From Planctomycetota bacterium (GTDB taxonomy: Bacteria > Planctomycetota > UBA8108 > SXIK01): a DNA stretch of 64,000 nucleotides. Shown here one piece after another: positions 1 through 64,000 of the stretch (positions are counted from its first letter, which is position 1; every line of letters starts with the position of its first letter). The notes under the pieces are model-generated. The model made no database searches, was not told the DNA's origin, and saw only the letters and a list, made by a program, of their open reading frames with translations. Both the position numbers and the translations under genes were made by a program. The stretch is from assembly GCA_965223265.1 (NCBI GenBank), contig OZ244999.1, positions 1,280,001 to 1,344,000 on the forward strand. The letters run 5' to 3'.

Positions 1-1660
1 ATCCGCTGATGGACTCCATGGCGAATTGGCCATCCTGTGATGCGCTCAAGGAGAGATTCTTCGCGTTGAGAGGAACTGCGGCAAGTTGATAGCTGCCGTC
101 ATCGGAGGTCTTCGCGCGGACGGTCGCTGTGGCGGACACCAAAGTCACAGTCGCGTTCGTAGCCGGCTCGCCGTCGAGCGTGCGAACGATGCCTTCGACT
201 GTGCCGCCTAACGGCAACTCGATCGTTGCAGAAGGGAAGTGCCCGACATGAGCTTGCAGCTTGAGAAGCTGGTCGGCGTACCCATCAGCGGAGCCGACGA
301 TGTCAACGCGGCCAGCGGGAATTCCGGGCAGTGTGAAATGACCTTCAGTATTGCAGCGCGCGAACTGAAACCCTTTCCAACGTACGAGAGCGCCGGCGAT
401 CGGTAGTTTCGTCCCGTCGTCGATCACGGTACCAGAAACGATCACGCCGGGCTTCAAGCGGCGGTCGAATTGCCCGGTGGGATTCGCGGGACCGACGGTG
501 ATCAGTTCGTCCCATCCTGTCTCTAGTTTCGTCCGCAGTTCGGCCTTCCAAGCCCAGAGACGGTACTCGCCATGCGCCAAGCCGCTCATGACGTAGCGTC
601 CATTGAGGTCCGTCGTCACCACCAGCGTGTGTTGATGTTCGCCAATGCCGATTGCCGCGACACTCGCGCCGGCAACCGGCGCTGCGGTCGCGTCGAGTAG
701 GATGGTTCCCTCGATGTCATTCTCGACCATCTGTGCTGCGCCCGGCGCTTGTGAGGCGTCGGCCTGGATCTCCGAACCCGGGTCTGTCAGCTCAACGTTC
801 ATCAGTGCCGTGCCGTTCAGACGTACTGGTTCAACATTGTCGTTGTCCGCTGTTCGAACGAGCGCAAAGACGACAACGGAGAGCGTAGCTACGGCCGCGA
901 GACTGAAGCCGACAGCTGGAGTGTTGAGGACCGAGGAGCTTTTCGCAGGATGCGGTGTCGCAAGTACTCCCGCGGCTCCGTCGACATCGCCTCGTGCCGG
1001 CGAGGTCTCCAGTGCCAACGATCCCTTGGCGCTGATCCGAGACACAAATCCTTTTGGGATGTCAGGGGAAGGTAATCGCTCGAGGAGCGTACCAACAGCA
1101 ACACCCGCCGGCACGATGCAGCCAGTGGTGCCCAAACTGCGCCGCATTGACTCCAACCCCCGTTTGATTCGATCCGCCGCCAACGTGTGACTGCCGCCGA
1201 TGCAGGCAGCGACGTCGCGGAGACTCAGGCCTTCGACTTCGTGAAGCCACACGGAAGCCCGCGTTTCATGTGGTAGTTCAGCGAACGCACCAGCGACGCC
1301 TTCGAGAAGCTCGTTCTGGACCGCCTTGGCGCTTGGATCTGTCTGGTTGTTGCCCTGGTCCATGGTCGCATAGCCCTTTTCGTGTCGACGGCGCGTCTCC
1401 TGAGCGCGAATGTAATTGATAGCGGTTCTTGTGACGATGCGTGTCAGCCAAAGCTTCGCAGATTTAGGATCACGCAGGGGCGCATGCGCCTGCAGGATCT
1501 TCACGAAGGTGTCTTGAACGACGTCTTCGGCGGCTTCAGGGGTGCCGGTGACACGGCGCGCGATGACGTACAGCGCGGGAGCCTGAGCGTCGACGAGGCG
1601 CTGGAAAGCAAGACGGTCTCCAGCTTGACTAGAGCGAATCAGATGCGCGAGTTTGTCCAT
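1..1660 (-). CDS. ECF sigma-70 factor with TM segment and C-terminal carboxypeptidase-regulatory-like beta-sandwich repeats (3' end runs off the window)
   Basis: Not in the ORF track because no stop lies in the window. Manual translation from ATG 1660 (GAGGAG RBS) gives MDKLAHLIRSSQAGDRLAFQRLVD...AEDVVQDTFVKI...KLWLTRIVTRTAINYIR (region 2) and LPHETRASVWLHEVEGLSLRDVAACIG (region 4). A hydrophobic stretch (AVATLSVVVFALV) follows, then SASQDGQFAMESISG-type repeats. The middle of the frame was spot-checked only. Confidence 0.85.
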   Translation of the reverse strand, partial: MDKLAHLIRSSQAGDRLAFQRLVDAQAPALYVIARRVTGTPEAAEDVVQDTFVKILQAHAPLRDPKSAKLWLTRIVTRTAINYIRAQETRRRHEKGYATMDQGNNQTDPSAKAVQNELLEGVAGAFAELPHETRASVWLHEVEGLSLRDVAACIGGSHTLAADRIKRGLESMRRSLGTTGCIVPAGVAVGTLLERLPSPDIPKGFVSRISAKGSLALETSPARGDVDGAAGVLATPHPAKSSSVLNTPAVGFSLAAVATLSVVVFALVRTADNDNVEPVRLNGTALMNVELTDPGSEIQADASQAPGAAQMVENDIEGTILLDATAAPVAGASVAAIGIGEHQHTLVVTTDLNGRYVMSGLAHGEYRLWAWKAELRTKLETGWDELITVGPANPTGQFDRRLKPGVIVSGTVIDDGTKLPIAGALVRWKGFQFARCNTEGHFTLPGIPAGRVDIVGSADGYADQLLKLQAHVGHFPSATIELPLGGTVEGIVRTLDGEPATNATVTLVSATATVRAKTSDDGSYQLAAVPLNAKNLSLSASQDGQFAMESISG

Positions 1661-1909
1661 CGGGAACTCCTCTCGTTTTCGTACCCTGAGGACACGGCGG
1701 ATCGCGGTTTGTCAGGAGAAAAAAAGGAAAACTCAGAAGATCGGTCGTCAAAGTACCTTGGGCGCGTCGTTCGCGGGTCCAGCGTCTTTCAACGCAGATC
1801 CGCGCGGACGGAATTCCGCGCTCAAGAAGCGCGTCCGTCGTCAGATTCCTGCTACGATCTACGGAGTCAGCACTTGTTTCATAGAGCAGATGACGGGAGG
1901 CGACGAGAC

Positions 1910-2449
1910 GTGCCCGCGCAAAATCTACCGAAGTATGCACGCTGGGAGCATGAGCGGAAGTTCTTCGTGCCGCCCGCCGCAACCCATCCCTGGATGCGCA
2001 CCGCGCCGTGGGAAGTTCGAGACCGATACTTGGACGTGGGTCGGATGCGCTTGCGTGCCGTGACAGACACTGGATCTGGCGAGCAGACCTTCAAGCTCTG
2101 TAAAAAGTTCTCGCCAGAGTCCGCCTACTCCCAGGCCATCGTCAACATCTACTTGTCACGGGACGAATACGAGTCTTTGCTCCAATTGCCTGGTCGCGAG
2201 CTCAACAAGAGGCGTTTTCACGATCGCTTTGATGGACATACTTTCGGTGTTGATGTCTTTGAGGCCGAGCTCGATGGCCTCGTCCTCTGCGAAGTCGAGG
2301 CATCCTCCGAGAGCGAGCTCATGGGGGTCGAGTTCCCGCCTTATGCGCGAGTCGAAGTTACCGAGGATCTTTTCTTCACGGGCGGAAGCCTTTGTAGAGC
2401 CTCGGCTAGCGAGTTGGCGCATCGGCTACAGACGTTATCCCGGAACTAG
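1910..2449 (+). CDS. CYTH / triphosphate tunnel metalloenzyme-like protein
   Basis: N-terminal EHERKF (ExExK) motif, RLR, KRR, VDVFE, and LCEVE. GTG at 1910 follows GGGAGG. The upstream part of ORF 1382-2449 is antisense to the sigma gene. Confidence 0.75.
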   Translation: MPAQNLPKYARWEHERKFFVPPAATHPWMRTAPWEVRDRYLDVGRMRLRAVTDTGSGEQTFKLCKKFSPESAYSQAIVNIYLSRDEYESLLQLPGRELNKRRFHDRFDGHTFGVDVFEAELDGLVLCEVEASSESELMGVEFPPYARVEVTEDLFFTGGSLCRASASELAHRLQTLSRN

Positions 2450-2575
2450 CTCGACGTTATGAGAGCATGTTACCACTTAGGCACGCGAACAGGACGGGTC
2501 AATGCGTTGAGGGTGTGCTCAGATGGCGAGTGCGATGGGTTGAAGAATCACTCTGACAAGGTGGGAGCCGGCAAC

Positions 2576-3415
2576 ATGATCCGAGGTGTCCACAAAGTCG
2601 TTGCGATCTCTCTTCTACTGATCGGTTGTGGGGCGAACAAGCAGGCGAATTCTCCTGGCGAGGTTCAGTACTTCGAAGACACGCATGGGTTCACCGTCGA
2701 AGGAGGTGCGATTCGGTTGAAGGCTGTTCGAGACAACGTCGAGGCAATGAAGCTACACGTGGCGAGTCAGCGACTGGGCCCCCTGCGCGCCTATTGGCGT
2801 GACGACTCGCATCCCGAACTTCTGAGAATGCACTCGGTGCTGCACCAATCGGCCGCGGGAATCTTGGACACCGGGGAGGTCTTCGACTGGACGCAAAAGA
2901 ACCGACCGCGGCGCGCCGGCAAGATCCAGGAGCCGAATTTCTTGCTCTACTTTCTTGCCGTCAAAGGGAAGTTTCACGTTTTCGGTGCGAAAGACGTGAC
3001 GAAGGACCAGGTGATTCTGAAGTCCCTTTTGAAATCTTCCACGAGTGGAACCGTAAGGTCCAACGCTTTCAACGTGCTTGTGGAGATGGGAGTGCGAATT
3101 CATGAGGACGAACTACCTAGCGTCGGCAGCGAAGAGGCGCGGGCTTCAATGCGTCAGCGTGTACGTGAGTTGCTCTCAGTGGACGGAGACGTCTACCGTT
3201 TGGCGCTGCAGCATATCGCGACAGGGAATCACGATGACTTCGACTGGGCGCTTGGGTTCCTACGATGGTTAGGTCGAGCGAAGGAAATTCCCTTCATCGC
3301 TAGCGAGCTTGACGCCATGCGGTCTCGCGCTCAGGGTGATGATGAACACATGCATCTTCGGATCGACCAATTGCGAGACTTGCTGGCGGGTTTGAGGCGC
3401 GACTACGACGTCTGA
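2576..3415 (+). CDS. hypothetical lipoprotein
   Basis: ATG 2576 after GGGAG; lipobox-like signal MIRGVHKVVAISLLLIGC; helical C-terminus. Confidence 0.6.
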   Translation: MIRGVHKVVAISLLLIGCGANKQANSPGEVQYFEDTHGFTVEGGAIRLKAVRDNVEAMKLHVASQRLGPLRAYWRDDSHPELLRMHSVLHQSAAGILDTGEVFDWTQKNRPRRAGKIQEPNFLLYFLAVKGKFHVFGAKDVTKDQVILKSLLKSSTSGTVRSNAFNVLVEMGVRIHEDELPSVGSEEARASMRQRVRELLSVDGDVYRLALQHIATGNHDDFDWALGFLRWLGRAKEIPFIASELDAMRSRAQGDDEHMHLRIDQLRDLLAGLRRDYDV

Positions 3416-3591
3416 GGAAGCGAGATCCAGCGTGAGGACGCACCGAAACGGCAGCGGCGTTCGGCTGACGGAGGTTAGCACGAGAAAGGCCGCGTCACAT
3501 GACACGTCATTCGGTGACGCCGCCATGTCTGGTGTTGTCGCGCCTGGTGGATTCTCGGGCGGTGAAGTCACCGTCCGAACCGGCGCGCTGC

Positions 3592-3909
3592 TCACTGCCC
3601 GCCGGACGAGCAGCTCTCGTACGTCTCGCAGCCGAGCTCGCCGACCAGTTCAAGCCCGCCGCATTCGAGGAAGGGTGCCGGCGGTGGCGGTCCGCCGCTG
3701 AATCGGGAGACGACGATGTAGATGCCGTCGGCGATGTCGATGCCCGAGTCGTCGTTTGCGTCTGCGGCACTTCGACAGCGTGCCCGAGGGCCATCGACGA
3801 AGAGTTCGTTGAGGATCCAAACCGCGTCAGCGATATCGACGATTCCATCGTCGTTCGGATCGCCGCGCTCTGAGCGAAACCTCCCCCTAAGATTGTCGTC
3901 TTGTGTGCG
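3592..3909 (-). pseudogene. orphan dockerin-like (paired Ca-binding loop) module without a usable start
   Basis: Manual translation: RGDPNDDGIVDIADAVWILNELFVDGPRARCRSAADANDDSGIDIADGIYIVVSRFSGGPPPPAPFLECG...LGCETYESC, matching the tails of 26953-28893 and 40039-42573. The in-frame ATG 3933 (with RBS) is cut off by TGA TGA at 3910-3915. Confidence 0.7.
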
Positions 3910-3953
3910 TCATCATGGATGTCTCTCTTGCATTCAATCTCCTCGGCGACCTG

Positions 3954-4218
3954 AGCTAGCCTCGAGCTTGGCCATTTCGCGCCGGCCTGGCCGGACGAGT
4001 TTCGCGGGAATTCAAAGGCCTTTCGACTTTTTTGTACCCTGAGAACCCTTGTGCATGTTCAAAAACTCCTGTCCGGCCCTTCGGGGAACGCCAGGAGCGC
4101 CGATGCCTGCGTCGCTCCTCCGCCACGATCGCAGCGGGATCGCGTTGTCGTCGCTCCTTGGCCTCGACGCTCCTGGCGTTCCCAGGCTCGACGCGAAATG
4201 GCCAAACTCGAGCTAGCC
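3954..4218. repeat. nested inverted-repeat element (REP/MITE-like)
   Basis: Outer arms CTCGAGCTTGGCCATTTCGCG (3961-3981) and CGCGAAATGGCCAAACTCGAG (4192-4212). Inner perfect 16-bp IR GGGAACGCCAGGAGCG (4084-4099) / CGCTCCTGGCGTTCCC (4168-4183). Confidence 0.75.
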
Positions 4219-4220
4219 TC

Positions 4221-4400
4221 GCAGCCCGTTGAAAAAGTCATTCGGCTGAAAAACCGGCCTCTTCACGCCCAGATCAGCCACGGCGAGCCTCGCCGTATAT
4301 ATCTTATAGAAGAGGGCTCGGAGATTACCTGCGTTCGCCGCAGCTGATCTGGACGCGAAGCGACCAGTTTTCAGCTCGAAGCACTTTTTCAACAGGCTGC
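4221..4400. mobile_element. MITE-like long imperfect palindrome
   Basis: Terminal IR GCAGCCCGTTGAAAAAGT (4221-4238) / ACTTTTTCAACAGGCTGC (4383-4400), 17/18 match. Complementarity continues inward for about 70 bp per arm; no coding capacity. Confidence 0.7.
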
Positions 4401-4505
4401 TAGGACGATTTCGCGCCGAGTCGAAGTGCAGGTTGGAAGAAATCGAGCTTTTCGCTCTTTCTAGGAGCACGAGCGTTAGCGTTAGGTTAGACAAAGGAGT
4501 CCGTT

Positions 4506-4880
4506 ATGAGTCGGCCATCCGCCATCATCTTTTGCATAGCCGTGATCCTCTGTTTTTCCGGATGCAAGACACGTCCGAACGCTTTTCCTTCGAACTGGCG
4601 CCGGACGGTTCAGAAGGGTGAGGTCCTTTCCACTTTCTTCGAGACGGGGGAGGGTGAAGTGTTCCTTGTCCCCGATGATCAACTCGACGCCATGCCTCCA
4701 TGCGACGCGACAGTCTTGAGAAAGTTGCCCTGCGCAGCACTCCTCAGGACTGGAGATGGAGCGATGCTCAGCATAGGCGGGCCAGGCGCGACAGCGGCAG
4801 TGAGCAGTTTCGTGGAAACCCTTGAGAACGGCCGGATGTACACTTTTCCCCATGCTTTCGTGGAGTATCAGGAGCGCTAA
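4506..4880 (+). CDS. hypothetical lipoprotein
   Basis: AAGGAG RBS; signal ending ILCFSGC. Confidence 0.6.
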   Translation: MSRPSAIIFCIAVILCFSGCKTRPNAFPSNWRRTVQKGEVLSTFFETGEGEVFLVPDDQLDAMPPCDATVLRKLPCAALLRTGDGAMLSIGGPGATAAVSSFVETLENGRMYTFPHAFVEYQER

Positions 4881-4998
4881 CGGGAGTGTGAACAGGTCGG
4901 GCGCTATGACGAATCGTCGAGCGTATTCGCTGAGAAGGCTCCGGTGAACGGGTCGCGCGGAAGGGGAGGGGTCGACGCGATGACTGGAGGGCGTTCCG

Positions 4999-5577
4999 TT
5001 GCCAAGTAAGCTCCGTGCCGTCGTCATTCTCGAGACAGAACGGTTGGTTCTTCGCACATGGACCGTAGACGATGCGGCGGCCGCTTTTAAAATATGGGGA
5101 GATGCGTCAGTTATGCGATACGTTGGCGAGCCGTTCGCCGACGTGGACCGTGTCCGGCGTTCGCTTCGCGCGGCTCAACGCGTGCAAGAGGAGCATGGAC
5201 ATTGCCTCTGGGCGGTCGTCGAACGACGCTCCGGCGCGCTGATCGGCGCCTGCGGCTTCCATTGTTTCGATGACGGCCTGGAGCTCGCTTTCCACTTTGC
5301 AGCGGCTTCTTGGGGATGCGGCTACGCGATCGAAGCAGCGAGTGCGTGCGTAGACTACGGCTTTCGTGCTCTTGACGCTTCGAGAATCATCGCCCGGCAT
5401 CACAGCGACAACGACAGATCTCGGCGGGTTTTGGAGAAGCTCGAGATGGACTGCATGGGCTCCGAAACGTCCGAGATGCCCGTAGCCTTGAGGCGCCGTA
5501 GGGCGACGAGGATCACTCCATCGAGCTGGGCGTGGCAGAACTCTCGGGTGGGCGGCTCTTGCTCGTCTTGTCGTTGA
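4999..5577 (+). CDS. GNAT family N-acetyltransferase (RimJ/RimL-like)
   Basis: ILETERLVLR, LIGACG, WGCGYAIEAASA and NDRSRRVLEKL motifs. The last ~35 aa look atypical. Confidence 0.8.
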   Translation: MPSKLRAVVILETERLVLRTWTVDDAAAAFKIWGDASVMRYVGEPFADVDRVRRSLRAAQRVQEEHGHCLWAVVERRSGALIGACGFHCFDDGLELAFHFAAASWGCGYAIEAASACVDYGFRALDASRIIARHHSDNDRSRRVLEKLEMDCMGSETSEMPVALRRRRATRITPSSWAWQNSRVGGSCSSCR

Positions 5578-5722
5578 CAGTCGGGTGTCGCGTCAGGGAA
5601 GAATGCCGTAGAATGAGGCGCGCTGTGAAACGGCTCCAGCGTGTCAGCGATCACTCGACAGCAGGGGCGAGGACCCCATCGCTTGAGCGCCATCAATTCC
5701 TATATTTCGATCGAACCAGCGC

Positions 5723-6709
5723 ATGAGAATCTTACTCACCGGGGGGGCCGGGTATGTTGGCAGCGCCGCGCTACGATGGCTACTCGACAAGGGGCATGAC
5801 GCGCTCGCGTTCGATGATCTGTCCGCTGGACATGCTGCTGCTGTCCCAGAAGGTCGACTCGTCAATGGAAGCATTCTCGACGTCGACGCGCTGGTGACTG
5901 CCATGGAAACTCAGCGCACCGAAGCGGTGATGCACTTCGCGGCGCTGGCATCGGTGCCGGATTCGATTCGCGCTCCGGATGAGTATTGGGCGACCAATGT
6001 GCTGGGGACGAAGAACGTGCTCGACGCAGCTCGATCGGGGGGCGTCGATCGATTCATCTTTTCGAGTACCGCAGCGACGTACAGCTTTGATGAGCCCATG
6101 CCACTCGTCGAAGAATCGGCACAGATTCCACAAGTTCCCTACGGCACCACCAAATTAGCAGCGGAGAAACTGATCCACGACTACGCGTGCGCCTACGACA
6201 TGGGCTATGCGATCCTGAGGTACTTCAACGCGTCCGGTGCAGATCCGTCGGGTGAGTTCGGTGAGGCTCGGCAGCGAGAGACTCACCTTATCCCGCTCGT
6301 CTTGCTGACCGCGCTTGGCAAACGCGAGAAGCTACAGATCTTCGGCCAAAACCTCGACACTCGCGATGGCACTTGCGTTCGCGACTACGTGCACACGGAT
6401 GACTTGGCGCAGGCCCATCAATTGGCGGTCGAATCGTTACAACCCGGCATGCGGCGCGTTTACAACGTCGGGTCTGGCACGGGGACGACCGTATTGGAAG
6501 TGCTTCGGTCTTGTGAGGAGGTCGTCGGGCGGCCGATCCCGCACGAATACCAGGAGCCGCGACCTGGGGACCCGAGCACGCTCATAGCGTCTCCTAACAG
6601 GATTCGGCAGCAGCTAGGTTGGTCGCCTCGATTCACGACGATTCGTCAAATTGTCGAGACGGCTTGGGAGTGGCACTGTCGCTATCCCAACGGCTACGCC
6701 GGTCGTTAG
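5723..6709 (+). CDS. galE: UDP-glucose 4-epimerase
   Basis: TGGAGYVGS, HFAA, FSSTAATY, PYGTTK (YxxxK), LRYFNASGA, ETHLIP, DGTCVRDYVH. Confidence 0.93.
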   Translation: MRILLTGGAGYVGSAALRWLLDKGHDALAFDDLSAGHAAAVPEGRLVNGSILDVDALVTAMETQRTEAVMHFAALASVPDSIRAPDEYWATNVLGTKNVLDAARSGGVDRFIFSSTAATYSFDEPMPLVEESAQIPQVPYGTTKLAAEKLIHDYACAYDMGYAILRYFNASGADPSGEFGEARQRETHLIPLVLLTALGKREKLQIFGQNLDTRDGTCVRDYVHTDDLAQAHQLAVESLQPGMRRVYNVGSGTGTTVLEVLRSCEEVVGRPIPHEYQEPRPGDPSTLIASPNRIRQQLGWSPRFTTIRQIVETAWEWHCRYPNGYAGR

Positions 6710-7021
6710 CACGTCGTAGCTCAGCGGCGACAACGCAACGGCGCCGCCAGCTAGGACGTCTCCGATCCGCTGTCGCACCCGAGCGAGTCCGTGTGAAGGT
6801 GCGCCGTGGCCAGCGGAATGGTCTTCGCGCTGGAGAGGGGGGCGGTGGTGCCGTCAGGCAGGTGTGTTGCGCTCGTCGCTCGCTGCATTTACCGCTCTCA
6901 GGGCTTGGTGGGCTTCGCGTGGCCTTTTGCGTCGAGCCGGCCGCCGTGACCACTGTCACAGTATGCCGTCGCTCCGCAACATCCTTCTCAGGTCGTAGAC
7001 CAACAGACCGTTCCCGATCGG

Positions 7022-7037
7022 TGTGACCAAAATCACA
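7022..7037 (+). promoter_or_regulatory. CRP/FNR-family (HcpR-type) binding site
   Basis: Perfect TGTGA-CCAAAA-TCACA about 80 bp upstream of the hcp start. Confidence 0.75.
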
Positions 7038-7117
7038 GCACCGACATCGGCGAGGGCGTAGTCTCCCTATATCTGAACTCGAAGCGTGTGCTGCAGACCA
7101 TGATCCAGGAGGACGAC

Positions 7118-8407
7118 GTGTTTTGTAATCAGTGTGAGCAGACGACCAACGGAACTGGCTGTGTGGACATTGGCGTCTGTGGTAAAGACCCAGACGTCCA
7201 GTCGCTGCAAGAGACGCTGCTCTACGGCGTCAAAGGAACGGCGGCCTACGCTAACCACGCACGTCGTCTCGGCAAAACTGACGAGGGAGTGAACAGCTTC
7301 ATCGAAGAGGCGCTTTTTGCGACCATGACGAATGTCAACTTCGACCTCTCGAGTTTGCTCGAGTTGGTTCTCGAATGTGGACGCGTCAATCTGAAGGTCA
7401 TGGAGATGCTCGACGCCGGCCACACGGAGAGGTTCGGTCGACCGGAACCCACGACCGTCTCCGAGGGCACGAAGGCCGGCCCCGGGATCCTGGTCACCGG
7501 GCACGATCTCGTCGACCTTGCAGATCTTCTCGACCAAGCGAAAGGGAGTGGCGTCAACGTCTACACCCACGGCGAAATGCTTCCCGCCCATGGTTACCCC
7601 AAGATGCGAGCTCACCCTCACCTGGCCGGACATTTCGGCGGCGCTTGGCAGAACCAGAGAGCGGAATTCACTGAGTTTTCTGGACCGGTACTTGCCACGA
7701 CGAACTGCGTGTTGATTCCGTGGGAGACCTACAAGGATCGTCTCTTCACCACGCGCATTACCGCCGTCCCTGGCGGTCAGCGATTGGCGAACGGCGACTT
7801 CTCCGCTGTGATCGCGAAGGCCAAGGCATGCCCTCCACTCGAGGCCAAGCCGGTGCGCGAAACGACCGTCGGCTTTCACCACAGCGTGATCCTGGGACTT
7901 GCCGACAAAATCGTCGATGCGGTCAAGTCGGGTGACGTGGGGCACTTCTTCGTGATCGGTGGTTGCGACGGCGACGAGCTTGGCCGCAACTACTTCAGCG
8001 ACTATGCCAGCGAGACGCCGGCAGACTCGATCATCCTGACATTGGGCTGCGGCAAGTTTCGGATCCGGAACCACGACTATGGAACCGTCGCCGGTCTGCC
8101 GAGGCTTCTAGACATGGGGCAGTGTAACGATGCTTACGGCGCGATTCAGGTCGCGGTAGGTTTAGCGGAAGCTTTTGACTGCGGTGTCAACGATCTGCCA
8201 CTCACGATCGTTCTTTCGTGGTTCGAGCAGAAGGCAGTTGCCGTGCTTTTGACTTTGCTCGCGCTGGGTGTGAAGGGCATCCGGATCGGACCGGCAGCGC
8301 CGGGATTCTTGACTCCGAATGTCGCCCAGATCTTGGCCGATCAGTTCGACCTGCGCTTGATCGGAGCAGACCCGGTCGCCGACGTTCGTGCGGCTATCAC
8401 CGTATAG
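7118..8407 (+). CDS. hcp: hybrid cluster protein (hydroxylamine/NO reductase), short ~430 aa form
   Basis: GTG after AGGAGG; MFCNQCEQT...GC...GVCGK (CX2CX8CX5C), ILVTGHDL, YTHGEMLPAHGYP, TTNC, GGCDG, LGCGK, DMGQCND, LSWFEQKA. Confidence 0.95.
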   Translation: MFCNQCEQTTNGTGCVDIGVCGKDPDVQSLQETLLYGVKGTAAYANHARRLGKTDEGVNSFIEEALFATMTNVNFDLSSLLELVLECGRVNLKVMEMLDAGHTERFGRPEPTTVSEGTKAGPGILVTGHDLVDLADLLDQAKGSGVNVYTHGEMLPAHGYPKMRAHPHLAGHFGGAWQNQRAEFTEFSGPVLATTNCVLIPWETYKDRLFTTRITAVPGGQRLANGDFSAVIAKAKACPPLEAKPVRETTVGFHHSVILGLADKIVDAVKSGDVGHFFVIGGCDGDELGRNYFSDYASETPADSIILTLGCGKFRIRNHDYGTVAGLPRLLDMGQCNDAYGAIQVAVGLAEAFDCGVNDLPLTIVLSWFEQKAVAVLLTLLALGVKGIRIGPAAPGFLTPNVAQILADQFDLRLIGADPVADVRAAITV

Positions 8408-8526
8408 CATCCAACCTCTCTCCGAGGAATCCACGGCTCGCAAAGTTCGACACTGGACTTGCTGTGGATTCCTCGACATTACGTACACACTCAATAAACG
8501 ACTTCTTTGGCGAGCTGACAGACAGG

Positions 8527-9144
8527 ATGAAAAACGTAGACGAACAGCGCCTCGAGTCCGACCTGCACTACCGCTACGAGTACGTCTCGGGCTTCGTCGG
8601 CTTTGGATCGGACGACGTGAGCGCAATCCATTCGATCGCGGCCAAAATGCTACCTCTCGTCTCGAGCATGGTAGAGGCGACTTACGACAAGCTCCTTGCG
8701 TGCGACGCGACGCGGCGCCACTTTGTTCCTCGTCACTCCGGATATGAAGGGCCACTGCCGGCGAACCCTGCGTCCCTCACGCAGAGCACCGAGCAGATTC
8801 AGTTCCGGAAGGAACACTTGGCTCGATACCTGACGAACATCTTTGGTAACTCGTACGACGCTCGGATGGTCAACTACCTCGACGTCGTCGGCAAGATGCA
8901 CACCCCGAAAGCAGGCAACAAGCGCATCGACGTGCCTCTCGTACAGATGAACGCGTTGATGGGATTCGTCTCGGACAGCGTTCTTGGCGCCATTCTGGGG
9001 CTGGGATTGGACCGCGAGCAGGAGGCGCGCACGATCCGCGCGGTCAACAAGCTTTTGTGGATTCAGAATGACTTGATCACGCGTCACTACGAGAATCCAC
9101 GACCGGCGGCTGATCAGCCGGAGCTTGTTTCAAGCGCCGGTTAG
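8527..9144 (+). CDS. protoglobin-family globin
   Basis: MKNVDEQRLESDLHYRYEYVSGFVGF...YDKLL...FRKEHLARYL...YLDVVGKMHT...AVNKLLWIQNDLITRHY, typical of the planctomycete/fungal protoglobin-like family. Confidence 0.82.
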   Translation: MKNVDEQRLESDLHYRYEYVSGFVGFGSDDVSAIHSIAAKMLPLVSSMVEATYDKLLACDATRRHFVPRHSGYEGPLPANPASLTQSTEQIQFRKEHLARYLTNIFGNSYDARMVNYLDVVGKMHTPKAGNKRIDVPLVQMNALMGFVSDSVLGAILGLGLDREQEARTIRAVNKLLWIQNDLITRHYENPRPAADQPELVSSAG

Positions 9145-9457
9145 CCTGCATCTCTCACAAGATTTCGTAGCGAGGTGCCGTAGGTCGTGTCGTGGCAAGG
9201 AAGGCGTTGCGATTCGACCGTTGATTCCGACCGAGTTGGGAGGACGAAAGTGTTTCTAACACATTGAGGCGGGGCCGTCATCAGGGTGCCGACCACACTC
9301 GCGCAAAGTATGCGCTCAGCTCTGGTCAGAGCCGCCGTCGTGGCGGCTGCCAAAGGAAACGTCTTGTCGAGTTTTTCTGATCGGATATCGCCTACGATAT
9401 CTCAGCGTCTTCGTGGACGATGTGCGCCGAAGAAAACGACTGTTTACGAGACACTCC

Positions 9458-9870
9458 TCAACTGTGGGGCAACAGAAACACTCTCCGGGCGAGTTCAGAG
9501 CGAAGCCGTTCGTTGGAGTAGTAGCGCTCGAGTACGCCGTTTTCAAACAGGTCTGGATTTGCAGCCGAGAACGCGCCCCACGAATCGCTCGGCCCCGTAT
9601 GTGGGCGTTCGTTGATCAAGGCAGGAACGCCCAAGTCATGGTCTCGTGGTAGAGATTGTTCGCGCCCCTCGACTCTGCGTATCGACGAAGCTTCTCGGGA
9701 AAGTCGACTAAAACTTGCATCAGAGGAGTGTCCCGAAGGTAGAGATACCCAAGCTGAACGTGCTCTTCGTGAGTAAGTTTCGGGTGGGAGCAGTCCTCGA
9801 AGTTTTCGAGCAAATCGAGGTCTTCCGTTGTGGCCGTGGCCTCAGGCGTTCTGTTCGCTTTTCTATCCAT
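9458..9870 (-). pseudogene. conserved hypothetical protein split by a one-base frameshift near 9620
   Basis: Frame 1 ends ...LTHEEHVQLGYLYL...YHETMTWAFL. The shifted frame continues LINER...SWGAFSAANPDLFENGVLERYYSNERLRSELARRVFLLPHS*, which is the expected C-terminus of this small family. Confidence 0.7.
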
Positions 9871-10216
9871 TTGGGTTCGTCTTCGGTGTTGCGCGATCGT
9901 GGACGGCACTCCCTGGCCGATCGTTGCCGCGGGAGACGTCGTACCAGGCGTTTGAGATCGATCGACAGTTTCGGATAAGGTCGCGAAATCGCCAAGGCCA
10001 CTCGTCATGGCAGAACCGACGGCGAAGACGCGATATCATGAGCCGACAGGACGCGCGAGAGAATCGATGTGGTTGCCAGCCTCGACCATCTACTTTTTGC
10101 ACGCCCGTTTTTTTCGCACCGAGCGGCGCCGCCCACTTCAGGGGTGGTCAGAGTCAGGCGGATCGCGCTCGCTTCGTTCACGTACTAGTGCCAACACATA
10201 TCGCTGACTTCGTAAC

Positions 10217-13200
10217 ATGAACTATCTCTCCTTGAGTCTCGTTGTTGCCATCAGCTGGCTTGCGCCTGCGGTCGTCGCTGCTCCTCTCCGCGTCGAGCAC
10301 GACGCGTCGGTCGGCGCGATCTACGTTTTTCGCGCCGCGGACGCGATGCCGATCGTCACCCAACATGCGCGTGCCGATTTCCGTCCGTACATTCACCCAC
10401 TCGTCGCGCCGGACGGGAACGGTCTTCTCACCGAGTTTAGCTCCAGCGATCATTCGCGCGGGATAGGGCTGTCTTGCGGATTTGTTGACCTCAACGGTCG
10501 GGACTATTCTCGTCATCCAGGGGGGACGCACTGGCGTCGCGTCTCGGCACAGGTTCTCTCAGGCGCGGGCACCGGATCAGATGAGGCAGCGCGGTGGCGA
10601 ACGGTGTATGAGTTGCTCGGCAAGAACGGTGATCCTTTGCTGATCGAGACGCAGACATGGCAGCTGCGCGAACTCGACGGCGAGTACGTTCTCGATTTCG
10701 AGTGGGTTGGTGAGGCCAAGGTCGATGTGACCATCGGCAGGTCTGATTTCGGGGGTCTCTTCCTGCGAACACCGAGTCGCGACGGAATCGCTGGCGTCGT
10801 GAGCAACGGCGCTCGTCAGCAAGGAGCGCACGTCGACGGGAGTCGAGCGCCTTGGGTGAACGTCGGGATTCAGGTCGACGGTCGACAGGACCTGGCCTAC
10901 ATCGCGATGCTTGACCATCCGCAGAACGAAGGGTTCCCACAGCCGTGGCGCGTCGACGACGCGATGGGAATTGGAGCGGTCGGCGCTCGACTCGGCGACT
11001 GGAAGATCCCGAAGGAAAAACGCGCCGTCATGAGGTACCGGCTGCACGTCTACACCGCCGCGCTGAGCGCAGGGGAACTCCATCGAAGGTGGAGTGACTT
11101 TAGCGGTCGAAAGAGCACATCCTTTCTCTGGAAGATCGCGCAGAAGGAAGCGAAGGCAGCGGAGTTATTAGAGCCCGAAGAAGCTGTCGCTGCGATGACC
11201 GTGAGCGACGAGTTTAGGGTCAACGCGTTCGCGTCCGAACCGATGATCACACAGCCGATGGCCTTCTGTTGGGATGACCGCGGCAGGATTTGGGTCGCGG
11301 AGAACCGAGACTACGAGAGCCGTGGACGTGGTTTCTCGAATTCAGGCGACAGTCGCATCCTGATTCTCGAAGATACCGACCGCGACGGCGTCGCCGACAA
11401 CCGCACAGTCTTCGCAGAAGGGATCCCGTTTCCCGCTGCAATCGCTGTGGGATTCGAAGGCCTTTGGCTCGGGGCGCCACCGAATCTTTTGTATGTTCCC
11501 GATCGCAACCACGACGACGTGGCGGAGATGAACGCAATCGAGGTGCGTCTGACGGGTTGGGGCATTCGTGACCGGCACGAAACGCTCAATAGTTTTCACT
11601 GGGGCCCGGATGGATGGCTCTATGGATGCCAGGGATTCGCCACCCCTTCGAGGGTCGGCAAACCGGCAGGAGAGGGGCGCCTTTTCAAGCACAACGAGCC
11701 ATTCCCGCGGGATATACCTCTCGCTGGCCGTGGTGTCGAGATCAACGGCGGAGTCTGGCGCTATCATCCTACAAAGGACCGCTTCGAGGTCGTGGCCCAC
11801 GGCTTGAGCAACCCGTGGGGAATCGACTATGACGCTAAGGGGCAGCTCTTCGTCACCGCGTGTGTGATTCCGCACCTTTGGCACGTAATCCCGGGAGGCA
11901 TCTATCACCGCCAGGGCGGGCAACACTTTAGCCCGTACGTTTACAGTGACATCCGCACGATCGCCGATCACCGCCACAGATCAGCGCACGGCGGCGCCCG
12001 AATCTACCTCTCCGACGCGTTTCCGGATCGCTATCGCGGTCGGGTTTTCATGGCGAACATCCACGAGCACGCCGTGCTCACCGACATCCTGGAGCCAAGG
12101 GGCTCAGGATTCGTCGCCCGCCACGGCGATAACTTTCTCCTGGCGAACAACGCGCAATGGATCGGCTTTAGCATGGAGATCGGACCAGAGGGTGGGGTGT
12201 ACGTTCTCGACTGGCACGACGCCGACATCTGCGGCAAGGATGTGCACAACAAGAACACCGGGCGCATCTATCGAGTCGTGCCGACCGTGTCGACCGCGAA
12301 GAACTGGAGCGGTCGTTATGGCGATCTTAGAAAGTTGTCGGATCGGCAACTCGTCGAACTTCAAGTCAGCCGGAGTGCATGGCACGCCCGGCGAGCGCGT
12401 GTGATTCTGCAAAGTCGTGCGCTGAGCGGCCGCATCGACGAAGCAGCGCGCGCTGCGCTGCGAGCCATTGCTAGGGACGGCGTGGAGACGGATTGGCGCC
12501 TGCGCGCGATTTGGGCGCTGCATGTCACTGGGGGACTCACTGAGCGCGAAAGCGTAGCAGCCCTCGGCGATGAAGATGAGCATGTGCGTGCCTGGGCGAT
12601 TCAGCTGTCATGTGAGGATCTCGCTCCTTCCACGACAATGCTCGAAGCTTTCAGGGCGATGGCCCGGACTGATGGTTCCGCCGTCGTCCGTCTCTACTTG
12701 GCGGCCGCCCTACAGCGTTTGGAACATGAAAAACGCTGGCCGATCGCGGCTGAGCTTGTCGAGCGCTTCGAAGATGCGAACGACCACAACATTGCGAAGA
12801 TGATCTGGTTCGGAATCGAGCCATTGATCGCCCAGCACCCACAGCGAGCGCTCAGACTCGCGTTGAAGTCGAGAATCCCTCTCATTGCAAGACACATCGC
12901 ACGACGGCTGGCCGATGCGAACGAGTTCGAGGTCGTCGTAGCTGGAATCGGGATGGACTCGGGGCTGCGGCGGGAGCTCCTCCGAGGGTTACGCGATGCG
13001 TTGGAAGGACGTTTCGACGTGGCCGCCCCAACGAACTGGGTCGAGGTGTACCCAAAACTGAAGGACTCGAGCGATGAAAGCGTCGCCGAGATGGCACTGC
13101 AGCTCGCCCAGCAGTTCGGAGACAACGCAGCCGCCGAGGCGCTTCTTGCGACACTCACAGACGAAGACGCTGGCCTCGAAGCTCGCAAGCAAGCGCTTCT

Positions 13201-14038
13201 CACACTTACTAGGAACAAATATGACCAGCTGCGACCGGTGCTTCTCTCGCTTCTCAGCAGCGAGCTACTGCGGCGACCAGCAATCCGCGCCATGGCTGCG
13301 TTCGACGACGAGCAGTTCTCTGCGGCGCTCCTTGAGCGTTACGGTCGGTTCAGCTTCGAGGAGAAGTTGGAGGCGATTCACGCTCTTGCGGCCCGATCGC
13401 GCTCCGGATGGAAACTCACGCAAGCGATCGGGCGGGGGGATGTCCCGCGGCGCGACGTGCCGGCGTACGTTGCCCGGCAGCTTCGCCGGGTCGTTGGCAG
13501 CGGGTTTGTGGAGATCTGGGGTCCTCTCGATGCGCTTCCGGCCGAGACCGAGGCCGCACTGACAAAGTACCGTGCGCTCCTCACAGAAGAGGCCATCACG
13601 CGAGCAGATCCGCGGCGTGGTCGTGCGGTCTTCAAACGGGCGTGTCTTTCGTGCCACAAGTTGTACGGCGAAGGGGGGCGCATCGGTCCGGACATCACCG
13701 GGGCGAACCGGACAGATCTCAACTACCTCCTTGGCAACATTGTCACTCCGAGCGAAGTCATTCAAGACGACTACAGAATGCTGAGCCTCCTGACGAACGA
13801 AGGCCGCCTCTATTCTGGAATCCTCGCTGGCGAGAACGAACGTCAGATCAGTCTCAGGGTCGTGGGCGAAGACGAGCCGCTGCAGATTCCGAAGTCGTCG
13901 ATCGCCTCGCGCGAGGTGGCGAACGTCTCCATGATGCCGCAGGGACTGTTGCTCAATCTGACGGATCGAGAGGTCCTCGATCTGGTCGCATACCTCCAGA
14001 CACCGGCACAAGTACCGCTGCCGGAGGAGACGCGTTAG
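10217..14038 (+). CDS. PVC-type heme-binding CxxCH protein: DUF6807-like N-domain, dehydrogenase-like beta-propeller, HEAT repeats, cytochrome c
   Basis: Signal peptide; RPYIHPLVAPDG; FASEPMITQPMAFCWDDRGRIWV; NPWGIDYD; HEAT-like helices; CLSCH, GPDITG and SMMPQGL. Confidence 0.88.
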   Translation: MNYLSLSLVVAISWLAPAVVAAPLRVEHDASVGAIYVFRAADAMPIVTQHARADFRPYIHPLVAPDGNGLLTEFSSSDHSRGIGLSCGFVDLNGRDYSRHPGGTHWRRVSAQVLSGAGTGSDEAARWRTVYELLGKNGDPLLIETQTWQLRELDGEYVLDFEWVGEAKVDVTIGRSDFGGLFLRTPSRDGIAGVVSNGARQQGAHVDGSRAPWVNVGIQVDGRQDLAYIAMLDHPQNEGFPQPWRVDDAMGIGAVGARLGDWKIPKEKRAVMRYRLHVYTAALSAGELHRRWSDFSGRKSTSFLWKIAQKEAKAAELLEPEEAVAAMTVSDEFRVNAFASEPMITQPMAFCWDDRGRIWVAENRDYESRGRGFSNSGDSRILILEDTDRDGVADNRTVFAEGIPFPAAIAVGFEGLWLGAPPNLLYVPDRNHDDVAEMNAIEVRLTGWGIRDRHETLNSFHWGPDGWLYGCQGFATPSRVGKPAGEGRLFKHNEPFPRDIPLAGRGVEINGGVWRYHPTKDRFEVVAHGLSNPWGIDYDAKGQLFVTACVIPHLWHVIPGGIYHRQGGQHFSPYVYSDIRTIADHRHRSAHGGARIYLSDAFPDRYRGRVFMANIHEHAVLTDILEPRGSGFVARHGDNFLLANNAQWIGFSMEIGPEGGVYVLDWHDADICGKDVHNKNTGRIYRVVPTVSTAKNWSGRYGDLRKLSDRQLVELQVSRSAWHARRARVILQSRALSGRIDEAARAALRAIARDGVETDWRLRAIWALHVTGGLTERESVAALGDEDEHVRAWAIQLSCEDLAPSTTMLEAFRAMARTDGSAVVRLYLAAALQRLEHEKRWPIAAELVERFEDANDHNIAKMIWFGIEPLIAQHPQRALRLALKSRIPLIARHIARRLADANEFEVVVAGIGMDSGLRRELLRGLRDALEGRFDVAAPTNWVEVYPKLKDSSDESVAEMALQLAQQFGDNAAAEALLATLTDEDAGLEARKQALLTLTRNKYDQLRPVLLSLLSSELLRRPAIRAMAAFDDEQFSAALLERYGRFSFEEKLEAIHALAARSRSGWKLTQAIGRGDVPRRDVPAYVARQLRRVVGSGFVEIWGPLDALPAETEAALTKYRALLTEEAITRADPRRGRAVFKRACLSCHKLYGEGGRIGPDITGANRTDLNYLLGNIVTPSEVIQDDYRMLSLLTNEGRLYSGILAGENERQISLRVVGEDEPLQIPKSSIASREVANVSMMPQGLLLNLTDREVLDLVAYLQTPAQVPLPEETR

Positions 14039-14312
14039 ATCGTTCATCGAAGACCGAGACTTGTTCGTTTTTCGATGTGGCGGCGCTGAGCGCGCGGTCC
14101 AGAGAGCGACCGCCAAGGCGGCTCGTTCCTTTTACCTCCCAACTATGGAAGGTGGGGCCACGCTGCGGCGATGCAGAGATTCCTCCAAATTGACTCATGA
14201 GTTGAGACGAGCGCTGTTAAGCAGCTGCGTGCATCGCCTGTGGTGCCTTGCGTGGCGCCTGGCGGGCGTCCATACTGAGAGCTTTGTGCGGCAGAACCTT
14301 AGGAGGTAGTTC

Positions 14313-14570
14313 ATGGCTCAGGATGGGGAAAAGAGTTCCCTCAAAGAGAAAATCGGTGTGCTCGTGTTCGCGCTTGTCTTCATCGGACTCGGAGTGTTCG
14401 CCATCATCGATCCGTCGGCAATGGAAGGAGCCGAGGCCGGCGGTCGCCGCGCCTGGCTGAAGCAGCTGGTCGTGAGCGTGTGGGGGCGGCCGTTTGGCAT
14501 CGTCGCTACGGTGCTGGGGCTTCTGCTGATCGTCGGTGCATTTCGCGGCAAAAGTGACGAGAATGAGTGA
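14313..14570 (+). CDS. small two-TM membrane protein
   Basis: AGGAGG RBS; two hydrophobic helices. Confidence 0.65.
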   Translation: MAQDGEKSSLKEKIGVLVFALVFIGLGVFAIIDPSAMEGAEAGGRRAWLKQLVVSVWGRPFGIVATVLGLLLIVGAFRGKSDENE

Positions 14571-14607
14571 CCCGATCGCCAGGCCTTCGCGTTCGTCGTG
14601 CTCGTGA

Positions 14608-16032
14608 TTACGCTCCGCTGGGGCGTGTGTAGTTCTCTGTGTAGAGACTGCCGGCGATGTAGGAGTGCAGAGGCGGACGAATGACGAGATCTTTCTTATA
14701 ACCCCAGCGGTCGTCCGGTTTGAGCTCACCCACTCGCATGACGTTGTAGAGCGTGAAGATCGTCCCATCGTCCAGCTCGACTGAGCTCGGATATCCGACG
14801 AGTCCGGGCAGCGTGTCGTCGCAGATCACGATTTCGCGATCGACGTCCCACGTCTCTCCATCGTCACGGCTGAGAACCCCTCGGTAGCCAGACGGATAGC
14901 CGGCGTGGCGATAGACGCAGAGAATGTTGCCGCTCCGAAGGCGGAGCAAATTCGCTGGGCTTCCCCCGATGGGCGTTGGTTTCGCTGCAGCCCAAGTGCG
15001 GCCGTTGTCGTCGGAGTGGCTTTGATAGAGGTGGGGTTTGCCACCGCCGCGGATCAGCGCCAAGATGCGACCGCTCGGTAGGACGAGTAGATCGGTCTCG
15101 TTGTAGTAGATCTTTTCGGTTTCGTCGTGAGCTAGCGTGCTCAGCTCCCACGTCCTGCCCTGATCCGTTGAGCGAATCGCGTAGGCGCTATCGTGACCCG
15201 ATCGACCGAAACGGGGGTTTCGCCGGATCGTGCCGTAGAGAACTCCCAGGACCGTACCGTCTGCCAGCACAACGCCACGTCGAAACCAACCGGAGTAGCG
15301 GGAGAAGGTCGGGAAGCCATCGATTGGCCGCTCCTCCCACGTGCGCCCTCCGTCACGGGAGATGGTGACGCCTGGTTGCCGATCGTGCGTCGCCACCACG
15401 CCTTCCGGAAGCCACGGACCTTTGTGGTCGAAAACGTAGATCCCTTCCTCCTTCAATCGGTCGGCGTGCGATGCAGGCCAGAGATCCCAGCCAAACGTGC
15501 TGTCTGCATGCCAAAGGTGTCCGAGTCCAAGCTCTTCGAGTCGCTTTCGCTGCTCGTCTCGCGTCGGCACCATCTCGACGACGTTGATCAGGGTCCCGTC
15601 AGAAAGCTCGACCGGCCACCCATTGGTACAGTGCGCGCTACGCTCCGACCAGCGCGGATCGAGAGGAAGCTCGTCGAGCTTGACACGCTCCCACGACTTG
15701 CCGGAATTCTTCGAGGAAAGGAAGATCCATTCAGCATGCGCCGAATAAAAGTCGTCGGTCATCGCGTCTTCACGCTGCGCCTGGAAGCCGACGACGAGCT
15801 CGCCGCTCTTACGTTTGAGCACCGGAAGCCCGAAACTCGTCGAGCTCCAGCCGGGACGGTCGTAGATGGTGACGTCGAGTTTCCACGACGACGGTGATCG
15901 CACCGCGCCAGTTGGACGCGAAGAGGAAGCCGCCGGGCTCGCCGCAGCGACTCCGGCGGCCGTCATGGTTGCCAAGAATTCTCGTCGGCCTAGACCGCTC
16001 TTCGATCGTGTGGCCGGCTTGTCTGTCGACAT
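14608..16032 (-). CDS. Tat-exported sialidase-like (BNR/Asp-box) protein
   Basis: GRREFL Tat motif; Asp boxes SKNSGKSW, SRDGGRTW, STDQGRTW, SDDNGRTW, SRDDGETW; GYPSSVEL. Confidence 0.85.
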   Translation of the reverse strand: MSTDKPATRSKSGLGRREFLATMTAAGVAAASPAASSSRPTGAVRSPSSWKLDVTIYDRPGWSSTSFGLPVLKRKSGELVVGFQAQREDAMTDDFYSAHAEWIFLSSKNSGKSWERVKLDELPLDPRWSERSAHCTNGWPVELSDGTLINVVEMVPTRDEQRKRLEELGLGHLWHADSTFGWDLWPASHADRLKEEGIYVFDHKGPWLPEGVVATHDRQPGVTISRDGGRTWEERPIDGFPTFSRYSGWFRRGVVLADGTVLGVLYGTIRRNPRFGRSGHDSAYAIRSTDQGRTWELSTLAHDETEKIYYNETDLLVLPSGRILALIRGGGKPHLYQSHSDDNGRTWAAAKPTPIGGSPANLLRLRSGNILCVYRHAGYPSGYRGVLSRDDGETWDVDREIVICDDTLPGLVGYPSSVELDDGTIFTLYNVMRVGELKPDDRWGYKKDLVIRPPLHSYIAGSLYTENYTRPSGA

Positions 16033-16092
16033 AAGAGAGGCCCTAAAAGATCGGGCGTGGATCGGATAGGAGGCTCACGAGGCGCAGCAGAA

Positions 16093-16599
16093 TCAACGCC
16101 CCGGCGGCGGAGCGACCAGGACGGCGGCTTGGCCATCATCGAACTTCCCTTCCAGTGCGTTTTCGAAGACACTGCTGCCCTTTTTCTTGCGCAAGTAGAG
16201 AACGTACACCGATCCTTTTGTCAGGTGCAATCTCGATGGACCGTTCGCTACAGCTTTGACGCGTTTGGTGTCCAAAGCAGAATAGTGAAACTCGATTTGC
16301 TTGAGTTCTTCGCCCTTGATCGCGTGCTTGACGGAGAGCGTTGCCTCGTAGGTCACCACGGGGAGTGGCGCATTTCCTGGCAGTTGAATCTGTCCTCTGC
16401 GCTTGGTCCTTCGGACCGACGTCGGTGATGCGAGAACGACCACATCCGACCGTTCACACAGCTCGGCCGGCGTCCACCAACGCACCGGGCGAGCCTCTGC
16501 AACGCAAAGAAGAGATAGGAACGCGACACCAAGTAAAAGCGACACGATCAACGCTCGTGAAAGCACTCTTGAAAACAGACGTGAGAACAGTGCGGACAT
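16093..16599 (-). CDS. hypothetical secreted protein
   Basis: Long hydrophobic signal, then ELCERSDVVVLA...YVLYL; GAAGGA RBS. Confidence 0.6.
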   Translation of the reverse strand: MSALFSRLFSRVLSRALIVSLLLGVAFLSLLCVAEARPVRWWTPAELCERSDVVVLASPTSVRRTKRRGQIQLPGNAPLPVVTYEATLSVKHAIKGEELKQIEFHYSALDTKRVKAVANGPSRLHLTKGSVYVLYLRKKKGSSVFENALEGKFDDGQAAVLVAPPPGR

Positions 16600-17168
16600 C
16601 CTTCACCTCTTTCTGAGTCGGTAGCCTTCAGGTCAGACCACTTGACGACGCTTCGAAGGTAGCCGCTGGAGTTATCTAGTGATACCGAATTATTCTGCCG
16701 TAGGTGCCACCACGGGAAGCGCTTTGCTGCATGCCGGCCTTCTGCAGAAAACAGAGGGAGTCGGATGTGGAGTCACGAGGCTACTCCGTCTTCAACAATT
16801 CTTTTAACGACGGTGCAGCACGCGGACCTCCTAGAGTTCCAAGCTCGCGTGCGACGACCTTTCCATCCGGGCCGACGAGGATCGACGTTGACAGAGAGGA
16901 GATTCATATTTTGTGGGCGAGTTCGCTACGTTCTCCGAGTGCGGCCACGACGAGCGCTGCGTGGGCGGCTTCTTGCAGCTCTGGGGTGAACTTTCTGCAT
17001 AAGTGGGCTCCGGCGCCAACGAATAGAGGGCGCCGTTTCGCGGCTACGGGCACACCAATTTCACCGCTGCCGCAGCCTGTCACCTGTTGAAATGGGGCTG
17101 GCCATCAAGACGAGCAGGGAGCGACCACGAGCGGGGGCCGCCGCTGCCAACGTCCGCCCCAGACCGTG

Positions 17169-18626
17169 CTATGTGAAAAGCTCGGTCACCGCCCGCGCGT
17201 CCTCGACTCCCGTCAGTCGTTGGTCAAGGCCTTGGAACGGGTACGTGAACCGCTTGTGGTCGATGCCGAGCGAGTGGAGGATCGTCGCGTTGAGGTCGTT
17301 TACGTGTACAGGGTCTTCGACGACGTTATATCCGTAGTCATCTGTGGCGCCGTATTCGGATCCGCCGCGGATGCCCCCGCCTGCGAGCCACACGCTGAAA
17401 CATCGCCCGTGGTGATCTCGGCCGTAGCTGTCATCCCTCAGCGCCCCCTGGCAGTACACGGTGCGACCGAACTCTCCACCCCAAACGACCAGAGTCTCGT
17501 CGAGGAGCCCGCGCGCCTTGAGATCTTGGAGGAGCGCGGCCGACGGTTGGTCGACGTCCTGGCACTGACGCCGGATGCCTCGCGGTAAACCTCCGTGTTG
17601 GTCCCAGCCGCGGTGGAAGAGCTGGATGCACCGAACACCGCGCTCGGCCATACGTCGCGCGATGAGGCAGTTCGCGGCGAACGTACCTGGTTGGCGTGCG
17701 TCCGGTCCGTACATTTCAAACGTGCGCTCGCTCTCTTGTGAAAGATCGAGAAGCTCGGGTACCGAAACCTGCATGCGAAACGCTAATTCGTATTGCGCGA
17801 TACGAGTGTGAATCTCTGGATCTCCAGACTCCGCGGCTTTGATGCGGTTCAGCGCTTGCTGCCCGTCGAGCAGGCGGCGCCGCGCCTGCCGCTCAATGCC
17901 GGGAGGATTCGAAAGGTAGAGAACGGGATCCTTGCCGCTGCGGAAGCGAACGCCTTGGTGGCGCGTCGGCAGAAACCCGCTTCCCCACAGGCGAGCGAAA
18001 ACCGGTTGATTGATTCCCGCGCGGCCGCGCGAAATCAACACTACGTATGCGGGCAGATCTTCGTTGTCCGTGCCGAGACCGTAGCTGAGCCACGCTCCCA
18101 AACTCGGTTTGCCGAGCTGCTGCGAGCCGGTGTTCATGAAGGTCAGGGCAGGATCGTGGTTGATCGCCTCGGTGTGGACCGAGTTCACGATCGCTAACTC
18201 GTCTGCGACTCTTCCCAAATGCGGCAAGAGTTCGCTCAGCCACAGCCCTGACGCACCGCAGCGCTTGAACTGAAACGCGGGCGCGACACAGGGGAAACTC
18301 TTCTGGCTTGCCGTCATCAAAGTGAGTCGCTGGCCGCGGCGGACGGAGTCGGGCAACTCGGACTTGTGTCGCTGACGCAGCTGTGGTTTGTAGTCGAGCA
18401 ACTCCAAGTGGGAGGGGCCGCCCGATTGAAACAAGTAGATCACCCGTTTTGCCCGCGGCGCGAAGTGTGGCAGACTCTGCGAGGCACCGCCTTTGGTCTC
18501 CCGCGGCGCAGCGACCGCGTCTCGCCTTAGGAGCGAAGCCAAAGCCGCAGCACCTAACCCACCGGCGGTGCGCCCGAGAAGATGGCGGCGCGTGAGAAAC
18601 ATCGTCTGCTGCTCGAGCGGATGCAC
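17169..18626 (-). CDS. DUF1501 domain protein
   Basis: TRRHLL Tat-like leader, [32 protein letters not shown]. Start is GTG 18626 or ATG 18602. Confidence 0.92.
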
Positions 18627-18628
18627 AC

Positions 18629-21574
18629 TCACTCCTTGGTGATGGTTTCGTCGAGGTTCAGAAGCATGTTCGCGACCGTCGTCCATGCAGCGTACTCGGC
18701 CGACTCGAGCTCCACTGAGCTCTTCCACTCGCCGACCGCGAGGAGGTCGCGTGCGGCTTGGACATCCTGCGCATAGAGGCGGCGCTGCTGCTGGTACACG
18801 TCAACGAGCACGGCGAGCTCGTGTGGGCGGGCGGGGCGCGAGGTCGCCAGGGCGAATCCAAGCGCCGCTCGCGCCTCGGGAGTTTCACCGCCTCGTGTAA
18901 TCATGCGCACCGCGAGTGCACGAGACGCTTCGATGTACGTCGGGTCGTTCATGAGCACGAGCGCCATGAGCGGCGTGTTGGTTCGCTGGCGCCGCACGGT
19001 GCAGGTCTCGCGATTCGGTGCATCGAAGATGACCATGTTCGGAGGCGGAACGGATCGCTTCCAGTACGTGTAGAGGCTGCGGCGGTACAGGTTGTCGCCG
19101 CGATCTTGCCGGTAGGCGCGTGTCGCCGACTCGAACCAGAGATCTGCCGGCTGGTAGGGGCGGACACTCGGCCCGCCCAAACGCTCGACCAGGAGGCCGC
19201 TGATCGCCAGAGCCTGATCTCGAATTGTCTCCGCCGGTAAGCGGAAACGCGGTCCGCGGGCGAGCTGGCGGTTGTCCGGATCGGCGTTCCAACCCTGGCT
19301 GGTGGTGCGCGAGGATTGGCGATAAGTCGATGACATGACGATGGTCTTGACGAGTCGCTTAACGTCCCATCCGTTATCGATGAATTCAGACGCCAACCAA
19401 TCGAGGAGAAGCGGATGCGACGGCCTCTCGCCTTGGATACCGAAGTCATCCGGAGTCGCGACGATGCCGACGCCAAAAAACATCTGCCAGTAACGGTTGA
19501 CGATGACCCGGCTCGTCAGAGGGTGATCCGGGTGCACGAGCCACTGCGCCAGCCCCAAACGATTCGCTGCCGCACCGGTCGGCAACGGCGGTAGCACGGA
19601 AGGTGGGCGGCGCTCGACTTCTTCGAGTGGTTGGTCATACTGGCCGCGGTCGAGAACGAACGTCTGGCGTGGAGTCTCCATCTCCTTCATGACCATGACA
19701 GTACGCATCGTTCGCCTGCGAAACGTACTCGTTCGCTCGCGCACTTCGTCGAGGGTCTTCACGAGATCGCGGTAAGCGGCGTCATGGTGGCTGAGGTAAT
19801 AACTCCGCAGCGCTTCGTACTCACGCTTCGTGCGTTCGTTGACATTCGTTGCGAGCAAGTCCACCAGCGGCTGCGCGAGCGCCTTCACCTCGTGCGGCGA
19901 CAAACGTCGCGAGTAGAGTCGCACGTCATCGAGCTTGCCGGTGAATCCACCACCGCGCTCTTGGCCGCCGACGAGGAGCGGTCGGGTAGCAGCGGTCGCG
20001 ACAGACCGCGTCAGTTGATCGTGTGACGCACTCGTCTCTTGGAGCGTCGCGTCAATGTAGACCTTGATGCCTTCTGCTTTCTGTGCCCCGTCGTAAGTGA
20101 CGGTCACGTGATGCCACCCGCCACCGTCGATCTTTGCAGTCGTCGTCAGTCTGATCGCGTTCTCCGGCCACCTGTGGACGAGTCGAACGACAACCTTGCC
20201 ACCCGAAAGCGCCACGTCCCAGCCGCGGCGCAAGGTGGACGGATCCATCCGTGAGATCAGCGGTCCGCCGCTGTCCGAGTTGTACCATGCGGCGAACGAG
20301 AACGGCGCGGTGCCGTCGAGCAGGATCGCGTCGCCGAGGTCGACGGAGCTCTGACCGTCAAGCTCGAGTGCACCGCTTAGCTTGCCGGTGGTCCACTCGG
20401 GTTTGGTCTCGGCGTCTGGAGTACGGACGAGACCTTCTTGGGATTCGTCGTTGCGAGCGCGGTCATTTCGATCGCCACCGCCTTGTTGTTCGCCGCCGCG
20501 GAGAATTGAGACTGCGTGTCCGCTGGTCCCATCGAGCGGAAGATAAAGCGCAAGACCAGACTTCGGCGCCGCCGGGCATGGATCGGAGAGAGGGCGCGAG
20601 CGGAGATCGACTTCCCAGCGCTCAAACGCGTCTTCGGTTTCCGCCGCGCGTCGCTTCAAGCGACTCTCGAGCTCGATGATCTCGTCGGAATACGCCGCGA
20701 GTTGCTGTTGGTCTTCCGGGGCGACGAACGATATGAGTGGTTCGAGATTCCCCGAAAGACTCCCCATGATTGCGGGATCGTCGACGTTGTTGAAGAAGGC
20801 GTAGAATTCGTAGAACTCTCGCTGCGAGATCGGATCATATTTGTGATCGTGACACTGCGCGCAGCCGATCGTCAGACCGAGCCAGACGGTCGCCGTCGTG
20901 TTGACGCGATCGAGATCGTACTCGACGCGGTACTCCGCCGGAATTCCCGAGCTCGTGACTCCGTGAAGACGGTTGAAGCCCGTGGCAACGCGCTGTTGCG
21001 TAGTGGCGCCGGGGAGTAGATCGCCCGCGAGCTGTTCGATCGTGAATTGATCAAACGGCATGCCCGCATTGATGGCGTCGATGACCCATTCCCGCCACGG
21101 CCACATGTCGCGGTGGTAGTCCTCGTGGTATCCGAACGTGTCGGCGTACCGCGCGGCGTCGAGCCAATCGAGAGCCATGCGCTCGCCAAACCGCGGCGAG
21201 GCGATCAATCGATCGACTACCTTTTCGTAGGCGTCAGCGCTACCGTCGGCCAAAAAAAAGTCGATCTCCTCGGGCGTCGGCGGCAAGCCTGTGAGATCCA
21301 ACGAAACGCGACGCAGGAGTGTGCGCCGGTCGGCGGGCGGCGAGGGTGTTTGTCCCGCCGCTTCCAAGCGCGCCAGGACGAAATGATCAAGAGATCCGCG
21401 TGGCCACGCTTGATCGTGCACTACCGGCGGTGCGTGTGGTCGAGGCGCGACGAACGCCCAATGGTCCGCGAAAACGACTGACGCGAGCGTCACCAGCAAA
21501 CAGGTTGAGACAAAACCGCTGCGGGCGAGGTGGCGGAGCGGTGGTCGCTGAAGAAAAAAAAAGAAACGGTGCAT
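18629..21574 (-). CDS. DUF1549 + LamG-like + DUF1553 (PSD1) protein
   Basis: [26 protein letters not shown], LamG motifs ([24 protein letters not shown]), [22 protein letters not shown]. The start is estimated; the 5' part of the listed ORF is antisense to the next gene. Confidence 0.9.
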
Positions 21575-21817
21575 ATCGATTGGGTTGATGGCTCGGGATC
21601 TTCGCGTTGGTCTTTCTCCTATCGTCGCGTTTTGTGTCTGCCAACACCAGAGGATTGTCCGGCGCAGGACTATACTAGATGTGCCGGTGGCCGTGATCAT
21701 TCGGCTGTGTGGACGCGCGCTTCGGCTGCCATACGCCGTGCTTCGGTGAAGTTCGGGAGTCGGTACTCTACGACCACCCAGGATTCGTGAAGACATGATC
21801 CTCAGTGGAGATCCTCT

Positions 21818-23077
21818 ATGAGAACGAGACAGACCAGGTGCTTTGTTCAGAGTCCCGCTTTCGGGTTGGCGATCTGTCTGTTGGTCGCTAACTCCTCTGC
21901 GTATGCCGACGGTAAGTACTTCGTCCGTCCCGAGGATCCGAGACCCGGCGAGCCATATCAGCGGGCGTTGATCTTGCACGACAGCGGCAAGGAGTTTCTT
22001 CTTGTCCAGCCACTGGTTGAGGGACCAGCGGACGACTTCGCCTGGGTTGTGCCTGTTCCCAACGTGCAGGCTGTGGGACATCTCGATGCTGATGACGCTG
22101 ACGAGATTTTCTACTACTTGGCTATGTTTTCGCTTCCTGATGCCTTGCGCGTGGGCCGGGTCGTTGCGTTCGTGGTGGTTGGCTTGGGCGCGGTCGTCGC
22201 GTTTTGCCTCAAGCGCAAAGCGATCGCGTGGGGCCTTAGTGTCCTGTTTTTGGTGCTCGGGTGGGAGGCTATGCCATCGCTGAGCCGTCCAGCGGCTAGA
22301 GGTGTCGAAATTGTGGCGGAGGCGCGTGTCGGTGTCTACGACACCAAGATTCTCAAGGCATCCGACCCTTCCGCTCTCAAGTCGTGGTTCGACGAGCATG
22401 GCTTCACGTTCGCCTCGGAGGACGAGAGCGTCTTCCGCGCCTACATCGAGCGCGGTTGGAGTTTTGTCGCCGCGCGCATCGTCGTCGATCAGCCTAAGAA
22501 TCGCGAGGATCTCTCGGAGAGAGGTTGGCTCCAGCCTCTCGCGATTCTGTTCGACACGGACGTGCCGGTTTATCCCTACGCTCTCACGGCGACGCTGGAT
22601 CATGCGGTCAACGTGCAGCTGTACGTTGGATCCTCCCAGCGAGTGACGTCGGCGCCACTGGAGACACAGTTCGCCGGCCGCTTGCCGCGGCTCCCGCCAC
22701 CGTGGCATGACGAAGAGCACGAAGAGCACGAAGAGCACGAAGAGCACGAAGAGCACGAAGAGCACGAAGAGCACGAAGAGCACGAAGAGCACGAAGAGCA
22801 CGAAGAGCACGAAGAGCACGAAGAGCACGAAGAGCACGAAGAGCACGAAGAGCACGAAGAGCACGAAGAAGTGGCCAGGTCAAATTTCGCGGTCACACCC
22901 GGCCTCTACGTCCAGTGGGCGATCGGCGCCGACACGGACCCAGGTGTGATTCGTTTCGAGAACGCGCAGTGGCTCACCACTCTGCAGGCGAAGATTGAAC
23001 CCGGAACAGCGAGCGACGACTTCTTGCTGACGCCAGTCCCTAACGCATCCTTCCAGCGCACGTTGTGGCGCTGGTGA
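21818..23077 (+). CDS. DUF2330-like protein with internal TM hairpin and (EEH)17 tract
   Basis: Signal peptide; QRALI...DFAWVVPVP; VGVYDTKIL...LKSWFDEHGF; YIERGWSFVAAR; LQPL...F...PVYP. Confidence 0.7.
   Translation: MRTRQTRCFVQSPAFGLAICLLVANSSAYADGKYFVRPEDPRPGEPYQRALILHDSGKEFLLVQPLVEGPADDFAWVVPVPNVQAVGHLDADDADEIFYYLAMFSLPDALRVGRVVAFVVVGLGAVVAFCLKRKAIAWGLSVLFLVLGWEAMPSLSRPAARGVEIVAEARVGVYDTKILKASDPSALKSWFDEHGFTFASEDESVFRAYIERGWSFVAARIVVDQPKNREDLSERGWLQPLAILFDTDVPVYPYALTATLDHAVNVQLYVGSSQRVTSAPLETQFAGRLPRLPPPWHDEEHEEHEEHEEHEEHEEHEEHEEHEEHEEHEEHEEHEEHEEHEEHEEHEEHEEVARSNFAVTPGLYVQWAIGADTDPGVIRFENAQWLTTLQAKIEPGTASDDFLLTPVPNASFQRTLWRW
22712..22864 (+). repeat. perfect 9-bp tandem repeat (GAAGAGCAC)x17, in frame
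   Basis: 153 bp = 17 identical units, counted directly. Confidence 0.97.
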
Positions 23078-23093
23078 TCTTTAGGTCGGCGTG

Positions 23094-23122
23094 AGCTCGA
23101 GTTTGGCCATTTCGCGTCGAGC
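23094..23122. repeat. dispersed copy of the 3954-4218 element arm
   Basis: AGCTCGAGTTTGGCCATTTCGCGTCGAGC is the exact reverse complement (29/29) of 4186-4214. It lies between convergent genes. Confidence 0.85.
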
Positions 23123-23168
23123 AATTCTCCGCCGCGGCAGTCGAGAGATTCTCCGGGTCCACAAAAGG

Positions 23169-24434
23169 CTATCTCTCCCATGGACTCTGATCGACCTCGA
23201 CGTCCATCTGTTGCAGCACCTGCAATGCGGCGCGACGGGATTCCGACGGGTTCGCGTCGATCGTCTCGCCTTTGACCGGGTCGTACGTCGAGAATTCTCT
23301 CTCGATCTGATATCGGTGATGTCGAGCTAACGTCGGTGCTTCCTTGAGTTGGCGAATCGTCTCGACGTAGCGACTCAGTTCGTCGTCGCTCAGCTCGCCC
23401 AGGGTGATCCTTTCGCGATCGATGAGCTTCTGGACGAAGAGGTCTCGGACCCAAGTGGCAGTCGTATTCGATTGCTGGATCGATTCGATCACCTTCCACG
23501 CTCGAGGCTGTGTTTGGCCATAGCCAAAACGCGGTGGTGGATCCCAGTGTGGAGGGAACTCGGCGCGTTCCCTGGACGACATGAAAGCCACTGCTTCAGC
23601 GACATGTCCGGACTCCAGCAGTCGTTCCGCTTTCGATCGGTTTTGCTGTTCCGGCTGTGTGATCGGCAGGAGGGCGGCACCGAGCAGTACAAGCCCAGCA
23701 GCAGTCAGCCACAGGGCGCCAGAGACTCGTCGCTGCGGCACACGAGATTGCGAGTCGACTTCAACCGGGACGGTTTGACGTTTCGCGATCGCAGACCGAA
23801 TAGTCCCGCAGAGCCAAATCGGCAAGGAGGCGACACCTATGAGTCCCGTGATGAGCGACGTTCCTTGAATGGCTGCTTCGCTTTCGCTAAGCCGTATGCC
23901 TCCCATGATGCTGAAGACCGGCAGAGGTGTTAAGTAGAGAATGATCAGCACTAGGACATCGGAGAAGAGCATCACGGGAAAGAGACTCTTCAAGAACGAG
24001 ACGCGGAATAAGACGCCCGACACTCGGGTGATGAGCAGCACTCTCCAAAGCGCCACAAGAGCAAGAAGCATCAGATTGAAGCGCACCGCGCCCACTGGCG
24101 ATAGGAAGCGCTCGATGGGGATGGCGTAGAGCCATGCCAGCGGCGCGGTCATCCAGAAACAAGCGAGGAAGGTTCTGTAGTCAGGAGACGTCCCCTCGCG
24201 GCGCAGAACGAGTCGGAGCACGGCGAACAGAAGCAGCGATGAAACGATCGATGCACCGAGCGGGATCAAAAGATGCCACGGTTCAGCCAGTAGGTCCTCG
24301 CCGTCGTACTCGCGGGCCAGCCCGGCTGAGATGACGAAAGCGAGCCCCAACCAGAGGGCGCTCCGACAACTGGCAACCTGCTCGATGGCATGCGGGCGTC
24401 CGGCGAGGAACTCTCTGAGTGACTGTAGATTCAC
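23169..24434 (-). CDS. multi-pass membrane protein of unknown function
   Basis: About 7-8 hydrophobic helices with conserved-looking SAGLAREYDGEDLLAEPWHL, FWMTAPLAWLYAIPIERF and FPPHWDPPP. GTG start 14 bp after the radical SAM stop. Confidence 0.75.
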   Translation of the reverse strand: MNLQSLREFLAGRPHAIEQVASCRSALWLGLAFVISAGLAREYDGEDLLAEPWHLLIPLGASIVSSLLLFAVLRLVLRREGTSPDYRTFLACFWMTAPLAWLYAIPIERFLSPVGAVRFNLMLLALVALWRVLLITRVSGVLFRVSFLKSLFPVMLFSDVLVLIILYLTPLPVFSIMGGIRLSESEAAIQGTSLITGLIGVASLPIWLCGTIRSAIAKRQTVPVEVDSQSRVPQRRVSGALWLTAAGLVLLGAALLPITQPEQQNRSKAERLLESGHVAEAVAFMSSRERAEFPPHWDPPPRFGYGQTQPRAWKVIESIQQSNTTATWVRDLFVQKLIDRERITLGELSDDELSRYVETIRQLKEAPTLARHHRYQIEREFSTYDPVKGETIDANPSESRRAALQVLQQMDVEVDQSPWER

Positions 24435-24447
24435 AGCGTGATCCCCT

Positions 24448-25761
24448 TCAAGACTTAGATAGCCGAGGATTGCGTTTCCAGACCTCTCGCCGAATGCGAT
24501 TTCGGCGCTCTGTGGCCGCCGGGCCGTGAACAACTGCCAGAACTCGACGGAATCCGGATTCCAGCTGCTCAACGCTCATGTTGTCCGGAGTGTACGTCAC
24601 ATCAAGGAGCGTATAGTGCGACCAACCGCGGTAGGGGAGCAAGCGACCGCGCTTCTTCAAACGATGATATAAGGCGGTTCCAGGAAACGGTGTCTGTACG
24701 GTCACCTGAACCTCCGCGAACGGGCTGCCCAGAATGAATTCGGTGAGCGCGTGCAAGGACGCGTCCGTTTCTCCTTCCGCGCCGGCGATGAAGCAGCCAT
24801 TGACTGCGACGCCGGCCTCCTGAATGGCTCGAACGGCGTCGAGCACGCGCTCCATCTCCGCCTGCTTGGCGCCCATACCAGGATAGCGGAAGACGAGCGA
24901 TTCGATGCCGACGAGCAGTTGCACACAGCCAGAGGCGGCCAAGCTTCTGAGCAATTCCGGGCGCTCGCCGATCCGCCAGTCGGCTTCAGTGAAGTAGCGC
25001 GTCTCTGCCGCCCCGAGCACTTCCAAAAGCGGTTCGGGGTCCCTGGGCCCGACGAACGTGCTGTCATCCGCCAGTTCGATCCATGGTTTCGGAGACATCT
25101 CGCAGAGGGCATCGACTTCGGCCTGAATTCGCTCCAGGGGTTTCTCCCGCAGCGGCCCGAGCAGGCGACTCGCGCCGCAAAAGTCGCACGCCATGGTGCA
25201 GCCGCGCTCGGTTTGGAGTGTCCAGCGCGCCGGCTTTCGGACTCCCAAGAGATCGAACCGAGGCATGGGCGCGCGGGACAGATCGAACGCGGCGTCGGCT
25301 CGATAGAGCGTTTTGAGTTCGCCAGCGGCGGCGTCTGACAAGACCTCCTGCCAAACCGATTCGCCGTCGCCGACGGCGACCGCGTCGACCGAGAGCTGAG
25401 CTTCGGCGGAGCAGGTCGTCGCGTGCAGACCACCGATGACTGTGCGAACTCCACGCTCGCGCACCTGACGGCAGAAGGCGTAAGCATCGTTGACGGAGGC
25501 GGTGAGGGCCGAGACCGCGAGGAGGTCGGGCTGCTGGGAAAGGACTGTGTCGAGAAGCTTTTCGGTGTCCTGCGAGCCATCGTGATAGCTGCACTGCCAT
25601 GGCTCGGGAGTCATACCCGCCAATGTCAGCAGACCGAGGGCAGGAAGTTCTTCCAATGCAGCCACTCGCGGCTTGAGTCCGGGCAGCGTCAAGCCGAGTT
25701 CGCGCAGCTCGTCAGAGCAGATGCGCAGACCGGTGAACGGTACGAAGGCGACGTGGGGCAT
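24448..25761 (-). CDS. B12-binding radical SAM protein
   Basis: PALGLLTLAG, IGGLHAT, VGDGE (cobalamin-binding domain); ERGCTMACDFC (CX3CX2C); IGIES; TPFPGTALY. Confidence 0.9.
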   Translation of the reverse strand: MPHVAFVPFTGLRICSDELRELGLTLPGLKPRVAALEELPALGLLTLAGMTPEPWQCSYHDGSQDTEKLLDTVLSQQPDLLAVSALTASVNDAYAFCRQVRERGVRTVIGGLHATTCSAEAQLSVDAVAVGDGESVWQEVLSDAAAGELKTLYRADAAFDLSRAPMPRFDLLGVRKPARWTLQTERGCTMACDFCGASRLLGPLREKPLERIQAEVDALCEMSPKPWIELADDSTFVGPRDPEPLLEVLGAAETRYFTEADWRIGERPELLRSLAASGCVQLLVGIESLVFRYPGMGAKQAEMERVLDAVRAIQEAGVAVNGCFIAGAEGETDASLHALTEFILGSPFAEVQVTVQTPFPGTALYHRLKKRGRLLPYRGWSHYTLLDVTYTPDNMSVEQLESGFRRVLAVVHGPAATERRNRIRREVWKRNPRLSKS

Positions 25762-25810
25762 GGAGGTGTTGTAACGACGCAGGGCGCTTTTGCAAACGCA
25801 GCGTTGGACG

Positions 25811-25930
25811 GAGGCGGAGGCAGAGGCGGAGGCAGAGACAGAGGCAGAGGCGGAGGCAGAGACAGAGGCAGAGGCGGAGGCAGAGACAGAGGCAGAGGCG
25901 GAGGCAGAGACAGAGGCAGAGGCAGAGGCA
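25811..25930 (+). repeat. 20 purine-rich hexamers (GAGGCG/GAGGCA/GAGACA) including four 24-bp higher-order units
   Basis: Read directly; the unit GAGGCGGAGGCAGAGACAGAGGCA repeats at 25823-25918. Confidence 0.92.
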
Positions 25931-25957
25931 GAAGAGACGGGCCGCCCACGCCCACGC
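25913..25957 (+). repeat. left 45-bp direct repeat flanking the four-helix-bundle gene
   Basis: GAGGCAGAGGCAGAGGCAGAAGAGACGGGCCGCCCACGCCCACGC; 42/45 identical to 26543-26587. Confidence 0.9.
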
Positions 25958-26003
25958 TCACGATCGAGTCGGAGCCGGAGAAGATGTGTTGCTTGAGTGG
26001 CGT

Positions 26004-26127
26004 GCGGCGGCGGCTGTGTCGATCTTAACCGCAGCAGAGCCGGCCTCAAGGGTGCCCTCGCTGCGCTCGGCGCTTCGCGCCCTTGACCCCGTCTCTGCTG
26101 CGGTTGGTGGCAGTGAAACGCCGCCGC
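26004..26127 (+). ncRNA. putative structured leader RNA / ssDNA hairpin upstream of the four-helix-bundle gene
   Basis: Nested stems GCGGCGGCG/CGCCGCCGC (26004-12/26119-27), AACCGCAGCAGAG/CTCTGCTGCGGTT (26027-39/26093-105, perfect) and TCAAGGG/CCCTTGA (26046-52/26080-86), capped by CGCTGCGCTCGGCGCTTCGCG. Confidence 0.55.
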
Positions 26128-26172
26128 GTCGTGCGTCGGCGACAGTTCACTGGCCGTTGACCGGAGTCACAC

Positions 26173-26496
26173 ATGAGCTTTCTTGCTCTGGATCACTCTT
26201 TTTGCATCGTCCGTCAGCTGCGTCCTCTTGTCTCGAGCGTTCGTCGTCACGACTCGAAGCTCGCGGCTCAGCTGCGCGACGCTGGTTCGTCCGTGGCACT
26301 CAACCTTGGCGAGGGCAATCGGCGTCAGGGTCGTGACCGCGGACATCTTTGGCGCATCGCTTCGGGCAGCGCTGAAGAGGTGCGCACGGCGCTTCGTGTT
26401 GCCGAAGCTTGGGGCTACATCGATGCATCGCACACCTCTGCGGTGCTCGCGGACATCGATGCGCTGCAGGCGATGCTCTGGAAGCTGACGCACTGA
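26173..26496 (+). CDS. four helix bundle protein (23S rRNA IVP / Avd-like family)
   Basis: LAAQLRDAGSSVALNLGEG, RIASGSAEEVRTAL, AWGYI and AMLWKL match the family pattern (QLRRA..SI..NIAEG; IA.GS..E); GGAG RBS. Confidence 0.9.
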   Translation: MSFLALDHSFCIVRQLRPLVSSVRRHDSKLAAQLRDAGSSVALNLGEGNRRQGRDRGHLWRIASGSAEEVRTALRVAEAWGYIDASHTSAVLADIDALQAMLWKLTH

Positions 26497-26542
26497 GGCG
26501 AGGGCCTCGGGCCCGCTGTGCGTTGTTTAGTGCGGCGGGTTT

Positions 26543-26610
26543 GAGGCGGAGGCAGATGCAGAAGAGACGGGCCGCCGACGCCCACGCAAACGCCCACGCA
26601 AACGCCCACC
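26543..26610 (+). repeat. right direct repeat plus (C/A)ACGC(C/A) hexamers
   Basis: GAGGCGGAGGCAGATGCAGAAGAGACGGGCCGCCGACGCCCACGC followed by AAACGCCCACGCAAACGCCCAC. Confidence 0.9.
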
Positions 26611-26952
26611 GAGGCGAAACTACACAGCCTTTCCTTGGCGCCGTTCGCTTTCCTTGGGCCGCACACTTGGAAGGAGAACTTGTCGACGCGTATCTATGGC
26701 CTGTTCTCCTTACCACGCTGGATGTCGGCGCGACTCGTTCGAGGCACGAAGAACCGCCGGATTCGCTGGTTTCACTTCAGGGGGCGTGCGGGTAGAACGG
26801 ATGGGGCTGACGTCAACGAACTCAAGGCGCTACCTGTCGAGCGCTTTACGATCGGAGAATTGCGGACGCACCGACGGGTCGCCTTCGTTCCCTGACTTCG
26901 GACGCGTTTGCAGGGATGAGAGAGACCGCTAAGGCGGTGATTCGAGGACTTT

Positions 26953-28893
26953 GTGCTGAAACCATTCTTTGCATCCTTTCTTCTCGGGGTCATCTTCCTA
27001 TTCACCGTCAACGATCGGCTTCGAGCACAGAACTTGAGCGTCGTTTCGGTGACACCAGCGCGTCACAGCCTCAGTGCGCCCGTCAACTCGACGATCACCA
27101 TCGAGTTCGACCGGCCACTTTCTCGGGCGACGGTTGTACCAGAAAGCTTTTGGGCGTTCGGTCGCTGGAGTGGGACCGTCTCCGGTACCTACACGTTTTC
27201 TAACGACGATCAGATGGTCGCGCTGGTGCCGGATCGGCCGTTTTCAGCTGGTGAGACCGTCATGGTCATTCTCTCGCATGACCTGCAGGCCACCGACGGA
27301 TCGTTCTTGCGCCAGGCCGGCTACTCGTATCAGTTCTGGACTCGAGCTGCTGCCGCCGCGATGGAATTTCATCGCACCGACGTCCTTTCGACGCGCACGA
27401 CGACGCAGACTAGGACGTACGGAGGTTTTGCATCTGACTTGAACCGCGACGGCTGGCTCGACCTCTCCATGGTCCACGAGGACTCGGCGGATGTGCGCGT
27501 CTTTTTGAACACTGCTGACGGCTCGGGGAGCTTCGAGCCGTTTCTCGAGCCGACGACTCCGGTGGGCGCGGGCGCCAGTCCCAACGAGCCAGCCGACTTC
27601 AACCATGATGGCCACGTAGATGCCTGCGTCGCCAACAGCGCTCACGACACTGTGTCGATTTTGCTCGGTAACGGTGATGGGACTTTTCAGCCGCAGCAAG
27701 TGGTGGACGTGGGTGGAACTCCAAGAGGAGTCGCAGTTCTTGACGCCGACGGAGACGGGGACATCGACATCGTTTCGACGAGCGACACGGAAAGCCACTT
27801 GGCGTATCTGGAGAACGACGGAGCTGGCGTCTTCGCCGATCCCGTTTTCTTCGAAGCTGGCGGTACCCGTCGCGAGTGGGCTCTCGCAGCTAGCGACATG
27901 AATGACGACGGAATCCTCGACTTGGTCGTTGGGAACCGCTCCGGTGGCGGCACATCCGGGGAGATCGTGATCAACCTTGGCAACGGCGACGGCACTTTCA
28001 CCGCGCTTCCTGACGTGCACCTGACGATCGGCCGAGTCTGGATGCTCGTCTGCGGAGATTTGAACGGTGATACCCACGAAGACGTCGCGCTGTGCAACAT
28101 TAACAACAGCAACGCTGCCGTCGGCGGCGCAGCCATCTTGCTAGGTAACGGCGACGGTACTCTGCAGACCGCCGTGGACTACCCGATTTCGAGATTCGAT
28201 CCGACGTCAACAGACCTAGGTGATCTCGATGGTGACGGAGACCTGGACTGGATGGTGGGCGCATCAACTGCACCTGGCCGGTGGTCGATCTTTACGAACG
28301 ACGGGAATGGAGTGTTTACGTTGTTCGAGGAAATCCCTGCGGCGCGTTCAGCTTCGTGCACTCTCATGCTCGACTTCGACAACGACGGCGACCTCGACCT
28401 GGGGCTGGTCGATGAGTTTAGCGACACGGTCACGTTGATGGAAAGCCGTGAGCCTCTGGACTGCAATACAAACGAGATCAGTGATCGCACGGACATCCGG
28501 GACGGGACGAGCCAGGACTGCAACTTGAACGAAATTCCAGACGAGTGTGACATCGAGAGTGACGTATCTGCGGATCTCAACGAAAACGGTGTGCCCGATG
28601 AGTGTGAATTGAACTTCCTTCGCGGCGAGTGCAACGACGACGGCGAAGTCGACGTGTCGGACGCCGTGTGCATTCTCGATTGGCGCTTCGGGAACCTTCC
28701 GGAGCCGAGTTGTGTCGCCGCGACCGACACGAACGGCGACGCCGACGTTGATATTTCCGACGCAATCTGGCTCCTCAATTTTCTGTTTCTGGAAGACACT
28801 CCTCCACCGACCGAGCCGTTCCCCGATTGCGGGCCGAGTTCCTTAGTGGCCGACGATGAGCTGGGATGTGTGGCGTCGATGGACTGTCCGTAG
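26953..28893 (+). CDS. secreted Ig-like (Big_5) + FG-GAP/VCBS repeat protein with DCNxNxxPDEC repeats and dockerin-like tail
   Basis: Signal peptide; VVSVTP...ITIEFDRPL; about seven D(L/F)NxDGxxD repeats; DCNLNEIPDEC; FLRGECNDDGEVDVSDA...DTNGDADVDISDA. Confidence 0.88.
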   Translation: MLKPFFASFLLGVIFLFTVNDRLRAQNLSVVSVTPARHSLSAPVNSTITIEFDRPLSRATVVPESFWAFGRWSGTVSGTYTFSNDDQMVALVPDRPFSAGETVMVILSHDLQATDGSFLRQAGYSYQFWTRAAAAAMEFHRTDVLSTRTTTQTRTYGGFASDLNRDGWLDLSMVHEDSADVRVFLNTADGSGSFEPFLEPTTPVGAGASPNEPADFNHDGHVDACVANSAHDTVSILLGNGDGTFQPQQVVDVGGTPRGVAVLDADGDGDIDIVSTSDTESHLAYLENDGAGVFADPVFFEAGGTRREWALAASDMNDDGILDLVVGNRSGGGTSGEIVINLGNGDGTFTALPDVHLTIGRVWMLVCGDLNGDTHEDVALCNINNSNAAVGGAAILLGNGDGTLQTAVDYPISRFDPTSTDLGDLDGDGDLDWMVGASTAPGRWSIFTNDGNGVFTLFEEIPAARSASCTLMLDFDNDGDLDLGLVDEFSDTVTLMESREPLDCNTNEISDRTDIRDGTSQDCNLNEIPDECDIESDVSADLNENGVPDECELNFLRGECNDDGEVDVSDAVCILDWRFGNLPEPSCVAATDTNGDADVDISDAIWLLNFLFLEDTPPPTEPFPDCGPSSLVADDELGCVASMDCP

Positions 28894-29116
28894 CTCGGGC
28901 GGTCGAGGGCGCGCGTGAGGGCCAGTGAGAGAGTCCGAAAGATCGTTGTGTCACGGCGCAACCTTCGTGATGCACGTCCCGGGAGGATCCGAGCGAGTCT
29001 AGGCTACTGCATCGCGGACGATTGCTTACTGCACGGCGGCAACTCGTGTAGACTGAAGGCGCTATCAACACCCTCGGTCAACACCACACAGTCAGCACCA
29101 CTCAAGGCACGGAAGC

Positions 29117-30055
29117 ATGTCCGAGTCTTTCACCCGTCGACAGTTATTCCTTTCTGCCGCCGCCGGCATGGCTGGCTCTGCGGCGCATGGGCTGACCACG
29201 ACGACCGACGCGTTGGCCGAACCGTCCCGTTCGCCGAGCGACTCGGTCGATCGGATCGCCGCGATCGATGTCCACGGGCACTACGGCAATTACAACCGCA
29301 CCGAGGCGACCGGACTGATCAAGGAATTCATGTCGGCGAGCGCCGCTGCGGTGGTGGAACGGGGGCTCCAGGCGGGTGTTCACTGGACGATCGCTTCGCC
29401 CTTGCAGGCACTTCTGCCGCGCCGCGGGGCAGACCCCGTCGGCGGGAACGACGACGCGTTTCGCACCGTGCCGAAGACTGACGGTATGCTGCAGTGGGTC
29501 GTCGTTGACCCTCTGAAGCCGAAGACGTACGAGCAGGCCAAGCTCATGCTGCGTTCGCCGCACTGCGTTGGCATCAAGATGCACCCGGAGGAGCACGACT
29601 ACCCGATCACCAAGTACGGCGCGGAACTCTTCAAGTTCGCCGCCGACCACGCCAAGGTGCTCTTGTTTCACAGTGGCTGCCAAAACAGCGAGCCGGGCGA
29701 CTACGTCAAGCTCGCCGACGATCACCCTGACATGACGGTGATCCTCGCGCATCTCGGCAACGGTCATGACGATGACCCGGCGCACCAAGTGCGCGCCATT
29801 CAAGACAGCAAACGCGGCAACCTTTACGTCGACACTTCGAGCGCGAAGAGCATCCTCCCGGGGCTCATCGAGTGGGCCGTCAAGGAGATCGGCGCCGGCC
29901 AGATTCTCTTCGGCACGGATACGCCGCTCTACTTCGCGCCGATGCAGCGTGCGCGCATCGATCACGCCGCGATCAGCTACGCCGACAAGCGGAAGATCCT
30001 TTGGGGGAACGCGGCGCGGATCTTTGGCCTGGAGGAGCGAAGGGCGAAGAAGTAA
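29117..30055 (+). CDS. Tat-exported amidohydrolase family 2 protein
   Basis: TRRQLF; IDVHGH, GIKMHP, FHSG, ILAHLG, LFGTDTP, KILWGNAARIF. Confidence 0.88.
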   Translation: MSESFTRRQLFLSAAAGMAGSAAHGLTTTTDALAEPSRSPSDSVDRIAAIDVHGHYGNYNRTEATGLIKEFMSASAAAVVERGLQAGVHWTIASPLQALLPRRGADPVGGNDDAFRTVPKTDGMLQWVVVDPLKPKTYEQAKLMLRSPHCVGIKMHPEEHDYPITKYGAELFKFAADHAKVLLFHSGCQNSEPGDYVKLADDHPDMTVILAHLGNGHDDDPAHQVRAIQDSKRGNLYVDTSSAKSILPGLIEWAVKEIGAGQILFGTDTPLYFAPMQRARIDHAAISYADKRKILWGNAARIFGLEERRAKK

Positions 30056-30090
30056 TCGGATACCTGACACGAAGGCGACCGCGCGGAACC

Positions 30091-30114
30091 GTGGCGGCGT
30101 TAGCCGAACGCCGC
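30091..30114. repeat. GTGG-footed REP-like hairpin / possible bidirectional terminator
   Basis: GTG-GCGGCGTT-AGCCG-AACGCCGC between convergent stop codons. Confidence 0.5.
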
Positions 30115-32715
30115 TCACCGCGCACGTTCAGCACCGACTGGAACGTTGTTTTCCACGAGTCCGCGCTCGCCTTTGATGTTATCTTCCACTCGGGCGACGT
30201 TTCCTGCGACGATGTAGTCTGTCAGCGTGCCGAAGGGGTTGAGTGCGTTCTCTTCATCGCTGTGGCGAACTTCAAGCCTGATACCCGCTTGGCGGCAGCG
30301 CAGCGCGGCGACATTTCGGATGCGAAGTCCGGAGAATGTCTTTGCGACAGTGACGCGATAGAGGACGGCATTGGCTAACGTCGCGCTCTGGCCTTTCAGC
30401 GTGAAGCCGTCGACGAGCGTCTGATCGCAGTCCTCGATGAGGAGTGCAGCGCCGCTATGTGAAGAGTTCTGGACGGTGACGTCGCGCACCGAGACGCCGT
30501 CACAATCCCGAAACGAGATCGGTGCGCGAGGTCTCTCCTGCCTGGCCTGGTGGTCAACGATGCGCACGTTCGAGAGGTAGACCCCCGCAGTGTTCGAAAT
30601 CCGGATCGGTTCGACGCAGCGCTCGGCAGTAATGTTTCGCATGGATAACCCCTTGTGCCCTTGTGGTCTGTTGGCAGTTCTGATCGCATGCCGGCAATCG
30701 CGGGCATAGACGTCTTCAATCACGACGTTGCGGTTGGTCTGTGCTGGTTTCCCATGATCCTGGACGTCGATAGCGTAGACGCTTGATTCAGCGAAGACTT
30801 TTCGGACGGTGATGTTGTCGGTGCCGTCGCTGACCTCGACCACACCGCGGCTGCGGCTGTTGTAGCCACGCACGTTTTCAACCAAAACGTTCTTCACCTG
30901 AGCCCCGAACTCGCCTCCGGAAATAGACACCACGTCACGTATGACGCCATCGCCGACAACGTCCCGGACAACGCCGCCGACGATGTCGCCACTGCCTTCG
31001 AGTGGAACGATCTCGACGCCATCTTTGGCGCTGTTGACGAAACGGCCGCGCTCCACTCTAAATTCGCCGGCGGCGATCGAGAGGAGAGGAGCGCGCTCGC
31101 TTTGCGGGACCGTATCGGCATTGCCTCGGAGTGTGAAATCCGTCATCGCGACACCAGCGACGCGGACAACAACCAGCGGTGTCTTGCCCAAACCGTCCGG
31201 AAGGCGCGCGTTCAGACCTTGCACCGTCAGCGGCTTGTCGATGACCAAAGGCGTTGAGAGCGTGACTGTTTGCGATCGATCGAGCTGCAAGACCGAGTAG
31301 GGGGCGGCTTGATCGATCGTCTTCTGGAGATGCAGCATGGCAGCACTCTGTTCCGGTGAGCCGTCAGGGCGGCCGAAGTCTCTCGCACTTCGGTCGACGT
31401 CGGCTTCCCAGTGCGCCCAAGCCTCCAGAAGCTTCCGCTTCAATTCAGGTTGCTCTTCGGATAGATCGTTTTGCTCTCTGAGGTCGGACTCAAGGTTGAA
31501 TAGCTCAGTCTGTTTCTTCGTTGCGTGCAGTTTCCACGGGCCACTGCGCACGGCCCGACCTGAGCCGGCGCGCCAGAACAGCGTGCGCTCCGGAATCGGC
31601 GTGCCGTCCTTCAGTAGGCGTGACAGATCGATGCCGTCGAGTGGCAAGCCGTCCGTCGAGGCGTCGGCGAGCGACGCGAACGTTGGTAACAAGTCGATCG
31701 AGTTGGCGACAGCATCAGTGATAGCTGGAGTGATGGTGCCTGGCCAGTAGGCGACCGCTGGGACGCGGTGGCCGCCTTCGTAGAGCGATCCTTTTTGGCC
31801 TCGCAGGACTCCGTTGCTGGAGATGTTTTTGAATCGCGAACCGTACGTCAGGTAGCCGCCATTGTCTGAGGTGAAGATGACGAGAGTCCTTCTCTCGAGT
31901 TGGAACCGCTCGAGCGCCGCGACGATCTCTCCGACGCTCTTGTCGACTGACTCCACCATCGCTTTTACGTGCGGTGTGACGTTTGCCGGATCAGGGACGA
32001 TGCCCCACTTGTCGTTTTCGTAGCTTTTCCCGGCAACACGATGCGGAGGGTCCTCCGGTCCTTGCCACGGAAAGTGGATGGCTAAATGTGGCACGTACGC
32101 AAAGAATGGCTCGCTTCGATGACGAGTGATAAAGTCGATCGTATGCTTCGTCAGTAACTCGGCGGTGTAGCCCTCTTCGTGCGCAATGGCATTGTCGTGC
32201 CACCAGTCTTTACGACCCCAGCGGTCAACACGGGTGTGATGATCTCCATCCCCTGATCCCAGGCCGCGAAATTCGTCGAACCCTTGGCTTGGTGGTAGCC
32301 AAGGCGGAACGTACCCAAGATGCCACTTGCCGAAGCAGCCTGTCGCGTAGCCTTTTTTCTTCAATACTTCCGCGATCGTCACTGCCTCTAACGGCAAGCC
32401 TTGGTTTCGATTCCTTCTGCCGGAGAGCGGGCCATCGAACCTACGTCCAAATCGCTGCTGATATCTCCCGGTTAACATCGCTGCTCGCGTCGGCGTGCAC
32501 ATCGGTCCTGCTGAATGGAAATCCGTGAATCTTAGACCGTGTGCAGCGAGACGATCGATGTGAGGTGTCGAGTTGATTCTGCTGCCATAACAGCCGACGT
32601 CCCCGTAGCCCAAGTCATCGGCGACGATGAGAACGATGTTCGGAGGCGCCGCGTCAAGAGCGCTGCGCGGCCACGAGGCGATCAACAGATAGAACGCGAT
32701 GCTTAGAGCTTTCAT
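30115..32715 (-). CDS. arylsulfatase-like S1 sulfatase fused to a right-handed beta-helix domain
   Basis: PNIVLIVADDLGYGD, CTPTRAAMLTGRY (FGly motif), GKWHLG, FTSDNGG, KGSLYEGGHRVP; C-terminal ~400 aa of NVLVENV/NITVRKV/NVVIEDV parallel-beta repeats. Start is 32715 or 32760. Confidence 0.88.
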   Translation of the reverse strand: MKALSIAFYLLIASWPRSALDAAPPNIVLIVADDLGYGDVGCYGSRINSTPHIDRLAAHGLRFTDFHSAGPMCTPTRAAMLTGRYQQRFGRRFDGPLSGRRNRNQGLPLEAVTIAEVLKKKGYATGCFGKWHLGYVPPWLPPSQGFDEFRGLGSGDGDHHTRVDRWGRKDWWHDNAIAHEEGYTAELLTKHTIDFITRHRSEPFFAYVPHLAIHFPWQGPEDPPHRVAGKSYENDKWGIVPDPANVTPHVKAMVESVDKSVGEIVAALERFQLERRTLVIFTSDNGGYLTYGSRFKNISSNGVLRGQKGSLYEGGHRVPAVAYWPGTITPAITDAVANSIDLLPTFASLADASTDGLPLDGIDLSRLLKDGTPIPERTLFWRAGSGRAVRSGPWKLHATKKQTELFNLESDLREQNDLSEEQPELKRKLLEAWAHWEADVDRSARDFGRPDGSPEQSAAMLHLQKTIDQAAPYSVLQLDRSQTVTLSTPLVIDKPLTVQGLNARLPDGLGKTPLVVVRVAGVAMTDFTLRGNADTVPQSERAPLLSIAAGEFRVERGRFVNSAKDGVEIVPLEGSGDIVGGVVRDVVGDGVIRDVVSISGGEFGAQVKNVLVENVRGYNSRSRGVVEVSDGTDNITVRKVFAESSVYAIDVQDHGKPAQTNRNVVIEDVYARDCRHAIRTANRPQGHKGLSMRNITAERCVEPIRISNTAGVYLSNVRIVDHQARQERPRAPISFRDCDGVSVRDVTVQNSSHSGAALLIEDCDQTLVDGFTLKGQSATLANAVLYRVTVAKTFSGLRIRNVAALRCRQAGIRLEVRHSDEENALNPFGTLTDYIVAGNVARVEDNIKGERGLVENNVPVGAERAR

Positions 32716-32799
32716 GGTCGCTGGCCAAGTTGTCTCTGCAGTTCGGGGTGAGTCCTTCATCGTTCGCCACTTCCGTCGTCGGCCCAAGTTAGAGATACG

Positions 32800-34244
32800 T
32801 TACTTGAACCGAAACGAGTAAAGATCCGCGTCTCTTAGAGCCACCTTGAGACGCACGGGCTTCCCGACGAGCTGGCCGACATCGGTGCCCTGTCTCCAGC
32901 GCACGACACGAGCGAGCTCGTCGCCGTAGATCTCGTCACACTCTTCGAGCGTGAAGCCGGGCAGCTCCGCGCCGCGTGTGTCCAGGAGAGCGCAGCGCAC
33001 GCTTCCTGCAGCCGACGTTGCGTAGTTGATCTCGAGCTCGCTGCCTTTAAAGTTGATCGGTACAGTGATGAGCTCGCCGCCTTTGTACGGTGCCTTCACC
33101 GATACGAACCCGTCGAGGCGCAGCGTAAAGCGACGGAGGCGACAGGGGCCAACGTAGTAATTCTCGATGGAGTAAAGCGACAGCTCTGGTCGCGTCCCAG
33201 GGAGATCGCTCGGTGTCGTCAAGATTCCCCAGGCGATGTGGTTGTTGCGCTGCCACCAGCGATGATCGTTCTCGCCCGGGCGCAGGAACGCCTCGTCCCA
33301 GCGCTTCCATTTGACGCCGTCGCGACTCGCCATCAAGACACCGTCGCTGACGCCGGAGAAGTCATGATCTGGACGCGGTTGATAGGCTGCCTCGCGACTG
33401 GGAACGAAACGCTTCGGGAAGCTTAAGAAGATGTGTGGCGCGCGCTCGTACGCGATCGTCGCATTGGTGTAGAGATGCTGCGGCTCCGCATCGCCGAGGT
33501 CGATGAGCTGCGTTGGGCTCCAGTTGAGAAAATCATCGGAAGTACAGGTTCGGATGGCACGCACCTTGTCGACGAAGTCGCGGTGGAAGTCAACGTAGCG
33601 ACCGCGGACGGTGTCCCAGAAAGCGAGGTTCTGGGAGTCGAACTTACCGTCGGTGATCACGGGTGTCTCACTGAGCAGACGCCAGTGAATGCCGTCCGCC
33701 GAGGCGAACGGATAGAGGCCACCGGAACACCGCCAAGGGCTTTGTAGCGTTCGTCCGGCTTGCACGCGGGATTCTCATCCTTGAATGGGGCGAAGTCGTG
33801 ATCGCCCACACCGTCCCAGATGATGTTGTTTTGCTTCGAGCCTTGAGACTCCACGAGTCCGAGCTTCGGGCGCGTCCAGTGCTTTGCGTCCACGCTCTCT
33901 GCGTAGCAGACAACTTGGTTCTCCGATTTCCGGCGCTTCCAATCATAGTTCGAGCCACGGTAATACATGCGAAATTTGTCGCCATCTCTGAACACTCTGA
34001 CGTAGTAGCTCGTGTTGCCCTCGTGCGGCTCGTCGTACGTGATGACGATCTCGCGCGGCGTTGGGTGATGGAGCCGGAGTTCCGCTCCCCGCAGCGAGTC
34101 GATGATGAAGTCATCGGTAAATAACTCTCGGCGCGATCCGATGTCGACGGCGGAACGCTCAGCGGTCTCGGTCGAGGTCGTCGCCAACGTGACGAGGAGA
34201 GGGCTGAGCAGAGTCAGACGAAGACGGTGAACACAGTGTTTCAT
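32800..34244 (-). pseudogene. secreted five-bladed-propeller glycosidase-like protein with a frameshift near 33730
   Basis: ORF 33657-34244 (signal, IGSRRELFTDD ... RYKALGG) and ORF 32800-33765 (GLYPFASADG, FDSQNLAFWD ... LYSFRF) together are colinear with the intact paralog 56110-57639. Confidence 0.82.
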
Positions 34245-34385
34245 GGGGATGACCTGGGCGTTGGTTCGGCGGCGATTCCAATTCCACGGCCGACGATGAT
34301 ACTCGGACGCGCGATCTTGAGAACAGAGGTTACGTGAATCCGTCGAACGAACCGCGCAATTCTGGCGTTGGCAGACCGTCGGGGT

Positions 34386-34660
34386 GAGGAGGAGGCTGAG
34401 TCAGAAGCGGAGTCAGACACAGCGGCGGAGCCAGGGACAGAATCAGAGACAGAGTCAGATGCGGAGACAGATGCAGAATCAGAAACGGAGTCAGACACAG
34501 CGGCGGAGTCAGAATCAGAGACAGAATCAGAAACGGGGTCAGAAGTAGACTCAGACTCAGAGTGTGGGTGCGCCCACGCCCACGCCCACGCCCACGCCCA
34601 CGCCCACGCCCACGCCCTCGCCCTCGCCCTCGCCCTCGCCCACGCCCACGCCCACGCACA
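34386..34660 (+). repeat. bipartite hexamer tract: degenerate GAGTCA/GAGACA/GAATCA run followed by (CGCCCA)7(CGCCCT)4(CGCCCA)3
   Basis: Read directly; intergenic between divergent genes. Confidence 0.9.
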
Positions 34661-34931
34661 TTAGTCTAGGGCACGAGGTGACCAGCGTAGCCAATCTCTC
34701 TGTCTCGCTCGGCTTGTAGCCCATTCTGCGAATACAGATAATCCAATGATGAGCTCTTGTGATCGGAACGTGCACAGGCGTCTCCGAGTCGAACATCGAG
34801 CTTGGTCGGGCCGAATCTGATGCCGCTCGAGACGCCTGCCTGTGGCGGTCCTCTTTGATGGCGTCACGGTTCGCATCGTAAGTTTCTCTATGAAACCGAC
34901 GTGCCATCACGCATCAAGAGGGCGAGACGCA

Positions 34932-35399
34932 ATGACGAGCTACAGCGGCCAGAGGGCAGCCGCTTTCACCTTGATTGAGCTCATGATCGTGGTAGCGATC
35001 ATCGCCATCGTCGCGGCTGTTGCGATCCCGATCATCTCTACGGCGCGTATGTCAGCGAACGAGTCGGCGGCGATCGGTGCGATCAAAGCCGTGGTGTCGG
35101 CGCAGGAAGGATATCGGCTGAGAAACGGAGGGTACGGAATAGACTGGGAAGACTTGGTGGATGATGGATGGCTCGATGAAACCTTCGCCACAGAAGACAT
35201 CTTCGTCTTTCGCCAAGGGTATCGCCTACGCCTCGTAGCGACTCGCTATAGGTTTTGGGTGTTTGCCAATCCCGTCACACCGGGGCAAGATGGCGTCCGG
35301 TCGTTCGGTTTCAACAATGGCCTGGCGACAGCTCTACCGTCCGGGACCTTATTGTTTTTGGACCCGTCCACCACGAACGTCTGGACGCCGCTGCGCTGA
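34932..35399 (+). CDS. prepilin-type N-terminal cleavage/methylation protein (type IV pilin / T2SS pseudopilin)
   Basis: AAF-TLIELMIVVAIIAIVAAVAIP followed by ARMSANESAAIGAIKAVVSAQEGY and GVRSF. Confidence 0.9.
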   Translation: MTSYSGQRAAAFTLIELMIVVAIIAIVAAVAIPIISTARMSANESAAIGAIKAVVSAQEGYRLRNGGYGIDWEDLVDDGWLDETFATEDIFVFRQGYRLRLVATRYRFWVFANPVTPGQDGVRSFGFNNGLATALPSGTLLFLDPSTTNVWTPLR

Positions 35400-35444
35400 A
35401 CCGCGATCTCGGGCGTAGCCGCTGTGGTGTGCTCTCGGCTTGGC

Positions 35445-36326
35445 ATGAAACGTTGCCTTCACGTACTCATCCTGTTCTGTGCATCAGCGGTCCTCTGCTG
35501 CACCAAGCCCGAGGTGCAGGGCGACTCGAGTCGATCGTTGATCGATCTCTCAGACGCCACCGCTGTGCGAGCTCGACGACCACTGCTCATCGCGCATCGA
35601 GGCGGCGTCGTCACAGCTCGTTCACCGGAATGTTCGCTGGCGGCCATCCGTTCTGCCGCGCGGCATGGTTATGACTTGGTGGAGCTCGACATCCAAGAGT
35701 CAGCCGACGGTGTGCCGGTTGTGTTTCATGATCGTACGCTTCAGAAGGCCTGCGGCCTCGACCAGCGAGTCGGTGAGCTCTCTGCCGAAGAACTGCGAAA
35801 GACCAAGTATCTTCATGTCGATGAAACCATTTGCGATCTCGACGAAGCCCTTGGTCTGTGCAAGCGCCTCGCGCTCGGAGTCATGCTTGACGTCAAAACT
35901 CGCGGCAGCGACACGTTTTTCGAACACATCGCCAGCTCGATTCGCGAGCACGGTCTGGTGGGCGCGACCATGTGCATCAACGGCGACGCGGTGATTCGCG
36001 AGGGCCTCAAGAGTGTCGCCCTGCTCCGCGTGCTGAGCGATGCTGTCGAACGAGTCGAAGATGGCGAGTCCGTTGCGCTCGCGGATTCGTTTTGGTTTGG
36101 GCTCCCGCGCGACCTGCCCGATGGACTGATCAACAAGTTGCAACGCTCCGGTGCGCTTGTCGTCCCGGCGATCAACACGTTTCGCTACGACACAGCTAAC
36201 CACCGCGAATCGGCACGCCGTGACATCGAGAGATTGATGCAGCTCGGCGTCGACGGATTCCAAATCGATTCGGTCTACCAAGATCATTTCGGTCGAGTGG
36301 CTGCGGCTGCGACCGAAGAAAAGTGA
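35445..36326 (+). CDS. glycerophosphodiester phosphodiesterase family protein
   Basis: LIAHRGG, PECSLAA, VELDIQESADGVPVVFHD, LDVK, LGVDGFQID; N-terminal signal. Confidence 0.88.
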   Translation: MKRCLHVLILFCASAVLCCTKPEVQGDSSRSLIDLSDATAVRARRPLLIAHRGGVVTARSPECSLAAIRSAARHGYDLVELDIQESADGVPVVFHDRTLQKACGLDQRVGELSAEELRKTKYLHVDETICDLDEALGLCKRLALGVMLDVKTRGSDTFFEHIASSIREHGLVGATMCINGDAVIREGLKSVALLRVLSDAVERVEDGESVALADSFWFGLPRDLPDGLINKLQRSGALVVPAINTFRYDTANHRESARRDIERLMQLGVDGFQIDSVYQDHFGRVAAAATEEK

Positions 36327-36333
36327 GCGCTAG

Positions 36334-37653
36334 CTATGACAGTAGCTCCCGAATCACGTTGCCATCGTCGACGAGCTTGTTCGGGCGACCGAGATCGTCG
36401 TGGTATTCCTTCTCGGGGTCGATGCCGATGGCGTGGCACAGGGTGGCCATGAAGTCGGGTACCGTCACTGGGTCCATGGCCACATCCATCCCACTCTCCT
36501 CGGTTTTCCCATAGACAAAGCCGCCGCGGAAGCCGCCGCCGGCGACCGCGAGACTCCAGCCCTTCAACCAATGATCTCGCCCCTTCTGGCCGTTGACCGT
36601 GGGTGTGCGGCCGAATTCGCCGGCAGCGATAACGACGGTGCTGTCGAGCAACCCGCGGACCTTCAGGTCGTCGAGGAGCTGTGCCATCGCACCGTCGAAC
36701 TCCCGCAGCAGGTGTTCGTGCGCGGGGTAGTGCTTCACGTGCGTGTCGTATCCACCGTGCTCCCCGTGCCGCACCTGGACGAATCGTACGCCCGACTCAA
36801 CGAGCCTGCGGGCGAGAAGGCATCCTCGTTCGAATTTCGATTTGCCGTATGCGTCGAGAACGTTCTGAGGTTCGCGTGAGAGGTCGAACGCTGAAAGATG
36901 CTCCGATCGCATGAGCCGCAGCGCCGCATCGCGCCCGCTGTGGAATCGCCCACCGAGAGTGCTGGGCGGGCGTCCCTCTTCGACGCTCTGCAGTAGCTGC
37001 AGGCGACGCCCGAAAGTCTCCGGGGAGACACCTTGTGGCAGACCTAAGTTTTCTGGAGGAGCATTGGGATCCCAGACAACCGTGGGACGATAGGCCGGAC
37101 CAAAGTACCCGGCGGGGAATCCAGGAGTCCCGATCGAAACGAAAGCCGGGAGCCCGATTTCGGATTCTGTCCCCAGTTCACGTGCAACGATCGAGCCGAT
37201 TGCGGGAGCCTTGAGCGTTCCCGTGATGCGCCACCCGGTTTGCATGAAGTACTGCGCCTGGCTGTGTTCGTTCTCGGGGCTGATCATCGACCGAACGATG
37301 CAGAGCTCATGTCCCTGACGGGCAAGACGCGGTAAGCACGACGACAGCTGCACCTCAGGGGAGGTCGTCGGCATCGGGCGAAAGATGTAGCCGAATCGAT
37401 CATCGGTCGAGGTTTTCGGATCGAACGAATCCTGCTGGCAGGGGCCACCCTCCAGCCAGAGAAGGATCACCGACTTGCGCCCCGCACGTCCTACTTCAGA
37501 TCGGTCCGTGCCGGCGAACGCGCTCGGCAGCGTTGGCCCAAGGAGAGCGCCGAGCGCGGTTCCCATGGAGGCTTTAATCGCACCTCGGCGCGTCACCAGC
37601 GTGAGGGGCGAGCGATGCAGCGCGTGGGGATCGGGAATGCAGTCTTTCGTCAT
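36334..37653 (-). CDS. DUF1501 domain protein
   Basis: KSVILLWLEGGP..DSFDPK, ARRLVESGVRFV, YDTH, GEFGRTP, GRDHW. Confidence 0.92.
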   Translation of the reverse strand: MTKDCIPDPHALHRSPLTLVTRRGAIKASMGTALGALLGPTLPSAFAGTDRSEVGRAGRKSVILLWLEGGPCQQDSFDPKTSTDDRFGYIFRPMPTTSPEVQLSSCLPRLARQGHELCIVRSMISPENEHSQAQYFMQTGWRITGTLKAPAIGSIVARELGTESEIGLPAFVSIGTPGFPAGYFGPAYRPTVVWDPNAPPENLGLPQGVSPETFGRRLQLLQSVEEGRPPSTLGGRFHSGRDAALRLMRSEHLSAFDLSREPQNVLDAYGKSKFERGCLLARRLVESGVRFVQVRHGEHGGYDTHVKHYPAHEHLLREFDGAMAQLLDDLKVRGLLDSTVVIAAGEFGRTPTVNGQKGRDHWLKGWSLAVAGGGFRGGFVYGKTEESGMDVAMDPVTVPDFMATLCHAIGIDPEKEYHDDLGRPNKLVDDGNVIRELLS

Positions 37654-37669
37654 GTTCTCAGCTCAACGC

Positions 37670-39469
37670 TCAATAGGTCAGAAACTCCGTCGATTGCAGC
37701 AAAGCCCACATGACGTCCGCGGCTCGTTCTGCGCTCGGTTCCTCCACCGCCCCAATGAGTTTGCTTCGCTCTGCGTTCGTCGGCAGACGCCCGAGTGTCG
37801 ACAGATAGACGCGGTCGAGGCGTTTCCGTGCCGTCGCTAACTTCGCGATTTCGCCTGGCGCTAAACCATGGCGCAGGGACGCCGCAACGAGCTCACCATT
37901 CATCCAAAGCAGAGCTTCGTTGGTCGGACTCCGTTCAATCCGCAGCGATTCCCTGATTCGCCGCAGGCGTTTGCCGATCTCGTCATACTGCGCGCGTAAC
38001 TCCGAGAGCTTCGTGTCTTCTCGAGCGTTTTCCGCAGCTTGCACCTTCTCTTTCTTCAACAGCGACGGGTCGGCGTGGACAAGGATGCGCTGCGCGTGCT
38101 CTGTGTCCAAGAGCTCCGCGATGTGGTCGGCGATCTCATAGATCCGCGCGTCTTCTCCCGTCACACGAAGCACTGAATCGTGCCACTGGTCCGAGTTGAG
38201 CGGTCGCCGGACCCACCCGATCCAAGTCTCCCGCACGTTCGAGTCGCTACTTTCGCTCTGCTGAAACACGCGGCTCAAAAGAATCGTCCGCAGAAGCCAC
38301 TTGATGTCGTGCTGGTTTGCGTTGAACTGCCGAGCGAGCTCATCGAGCAGTTTTGGGTGGCGAACCGCACCCTGCGGCGTAAAGCCATCGACGGCGTCAA
38401 CGAATCCGAAGCCGGTGAGCTCGGTCCAAAACCGATTGACGGCGGCGCGAGCGAAGTACGGATTCTCATCCCGCGTCAGCCACGCCGCCAGCTGTTCGCG
38501 GCGCGACAGCTCCTGGGCGTCGGCGTTGTCGACGTCGTCGCCGCCTAAAGGTCTCGGCTTCATCGTGCGCGGATTCGCGGGATCCGGAAACTTCACTTCA
38601 CGCTTCGCGTCCTCGAGGATGCCGCGGTCGTCGCCCCAAATCCCATCGACACTCCAATCACCTCCCGGGAGCGTGCTGATGCCGGCGGGATTGCGCGGCA
38701 GTTCCGGGAAACGCTTTTCGTAGGTAGGTTTGCCGAAACCGATGTAGATTTTCGCGAAATAGGCCGCAAAGCCCCAGTAGGACTCCTGGCTGAGCTCCTC
38801 GACATGCGGGTGATCGTGGCACTGGGCGCAGGAGAGGTTGACGCCAAGGAACAGGCGCGAGGCAGCCTCAGCGACTTCGTTCGGCTCGCAGTCGAAGTAA
38901 AGCGAGAAGTTCGAGTAGCCGCGGTAGGTGACCTCTCCATCCCTGGCAAGAAGGTCTGTCGCGATGCGCGACCAGCTGTGGTTCAGCGCCATCGCCTCGC
39001 GCGTGTAGAAGTAGAGCGTGGCGAGATTGGTGCTTTGGCCAAGCATCTGGCGCATCTCGGTGATCCAGCTGCGCAGCCGAAAGCCCCAGTAGTCCGCATA
39101 GCGACTGTGGGTGAGGAGTGAGTCGACGATCGCAGCCCTTTTTGTCGGGCTCTCGTCCTTCTCAAAGCGAACGACATCGTCAGGGGGCGCCGGTGCACCA
39201 TGAAGAGCCAGGCTGACGCGACGCAGGTACGTGGCGTCGTCGACGACCGAGGCGGGTGAAACGCCGCGACTCTGCCAGTACGATTCAAAATACTCGTCGA
39301 CGACCGCGGCGGCGTGATCGGTGCGGCCCAGGGGGAGTTCGGCGTGCGGACGCCGGGCGCCGCGAATGCCCTCTGGCTCAACGCGCTGCGCGTCGAGCGT
39401 CCCTCTCCCGGCAACGAGCGAAAATAGGAGGCCCGCGGCGATCTGCAGTCGGAGCGATCGGGTTTTCAT
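37670..39469 (-). CDS. DUF1549/DUF1553 protein
   Basis: DDATYLRRVSLAL, CAQCHDHP, NPYFARAAVNRFW, HPKLLDELA, WALLQSTEFL; signal peptide from MKTRSL. Confidence 0.88.
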   Translation of the reverse strand: MKTRSLRLQIAAGLLFSLVAGRGTLDAQRVEPEGIRGARRPHAELPLGRTDHAAAVVDEYFESYWQSRGVSPASVVDDATYLRRVSLALHGAPAPPDDVVRFEKDESPTKRAAIVDSLLTHSRYADYWGFRLRSWITEMRQMLGQSTNLATLYFYTREAMALNHSWSRIATDLLARDGEVTYRGYSNFSLYFDCEPNEVAEAASRLFLGVNLSCAQCHDHPHVEELSQESYWGFAAYFAKIYIGFGKPTYEKRFPELPRNPAGISTLPGGDWSVDGIWGDDRGILEDAKREVKFPDPANPRTMKPRPLGGDDVDNADAQELSRREQLAAWLTRDENPYFARAAVNRFWTELTGFGFVDAVDGFTPQGAVRHPKLLDELARQFNANQHDIKWLLRTILLSRVFQQSESSDSNVRETWIGWVRRPLNSDQWHDSVLRVTGEDARIYEIADHIAELLDTEHAQRILVHADPSLLKKEKVQAAENAREDTKLSELRAQYDEIGKRLRRIRESLRIERSPTNEALLWMNGELVAASLRHGLAPGEIAKLATARKRLDRVYLSTLGRLPTNAERSKLIGAVEEPSAERAADVMWALLQSTEFLTY

Positions 39470-40038
39470 GAGATGCTGGTATGACCTATCCACTCTTTGA
39501 CATGGCCAACACCACCACGTCCGCCGGTATTGTCTTCGAAGCGCGAGGAAAAATCCACGTAGAGCGCGTCCTGGCGCTGGGTGCCGATCGAGGTAGCCAA
39601 GACCCAGTCGCTTGCGTCGATTTCCGCGGTGGTCTGTATGTTTTAGCCTGGCCAGCGGCTTCGTTGGGGCCGCGCCCGCACCGGGGGAAGAACGCCCCCC
39701 CATAGGGAAAGCCGGGTAGCGTGTAGTTAGAGCTTCGTTCGTCAAAGTTCGTGCCATACAATCGACCTCCTCAAGGGAATGGACCGCCATGAGAGGGCCC
39801 TAACGGTGGGCCGTCTTGGTGGGTCTTGACGAACTCGCAGCCTGTGCGACAGGGGGCGCTTCAGGTTGTCGGTCCGGTTGCGGAAGCCGGAGGATCTCTT
39901 CAGTTCCCGCCGAAGGTAGGCAGGATGTTTGAGCCGCGTCGGCGTGCGTCGCGGAACTCTTCGTGCGGTCTCGACGCAGGATGGGGTTTCAGCAAATGAC
40001 GCCGACGGATCCACAGAGCCTGATTAGGAGGCACCGTC

Positions 40039-42573
40039 ATGGCATTCTCATTGCGATGGTCTGGACTGCTTCTGACGTCGGTGGCGCTCACAGTTCTTGG
40101 TTGGGGGAAGGTCGAAGGAGGCGAATTCTCGATAGCGTTCGTGTCCCGGCAGTTTGAGCAGCTCAGCCCGATCGGAGCTCGACGAACGGGAGTTGTGGAG
40201 CGCTCGCTTTATGGGAGGCTGCTTGTGAGAGCGGCGAACGGCGATCTCCAGACGCTGGTCGATGTGGCGTCCCCCGACGCGCCGGACGACACCCCTTCTG
40301 ATGTGTCGGATCCCGATGTCTCCTACGATGGGACGCGTATTGTCTTCGCCGGATTCTCGCCTGCCGACGCTGCTTGGCGGATCTATGAGGTCGGGACCGA
40401 CGGCTCGGGATTGCGTCGGGTCACGACCAGCAGCCGCCAAATCAATCTCGACAGGTTTGGGGAAGCGGCGGCGGCGCTTCGCGGCTATGACGATGTGGAC
40501 CCGTGTTATCTTCCCGACGGTCGCATCTGTTTTGTGTCGACGCGCTATCCGGGAATCGCACCAGACAATCGCTTGCGGACAACCAACCTCTACGTTGTCA
40601 ACGCCGATGGGTCGGACCTCCACCGGATCACCTCGGAACGTTTCGGAGGTGAGACTCCCGCGGTCGACCCAACGACCGGGAAGATCGTCTATTCGCGCTG
40701 GTGGCGTTCGCCCGGCCGGCTCACTCGGGAAGGTGCTGACGCTGGTGAACATGCTGACGATGGTGAAGATGATGCTGAAGATGGTGAAGAACCAAGATTC
40801 CCCGGGTACACGCCCCCTGGCCGAGCCGACGAGGTGAATCGCGACACGCAAACGCCGGCCCCCATCCTTGACGGCATTGAGGAGGAGGACTTTCCAGGTC
40901 TGAACCATTGGTTTCTCGCCAGCATCCGCCCTGACGGTAACGGTCTGCAGATGTTCTCGGGCACGGGGTTGGACCGCCAAGCGACGCAGGCTTACCGCCC
41001 CGCCTTTTTGCCGAGCGGGGATGCCCTGGGAGTCTTTTTGCCAACGACGCCGTTTCTCGGTCGGCCCGGCAACTTCGGCCTGCGCCTCGTTCATCGCGGC
41101 TCTGTGGCACCTGACGCGCTGGGAGGACCGCAGACTTTCTCTCTCGACGGGACCGCACCGCACTTTCTCTACGCGAGCGCCGCGCCGCTACCTGATGGGC
41201 GGATTCTCGTCACCGGAACGCCGTCAGGCGTCGTCGTCAATTACGACGTTTACGTGCAGAGCCTTGAGCGAGCCGACCCTGTGAAGCTCTTCGGTTCGAG
41301 ACACGCCGAGCTCGATGCGGTTCCTCTCGTGGCGCGTTCAGTTCCTCCCGTGCTGGCGGATCAGAACACGCACCGTATGGATGACTTTGTTCCTCGTAAT
41401 CTCCACGAAGCGTTTCACCATGGAGGGGCTTTTACTTTTTCGAGCGAGAATATCTTCAACAATCCCCCAGTCGACCAGCCGCTCCCCAACGGTCTCCCAA
41501 TCGGCAAGCAACTCTTCATCGACTTCTTTCTGAACCCACAGGGTACGAGTGCGCTTGGAGTCGACGAACCGATCCTCATCGCGAGTCAGAAGATCGGTGC
41601 GAACGGTAGGGTTGAGATCGAGCTGCCGGCGGGGGTTCCTCTCTTCGAGCTGATTCGGCGTCCGGATGGCACGGTTGCGCGCGGTGCAGACGGGCAGATT
41701 TTTCACGTCGGTGGTCACAACTTTGGCGTGCGTGGGGCGCGCGCCAGTTGCGTGGGCTGTCACGCAGGTCACACACTCCTTCCTGTGTCCGCTGACCCAG
41801 CGCAAACCAACGTCGCTCCTAGCGCGCTCGTCGAGGCGAACACTTCGCGAGCCAGAATCGACGCTGATGGGCGGTTGCGTGTGGACGTTGCGCGCAACCT
41901 GGTCGACCGGAGCACCGAGCCGAACTCCAACTGGGTCGCGGGACCGTCGTTCGACGAGGATGCTCGAATTGACCTGCAGTGGTCGATCCCGATCGCCGCG
42001 CGTGAAGTGGTACTTCATGGTGTCTCACCGCAACCGAGAACGAACATCACCGTTCACGCCGTCGACCTTGCGACGTATCTGGACGACGAGATCGTGGACA
42101 CCTTGGAAATCGCACGGGAGATTCAGCCGGAAGGAACGACGGTGGCGCTCCCGACGCGGCGACCCTTCACGCGGCTTGAAGTCACGATCGACCCGCAGAA
42201 CGTCAGCGGCGCGTTGGAAGGGGCTCTCTCTCTTCCCGCCCTCGCAGAGATCGAGGTGATTGGGCAGGCGCTGGAGGGATCCAAACCTGGGGTCCTCTTC
42301 ATCCGCGGCGATGTCAATTGTGACGGCCGTCTCAACGTCACGGACGGCGTCGGCCTACTGAGGGCACTTTTCGTCGGTTCGGGTCCGCTCTGCTGTGAGG
42401 CGGCAGCTGATTCGAATGCCGATGGTGGAGTGAATTTAGCCGATGCAATGCGGGTCCTGTTGTTGGTCTTTCGAGACTCGCCGCCGCTCCTTCCTCCGTT
42501 CCCTGACTGCGCTCCACAAGCGTCCGAAGATACGCTCACCTGCGACCAAGAGACTTGCGCGTCGCGAGCATGA
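40039..42573 (+). CDS. secreted HzsA-like (TolB/PD40 propeller) protein with CxxCH, a discoidin-like domain and a dockerin-like tail
   Basis: AGGAGG RBS; DPDVSYDGTRIVF, DDVDPCYLPDGRICFVSTR, LPAGVPLF, SCVGCH; NVAPSALVEA...LAEIEV; FIRGDVNCDGRLNVTDG...ADSNADGGVNLADA. Confidence 0.8.
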   Translation: MAFSLRWSGLLLTSVALTVLGWGKVEGGEFSIAFVSRQFEQLSPIGARRTGVVERSLYGRLLVRAANGDLQTLVDVASPDAPDDTPSDVSDPDVSYDGTRIVFAGFSPADAAWRIYEVGTDGSGLRRVTTSSRQINLDRFGEAAAALRGYDDVDPCYLPDGRICFVSTRYPGIAPDNRLRTTNLYVVNADGSDLHRITSERFGGETPAVDPTTGKIVYSRWWRSPGRLTREGADAGEHADDGEDDAEDGEEPRFPGYTPPGRADEVNRDTQTPAPILDGIEEEDFPGLNHWFLASIRPDGNGLQMFSGTGLDRQATQAYRPAFLPSGDALGVFLPTTPFLGRPGNFGLRLVHRGSVAPDALGGPQTFSLDGTAPHFLYASAAPLPDGRILVTGTPSGVVVNYDVYVQSLERADPVKLFGSRHAELDAVPLVARSVPPVLADQNTHRMDDFVPRNLHEAFHHGGAFTFSSENIFNNPPVDQPLPNGLPIGKQLFIDFFLNPQGTSALGVDEPILIASQKIGANGRVEIELPAGVPLFELIRRPDGTVARGADGQIFHVGGHNFGVRGARASCVGCHAGHTLLPVSADPAQTNVAPSALVEANTSRARIDADGRLRVDVARNLVDRSTEPNSNWVAGPSFDEDARIDLQWSIPIAAREVVLHGVSPQPRTNITVHAVDLATYLDDEIVDTLEIAREIQPEGTTVALPTRRPFTRLEVTIDPQNVSGALEGALSLPALAEIEVIGQALEGSKPGVLFIRGDVNCDGRLNVTDGVGLLRALFVGSGPLCCEAAADSNADGGVNLADAMRVLLLVFRDSPPLLPPFPDCAPQASEDTLTCDQETCASRA

Positions 42574-42730
42574 TCCTCGGTCGTCCGCAGCCTTGATGTC
42601 CGCTTGAGACGGCGGCGTTGCCGCCGTATCGTGGTCGATCCAACGAGCGGGGCGTGGGGCGCGATTTCGACATCGAGCGCGCGTCGCCCCATCCGAGCTC
42701 GCGAGGTCGAGGAACGTTTTGAACGTGAGA

Positions 42731-43858
42731 ATGGTGTCCGCTGTCGCGGTGGGCTTAGCGATACTCTGCTCTCCTGTCGCTGCAGAAGAGTATCGAGTCG
42801 TCCGTGAATTTCGTATCGCTGACGAACCCGCTTGCATGCCGGCTTTGACTCGCGCGCCGAACGGTGATCTTCTCGTCGCGTTGAGTACCGAGTGGGAACC
42901 GTTTCCTTGGGGCGGTGAGCTGAAGCTCGTCGTCTCGAGCGACGGAGCTCTCACGTGGTCGAAACCTCGACTGCTCTGGAAAGATCCCGATCCGCGCGTG
43001 ACGATTCAAGTCGCCAACGGCATGCAGACGCTGAGTAATGGGGAGATTCTTCTACCTGTGACGTTCGGCCTCGTCCCAAAACGCAAGGGCGTCGAACCAG
43101 GTGAAGAGAGTCCTCACAAGATCTATGACGTCACGCTCCCAGGATACCGGCGCGAAGTACGTTTCTTGCGCTCGAACGACAGCGGCAACTCATGGCGTTT
43201 CGAGGACCCCAAGCTGCATCGACCCTGGTGGCGGTTTGGACGTTTGGTCGAGGTATCTGACGGTCGATTGATCATGCCCGGACGTGGCTGGTACGTCGAG
43301 TCGCGTGACTTCGGCCGCACCTGGGGGCCGCGGCGGTCCCTCGGATCGAATCGACTGCGCAGCGAGACGAACATCATCGAGGCAGCCGACGGAACATTTC
43401 TGTCGATTGTCCGCGGCGGTGGCGAACCACCGCGGCGGATGTTCGGCACGAACTTCTCCGATGACAAAGGTAGGACTTGGGGGCCGGCAAGGTCCGCAGG
43501 GGTCCAAGGCAAGATGCCCGATCTTCTCGTGCTTCCGTCCGGCCGCGTCCTTTTGGCCGTCGGCGCGGAAGGTCTGACCGACGGCAGCTTGGTGTTTCGC
43601 CGAAAGGATCGGTACTCCTTTTGCACGCTCTTCGTGAGTGACGACCATGGTCGGTCGTGGAGGAGAGACGTTGCGTTCTCTTCGGTGCAGCCACAGGGCA
43701 GCGTGGTGCCTAGCGACAGCCCGGTCCTGTGCCCGCTCGAGGGCGGCAGGATTCTCGTGGTCATGCAGGCGTCCGATCGCGACAAAGCTGATCATCCGTT
43801 GATGGGGTTTAGCGCTGGTATGTCGATCATCGGGAACATCATCGAACCTCGTGAGTAG
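42731..43858 (+). CDS. secreted sialidase-like (BNR) protein
   Basis: Signal peptide; SSDGALTW, SNDSGNSW, SRDFGRTW, SDDKGRTW, SDDHGRSW. Confidence 0.85.
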   Translation: MVSAVAVGLAILCSPVAAEEYRVVREFRIADEPACMPALTRAPNGDLLVALSTEWEPFPWGGELKLVVSSDGALTWSKPRLLWKDPDPRVTIQVANGMQTLSNGEILLPVTFGLVPKRKGVEPGEESPHKIYDVTLPGYRREVRFLRSNDSGNSWRFEDPKLHRPWWRFGRLVEVSDGRLIMPGRGWYVESRDFGRTWGPRRSLGSNRLRSETNIIEAADGTFLSIVRGGGEPPRRMFGTNFSDDKGRTWGPARSAGVQGKMPDLLVLPSGRVLLAVGAEGLTDGSLVFRRKDRYSFCTLFVSDDHGRSWRRDVAFSSVQPQGSVVPSDSPVLCPLEGGRILVVMQASDRDKADHPLMGFSAGMSIIGNIIEPRE

Positions 43859-43939
43859 ACGATGCCGCCTCGTCAGCACGATGAGACGCATCGGCGCTCC
43901 GCGAGCCTCTGGATTCGAGGTCAAACTGGAAGACGGCAG

Positions 43940-44170
43940 GCGACTGATGTCAGCGGGCAGTTCGCGCTTCAGATCGTCGTGATATCGAAACCTCCGCCGT
44001 CATGGACTGCGGGGCAGCTCGGACAGTCCGACGATCCTGCGTCGCCGCACTTCGCTGATCAGGCGATCGAGCTGGTCGGCAAACGAAAGCCGAAGGGTAG
44101 GTACTTTAGAGACCGAGCCGCTCTGGTCAAAACCCTTGAATCGACCACGGGGCTCCTCTACGACGGCTAG
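43940..44170 (+). pseudogene. C-terminal fragment of a penicillin acylase (Ntn hydrolase) family protein
   Basis: QIVVISKPPPSWTAGQLGQSDDPASPHFADQAIEL resembles the conserved GQS.DP.SPH..DQ terminus; no upstream catalytic region is present. Confidence 0.55.
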
Positions 44171-44251
44171 CCCATTCGTGGCTGCACCATCGACCTCGTT
44201 GATCCGATCTCTTCCATCCCTGACAATAGAGGCGGTCAAGGAGAGTCTCGC

Positions 44252-47113
44252 GTGTTCGGATTGATCGTCACCCTCAGTTTACTTGGAAGCCCAGAAGTCG
44301 ATTCAAGTGGAGTCGACTTTTTCGAGCGTGAAGTCCGTCCGGTCCTTGTTGCGAAATGCACCCGTTGTCACGGACCGCTGAAACAGGAAAGCGGACTTCG
44401 CGTTGACTCGCGTCAGGCGCTGATCGAGGGCGGGGAACGGGGCGCCGCGATCGTGCCCAGCGATGTTGCGGCGAGTCGACTCCTGGCGGCCATCCGCCAC
44501 CGGGGCGAGCTCAAGATGCCGCCGGACGGCAAGTTGAGTGCGCGTGAGATCCAGGCGTTCGAACACTGGATACGGATCGGAGCGGTGTGGCCAGCTGCAA
44601 GCCGAACTCGCTCGCCCGATCAGAGCGGCGCTTCCGATCACTGGGCTTTTCGTCCCGTTCACGCCCCTCCGGTTCCGCTGCTCAAGAATTCGACCTGGGC
44701 AGTGCGTACCGAAATCGACGCGTTCATCCTTGCCGAGCTCGACGCCCGCGGACTCGGGCCGTCACCGCCAGCGGACCGCCGCGCGCTGATCCGTCGGCTG
44801 TACTACACGCTCGTCGGTTTGCCGCCTGGCGCCGAGGAAGTTCGTGCGTTCGTCGATGATCCGAGACCGAACGCCTACGCGCTGCTCGTTGAGAGGCTCC
44901 TTCAAACGCCGCACTACGGTGAACAGTGGGCCCGGCATTGGCTCGATGTGGCGCGGTACTCCGACACCAAAGGCTACGTCTATGCGCGCGAGGAGCGTTT
45001 TTGGCTGCATGCCTGGACGTATCGCGATTGGGTCGTGCAGGCGCTCAACGCCGACATGCCCTACGATCGTTTCCTTCTCTTGCAGCTCGCCGCGGATCAG
45101 GTGGAGGAGCGAAAGGAGGGTGACCTGGCCGCGATGGGGTTCCTCACGCTCGGGCGGCGATTCCTCGGAGTGACGCGCGAGATCATCGACGACCGTATTG
45201 ACGTCGTCACGCGCGGCACCATGGGGCTAACGGTCAGCTGTGCACGCTGTCACGATCACAAGTACGACCCGATCGCGACCGCCGATTACTATTCGCTCTA
45301 TGGCGTCTTCGATAGCTGTTCGGAGCGCGTGGTCAGATTGCCGGACGCGGTCGGGCAAGACCGTGCCTTCGAAGACGAGCTGGCGAGCCGTCAGCAGAAA
45401 CTAGAAGACGAGCTGAACAAGAGTCGCGTCGAGTCTTCCGATCGCGTGCGTCAGCGCATCGGAGACTACCTCCACGCGCAGACGCGACTCGAGGAGTTTC
45501 CCGCCAAGGGATTCGATCAGATCTTCTTACCAGATGACCTCCTGCCGGCCTTTGTGCGCCGTTGGGAACGATACTTGCTTCGAGCTGAGCGCCAGGGAGA
45601 TCCGATCTTTGTGCCGTGGCATGCGTACGCCTCCATTCGCAATGACTCGTTCGCGGAGCGAGCAGTCGACGTGACGCGCGAGCTTCGAGAGGCGAAGCGG
45701 GGCGACGTCCATCCCGGCGTTGCAGAGCTGTTCCGCGATTCTCCGGCGAGCTTTGATGAAGTCGTCGAGCGTTACACGCAGTTGTTCTCAGGTGTGGACG
45801 CGACTTGGAAGGAAACGCTCGAAGTGGCCCAGGCCCAAAAGGCCGAAATGCCGCGACGATTGAGCGACCCGGACGACGAGTCGCTGCGGCGCGTGCTCTA
45901 CGGCGAAGGAGCACCATGCGAGGTGCCAAATGAACCCATCGTCAACGCCGAAGACTACTTCGACACGCGACGACTCGAGAAGCTGTGGAAGTTGCAGAAG
46001 GACGTCGACCGCTGGATTCTCGAGGCGGCGACGCCGGTGCGTTTCGCTTCGGTGCTTCAAGATCGGGCGATTGCCTCGCAGCCACGAATATTTCGGCGTG
46101 GCGATCCGACGCGTCCGGGTGCGGCTGTGGCGCGAAGGTTTCTTCCCCTGCTCACGGAGGAACCCCGGCCCTTCGAGCGGGGCAGTGGCCGCTTGGAACT
46201 CGCTAAGGCCATCGCTTCACCCACGAATCCTTTGACTGCGCGCGTGATCGTCAACCGTGTTTGGGCGCACCACTTCGGTCGCGGACTTGTCGCCACGCCG
46301 AGCGACTTCGGCGTGCGAGCCGGCGTGCCCTCGCATCCCGAGCTGCTCGACTGGCTCGCGGCGCGGTTTGTTGCCGATGGTTGGAGTCTCAAGAAACTTC
46401 ACCGCCTCATCGTTTTGTCGTCGACGTTTCGTCAGACTTCGCATCCTCCGGACGACGCGCGCGGTCGAACCGCCCTGGCCTCAGATCCCGACAACCGTCT
46501 GCTTTGGCGCATGAATCCGAGACGGCTCACCTTCGAGGAGTTCCGAGATTCGATGCTGGCGGTAGGGGGCGACCTTGACTCACGGGTGGGCGGTAAACCT
46601 TTCGATCTCTTCGAGCTGCCGTTTCGGCATCGACGGACTATTTACGGCTTGGTCGACCGTCAGTTTTTCCCGACGCCACTGCGCACGTTTGATTTTGCCA
46701 ACCCGGACCTCCACATTCCTCAGCGACGAGAGACGACGGTGCCGCAGCAGGCGCTCTTTTTCATGAACCATCCGCTGGTCCTCGATCGCGCGCGGGCAGT
46801 GGCGAAAGTCGGTGAACGGGCCGGGGCGTCTGAAGCCGGCGTGCGAGAGTTATTTCGACGTGTGTACCAGCGCGAGCCGACGGCTACCGAGCTCGCAGAG
46901 TCTCAGCAGCTTTTGCGCGCTGCATCCCCTGCTCACGAGCAGCGATCAGGCGAAGCGTCGTCAGCATTACCACCGCCCGCGTCATCGTCTGCGGATTCAC
47001 GTGAAACGAATTCTGCAGCCGAAGCTCAGGCGGAGACGGTGATGCCATTGAGCGGCTGGGAGCAGCTCGCGCATCTTCTACTGTGCACGAACGAGTTCAT
47101 CTTCATCGATTGA
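44252..47113 (+). CDS. planctomycete cytochrome c (PSCyt1) + DUF1549 + DUF1553 protein
   Basis: [71 protein letters not shown]. Confidence 0.93.
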   Translation: MFGLIVTLSLLGSPEVDSSGVDFFEREVRPVLVAKCTRCHGPLKQESGLRVDSRQALIEGGERGAAIVPSDVAASRLLAAIRHRGELKMPPDGKLSAREIQAFEHWIRIGAVWPAASRTRSPDQSGASDHWAFRPVHAPPVPLLKNSTWAVRTEIDAFILAELDARGLGPSPPADRRALIRRLYYTLVGLPPGAEEVRAFVDDPRPNAYALLVERLLQTPHYGEQWARHWLDVARYSDTKGYVYAREERFWLHAWTYRDWVVQALNADMPYDRFLLLQLAADQVEERKEGDLAAMGFLTLGRRFLGVTREIIDDRIDVVTRGTMGLTVSCARCHDHKYDPIATADYYSLYGVFDSCSERVVRLPDAVGQDRAFEDELASRQQKLEDELNKSRVESSDRVRQRIGDYLHAQTRLEEFPAKGFDQIFLPDDLLPAFVRRWERYLLRAERQGDPIFVPWHAYASIRNDSFAERAVDVTRELREAKRGDVHPGVAELFRDSPASFDEVVERYTQLFSGVDATWKETLEVAQAQKAEMPRRLSDPDDESLRRVLYGEGAPCEVPNEPIVNAEDYFDTRRLEKLWKLQKDVDRWILEAATPVRFASVLQDRAIASQPRIFRRGDPTRPGAAVARRFLPLLTEEPRPFERGSGRLELAKAIASPTNPLTARVIVNRVWAHHFGRGLVATPSDFGVRAGVPSHPELLDWLAARFVADGWSLKKLHRLIVLSSTFRQTSHPPDDARGRTALASDPDNRLLWRMNPRRLTFEEFRDSMLAVGGDLDSRVGGKPFDLFELPFRHRRTIYGLVDRQFFPTPLRTFDFANPDLHIPQRRETTVPQQALFFMNHPLVLDRARAVAKVGERAGASEAGVRELFRRVYQREPTATELAESQQLLRAASPAHEQRSGEASSALPPPASSSADSRETNSAAEAQAETVMPLSGWEQLAHLLLCTNEFIFID

Positions 47114-47139
47114 GGAGCCGCCTCGAACAGGAAAGAGAT

Positions 47140-48576
47140 ATGACGGTTTCGTATTCATTCGCACCTCTCAGCCGCCGTGAGCTCTTGTCGCGGTCAGCGC
47201 TCGGGATTGGGTCTCTCGCCTTAGCCGGTCTCGCGGCGGACGAAGTCCGCGCCTCCGGCCGAACCACGGAGAAGGAAGGCGTGCGTGCAGGTCCACTCGC
47301 TCCCCGTCTGCCTCACTTCCCGGCTCGTGCTAAGCGTGTGGTGCAGTTTTTTCTCAATGGCGGACCCTCACATGTCGACACATTCGACCCCAAGCCGCTG
47401 CTGGCTACATACGCCGGCAAGCCGCTGACGGTGACCAAGACGACAGAGCGGCGGACGGGCGCCGCATTTCCGTCGCCGTTTGAATTCCGGCGCTACGGCG
47501 AGTCTGGAATCGAGGTGAGCGAGCTCTTCGCGCACACAGCGCAGCACATCGACGACATCGCGGTGATTCGCTCGATGTACGCACAGGTGCCGAATCACGA
47601 GCCCTCGCTCATGCTCATGAACTGTGGCGACTCGGTGCAGACGCGACCGAGCATGGGCGCATGGCTACTCTACGGACTCGGTGCGGAAAACCAAAACCTC
47701 CCTGGTTTCATCGCCATGTGTCCAAACGGCCTGCCGATCAAGGATTCCGAGAACTGGCAGGCGGCGTTTCTGCCGGGCGCCTTCCAAGGTACCTATGTCG
47801 ACACCAAGCACGAGGAGCTCAGCCGGCTGATTGAGAATATCGAGCATCCGCAAATCGCGACTGCGGATCAGCGACGGCAGCTTGACCTATTGGCGCGTTG
47901 GAATCGTCGACATCAGGCGCGTCGGATCGATGCACGACTCGAAGCGCGCATAGAGTCCTACGAACTCGCCTTCCGCATGCAGCACGACGCGCGAGAAGCG
48001 TTCGATCTTGCGGACGAACCAGAGTCGATCCGAGAGATGTACGGCGCCGGGGTGCACGCGCGGCAGACGCTGATCGCGAGGCGGCTGCTCGAGCGTGGGG
48101 TGCGTTACGTACAGCTCTGGCACGGTGCCAGCCAGCCGTGGGACAACCACACCAACATCGAGTCGGCGCATCGAAAGCTCTCAGCTCAGATCGACCAGCC
48201 GATCGCGGCCCTGCTCTCCGATCTGAAGCAGCGCGGCATGTTCGAGGAAACGCTCGTTCTGTGGGGTGGCGAGTTCGGCCGCACGCCGACGGTCGAGCTG
48301 GAGGGTGACGGCAAGCCAAAGCTCGGGCGCGATCACAATCATTACGGCTTCACTGTTTGGCTCGCAGGCGGAGGAATCCGCGGCGGGACGGTGCACGGCG
48401 CGACCGACGAGTTTGGTTTCGCAGCGGTGGAGAACCGAACCAGCGTGCACGACCTTCACGCCACGATCCTGCACGCGCTTGGCCTCGATCACGAGCGACT
48501 CACTTACCGCTACGCGGGCCGCGACTTTCGTCTGACGGACGTGCATGGGCGCGTCGTCCACGAAGTGCTTGCGTGA
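47140..48576 (+). CDS. DUF1501 domain protein
   Basis: SRRELL, AKRVVQFFLNGGPSHVDTFDPKP, PWDNH, GGEFGRTP, GRDHN, GRDFRLTDVHG. Confidence 0.93.
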   Translation: MTVSYSFAPLSRRELLSRSALGIGSLALAGLAADEVRASGRTTEKEGVRAGPLAPRLPHFPARAKRVVQFFLNGGPSHVDTFDPKPLLATYAGKPLTVTKTTERRTGAAFPSPFEFRRYGESGIEVSELFAHTAQHIDDIAVIRSMYAQVPNHEPSLMLMNCGDSVQTRPSMGAWLLYGLGAENQNLPGFIAMCPNGLPIKDSENWQAAFLPGAFQGTYVDTKHEELSRLIENIEHPQIATADQRRQLDLLARWNRRHQARRIDARLEARIESYELAFRMQHDAREAFDLADEPESIREMYGAGVHARQTLIARRLLERGVRYVQLWHGASQPWDNHTNIESAHRKLSAQIDQPIAALLSDLKQRGMFEETLVLWGGEFGRTPTVELEGDGKPKLGRDHNHYGFTVWLAGGGIRGGTVHGATDEFGFAAVENRTSVHDLHATILHALGLDHERLTYRYAGRDFRLTDVHGRVVHEVLA

Positions 48577-48581
48577 GGTAA

Positions 48582-48944
48582 GCTCCGGGTGCGGCGGGGG
48601 AGCTCGCGCTGCTCGTCGACGAAAAGCTCCAAGCGCGGGAAGCTGAATTGCGTGCTGACATGGCTCGGCGCGGCAAGAAGTTCGCGGGCGCCAAGTTTGT
48701 GCGACGTCAGAGCCCCGTGGCTCGTCCTGGTGATGCGGAGCCGCGTCGAAAGCTCGTCCCGCGCTTTGCGTGCCGCGACAAGCAGAGGCGAATCGATGCG
48801 CTCGTGGAGTACAAGCGGTTCCTCAGAGCGTACCGCGACGCCCTGAGGGAGTTCTGCGAGGGTCTACGCGAAGCGCTTTTCCCCTACGGCACGTACTGGA
48901 TGCGTGTTCACTTCGCGGCGCGCTGTGCATCAATGCCGCCGTAG
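48582..48944 (+). mobile_element. C-terminal remnant of a Y1/REP-associated tyrosine transposase-like gene
   Basis: ...EPRRKLVPRFACRD...FLRAYRDALREFCEG...FPYGTYWMRVHF resembles the C-terminal extension of myxobacterial/planctomycete RAYT-like transposases (recognised from memory). It is preceded by an in-frame TAA (48579) and lacks the HuH domain. Confidence 0.55.
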
Positions 48945-49209
48945 GGCGTACAGCGGCAGGCGGGGCCACGACGGATTACAGATTCGAGCACAGCGTTTCA
49001 GCTTCGCCCCATCAGCTGCGGGGTGAATCTACGCCCGTGACTTTTCACAACGGCATGAGAAACCCCCTTGGCGAGTCAAGACGTCGGAGTTCGACAGCGA
49101 TTCGACAGCAATGCGCAGTCTCGACCGTCGAGATCTCCGCAGGACCAAGAGAATCGGCCGTCGTCGCCAACAGTGAACCTGGGAGGATTTTCGGGGACGG
49201 ATTTTCCCT

Positions 49210-50904
49210 TTAACGGCTGGCCCCCTCCGCGATGCGACTGCGGAGCTCGTGGTAATAGCGTTTGCCAGCATCGATGCGCGCCGTGATGCCGAGGTCCTCC
49301 TCGGACTTGCTCGCCAGCTCCTCTTTGATCGCTGCGATCTCCTCGAGCTTGCGCTCGATGATGCGTGGGCCGTTGACAGGGCACCACGTGGGTTGATCGT
49401 CGATGACCACGTAGACTGGCGTCGTGTGCGCCATGGCGCCGTTGGCGCATCGTGCACTCACCGCGAACCAGTGGCTGCGTTCGACAGGGACTCTCACGTT
49501 CAGTTCGAGGGCCCCGCCCGCCTCGGTGGTCCCGTCGCCGCCGAGGGTCGGTTTGACCTCGCGCAGCGCGCCTTGGTTGCTCATCAAAACGAGCGTCTCG
49601 GGTTGACCGACTTTCTCGTGCCCCCAGGCGCGTGCACGAATGGTCAACACGTCGCCGGAGCTGGCTTTGATTTCAGAGCCAGGCAGTTCGTCGTTGACGG
49701 TGAACTCGAGCGCCGGACCGTTAGTGACGAACGTGTGGCCGCGTCCGAGGTTGCGGAACCAGGTGTCAAGGTCGAGCTCGTCACCGGTGAACACGTACGT
49801 CCGTACCTCGCCAATCGTCGAGCCCCACGGCGTGTCGCTGCCGGCCGCAGCGGTCAGCCGAAAGCCGAGGTTGAGGTAGTCGTAGTAGTCTTCGGCGTTC
49901 AAGGCGTTGAACTGCATGAGCTCGATGAAATCAAGCTCCTCGGTGGTCACCAGCCATGGAAAACCACGCGGCAGCGCACAGCCGTTCCAAGAAAAGTGCG
50001 CGAACCCGACGAGCGCTCCCTCTTGTGCATGGAGGCGCTTGAAGGCGAGATCATAGTAGTCGTACGTCGGCAGGTCCCGGGCGAGCGCCTGGAGGTTGAG
50101 ACCGATGATATGCCCGAAACGGCTTCGCGGTTCCTCTTGCCCCGAGACGAGACAATAGTTGCCGCGGCGAACGCGTGACGCTTCACCGAATTCGCTCTGT
50201 TTGAAGTCTGTTCCCTTGTGGTGTCCCATCTCGAGGACGTTGACGACATTGAGGTCTTCCGCCTCGGCGTAGTGAAGGAGGAACTCCTTGTGCACCTCCT
50301 TCAGCGTCGGGTGATGGACGTGGACGTCGCCTGAGTACCAGCCTCGCGCGGCCATGTGAACCCAGCGCCGGAGTGGGATTGTGCGTTCCTGGTCCTTGCC
50401 GGCGGCGACTGTGAAGTCATCGAACACGGGCACGTACTCCATGCCTCGCGACACAGCAATGCGATAACGCCCTGGTGGCAGATCGACACGAAAGGACGCC
50501 TCGGTCTGAAACATGACCGGCTCGCGCCAATACGGAATCGACGGCCGCAACTGGTAGACGTAGCTGCGGTCGTCGTTGTTCCCTTTGCCCATGGTTTTGC
50601 GCACGGGGCCGATCCAACTCGGGTCCTTGCCGCTGTAGCCGACGCCATCGTAGAACTCTTTCGTCAGGCCGACGCGCTTCATGGGACGGCCATCGGGAGG
50701 CAGGCGTACCGTCCCGTCGTCGAGGTTGCGTAGGCAAACCATGGCGGTGGTGGCCTTGCCCGTCGAGGCATCAACGAGACGAAAGTGCACCGTGGCCGTG
50801 CCACCTCCGGAGGCGGCTGGCACAGCGCTGCTCCAACGCGCGACGATGATTAGAGCAAAAACGAACGCGACGAATGCAGCAGCGAGATTCACTTTTGGTT
50901 TCAT
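49210..50904 (-). CDS. CehA/McbA-family PHP-like metallohydrolase
   Basis: Signal peptide; LPPGRYRIAVSRGMEY; GWYSGDVHVHH; GQEE...FGH; FAH; LNLGFRLTAAAGSD; TFVTNGP; AHTTPVYV. Confidence 0.85.
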   Translation of the reverse strand: MKPKVNLAAAFVAFVFALIIVARWSSAVPAASGGGTATVHFRLVDASTGKATTAMVCLRNLDDGTVRLPPDGRPMKRVGLTKEFYDGVGYSGKDPSWIGPVRKTMGKGNNDDRSYVYQLRPSIPYWREPVMFQTEASFRVDLPPGRYRIAVSRGMEYVPVFDDFTVAAGKDQERTIPLRRWVHMAARGWYSGDVHVHHPTLKEVHKEFLLHYAEAEDLNVVNVLEMGHHKGTDFKQSEFGEASRVRRGNYCLVSGQEEPRSRFGHIIGLNLQALARDLPTYDYYDLAFKRLHAQEGALVGFAHFSWNGCALPRGFPWLVTTEELDFIELMQFNALNAEDYYDYLNLGFRLTAAAGSDTPWGSTIGEVRTYVFTGDELDLDTWFRNLGRGHTFVTNGPALEFTVNDELPGSEIKASSGDVLTIRARAWGHEKVGQPETLVLMSNQGALREVKPTLGGDGTTEAGGALELNVRVPVERSHWFAVSARCANGAMAHTTPVYVVIDDQPTWCPVNGPRIIERKLEEIAAIKEELASKSEEDLGITARIDAGKRYYHELRSRIAEGASR

Positions 50905-50974
50905 TCAGATCTCCCGGTGTTGGCGCATGTAACTCCTACTTCGCTTTGCTCATGAACGCCTAAGAGGCTCGAAT

Positions 50975-51987
50975 TCAAAGCGCATAGACTTCGGTGGCCG
51001 CCTCGCGCTCGATCGCAATCGAGTAGTGGTCGGTGCTGAGAAGAGCACGAAGCGTCGGGGCAGGAACGGGCGCGCTGGGCCAGTCGTAGAGGCGCCGTTC
51101 GATGCGCTCGACATCCTTGGCAAGCAGGGCGCGACTTGCACGCCCGCCGCGCCCGTGCTCGGCCGGTGGTGAGAACGTCGCTCCGGTGAGGATGGAAGTG
51201 GGAACATCGAGTAAGCAGCGGACGCGCTCCAGCGAATGGTAGTCGAGGTGAGCCCAGCGGAAGTCGTCGAACGCAGCCGGCCGGCCGACGCGAACACTCT
51301 CCGGCCACAAGAGTACCACCGGGCCCGTCTCGACGCGAAACTCGTCGGTCTCGAGGTTGAAGTCGACCCACTTCACTGGGTATTCGACAGTGACGTCGAC
51401 GGCTCTCTCGCTGTCTGTGAACACGGTTCGCGCCACAAGCGGTCGCCATGTCTCAACCGCGCGGCGCACGTCGCCACCCGAGGCGAGTCGGGTGGCAGGT
51501 GAACGCTCCACGTGCCAGCTGCTCGCGCCAAACTCGTCGACCGTCAATGTCGTCGGGTTGTTGAAGTAGGACGAAGTGTGTGTGCGACGAGTGTAGATGT
51601 GTTCCTTGGAAAAGATAATCCAGTAGTCATAGCCCGGTGCTTGGCCGCGATCACTCGAGTCCGGCTTGAGTCCTGTCTTGGCGACAACGCCAAGCACGTA
51701 TTCGTCGGTCGTCCCACTCTCGCGGTCGCGAGCGACGCAATGGCACTCGATCTGTGGACGCACGTGAATCTTTGTTCCGCTCGGGCGGCAGTAGAGAAAA
51801 GAGCGCGAGAAATCGATCGCGGTCGACCCGTTGCTCGGCGCGTCGCTTGAACCTGACTCGTTCCGTGCTGCAGGCCTGCTCTTGCACCCGCTCGCGGCGA
51901 CGAGCGGCATCGCCGAGCAGACGGAGAGGAAGTCCGCCGTGTCACCGCGTTGCTGGGCGCTGCTAGGATGTCCGCTGCCTCGCTCAT
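50975..51987 (-). CDS. hypothetical Tat lipoprotein; signal interrupted by a one-base frameshift near 51934
   Basis: ATG 51987 gives MSEAADILAAPSNAVTRR; the other frame continues DFLSVCSAMPLVAASGC into ORF 50975-51910. Adding one G restores TRRDFL. Confidence 0.65.
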
Positions 51988-51992
51988 GGGAT

Positions 51993-54449
51993 TCACTCCG
52001 GTGGTTTGCGCTCGAGTTTTAGGATGCGACCGCGAGCATACCCATGTCTGATGAAGGAGCGCTCGACGAGAATCGTGCCCTGTGTGCTCATGACAAAAAG
52101 GTCTTGGTCGCCGTCGCGGTTCAAGTCGACGACCAGCACGCGTGTTTCTTTGATCGGCGGCAGCTTCAATGGTTTCTCCTCGCTGAACGCCGCACCCTTT
52201 TCGGTGCTTTCGTTGAGAAAAACGCTGACGCGATGGCTCGCAGTGCCGGCGATGACGTCGACACGACCGTCTCCATCCCAGTCAGCGGCATCGACGAGCA
52301 ATCGGAATCCCATGTCACCAACCAGAATCGGCGCAGCGAAGCGCGGCTCCGCCGCCGGACCGACGTTGCGGAAGTACCGTATCTTCCCGTACGTGTCGCC
52401 GACGACGAGATCGATCCGCCCGTCGCGATCAAAATCGGCGGTGGCAAGCACCGTACGAGCTCCCTGCAAAGCGACGAAGTCGTTCTCGGTGTCGCCATCG
52501 ATCGGACCGACTTTGATGGGGCCGGCGCCAGCGACCTCAAGGCGGCGTCCCTCGACGTCGAAGCGAGACGTTCCATTGTCGCTCAGGTTGCGGTGGAACC
52601 AGACGTTGCCATGCCAATCACCGAAGAGGACGTCAGGGTGTCCATCAACATCGAGATCGCTCAGGTAAGGAAAAAAGTGGCCGTCCCCCGTCGCCACGGG
52701 ATGGTCGATGTGGACACCCGGCGGTAGCACGTTGACAGTTTTCTCGAAGCGGTACGGCGTGCCGGCGCCTGAGTTCAGTCGCACCTTGTAGCCGGAGATG
52801 AGATCGGGCAGACCATCGTCATTCCAATCGAAGAATTGCCGGCCGCTCAACCGCGCGCTTCCCCAAGCGGTGGGGAGAGCGTCATCATGCAGGCGAAAGC
52901 GTGGGGATCCACGCGTGCCGACGTTCTCGAACAGGAAGATGTTGCCACCCGAGCTGACCACGAGATCGAGGAGGCCGTCGCCGTTCCAATCGCTTGCGCG
53001 CGGTACCGGCAGACGAAACGTACGCGTCGGGCCGGTGTAAGGCAACGGGCGTTCAGCGAGCTCGGGCATTGCTCGTGTGCCGCGGTTCTCGTAGTAACGC
53101 AGGAACGAGGGATCTTTTTTCTCTTCAGGGAGCCACGTGTAGGAGCCGCTGATGAGGTCGAGGTCGCCGTCGTCGTCGAAATCGGCGATGCATGGCGAGG
53201 CGCACCAGTCGCGGACGTTGATCGGAGCGCCGTCCGACTCGATCGGTCCGCGCAAGGTGAGAGCGAGAGGCCCCGCGCCGTCGGAGGTGTCCTCGAAGAA
53301 GTAGATGCGCCCAGTGACATAACCGCCGGCGATCAGATCGGTGTTGCCATCGCTGTTCCAGTCGACGGCGGACATGACCGGATAGTAGTCATGATTGAAA
53401 ACGCCCTCCGGTTTCGCTGCGACCGGACGGAAGGGGAGCGCTAAAAACTCTCCGTCGGCTGTCCTGAGGAACCCCTCGTAGGTGAAGCGGCGCTCACGAT
53501 TTGAGCCGACGTTCTTCAAGAGCGCGACGCGGTTTTGGTACGTGCCGACGAGTAGATCCTTAGCGCCGTCGCGGTCCCAATCGATGACAGCCACCGAGGC
53601 GTGAATGCCGAGGTCGATTGGTTGACCCGCAACATCGAAGAGCATTTTCGTGTGCTCGAACGAAGGCGCGGTCGCCGTACCGCTGTTCGGCATGACAAAG
53701 AGCTGGCCGTACTGCTCGCCGTAGACGACGTCAACGAGACCATCGCCGTTCCAATCGTCCAAGTCGACGATAGTGTTGTCCGATCCCGTCGTTGAATCGC
53801 CGAGACGATCGCGACGAGGGAGGCCGTCGCCGAGCCAGCCGCGCGGGGGAGCCTCTCGCGGCACAGCATCCTTTGCGAGCGCATCGAAGTAGACCGCGTA
53901 GAGCGATGGCTCGCCACCGTCCTGTGTGTGAACGAACGCGAGGTGGCCGCCGCGCCACTCGCCGAGTGCATTGTACATGTAGCCGGCACGCGGGCTGATC
54001 GTCCGTTTGATCTTGCCTTCAGAATAGCTGAGGGGGGCGAAGACCTCGGGAAAGTTGTACGGGATGGCGCGATCGTACCAGCAAAACGGGCGGTCGAAAG
54101 CACTCCGCGCGTGGTCGTAGTTGGCGTACTCCAGCGGCTCACCGCTCGACGCATCGAGGCGCATCACCTGGAGAGAGGTGATGTCGGCGCGAGCGGTGCT
54201 GACGATGCGATCGGCAGCGTTGCCTCCGCCAAGCAGTGCTGCGACGTCCACCTCCACGTCCGCCGGTAACTCATCCCGCGACCGAGTGCCAAGATCAACA
54301 GGCTCCACCTCGATGAGAATGCGAAACGCGCCTTGGCCGGTCCAACGCGGCGAGGCCTCGGCCGTTGTCCATAGGTGAAGGGCGATGACGCCGGCGAACA
54401 GATAGGCGCCGACGCACCGAGGCGAGACGATCGCCGTTGGCTTGACCAT
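51993..54449 (-). CDS. secreted FG-GAP/VCBS repeat protein
   Basis: About ten DWNGDGxxD-type repeats each followed by (Y/F)xNxG; signal peptide. Confidence 0.87.
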   Translation of the reverse strand: MVKPTAIVSPRCVGAYLFAGVIALHLWTTAEASPRWTGQGAFRILIEVEPVDLGTRSRDELPADVEVDVAALLGGGNAADRIVSTARADITSLQVMRLDASSGEPLEYANYDHARSAFDRPFCWYDRAIPYNFPEVFAPLSYSEGKIKRTISPRAGYMYNALGEWRGGHLAFVHTQDGGEPSLYAVYFDALAKDAVPREAPPRGWLGDGLPRRDRLGDSTTGSDNTIVDLDDWNGDGLVDVVYGEQYGQLFVMPNSGTATAPSFEHTKMLFDVAGQPIDLGIHASVAVIDWDRDGAKDLLVGTYQNRVALLKNVGSNRERRFTYEGFLRTADGEFLALPFRPVAAKPEGVFNHDYYPVMSAVDWNSDGNTDLIAGGYVTGRIYFFEDTSDGAGPLALTLRGPIESDGAPINVRDWCASPCIADFDDDGDLDLISGSYTWLPEEKKDPSFLRYYENRGTRAMPELAERPLPYTGPTRTFRLPVPRASDWNGDGLLDLVVSSGGNIFLFENVGTRGSPRFRLHDDALPTAWGSARLSGRQFFDWNDDGLPDLISGYKVRLNSGAGTPYRFEKTVNVLPPGVHIDHPVATGDGHFFPYLSDLDVDGHPDVLFGDWHGNVWFHRNLSDNGTSRFDVEGRRLEVAGAGPIKVGPIDGDTENDFVALQGARTVLATADFDRDGRIDLVVGDTYGKIRYFRNVGPAAEPRFAAPILVGDMGFRLLVDAADWDGDGRVDVIAGTASHRVSVFLNESTEKGAAFSEEKPLKLPPIKETRVLVVDLNRDGDQDLFVMSTQGTILVERSFIRHGYARGRILKLERKPPE

Positions 54450-54462
54450 ACATTTTGTACGT

Positions 54463-55623
54463 CTAACGGAGAATAACACGAGCTGCCTGAATGACGCCTT
54501 CTTGCTTAGTGGCGGAGATCTCAAGGCTCGTCCAGAGGACGACGAGCGTGCTGTCTGCGAGCTGCGTCACTGACGGGTAGCAGACGCTTCGCAGCCAGGT
54601 CGATTCGCCAGCGTTAGGTGGCTCGACGGCTGCCAGGTTTAAGGGCGTGCCCCAGCTGCGGCCCCCATCGAGCGACACTCGCATCGTTAGAGGGGTGCGA
54701 TGCGGCGGCTTGCACGGGTTGTGGGTGAGGAGCAAATGTCCGGCGCTTGTGGTCTTCAGGCTGTGTGACGAGGATGTTGCGGTCAGGCCTGTGTTCTCCG
54801 CCTTTGACCAGGAGCGTCCGGCATCCGTTGAGCGCGCGGTCCAGAGAAAGCCGTCGCGGGTGCGCACAACCATCAGCAGTTTCCCGCGCGCGAGCTCTGC
54901 CACGGACGGCTCCTGCGCACCGATCTTTCCGGGCGGCAAGATGTTCCCGAAGCGTTCCCAGCTGGCGCCGCCATCGCTTGAAATCAGCACGGCGGCAGCG
55001 GTCGTCGAGAAGTGATAGACCGGGAGGACGAGCTCACCGGTCGACAGGCGGATGCCGTTGGAGCGGCAGCCCCAGCTGACCTCGTCGCGCAGTCGGCGCG
55101 CATTCGACCAGTTCTTACCGCTGTTGTCGCTCCATCGTCCGTAGAGTTTGAAGGAGGCGACTCCGACTTCTTCTTTTTCGACCTTGCCCGGACCGACGAA
55201 AGGGTATCGGTCCCAACGACCCACCGTGTAGAAGAACCACGTCCGCTTGCCGTCGGCGATGAAGGCAGGATCGAAGTCGGAGCGTCGCGGTGCATCGTGC
55301 AGGACGGTCGCGGGTGCCCACGTCTCGCCGCCGTCGTCGGATGTGGAACTCAAGATGACTTGGTGAACCGATGCCTCGAAGGGGCCGGAGAACCATGCCG
55401 CAAGGAGGCGTCCACTTGGCAGAGCGACGACGCTCGGTGCGTGGTTGAAGCCGTAGAGGTTTTGGCGGTCATACGGATCAGTCCTCGCATAGGTGAAAAC
55501 GGTAGAACGCGAGTGAATCTCGAGAGTCGGAGAGCTCTCGAGTCCAGTCATGCCGCAGGCGAAAACGACGATCACGTGTGCAAACGCCCTGCGCCGCTGG
55601 ATCGGCAGCTTCTTAGGTGTCAC
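54463..55623 (-). CDS. BNR_2 exo-alpha-sialidase-like protein
   Basis: NHAPSVVALPSGRLLAAWFSG, SDDGGETW, SSDGGASW, STDAGRSW, RTPLTMRVSLDGGRSW, YPS. Start uncertain (55623-55707). Confidence 0.85.
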   Translation of the reverse strand: MTPKKLPIQRRRAFAHVIVVFACGMTGLESSPTLEIHSRSTVFTYARTDPYDRQNLYGFNHAPSVVALPSGRLLAAWFSGPFEASVHQVILSSTSDDGGETWAPATVLHDAPRRSDFDPAFIADGKRTWFFYTVGRWDRYPFVGPGKVEKEEVGVASFKLYGRWSDNSGKNWSNARRLRDEVSWGCRSNGIRLSTGELVLPVYHFSTTAAAVLISSDGGASWERFGNILPPGKIGAQEPSVAELARGKLLMVVRTRDGFLWTARSTDAGRSWSKAENTGLTATSSSHSLKTTSAGHLLLTHNPCKPPHRTPLTMRVSLDGGRSWGTPLNLAAVEPPNAGESTWLRSVCYPSVTQLADSTLVVLWTSLEISATKQEGVIQAARVILR

Positions 55624-55868
55624 GAGTGTAGACTCCCGATTCGTTCTTGCCGTCGTAGTCGGAACAGAACACGCGGCGAAGGTGCGTCCATAGAAACTCG
55701 CCCGCATGGTTCACTTGAGCGCGAGCGCCGACCCAATGCAAGAGTCTTAGGGCGCAAAGTGAAGTGCTGCGCTTCTTTCATGACTCAGGATCTCTCTTTC
55801 TCTCATGCGCCTGGACGGACGACGAGCTGAAAAGATGGATCGAGGCAATCCTGCGGCGCTGTGCGCGC

Positions 55869-55942
55869 CGTGTGCCTGTTACCTTGAAGCTCGAGTTGGC
55901 GGCGGTAGGTGTCTATCGTGGCAGGCACACTCCGTGTGCCGT
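55869..55942. repeat. REP-like palindrome with inverted half-copy
   Basis: GTGG-CA-GGCACAC-TCC-GTGTGCC-GT at 55918-55942, with an oppositely oriented partial copy CGTGTGCCTGTTACC at 55869-55883. Confidence 0.7.
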
Positions 55943-56109
55943 TCTGGAGGTGACCGTGAACCGTGACCGTGAGTTTCGACGGCACGTTTCGAAAAACTCG
56001 CAGCCTCGCCGTGTGCACGCCGCGTGCGCCGATCCCATTTTGGACTAAGGCGATGTATGGTCTACACTGTCGGGCGTCGGTAGCATCTCGACTTTGGAAT
56101 GAGAGAAGA

Positions 56110-57639
56110 ATGCCCATGGTGCACCTCACGAAGCAGCACGTTACCTTCATCGCCTGTCTCGTTCTCCTCAGCAGCTCTGTGTACGGGCAGGCGGCACCGG
56201 AGGGTCCGATCGAGATCGGTTCACGTCGGGAGCTATTTCTCGATGATCTTTTGATCGCTTCGCTTGCCGGCGACGCACGACGCAGATTGCACGAGCCGGT
56301 GCGCCGCGAGATCGCGGTAGTGCACGACGAACCATGGGAGGGCAATGGCGGCAACTACCACACCGTGTTTTACGATCCGGACTATCGCGGCGGCGTCTAT
56401 CGCATGTACTACCATGCTTGGCAGATCGGCGTCGGTGACATTCCGCAAGGTCCCCTGACGATTGGCTATTGCGAGAGCGAAGACGGGGTGCGATGGACCA
56501 AGCCCAAATTGGGTCTTTTCGAGTTCGCCGGCTCGAAGGAGAACAACATTGTGCTGGGAACGATCAACGGCAAGGAGTGCCACGATCTTTCCGTCTTCAA
56601 GGACCTCAACCCACGGGCCACGAAGGACGCAAAATACAAAGCCGTCGGTTATGGGCGAAATCCTTCCGGACTCTACGCGTTCAAGTCGCCGGACGGTATT
56701 CGCTGGACGGCCTACAACGCGTCGCAGCCGGTGATGACGGGGCACCCTTTCGACACGCAGAACATCGCCTTCTGGGATCCGACGATCGAAAGGTATCGCG
56801 CCTACATTCGAGATTTTGACAACGGGCGGCGAGACATTATGACGGCCACGTCGACGGATTTCATCCAGTGGACAAAGCGCGAGTGGCTCGAGTATCCGAA
56901 CGCTCCAAAAGAGCAGCTGTACACCAACCAGATCAAACCGTACTACCGCGCGCCTCATATACTGATTGGATTCCCGGCACGCTATGTCGACCGAGGCTGG
57001 CTCGACGCCACCCGGGCGTTGCCGTCCCTTGATCAGCGCATCGAGCGCGGCAAGATGAGCAAGAGATACGGCACAGCGGTGACCGATGGACTGCTCATGA
57101 GCAGCCGCGATGGCCGGACGTTTCGGCGTGCCGAGCGCGCCTTCCTCCGGCCAGGGCTACGGACGCAGCACAACTGGGCCTACGGGGACAACTACATAGC
57201 GTGGCATATCGTCGAGACGGACTCAGTCGAGGATGACTCGCCGCGTGAGCTGTCACTCTACGCCACCGAGAGCTATTTCACCGGTAGGATGTCACGACTC
57301 CGGCGCTATACCTTGCGGATCGATGGTTTCGCGTCGATTCACGCGCCGCTTCGCGGCGGCGAGCTGTTAACGAAACCGCTCGTGTTTGAGGGCAAGTCCC
57401 TCAGCGTCAACTGCGCAACCTCCGCGGCGGGGTCGCTGCGAGTTGAGGTTCAAGGTGTGAACGGGCGGCCGATTCCAGGATTCGCTCTCGACGACTGTGA
57501 GCTCGTGTTTGGCGACTCGCTCGATTACCGTGTGCGCTGGCAGGATCAGTCGGACCTCAGCAAACTGAGCGGCAAAGCCGTGCGGCTTCGTTTCGTGCTT
57601 CACGACTCGGATCTCTACTCGCTGCGCTTCGTACCGTAG
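56110..57639 (+). CDS. secreted five-bladed-propeller glycosidase-like protein
   Basis: IGSRRELFLDD, DEPWEG, YRMYY, SEDGVRWTKPKLG, FDTQNIAFWD, LRIDGFAS, LYSLRF. Confidence 0.82.
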   Translation: MPMVHLTKQHVTFIACLVLLSSSVYGQAAPEGPIEIGSRRELFLDDLLIASLAGDARRRLHEPVRREIAVVHDEPWEGNGGNYHTVFYDPDYRGGVYRMYYHAWQIGVGDIPQGPLTIGYCESEDGVRWTKPKLGLFEFAGSKENNIVLGTINGKECHDLSVFKDLNPRATKDAKYKAVGYGRNPSGLYAFKSPDGIRWTAYNASQPVMTGHPFDTQNIAFWDPTIERYRAYIRDFDNGRRDIMTATSTDFIQWTKREWLEYPNAPKEQLYTNQIKPYYRAPHILIGFPARYVDRGWLDATRALPSLDQRIERGKMSKRYGTAVTDGLLMSSRDGRTFRRAERAFLRPGLRTQHNWAYGDNYIAWHIVETDSVEDDSPRELSLYATESYFTGRMSRLRRYTLRIDGFASIHAPLRGGELLTKPLVFEGKSLSVNCATSAAGSLRVEVQGVNGRPIPGFALDDCELVFGDSLDYRVRWQDQSDLSKLSGKAVRLRFVLHDSDLYSLRFVP

Positions 57640-57770
57640 AGTAGCTGACCACTCGCATGAGCCACAGCTCGTCGAGCAAGACCTCCACAGACCGCGCGAT
57701 CTTGAACGGGTCGCCGCATGAGTGGTAGCATTCGTTCAGCTTTTTTTTGTCAGCGAGCGCGGGTTTTCAG

Positions 57771-59159
57771 ATGCTCCGAATCTTCGATAGCACGAGCTCA
57801 AGGCGCGACTTCCTCACCATCGGTAGTCTCGCTCTCGGCGGCTACTCTCTGCAGCAGTTACTCGCGATGCGCGCAATGGCAGCATCGTCGTCCGAGCTGG
57901 TGCGGGACAAGTCAGTCATCTTCCTCTTTCTCCATGGCGGTCCGCCGCAGACGGAGACCTTCGATCCCAAGATGACCGCGCCCAAAGGCGTGCAGAGCGT
58001 CACGGGAGAAGTGAAGACCGCGATCCCGGGGGTCACGTTTGGCGCGACGCTTGAGAAGCTCGCGCGGTTGGCCGACAAGTTCTCGGTCGTGCGCTCCTTC
58101 CAAACCGGCGACAACCGACACGACATCAAGCCGATTGTCGGCAGGAACACCTTCGGTGCTAATCTCGGCACCGTTTACTCCCGCGTCGTTGGCACGAACG
58201 ATCGCGCCACGGGAATTCCCACCAACGTAGCTCTCTACCCGCGTGCAGTTGATCCGAGCACGCAGGCGGCCACGTTCACGTTTGGTAACTTCGGCGATAC
58301 GGGTCCGTTCGGTAGCGGGTTCGCGCCGTTCGTCCCGGGCAAGGGAGGCGAATTGCAGGAAGATCTGCGCCTCAATTTGGAGCGCGATCGTTTTGGCGAT
58401 CGCCGGACCCTCCTGCGCAAGCTCGACCGCATGCGACGCGAGCTCGAACGAACCGCTGCGGCGCGGGGGATCGATCGTTTTCGCGAGCAGGCCTTCGATA
58501 CGATTCTCGGGGGCGCCGGCGATGTGTTCGACCTCTCTAGCGAGGATCCTCGCGTTGTGGAGCGCTACGACACGAGTCGGCTGGTGCGGCCCGAAAGCAT
58601 CAGCAAGCGATGGAACAACCACAAGAACTATGCCGACAATGCGAAGACGCTCGGCAAGCTTCTCCTTCTGGCTCGACGCCTCTGTGAGGCAGGATGCGGG
58701 TTTGTGACGGTGACAACGAACTTCGTTTGGGATATGCATGCGGACGTGAACAACGCGACGGTCGAAGAGGGCATGCGCTACATGGGTGTTCCGTTCGATC
58801 ACGCGGTGTCGGCGTTCATCGAAGACGTTGAAGCGCGCGGCCTTCGCGACAAGATTCTCCTCGTCGCGTGCGGTGAGATGGGGCGCACGCCCAGAATCAA
58901 CAGGAACGGCGGCCGCGACCATTGGGGCGGTTTGGCGCCGCTATTTCTCTACGGCGGCGGGTTGAAGATGGGACAGGTCATCGGCCAGTCGACCCGCGAT
59001 GCGGGCGAGCCGTTGTCAACGCCCATCACGATCGAGAATCTCATTGCGACGATCCTGCACACCCAGTTCAACGTCGGCGAGCTGCGCATCCAGCAGGGGC
59101 TGCCGCTGGAGATCACGCGGCAACTGACGGCAGGGAGCCCGATTCCAGGGCTGGTGTAG
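57771..59159 (+). CDS. DUF1501 domain protein
   Basis: SRRDFL, KSVIFLFLHGGPPQTETFDPK, ARRLCEAG, WDMH, GEMGRTP, GRDHW. Confidence 0.92.
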   Translation: MLRIFDSTSSRRDFLTIGSLALGGYSLQQLLAMRAMAASSSELVRDKSVIFLFLHGGPPQTETFDPKMTAPKGVQSVTGEVKTAIPGVTFGATLEKLARLADKFSVVRSFQTGDNRHDIKPIVGRNTFGANLGTVYSRVVGTNDRATGIPTNVALYPRAVDPSTQAATFTFGNFGDTGPFGSGFAPFVPGKGGELQEDLRLNLERDRFGDRRTLLRKLDRMRRELERTAAARGIDRFREQAFDTILGGAGDVFDLSSEDPRVVERYDTSRLVRPESISKRWNNHKNYADNAKTLGKLLLLARRLCEAGCGFVTVTTNFVWDMHADVNNATVEEGMRYMGVPFDHAVSAFIEDVEARGLRDKILLVACGEMGRTPRINRNGGRDHWGGLAPLFLYGGGLKMGQVIGQSTRDAGEPLSTPITIENLIATILHTQFNVGELRIQQGLPLEITRQLTAGSPIPGLV

Positions 59160-59269
59160 CGCGGCAAGCTGGCGCCAACACGATCGAGCTGTGTCGTTGT
59201 CCTATGTGGTCGCATTTTCGTCAGAGCGCTTGGGCCATCGGTGTCTCTTCTGCGTGGTCAGGAAACCCG

Positions 59270-59806
59270 TTATTTCGTTTCTGGACCGGTTGGCACCACT
59301 GACTGCAGCTTTCGGCGCCTCTTCCAAGTGTGAACTGCGAGGAGCATTCCGCTGACGAGCGCGGTCAGATAACTCGCCAAATGTGCCCACAAATCAGCCA
59401 GGAACAAGGGGTGCTTTGCTTGGGGAACCGCGGATGCGAGCGGTTCAAGGAGAAAGACCTTGCCTGCCTTGGCAAGTCCGAGGCCGACCAGGCCTCCGAG
59501 AAGAGCGCACGTTGCCGTGACAACGAAGACAAGCGTAATTCCTCGATACAGCGATCGTATGGAAAGCTTTGGACGTCTACCGGCACGAGCAGTCGCAGCG
59601 AGGATGACACCGAGAATCAGGCCGAACCACCAGGTCGCGATGACTCCCCAGCCGAGTGCCAACAGCGTCGGGGACTGGGTCTCGAAAACCTGCGGATGTC
59701 CGACGGTGAAATACTCGAGGCAAACTCTGACCGTAATCTGGTCGAGTACGATCCCGTAGAGGACTGTCGCCGCGATGGACAGAACGATGATCGTGAGGGA
59801 TTGCAT
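59270..59806 (-). CDS. conserved four-TM membrane protein
   Basis: YGIVLDQITVRVCLEYFTVGH, WGVIATWW, LWAHLASY; AAGGA RBS. Confidence 0.75.
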   Translation of the reverse strand: MQSLTIIVLSIAATVLYGIVLDQITVRVCLEYFTVGHPQVFETQSPTLLALGWGVIATWWFGLILGVILAATARAGRRPKLSIRSLYRGITLVFVVTATCALLGGLVGLGLAKAGKVFLLEPLASAVPQAKHPLFLADLWAHLASYLTALVSGMLLAVHTWKRRRKLQSVVPTGPETK

Positions 59807-60057
59807 GGCCTGAGTCCTTGTTGAACGCAGCGAGGATGACACCGAGAATCAGGCCGAACCACCAGGTCGCGATGACTCCCCAGCCGAGTGCCAACAGCGT
59901 CGGGGACTGGGTCTCGAAAACCTGCGGATGTCCGACGGTGAAATACTCGAGGCAAACTCTGACCGTAATCTGGTCGAGTACGATCCCGTAGAGGACTGTC
60001 GCCGCGATGGACAGAACGATGATCGTGAGGGATTGCATGGCCTGAGTCCTTGTTGAA
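59594..60057. repeat. 232-bp direct tandem duplication (59594-59825, 59826-60057)
   Basis: Both copies run CGCAGCGAGGATGACACC...GAGTCCTTGTTGAA and appear identical. The duplicated peptide is visible in ORFs 59270-59842 and 59577-60065. Confidence 0.95.
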
Positions 60058-60099
60058 AGACACACGAAGGAATCGATGCAGAGGTAGACGTGGCACCTC

Positions 60100-60696
60100 T
60101 TACAGCGCGCGGCGGATCGTGAAAGCGCCGCGAGCCATAGCAGAGGTCAGCGGCACCAATGAGAGCGCCACGACCCACGTAAGCGTGCCCGGCAGGAGGT
60201 AGAGTTCGAACGGAATCGCCAGGTAGACGAAAAATCTGGGTCGAACGACGAACCGATACGGAACGCCGAGAGCATTGCCGACCATAGCGAAGATGACCAC
60301 GACGGTATAGATAAAGACGTAGAGCGTCGCGGCAGCGGGATGAAGCAGGCCGAAGAGGGCAAGGGCGGTGGCCGAGGCGGCGACGACGATTTGGTCGCAA
60401 AGCGTGTCGGTAAAAGAACCGCGCCGACCCGCCGTGCCACGGAAGCGGGCGAGTGCGCCGTCCAGTCCGTCGAGAACCACGTGCAGCGCTAGCGCAACCA
60501 GCGCTGCAGGTGGCCAGACGAAGAGGAGCGGGCAGAATGCGAGCCCCGCGACGAGCGCGGTGAGTGTGACGGCGTCCGCTGTGACGTGCCAACGCTTGAG
60601 CGCAGCCAAGACTGGGTGCAGGATCTCCGCGCGTAGTCGCTGCGACCACAGCATCATGTGGCGGTCTTTCGAAGAATAACAGTCGATGCTGTTCAT
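60100..60696 (-). CDS. CDP-alcohol phosphatidyltransferase family protein
   Basis: TADAVT; LDGLDGALAR...G.F.DTLCD (DGxxAR...GxxxDxxxD) motif; multi-TM. Confidence 0.88.
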   Translation of the reverse strand: MNSIDCYSSKDRHMMLWSQRLRAEILHPVLAALKRWHVTADAVTLTALVAGLAFCPLLFVWPPAALVALALHVVLDGLDGALARFRGTAGRRGSFTDTLCDQIVVAASATALALFGLLHPAAATLYVFIYTVVVIFAMVGNALGVPYRFVVRPRFFVYLAIPFELYLLPGTLTWVVALSLVPLTSAMARGAFTIRRAL

Positions 60697-60721
60697 GACG
60701 ATTTCGTTCCTACAACTCTTT

Positions 60722-61519
60722 CTACAGCAAAGTCTTCGTACTGCTGCGCTTACAACGCGATCGCGCGGCGACCGAGTGATTGGTCAACATGATCGGCTCG
60801 AAGCGGATGCCCTGAACCGCGGCGCCGCTGTTGTGAATCGTGAGATCTCCAATGTGTGCATCCGAAAACGGGCGATGCGTGTGACCGATGCAGAGCCTCC
60901 GGACTCCCCTCCACAGATTCTCATCGAGCGCTTTCAGACTCGTGCTAACGATTTGGGCGCACCGTTGTTTGTTGTAAGCGAGGCTGACGAGCCGCGGAAT
61001 CCCGAACTCTGACGCGAAACCGTAGAGCTGCCCTTCGAAGCGACTCCGACATCGCACGAGCGGGACGAGAGGTCGTGAGCGGAGAGGGAACGGCCGCAGG
61101 AGGAGGTCGCCATGAGTGAAGAGTACATCACCGAGGCGATAGTAGTCCGGTGAGCAGTGTAGGTTGCGGTTCTTGGCGGTCAGCTCGTCGCATCGCTCGG
61201 CCCAGGGGAGGATTCCGTCGTGATTACCGAGAATGTAGGTGAGGTCACAGCCTTCTTGCTCGCACGTCGTCGCGAGGGACTCCAACCATTCAGTCGCGGC
61301 GGCGAGAGTTCGGTCGAATGACCCGAGCGTTGACCAGTGAAAGTCGAAGATGTCACCGTTGAGCACCAGAAGGTCACTCTTTTGCGCCGCCGCGAGGATG
61401 TCGTCGTGGTAAGACTTCGCACGACTGCGCGCCGCGAACAGGTGCAGATCGGAGACCACGGTGATCTTTCGGGTTCGATGCGCCTGTGGCGCCAGCGTTC
61501 GACGGAACTCAAGTTGCAT
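60722..61519 (-). CDS. calcineurin-like metallophosphoesterase (LpxH-like)
   Basis: SDLH, NGDIFD, GNHD, THGD, GHTH, NSGA. Confidence 0.87.
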   Translation of the reverse strand: MQLEFRRTLAPQAHRTRKITVVSDLHLFAARSRAKSYHDDILAAAQKSDLLVLNGDIFDFHWSTLGSFDRTLAAATEWLESLATTCEQEGCDLTYILGNHDGILPWAERCDELTAKNRNLHCSPDYYRLGDVLFTHGDLLLRPFPLRSRPLVPLVRCRSRFEGQLYGFASEFGIPRLVSLAYNKQRCAQIVSTSLKALDENLWRGVRRLCIGHTHRPFSDAHIGDLTIHNSGAAVQGIRFEPIMLTNHSVAARSRCKRSSTKTLL

Positions 61520-61522
61520 CGT

Positions 61523-62050
61523 TCAATCCTCGTTCAGCGCCTCGAGCTCGCGGTAAAGTGCTTCTCGAAACTTCTCCATGAAACCGAGCGCGCTCGCCTT
61601 CTCGTTTCGTTTGAAACTTGAAAATACCTGCTCGATTCGTGCGTAGTAGGGCTTCAGGAGGCGTCTTAGAAGTCCTCTTGCCTTAGCGGACAACGTCAGG
61701 TGGTAGGAGCGTCGGTCTTCTGGAACCGTGCAGCGTTCCATCAAGCGACGGCGCTCCAGCGTGTCGATGAGAGTTCCAGTGCTAGCGCGATTGATCAGAA
61801 GTCTCTTGGCGAGATCCGACTGCTTGATGCCGTCATCTTCGTAATCGCGCACGATCATGAGGGCGTTGAACTGCGTTGGCGTCAGGTCGTAGCGCCTCAG
61901 AAAAGCAGCACTGACGCGCTCGAGTAGCTCGCTCGTGTGCAGGAACGACAGCAGCAGCTCCTCGTCTCGGGAAACGAAGTCGCGGTTGAGTTCGATCTCT
62001 GCCTTCAAGTTTTCTCGCAAATGATATGAAAGCATATAGTATGATTTCAT
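61523..62050 (-). CDS. MarR family transcriptional regulator
   Basis: LTPTQFNALMI, QSDLAKRLLINRASTGTLIDTLE, EDRRS..L.LS. The true start may be 62035 or 62020. Confidence 0.88.
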   Translation of the reverse strand: MKSYYMLSYHLRENLKAEIELNRDFVSRDEELLLSFLHTSELLERVSAAFLRRYDLTPTQFNALMIVRDYEDDGIKQSDLAKRLLINRASTGTLIDTLERRRLMERCTVPEDRRSYHLTLSAKARGLLRRLLKPYYARIEQVFSSFKRNEKASALGFMEKFREALYRELEALNED

Positions 62051-62051
62051 A
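62025..62051. promoter_or_regulatory. AT-rich palindrome, candidate MarR operator
   Basis: TATGAAAGCATA-TAG-TATGATTTCATA, 11/12 arm match, at the 5' end of marR. Confidence 0.6.
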
Positions 62052-62112
62052 CAAAATGAGTGCTGACAAGAGGAATCTCGAGATTTGTCGTCAACGAATC
62101 TCGGCGTTCAAA

Positions 62113-62136
62113 GTGGCAGGCACGCTCCGCGTGCCG
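62113..62136. repeat. second copy of the GTGG REP-like palindrome
   Basis: GTGG-CA-GGCACGC-TCC-GCGTGCC-G; differs from the 55918 copy by a compensatory A-T to G-C pair. A degenerate inverted partner lies near 62207-62230. Confidence 0.7.
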
Positions 62137-62298
62137 CAGCTCGCAGACAAACGGGTAGTGCACTGGATGACCTGCGTTCACACGCGAGGTGAGACGCGAT
62201 GGCGCCACGGGCACGGAACTTGCTCGCGACCGAGCCGCTGGGTAGGCTCTCAAGTCTCGCGTTTTCACAACTTGGGCTCTACGGACGAGGAAGACGAA

Positions 62299-63957
62299 AT
62301 GTCTCGAAACGAGTTGTCCCGCCGCAGTTTTCTCGGTGCCTTTGGTCGAACGTCAGCGAGTTGCCTCGCTTTGGGCGCCATCACGCCTCGTCGTCTCTGG
62401 GCAGTTCCCCGCGGCCCAGTCAAGCCGCGCGTGGAGATTACGGTCGGATCGCGACGTCAGCTGCTCTTTGACGACTTCTTCCTCGGGCTCGGACACCCGC
62501 AGCACGATAGCTATCCGTACAACATCCGCTGGAGCCTGGGGCCTGTCGAAAAGTCACCGAACGAGACTCTCCTCATGGCCGACCAGCCGTGGGAGGACTC
62601 GTTCGCCTGGCTCTCACCGATGTACGAAGACGGTCGTTACCGGCTCTGGTATCACTTGGACAAGCAGGTCGCACGCCCCAAAGGAAAGCTGCCGCAAGGA
62701 GCGTGCGTCGGCTACGCCGAGTCGGACGACGGGCTCAACTGGCAGAAGCCACGCTACAAACTCTACGAGCGCTATGGCTACAAAGAGAACAACATCGTCT
62801 TCACCGGTGGGCCAGACTCGTGGAGCATGGAGCTGGGCAACGTTTTCAAAGACCCCGTCTCCCCAGTCTCAGAGCGCTACAAAATGCTTTACCCGACATG
62901 GGAGAGCAAACACATCTATGGCGCGGTAGAGGGGGTGCCTTATGTGGGTGAGGCCGGGGTGCTGCGCGGCGCGCATTCGCCCGACGGCATCCACTGGACG
63001 CGCTACCAGCACATTTTTTTGGGCCGCTACACAGACTCACAGAACGTGGCGACCTATGACCCGATCCTGGGCAAGTACGTCGCCTACGTGCGTACGCTGA
63101 GCAAGCACGGTGGACTTCATCTCGGTGAACATCCAGTCAAGGAAACTCGCCGTGGTCGCGCGATCGCACGGATGGAATCTGACGACTACACGCATTGGTC
63201 GTATCCGGAAGTGGCTTTCGCTGCAGATCTTCACGACGGGTTGAATGTCGACTTCTACAACCCTGGTTATTCGCGCTACGACGGCGCCGACAACGCGCAC
63301 TTTCTTTTTCCGTCGGCGCTCCATCACCGCAGCGGCAAGGCGCCGGTGCAAGTCGCTGTGAGTCGAGATAACCGCACCTGGTCGAGGCCCTGTCGTGATT
63401 CGTTCGTCGCACTTGGATCGGATGGTAGCTTCGACGACCACGGTATCTACCTCGCGCCTGGTTTTCTACCGGCGGGAAAGGACCAACTCGCTTTCTACTA
63501 CCGAGCGCATAACAACCCGCACGGCGGCGCGTTGCCGGAGCTCCAGCCTCGAGACGGCCGCACTCCAAAGGTAGGTATGGGGCGGATCCTTTTCAAACGC
63601 GACCGCATCCTCGGCATCGAGGCGGGAGACAAACCTGGGACGTTCTGGACGCGCCCTCTTCTCTTTGCCGGCCGCCGACTCGTCGTCAACGTCGAACCGA
63701 CGGGACCGAACCCGGAGCTGCGCGTGCAGCTCCTCGGGGTCGGCATCGACCCCGAGAACCGGGGCCGCTATCGCTCGCAGGACGCCGCGCCGCCGGGCTA
63801 TGGCTTTGCGGACAGCGTGCCGATCACCGAGGATTCCCTCGACGCCGTCGTGCGCTGGAAGCGTGGAGCTGAGCTTGGCGAGTGGGCAGGCAAGCCGGTG
63901 CGTCTGCACGTGCGCCTGCGCGACGTCCGCATCTACGCTTTTCAGTTTGTTGGCTGA
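62299..63957 (+). CDS. Tat-exported five-bladed-propeller glycosidase-like protein
   Basis: SRRSFL; VGSRRQLLFDD, DQPWE, YRLWY, SDDGLNWQKP, TDSQNVATYD, IYAFQF; paralog of 56110-57639. Confidence 0.82.
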   Translation: MSRNELSRRSFLGAFGRTSASCLALGAITPRRLWAVPRGPVKPRVEITVGSRRQLLFDDFFLGLGHPQHDSYPYNIRWSLGPVEKSPNETLLMADQPWEDSFAWLSPMYEDGRYRLWYHLDKQVARPKGKLPQGACVGYAESDDGLNWQKPRYKLYERYGYKENNIVFTGGPDSWSMELGNVFKDPVSPVSERYKMLYPTWESKHIYGAVEGVPYVGEAGVLRGAHSPDGIHWTRYQHIFLGRYTDSQNVATYDPILGKYVAYVRTLSKHGGLHLGEHPVKETRRGRAIARMESDDYTHWSYPEVAFAADLHDGLNVDFYNPGYSRYDGADNAHFLFPSALHHRSGKAPVQVAVSRDNRTWSRPCRDSFVALGSDGSFDDHGIYLAPGFLPAGKDQLAFYYRAHNNPHGGALPELQPRDGRTPKVGMGRILFKRDRILGIEAGDKPGTFWTRPLLFAGRRLVVNVEPTGPNPELRVQLLGVGIDPENRGRYRSQDAAPPGYGFADSVPITEDSLDAVVRWKRGAELGEWAGKPVRLHVRLRDVRIYAFQFVG

Positions 63958-64000
63958 TCGACCCGCGTTGCGGCTCGCCGCTATCCGAATAGATGCTTCA

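Follow-up and report, generated by a model that had tools for sequence, protein, structure and literature searches.

Proteins of family PF05635 have been known for decades from the intervening sequences (IVS) of 23S rRNA genes and, as Avd, from diversity-generating retroelements (DGRs); we know of no function for the free-standing members of the family. The IVS of Coxiella burnetii and Leptospira share this protein family with the module described here, and IVS and module alike are small units made of a structured RNA and an ORF. According to a paper on the Coxiella IVS (PMC4990558), tandem GACAGAT heptamers lie just 5' of its S23p ORF in a number that varies by strain, and the IVS is a selfish, patchily distributed element that is cut by RNase III and carries terminal inverted repeats; the same source cites older proposals of IVS mobility. 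Tandem short repeats just before the ORF are likewise found in the modules. However, the module copies are located outside rRNA and number dozens in this genome, their hairpin lies wholly 5' of the ORF, their arrays are long, reaching ~430 nt, and run in direct orientation, and they also occur as a convergent two-gene composite. Being direct, the arrays of this subfamily are unable to build an IVS-type stem around the ORF. An IVS element proper was rejected, there being no copy in a 23S rRNA helix and no terminal inverted repeats enclosing the ORF.

Avd has the same fold as the protein described here and acts in complex with a structured RNA, as indicated by the titles of structure entries. 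PF05635 is reported in PMC10053308 as the Pfam family resembling Avd. The modules differ from DGRs in that no reverse transcriptase is encoded near any copy; identity with a DGR was rejected, all four PF00078 hits of the genome being distant.

Gene, protein and flanking repeats of the window locus

The window analyzed here is a stretch of 64,000 nucleotides from the genome of a Planctomycetota bacterium, and positions refer to this window unless they are given for the genome. An initial annotation, made from the sequence letters, had described an Avd- or IVS-like four-helix-bundle ORF of 107 aa preceded by a nested hairpin and set between two direct repeats, and each of these parts was recovered. 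The ORF, located on the plus strand (26173..26496), matched PF05635 with 53.9 bits (cut-off 33.8; E = 2.4e-14) and TIGR02436, "four helix bundle protein", with 56.1 bits (cut-off 24). An AlphaFold model of the protein (pLDDT 96.4) contained helices at residues 4-24, 28-50, 53-80, and 85-106. TM-scores were 0.85-0.88 to the S23p-family structures 2gsc and 2rld, 0.82 to Avd (4dwl), and 0.81 to the DGR ribonucleoprotein 8ub7, the sequence identity to Avd being only 10-13%; furthermore, the sequence profile of the protein matched 2gsc at E = 1.8e-12. Solved relatives have five chains per structure entry, and the Xanthomonas protein is described as a homopentamer in PMC4990558. The protein, here called type A, and its paralogue, type B, were without match in PADLOC; a defence system was therefore rejected.

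A GGAG ribosome-binding motif was located at 26163..26166 (plus strand), 7 nt 5' of the ATG, and was invariant in 31 of 31 aligned leaders. Downstream of the gene, a terminator-like GC hairpin followed by UUUG was found at 26505..26546 (plus strand; -30.3 kcal/mol, z = -3.8), and such a hairpin occurs 3' of every type A copy. This part had been absent from the initial list of features. A consensus terminator scan misses it because its T run is short. Neither a sigma-70 promoter nor a canonical terminator was called in 25600-26800, using consensus patterns that may not suit this phylum.

The left direct repeat (25913..25962, plus strand) is the reference copy of a 50-nt repeat family, D2; in it, the end of a purine array leads through a junction into a C-rich array that is short (25943-25962, period 6 by TRF). 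The right repeat (26543..26592, plus strand) belongs to the same family; here, a junction connects a short purine array with the first part of a C-rich array. Both are in direct orientation, spaced by 630 bp, and 90% identical over 50 nt; 42 of 45 positions were identical when 25913-25957 and 26543-26587 were compared by eye. The left repeat forms the 3' terminus of a purine-type array of 122 nt with the unit G-A-G-R-C-R (25811..25932, plus strand; TRF period 6, 20.3 copies), in which G1, A2, and C5 each had a frequency of 1.00 in register and positions 4 and 6 varied. The right repeat runs into a C-rich array of CGCCCA and CGCAAA units (26573..26609, plus strand), for which TRF gave 6.2 copies at period 6 and 2.7 copies at period 12 with a match of 100%. 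The exact 16-nt core of the repeats occurred at two sites only in the 9,179,496-base genome, both at this locus. The two direct repeats are thus junctions from purine to C-rich arrays which flank one solo type A module.

The module lies between a gene for a B12-binding radical SAM protein (minus strand) and a gene for an FG-GAP repeat protein. The initial annotation had noted neither rRNA, reverse transcriptase, nor transposase nearby, and this held within the range examined. The window contains no 23S rRNA, the sole copy in the genome being located at 2,007,925-2,010,917, and no reverse transcriptase, the four PF00078 hits being at 1.90, 3.42, 3.52, and 5.91 Mb; no transposase was found among the four neighboring ORFs scanned. 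Synteny of the flanking genes was not kept in any of four relatives searched: the radical SAM protein had matches of only 42% identity in two of them, and the FG-GAP protein was matched at the domain level only. Contigs of four sequencing runs from one study stop at 25802, resume at 26580, and break at arrays. No joint is listed among these contigs, in which rare forms are invisible.

The leader RNA

A conserved, structured 5' leader extending to the start codon was located at 25988..26175 on the plus strand (genome 1305988-1306175), where the covariance model R1 built from the leaders matched with 185.1 bits (E = 5.1e-48). It includes the nested hairpin (26004..26127, plus strand), a rod composed of an outer GC stem, a co-varying middle stem, and an invariant apical stem-loop. 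The folding energy of this hairpin was -81.3 kcal/mol (z = -7.5), and none of 200 shuffled sequences folded as well; for the opposite strand, -69.8 kcal/mol (z = -4.4) was obtained. A 23-nt core of the leader, searched with up to three mismatches, gave 39 hits in the genome; 35 of these immediately precede a four-helix-bundle gene encoded on the same strand, whereas four stand alone.

Thirty-one leaders were aligned, 16 from type A copies, 14 from type B copies, and one from a relative (G007). Nine copies of this genome were left out: two broken copies with a lost or decayed leader, five type B copies with the left half of the leader replaced, one truncated leader, and one with a MITE-like insert. 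MITE-like inserts with terminal inverted repeats and target duplications occur inside some copies and differ in appearance from the modules.

The consensus leader of ~170 nt is a rod of 35 pairs in five helices. Pairing was possible in 97.0% of the cells of the alignment as compared to 33-58% when partner columns were slid. Double changes were found at 12 of the 35 pairs, and 10 of these sit in the middle helix (helix 2) of 13 pairs; the independent events are fewer than such cell counts suggest because much of the covariation divides type A from type B. Within type A alone, several distinct variants of the middle stem were present. The covariation score reached 0.281 versus 0.119, and none of 500 shuffles scored as high; the check for a co-varying leader that the initial annotation had suggested was thus positive.

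Leaders of type A, type B, and G007 were without any variation in the apical stem-loop, in the GGAG site, and in the start codon. The leader folds on the sense strand: non-Watson-Crick cells read on this strand comprised 93 G·U and nine A·C, and R1 scored 144-195 bits on sense copies as compared to 27-35 bits on antisense. Judged from these sequence features, the best reading of the conserved block is a transcribed 5' leader. A search of the region 25000-27500 against 4,227 Rfam families returned no match for the leader at E ≤ 1; a known RNA family was therefore rejected.

Dispersed modules and their arrays

The genome of 9.18 Mb contained 39 matches to PF05635, 36 of them above the cut-off. 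Thirty-six genes were intact and encoded exactly 107 aa each, namely 17 of type A, including the window copy, and 19 of type B, with ~50% protein identity between the types. The three broken copies comprised one frameshifted type A gene (genome position 906,661) and two of type B. Seventeen other sites, the 16 remaining intact type A copies and the frameshifted one, matched the window from ~26000 to ~26560 at 77-86% nucleotide identity; the repeated unit therefore consists of leader, gene, and terminator. None of the 39 copies lies in the 23S gene or near the four PF00078 hits, and the single LSU gene of 2,993 nt covers the full model of 2,925 positions. The fold, the structured leader, and the unit of repeat, RNA, protein, and repeat proposed by the initial annotation were supported, whereas the 630-bp cassette is not peculiar to this locus but a solo copy of a genome-wide family.

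Seven convergent A/B pairs were found, their members a few hundred bases apart. Six of the convergent arrangements are near-identical composites of ~1.9 kb, set between unrelated host genes. They matched one another at 92-96% over 1.8 kb, the six type A copies diverging by no more than 2.5%, and the homology ended at the outer arrays with unrelated host genes beyond. In the layout of a module, a purine array, to which a C-rich array is often added, precedes leader, gene, and terminator hairpin, and a second purine array with a C-rich array follows them; the composites continue with a reversed B module and more C-rich arrays. The fullest form of the element is thus a composite of ~1.9 kb in which A and its paralogue B stand face-to-face, with arrays at both ends and in the middle. 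Array length and unit varied between near-identical composites, and one composite was nearly without its left array and still intact. Since length and unit differ at this level of identity, the arrays turn over faster than the modules; they probably expand from terminal units.

Both types are under purifying selection, the dN/dS values among paralogues being 0.14 in 136 pairs of A and 0.13 in 171 pairs of B. At a dS of ~0.55-0.62, these values indicate that each copy has long been kept functional. No recombinase is encoded within the module, and when the seven convergent pairs were read at their boundaries, they showed neither a target-site duplication nor a terminal inverted repeat. The modules resemble REP/BIME elements and MITEs in being dispersed, intergenic, hairpin-bearing, and multi-copy, and their copies likewise break short-read assemblies. 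They differ from both in encoding a protein under purifying selection and, at the boundaries just mentioned, from MITEs in lacking such ends; on these grounds, a MITE- or REP-type repeat was rejected.

A large serine recombinase element encoding a protein of 702 aa (PF00239, PF07508, PF13408) was present in six copies of 98-99.8% identity. All six adjoin a type B leader at one and the same point, and leader DNA is therefore targeted by at least one recombinase.

Strict period-6 tracts numbered 173 in the genome, in 111 loci. Such a tract lay within 1 kb of 22 of the 39 genes as compared to a mean of 1.1 and a maximum of five in 200 random sets, a generous control since random positions include coding DNA. 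With a looser pattern, (RGANNC)≥5, 146 occurrences were obtained, and 22 of 32 gene loci had one within 800 nt. The initial annotation had suggested testing other genes of the family for both hexamer tracts and a core spacer; the flanking tracts were found again at these 22 genes, whereas the spacer turned out to be a local form of the array junction with an exact core unique to the window locus. Array orientation was fixed in all 43 array-gene pairs, being sense for type A (28 of 28) and antisense for type B (15 of 15). The unit was G-A-N-N-C-R, with G1, A2, and C5 invariant in this genome and in a Sandaracinaceae genome and positions 3, 4, and 6 variable, a pattern that would not be expected of a pure slippage tract. 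About 90 of the 111 strict-tract loci had no four-helix-bundle gene within 1.5 kb (for example, 34380-34660 in the window); the arrays are therefore spread more widely than the genes and are not exclusive to the modules.

Short tandem arrays in intergenic DNA are also represented by the cyanobacterial STRR, which are heptanucleotide repeats (units of 7 nt) and to which, to our knowledge, no function has been assigned. We know of no reported link between STRR and PF05635 genes, and a literature search for such a link found nothing relevant.

Among relatives of the organism, no homologue was found at E ≤ 1e-5 in three genomes of the same family. G007, which belongs to another family of the same order, contained 15 copies with leader and purine arrays, many of them at contig ends. 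A genome collection yielded 20 loci, ten of them of a Myxococcota type; the other ten match G007 and were not counted as independent. In the Sandaracinaceae genome, the copies (46-49% identical) are arranged in the order (GAYWCG)n array, long hairpin, gene, small hairpin, array, reversed paralogue with its own hairpin, and array, and all arrays point one way. R1 matched these hairpins weakly, with E-values of 4.2e-5, 8.4e-4, and 3.8e-3. Convergent pairs occurred in two Myxococcota genomes, this one and a second, and Polyangiales copies had 18 to 40 upstream units of a YGACCG-type array. The architecture of the module is older and wider than this genome.

Of 201 genomes sampled from the phylum, 111 contained PF05635, and often there were many copies. 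Thirty PF05635 loci, the best-scoring matches with one per genome, were compared; they therefore stand for the family in its canonical form rather than for a random draw. An array (period 6-9, at least 3.4 copies) lay within 100 nt of the gene in 28 of these 30 loci; 44 arrays were counted near the genes versus 24 in the remaining flanks, a 15-fold density. Two-sided arrays were present at 22 loci, 13 with inverted (reverse-complement) units, four direct, and five unclear. At canonical loci, base pairing between the inverted arrays could produce a stem that encloses the ORF, as in the rRNA IVS. In a full-text literature search, with subscription journals outside its scope, no link of PF05635 outside rRNA to flanking tandem arrays was found, and the heptamers of the Coxiella IVS came closest.

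Probable nature, proposed mechanism and significance of the module

We infer, with a probability of roughly 0.6, that the window feature is a type A module standing solo, one member of a dispersed family of four-helix-bundle modules which are bounded by arrays, IVS-like, selfish, and proliferating outside rRNA.

The strong purifying selection on all copies and a dS of ~0.6, which speaks for long retention, would also suit an immobile multigene family resident in the host. Such a family would consist of paralogous small nucleic-acid-binding proteins with a cis-regulatory 5' UTR, and the arrays would be contingency tracts, hypermutable and serving to adjust expression or to insulate transcription. 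The leader with its GGAG site and start codon resembles an ordinary regulated 5' UTR, and the heptamer number 5' of the S23p ORF differs among Coxiella strains (PMC4990558). However, a resident family does not account well for near-identical 1.9-kb composites in unrelated contexts, nor for a patchy distribution, in which bursts of 15 to 39 copies occur in individual genomes and the search of same-family genomes yielded no homologue. Moreover, copies at contig ends of draft genomes are repeat-like, and both broken copies and solo leader remnants exist. We therefore consider an immobile family possible, yet unlikely.

Rather improbable is the proposal that the window locus represents a minimal excisable cassette of 630 bp. 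Recombination between the ~50-bp repeats would release a circle with hairpin and gene, which would re-enter the genome at another repeat. The direct repeats are real and 90% identical; gene-free junctions from purine to C-rich arrays, as in 34380-34660, resemble leftovers of excision, and the 111 tract loci could serve as landing sites. On the other hand, no specific site is shared, since the exact core does not occur outside this locus, and the array unit differs between near-identical modules, a poor fit to site-specific exchange. The composite almost devoid of its left array is nevertheless intact. With regard to movement, no empty site was found in the four relatives searched, which show no synteny here, and neither a circle nor a joint in the contigs of the four runs, a weak test as these contigs break at arrays.

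The recombinase element adjoining type B leaders at a single point would also be compatible with the hairpin being a DNA recombination site, that is, an att- or attC-like palindrome for a site-specific recombinase, and with the units being integron-like cassettes rather than sources of RNA. Small ORFs joined to an imperfect palindrome are indeed common to modules and integron cassettes. The stem mismatches on the sense strand are, however, overwhelmingly G·U, sense and antisense model scores are separated by a five-fold gap, and the GGAG site and start codon lie within the conserved block. The window copy and most other copies are without a nearby recombinase, and cassette arrays with repeated attC-type sites are absent. 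Integron cassettes stand in arrays beside an integrase and have attC 3' of the ORF, whereas the modules occur singly or as A/B pairs and have their palindrome 5' of the ORF, with pairing on the sense strand that includes G·U; the ends of the module hairpin are presumably also unlike the attC end motifs. An integron cassette was rejected since the palindrome precedes the ORF and the units stand alone or as convergent pairs, and we regard a DNA site in general as very improbable. Most unlikely of all are coding arrays, in which GAN-NCR units would specify [DE][STAP] dipeptide repeats of a small protein or protein tail: a codon pattern would agree with the invariant G1, A2, and C5 and with the variation at positions 3, 4, and 6, and an ORF (25790-25996) spans the window array, but the frame is interrupted within arrays by units of 7 and 5 nt, the frame relation of purine and C-rich parts differs among copies, arrays start after the stop codons of upstream host genes, and type B genes face arrays on the opposite strand.

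For the selfish module outside rRNA, which we prefer, the following mechanism may be proposed. Co-oriented period-6 arrays, of the purine type G-A-N-N-C-R and often then C-rich, border a unit composed of the leader rod of ~170 nt, the GGAG site, the 107-aa Avd/S23p-like gene, and the terminator-like hairpin. The leader would be transcribed and fold into the rod, which could be cut in an RNase III-like manner, be bound by the oligomeric protein, or both; a rod of 35 pairs is a plausible substrate of RNase III. Processing or binding of the rod might then result in autoregulation or in an RNA-protein particle. Avd, a protein of the same fold, acts as part of an RNA-protein complex. Binding of the module's protein to leader or array is a tentative suggestion, put at somewhat below even odds. 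The arrays may represent a periodic GA..C signal that lengthens and shortens by slippage, and they may act as a platform for protein binding or as an insulator against host transcription. With C-rich tracts on one strand and pyrimidine-rich tracts on its complement, the arrays could share the low G content of Rho loading sites. Whole modules would spread by duplicative dispersal, either by a trans-acting enzyme or by recombination between arrays.

More speculatively, and in our view doubtful as a whole, the module may be a two-gene selfish RNA-protein element that crosses phyla. Avd-like oligomers would recognize both the leader RNA and the G-A-N-N-C-R arrays, leading to processing from host transcripts, persistence, and spread. 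PF05635 genes in general would then be the cargo of array-bounded modules, the rRNA IVS the special case of a module that came to lie in rRNA, and the Avd-RNA complex of DGRs a recruited relative.

In practical terms, modules and arrays break short-read assemblies, and the leader is a multi-copy target of a serine recombinase element. The locus represents a four-helix-bundle module of IVS-like type that resides outside rRNA; its hexamer arrays are direct, its leader RNA has no counterpart in Rfam, and a composite form with two genes exists. Free-standing PF05635 genes thereby gain a defined anatomy, namely a co-varying leader, arrays of a periodic motif, and a composite common to two phyla. 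What would have been called a hypothetical four-helix-bundle protein becomes a testable RNA-protein element, and a possible origin is offered for the intervening sequences of rRNA.

A serine recombinase element and MITE-like inserts in the modules

A serine recombinase element of approximately 2.7-3.0 kb was found in six copies, 98-99.8% identical, in the 9.18-Mb source genome (G000; coordinates on C1). One copy (L165) is located at 7186418-7189150, the other five near 2581199, 6779080, 8597592, 8835385, and 8979330. Its product is a 702-aa large serine recombinase with Resolvase, Recombinase, and Zn_ribbon_recom domains. In all six copies, the element adjoins the structured 5' leader of a type B gene, one of the two 107-aa PF05635 four-helix-bundle subfamilies; the junction point is identical and the outer half of the leader is replaced by the element. 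The B genes beside the element fall into several distinct subclades of type B; these sequence data therefore suggest site-specific insertion into leader DNA.

Composites, in which A and B genes are convergent, contain a MITE-like repeat of about 220 nt with imperfect terminal inverted repeats within the array separating both genes (8303700-8303930; at least nine other sites, e.g. near 4659611, 8354389, 1761399, and 967110). Both orientations were observed among otherwise near-identical composites. Furthermore, in one type A copy (4913149), the leader hairpin is broken by an insert of about 160 nt (approximately 4913480-4913650) with terminal inverted repeats, flanked on both sides by a duplicated TTAAC.

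Other repeats and reverse-transcriptase genes

A REP-like hairpin motif, counted with a 12-nt seed allowing ≤1 mismatch, occurs about 395 times genome-wide (216 and 179 on the two strands), an example region being 7449000-7450300. It often sits among C-rich arrays and in one case forms five tandem units of about 147 nt. Within the window, the gene of a DUF2330 protein (21818-23077) contains a 9-nt unit repeated perfectly over 17.8 copies (22710-22869), which is translated as an (HEE)n run; a 232-nt unit is tandemly duplicated at 59594-60057 (2.0 copies, 100% match).

Four reverse-transcriptase ORFs of 449-455 aa are located at 1895554, 3424405, 3516453, and 5913461; none of the four has a four-helix-bundle gene nearby. 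Since their PF00078 scores are identical, they appear to represent a multi-copy retroelement, e.g. a group II intron.

Arrays and leaders with and without a gene

Canonical PF05635 genes from 30 genomes of the phylum (L132-L161, one locus each) carry short flanking arrays, typically of 4-5 copies, with units mostly of 7 nt. Arrays on opposite sides of the gene are often inverted relative to each other, and several genomes share one unit, AGTTGTT or a rotated form of this sequence.

A third pair of a purine array followed by a C-rich array is located between two divergent genes at window positions 34380-34660. Its purine units are irregular (period-6 to period-36), the C-rich part consists of 14.5 copies of CGCCCA, and this pair, which has neither leader nor four-helix-bundle gene, may be a solo junction. 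Leader-like sequences lacking an intact four-helix-bundle gene were found at four places in the source genome (1008705-1008883, 5573647-5573848, 8664772-8664940, and 8743607-8743656), the first adjoining a weak remnant of a gene (1008479-1008634). These four sequences probably represent modules that have decayed.
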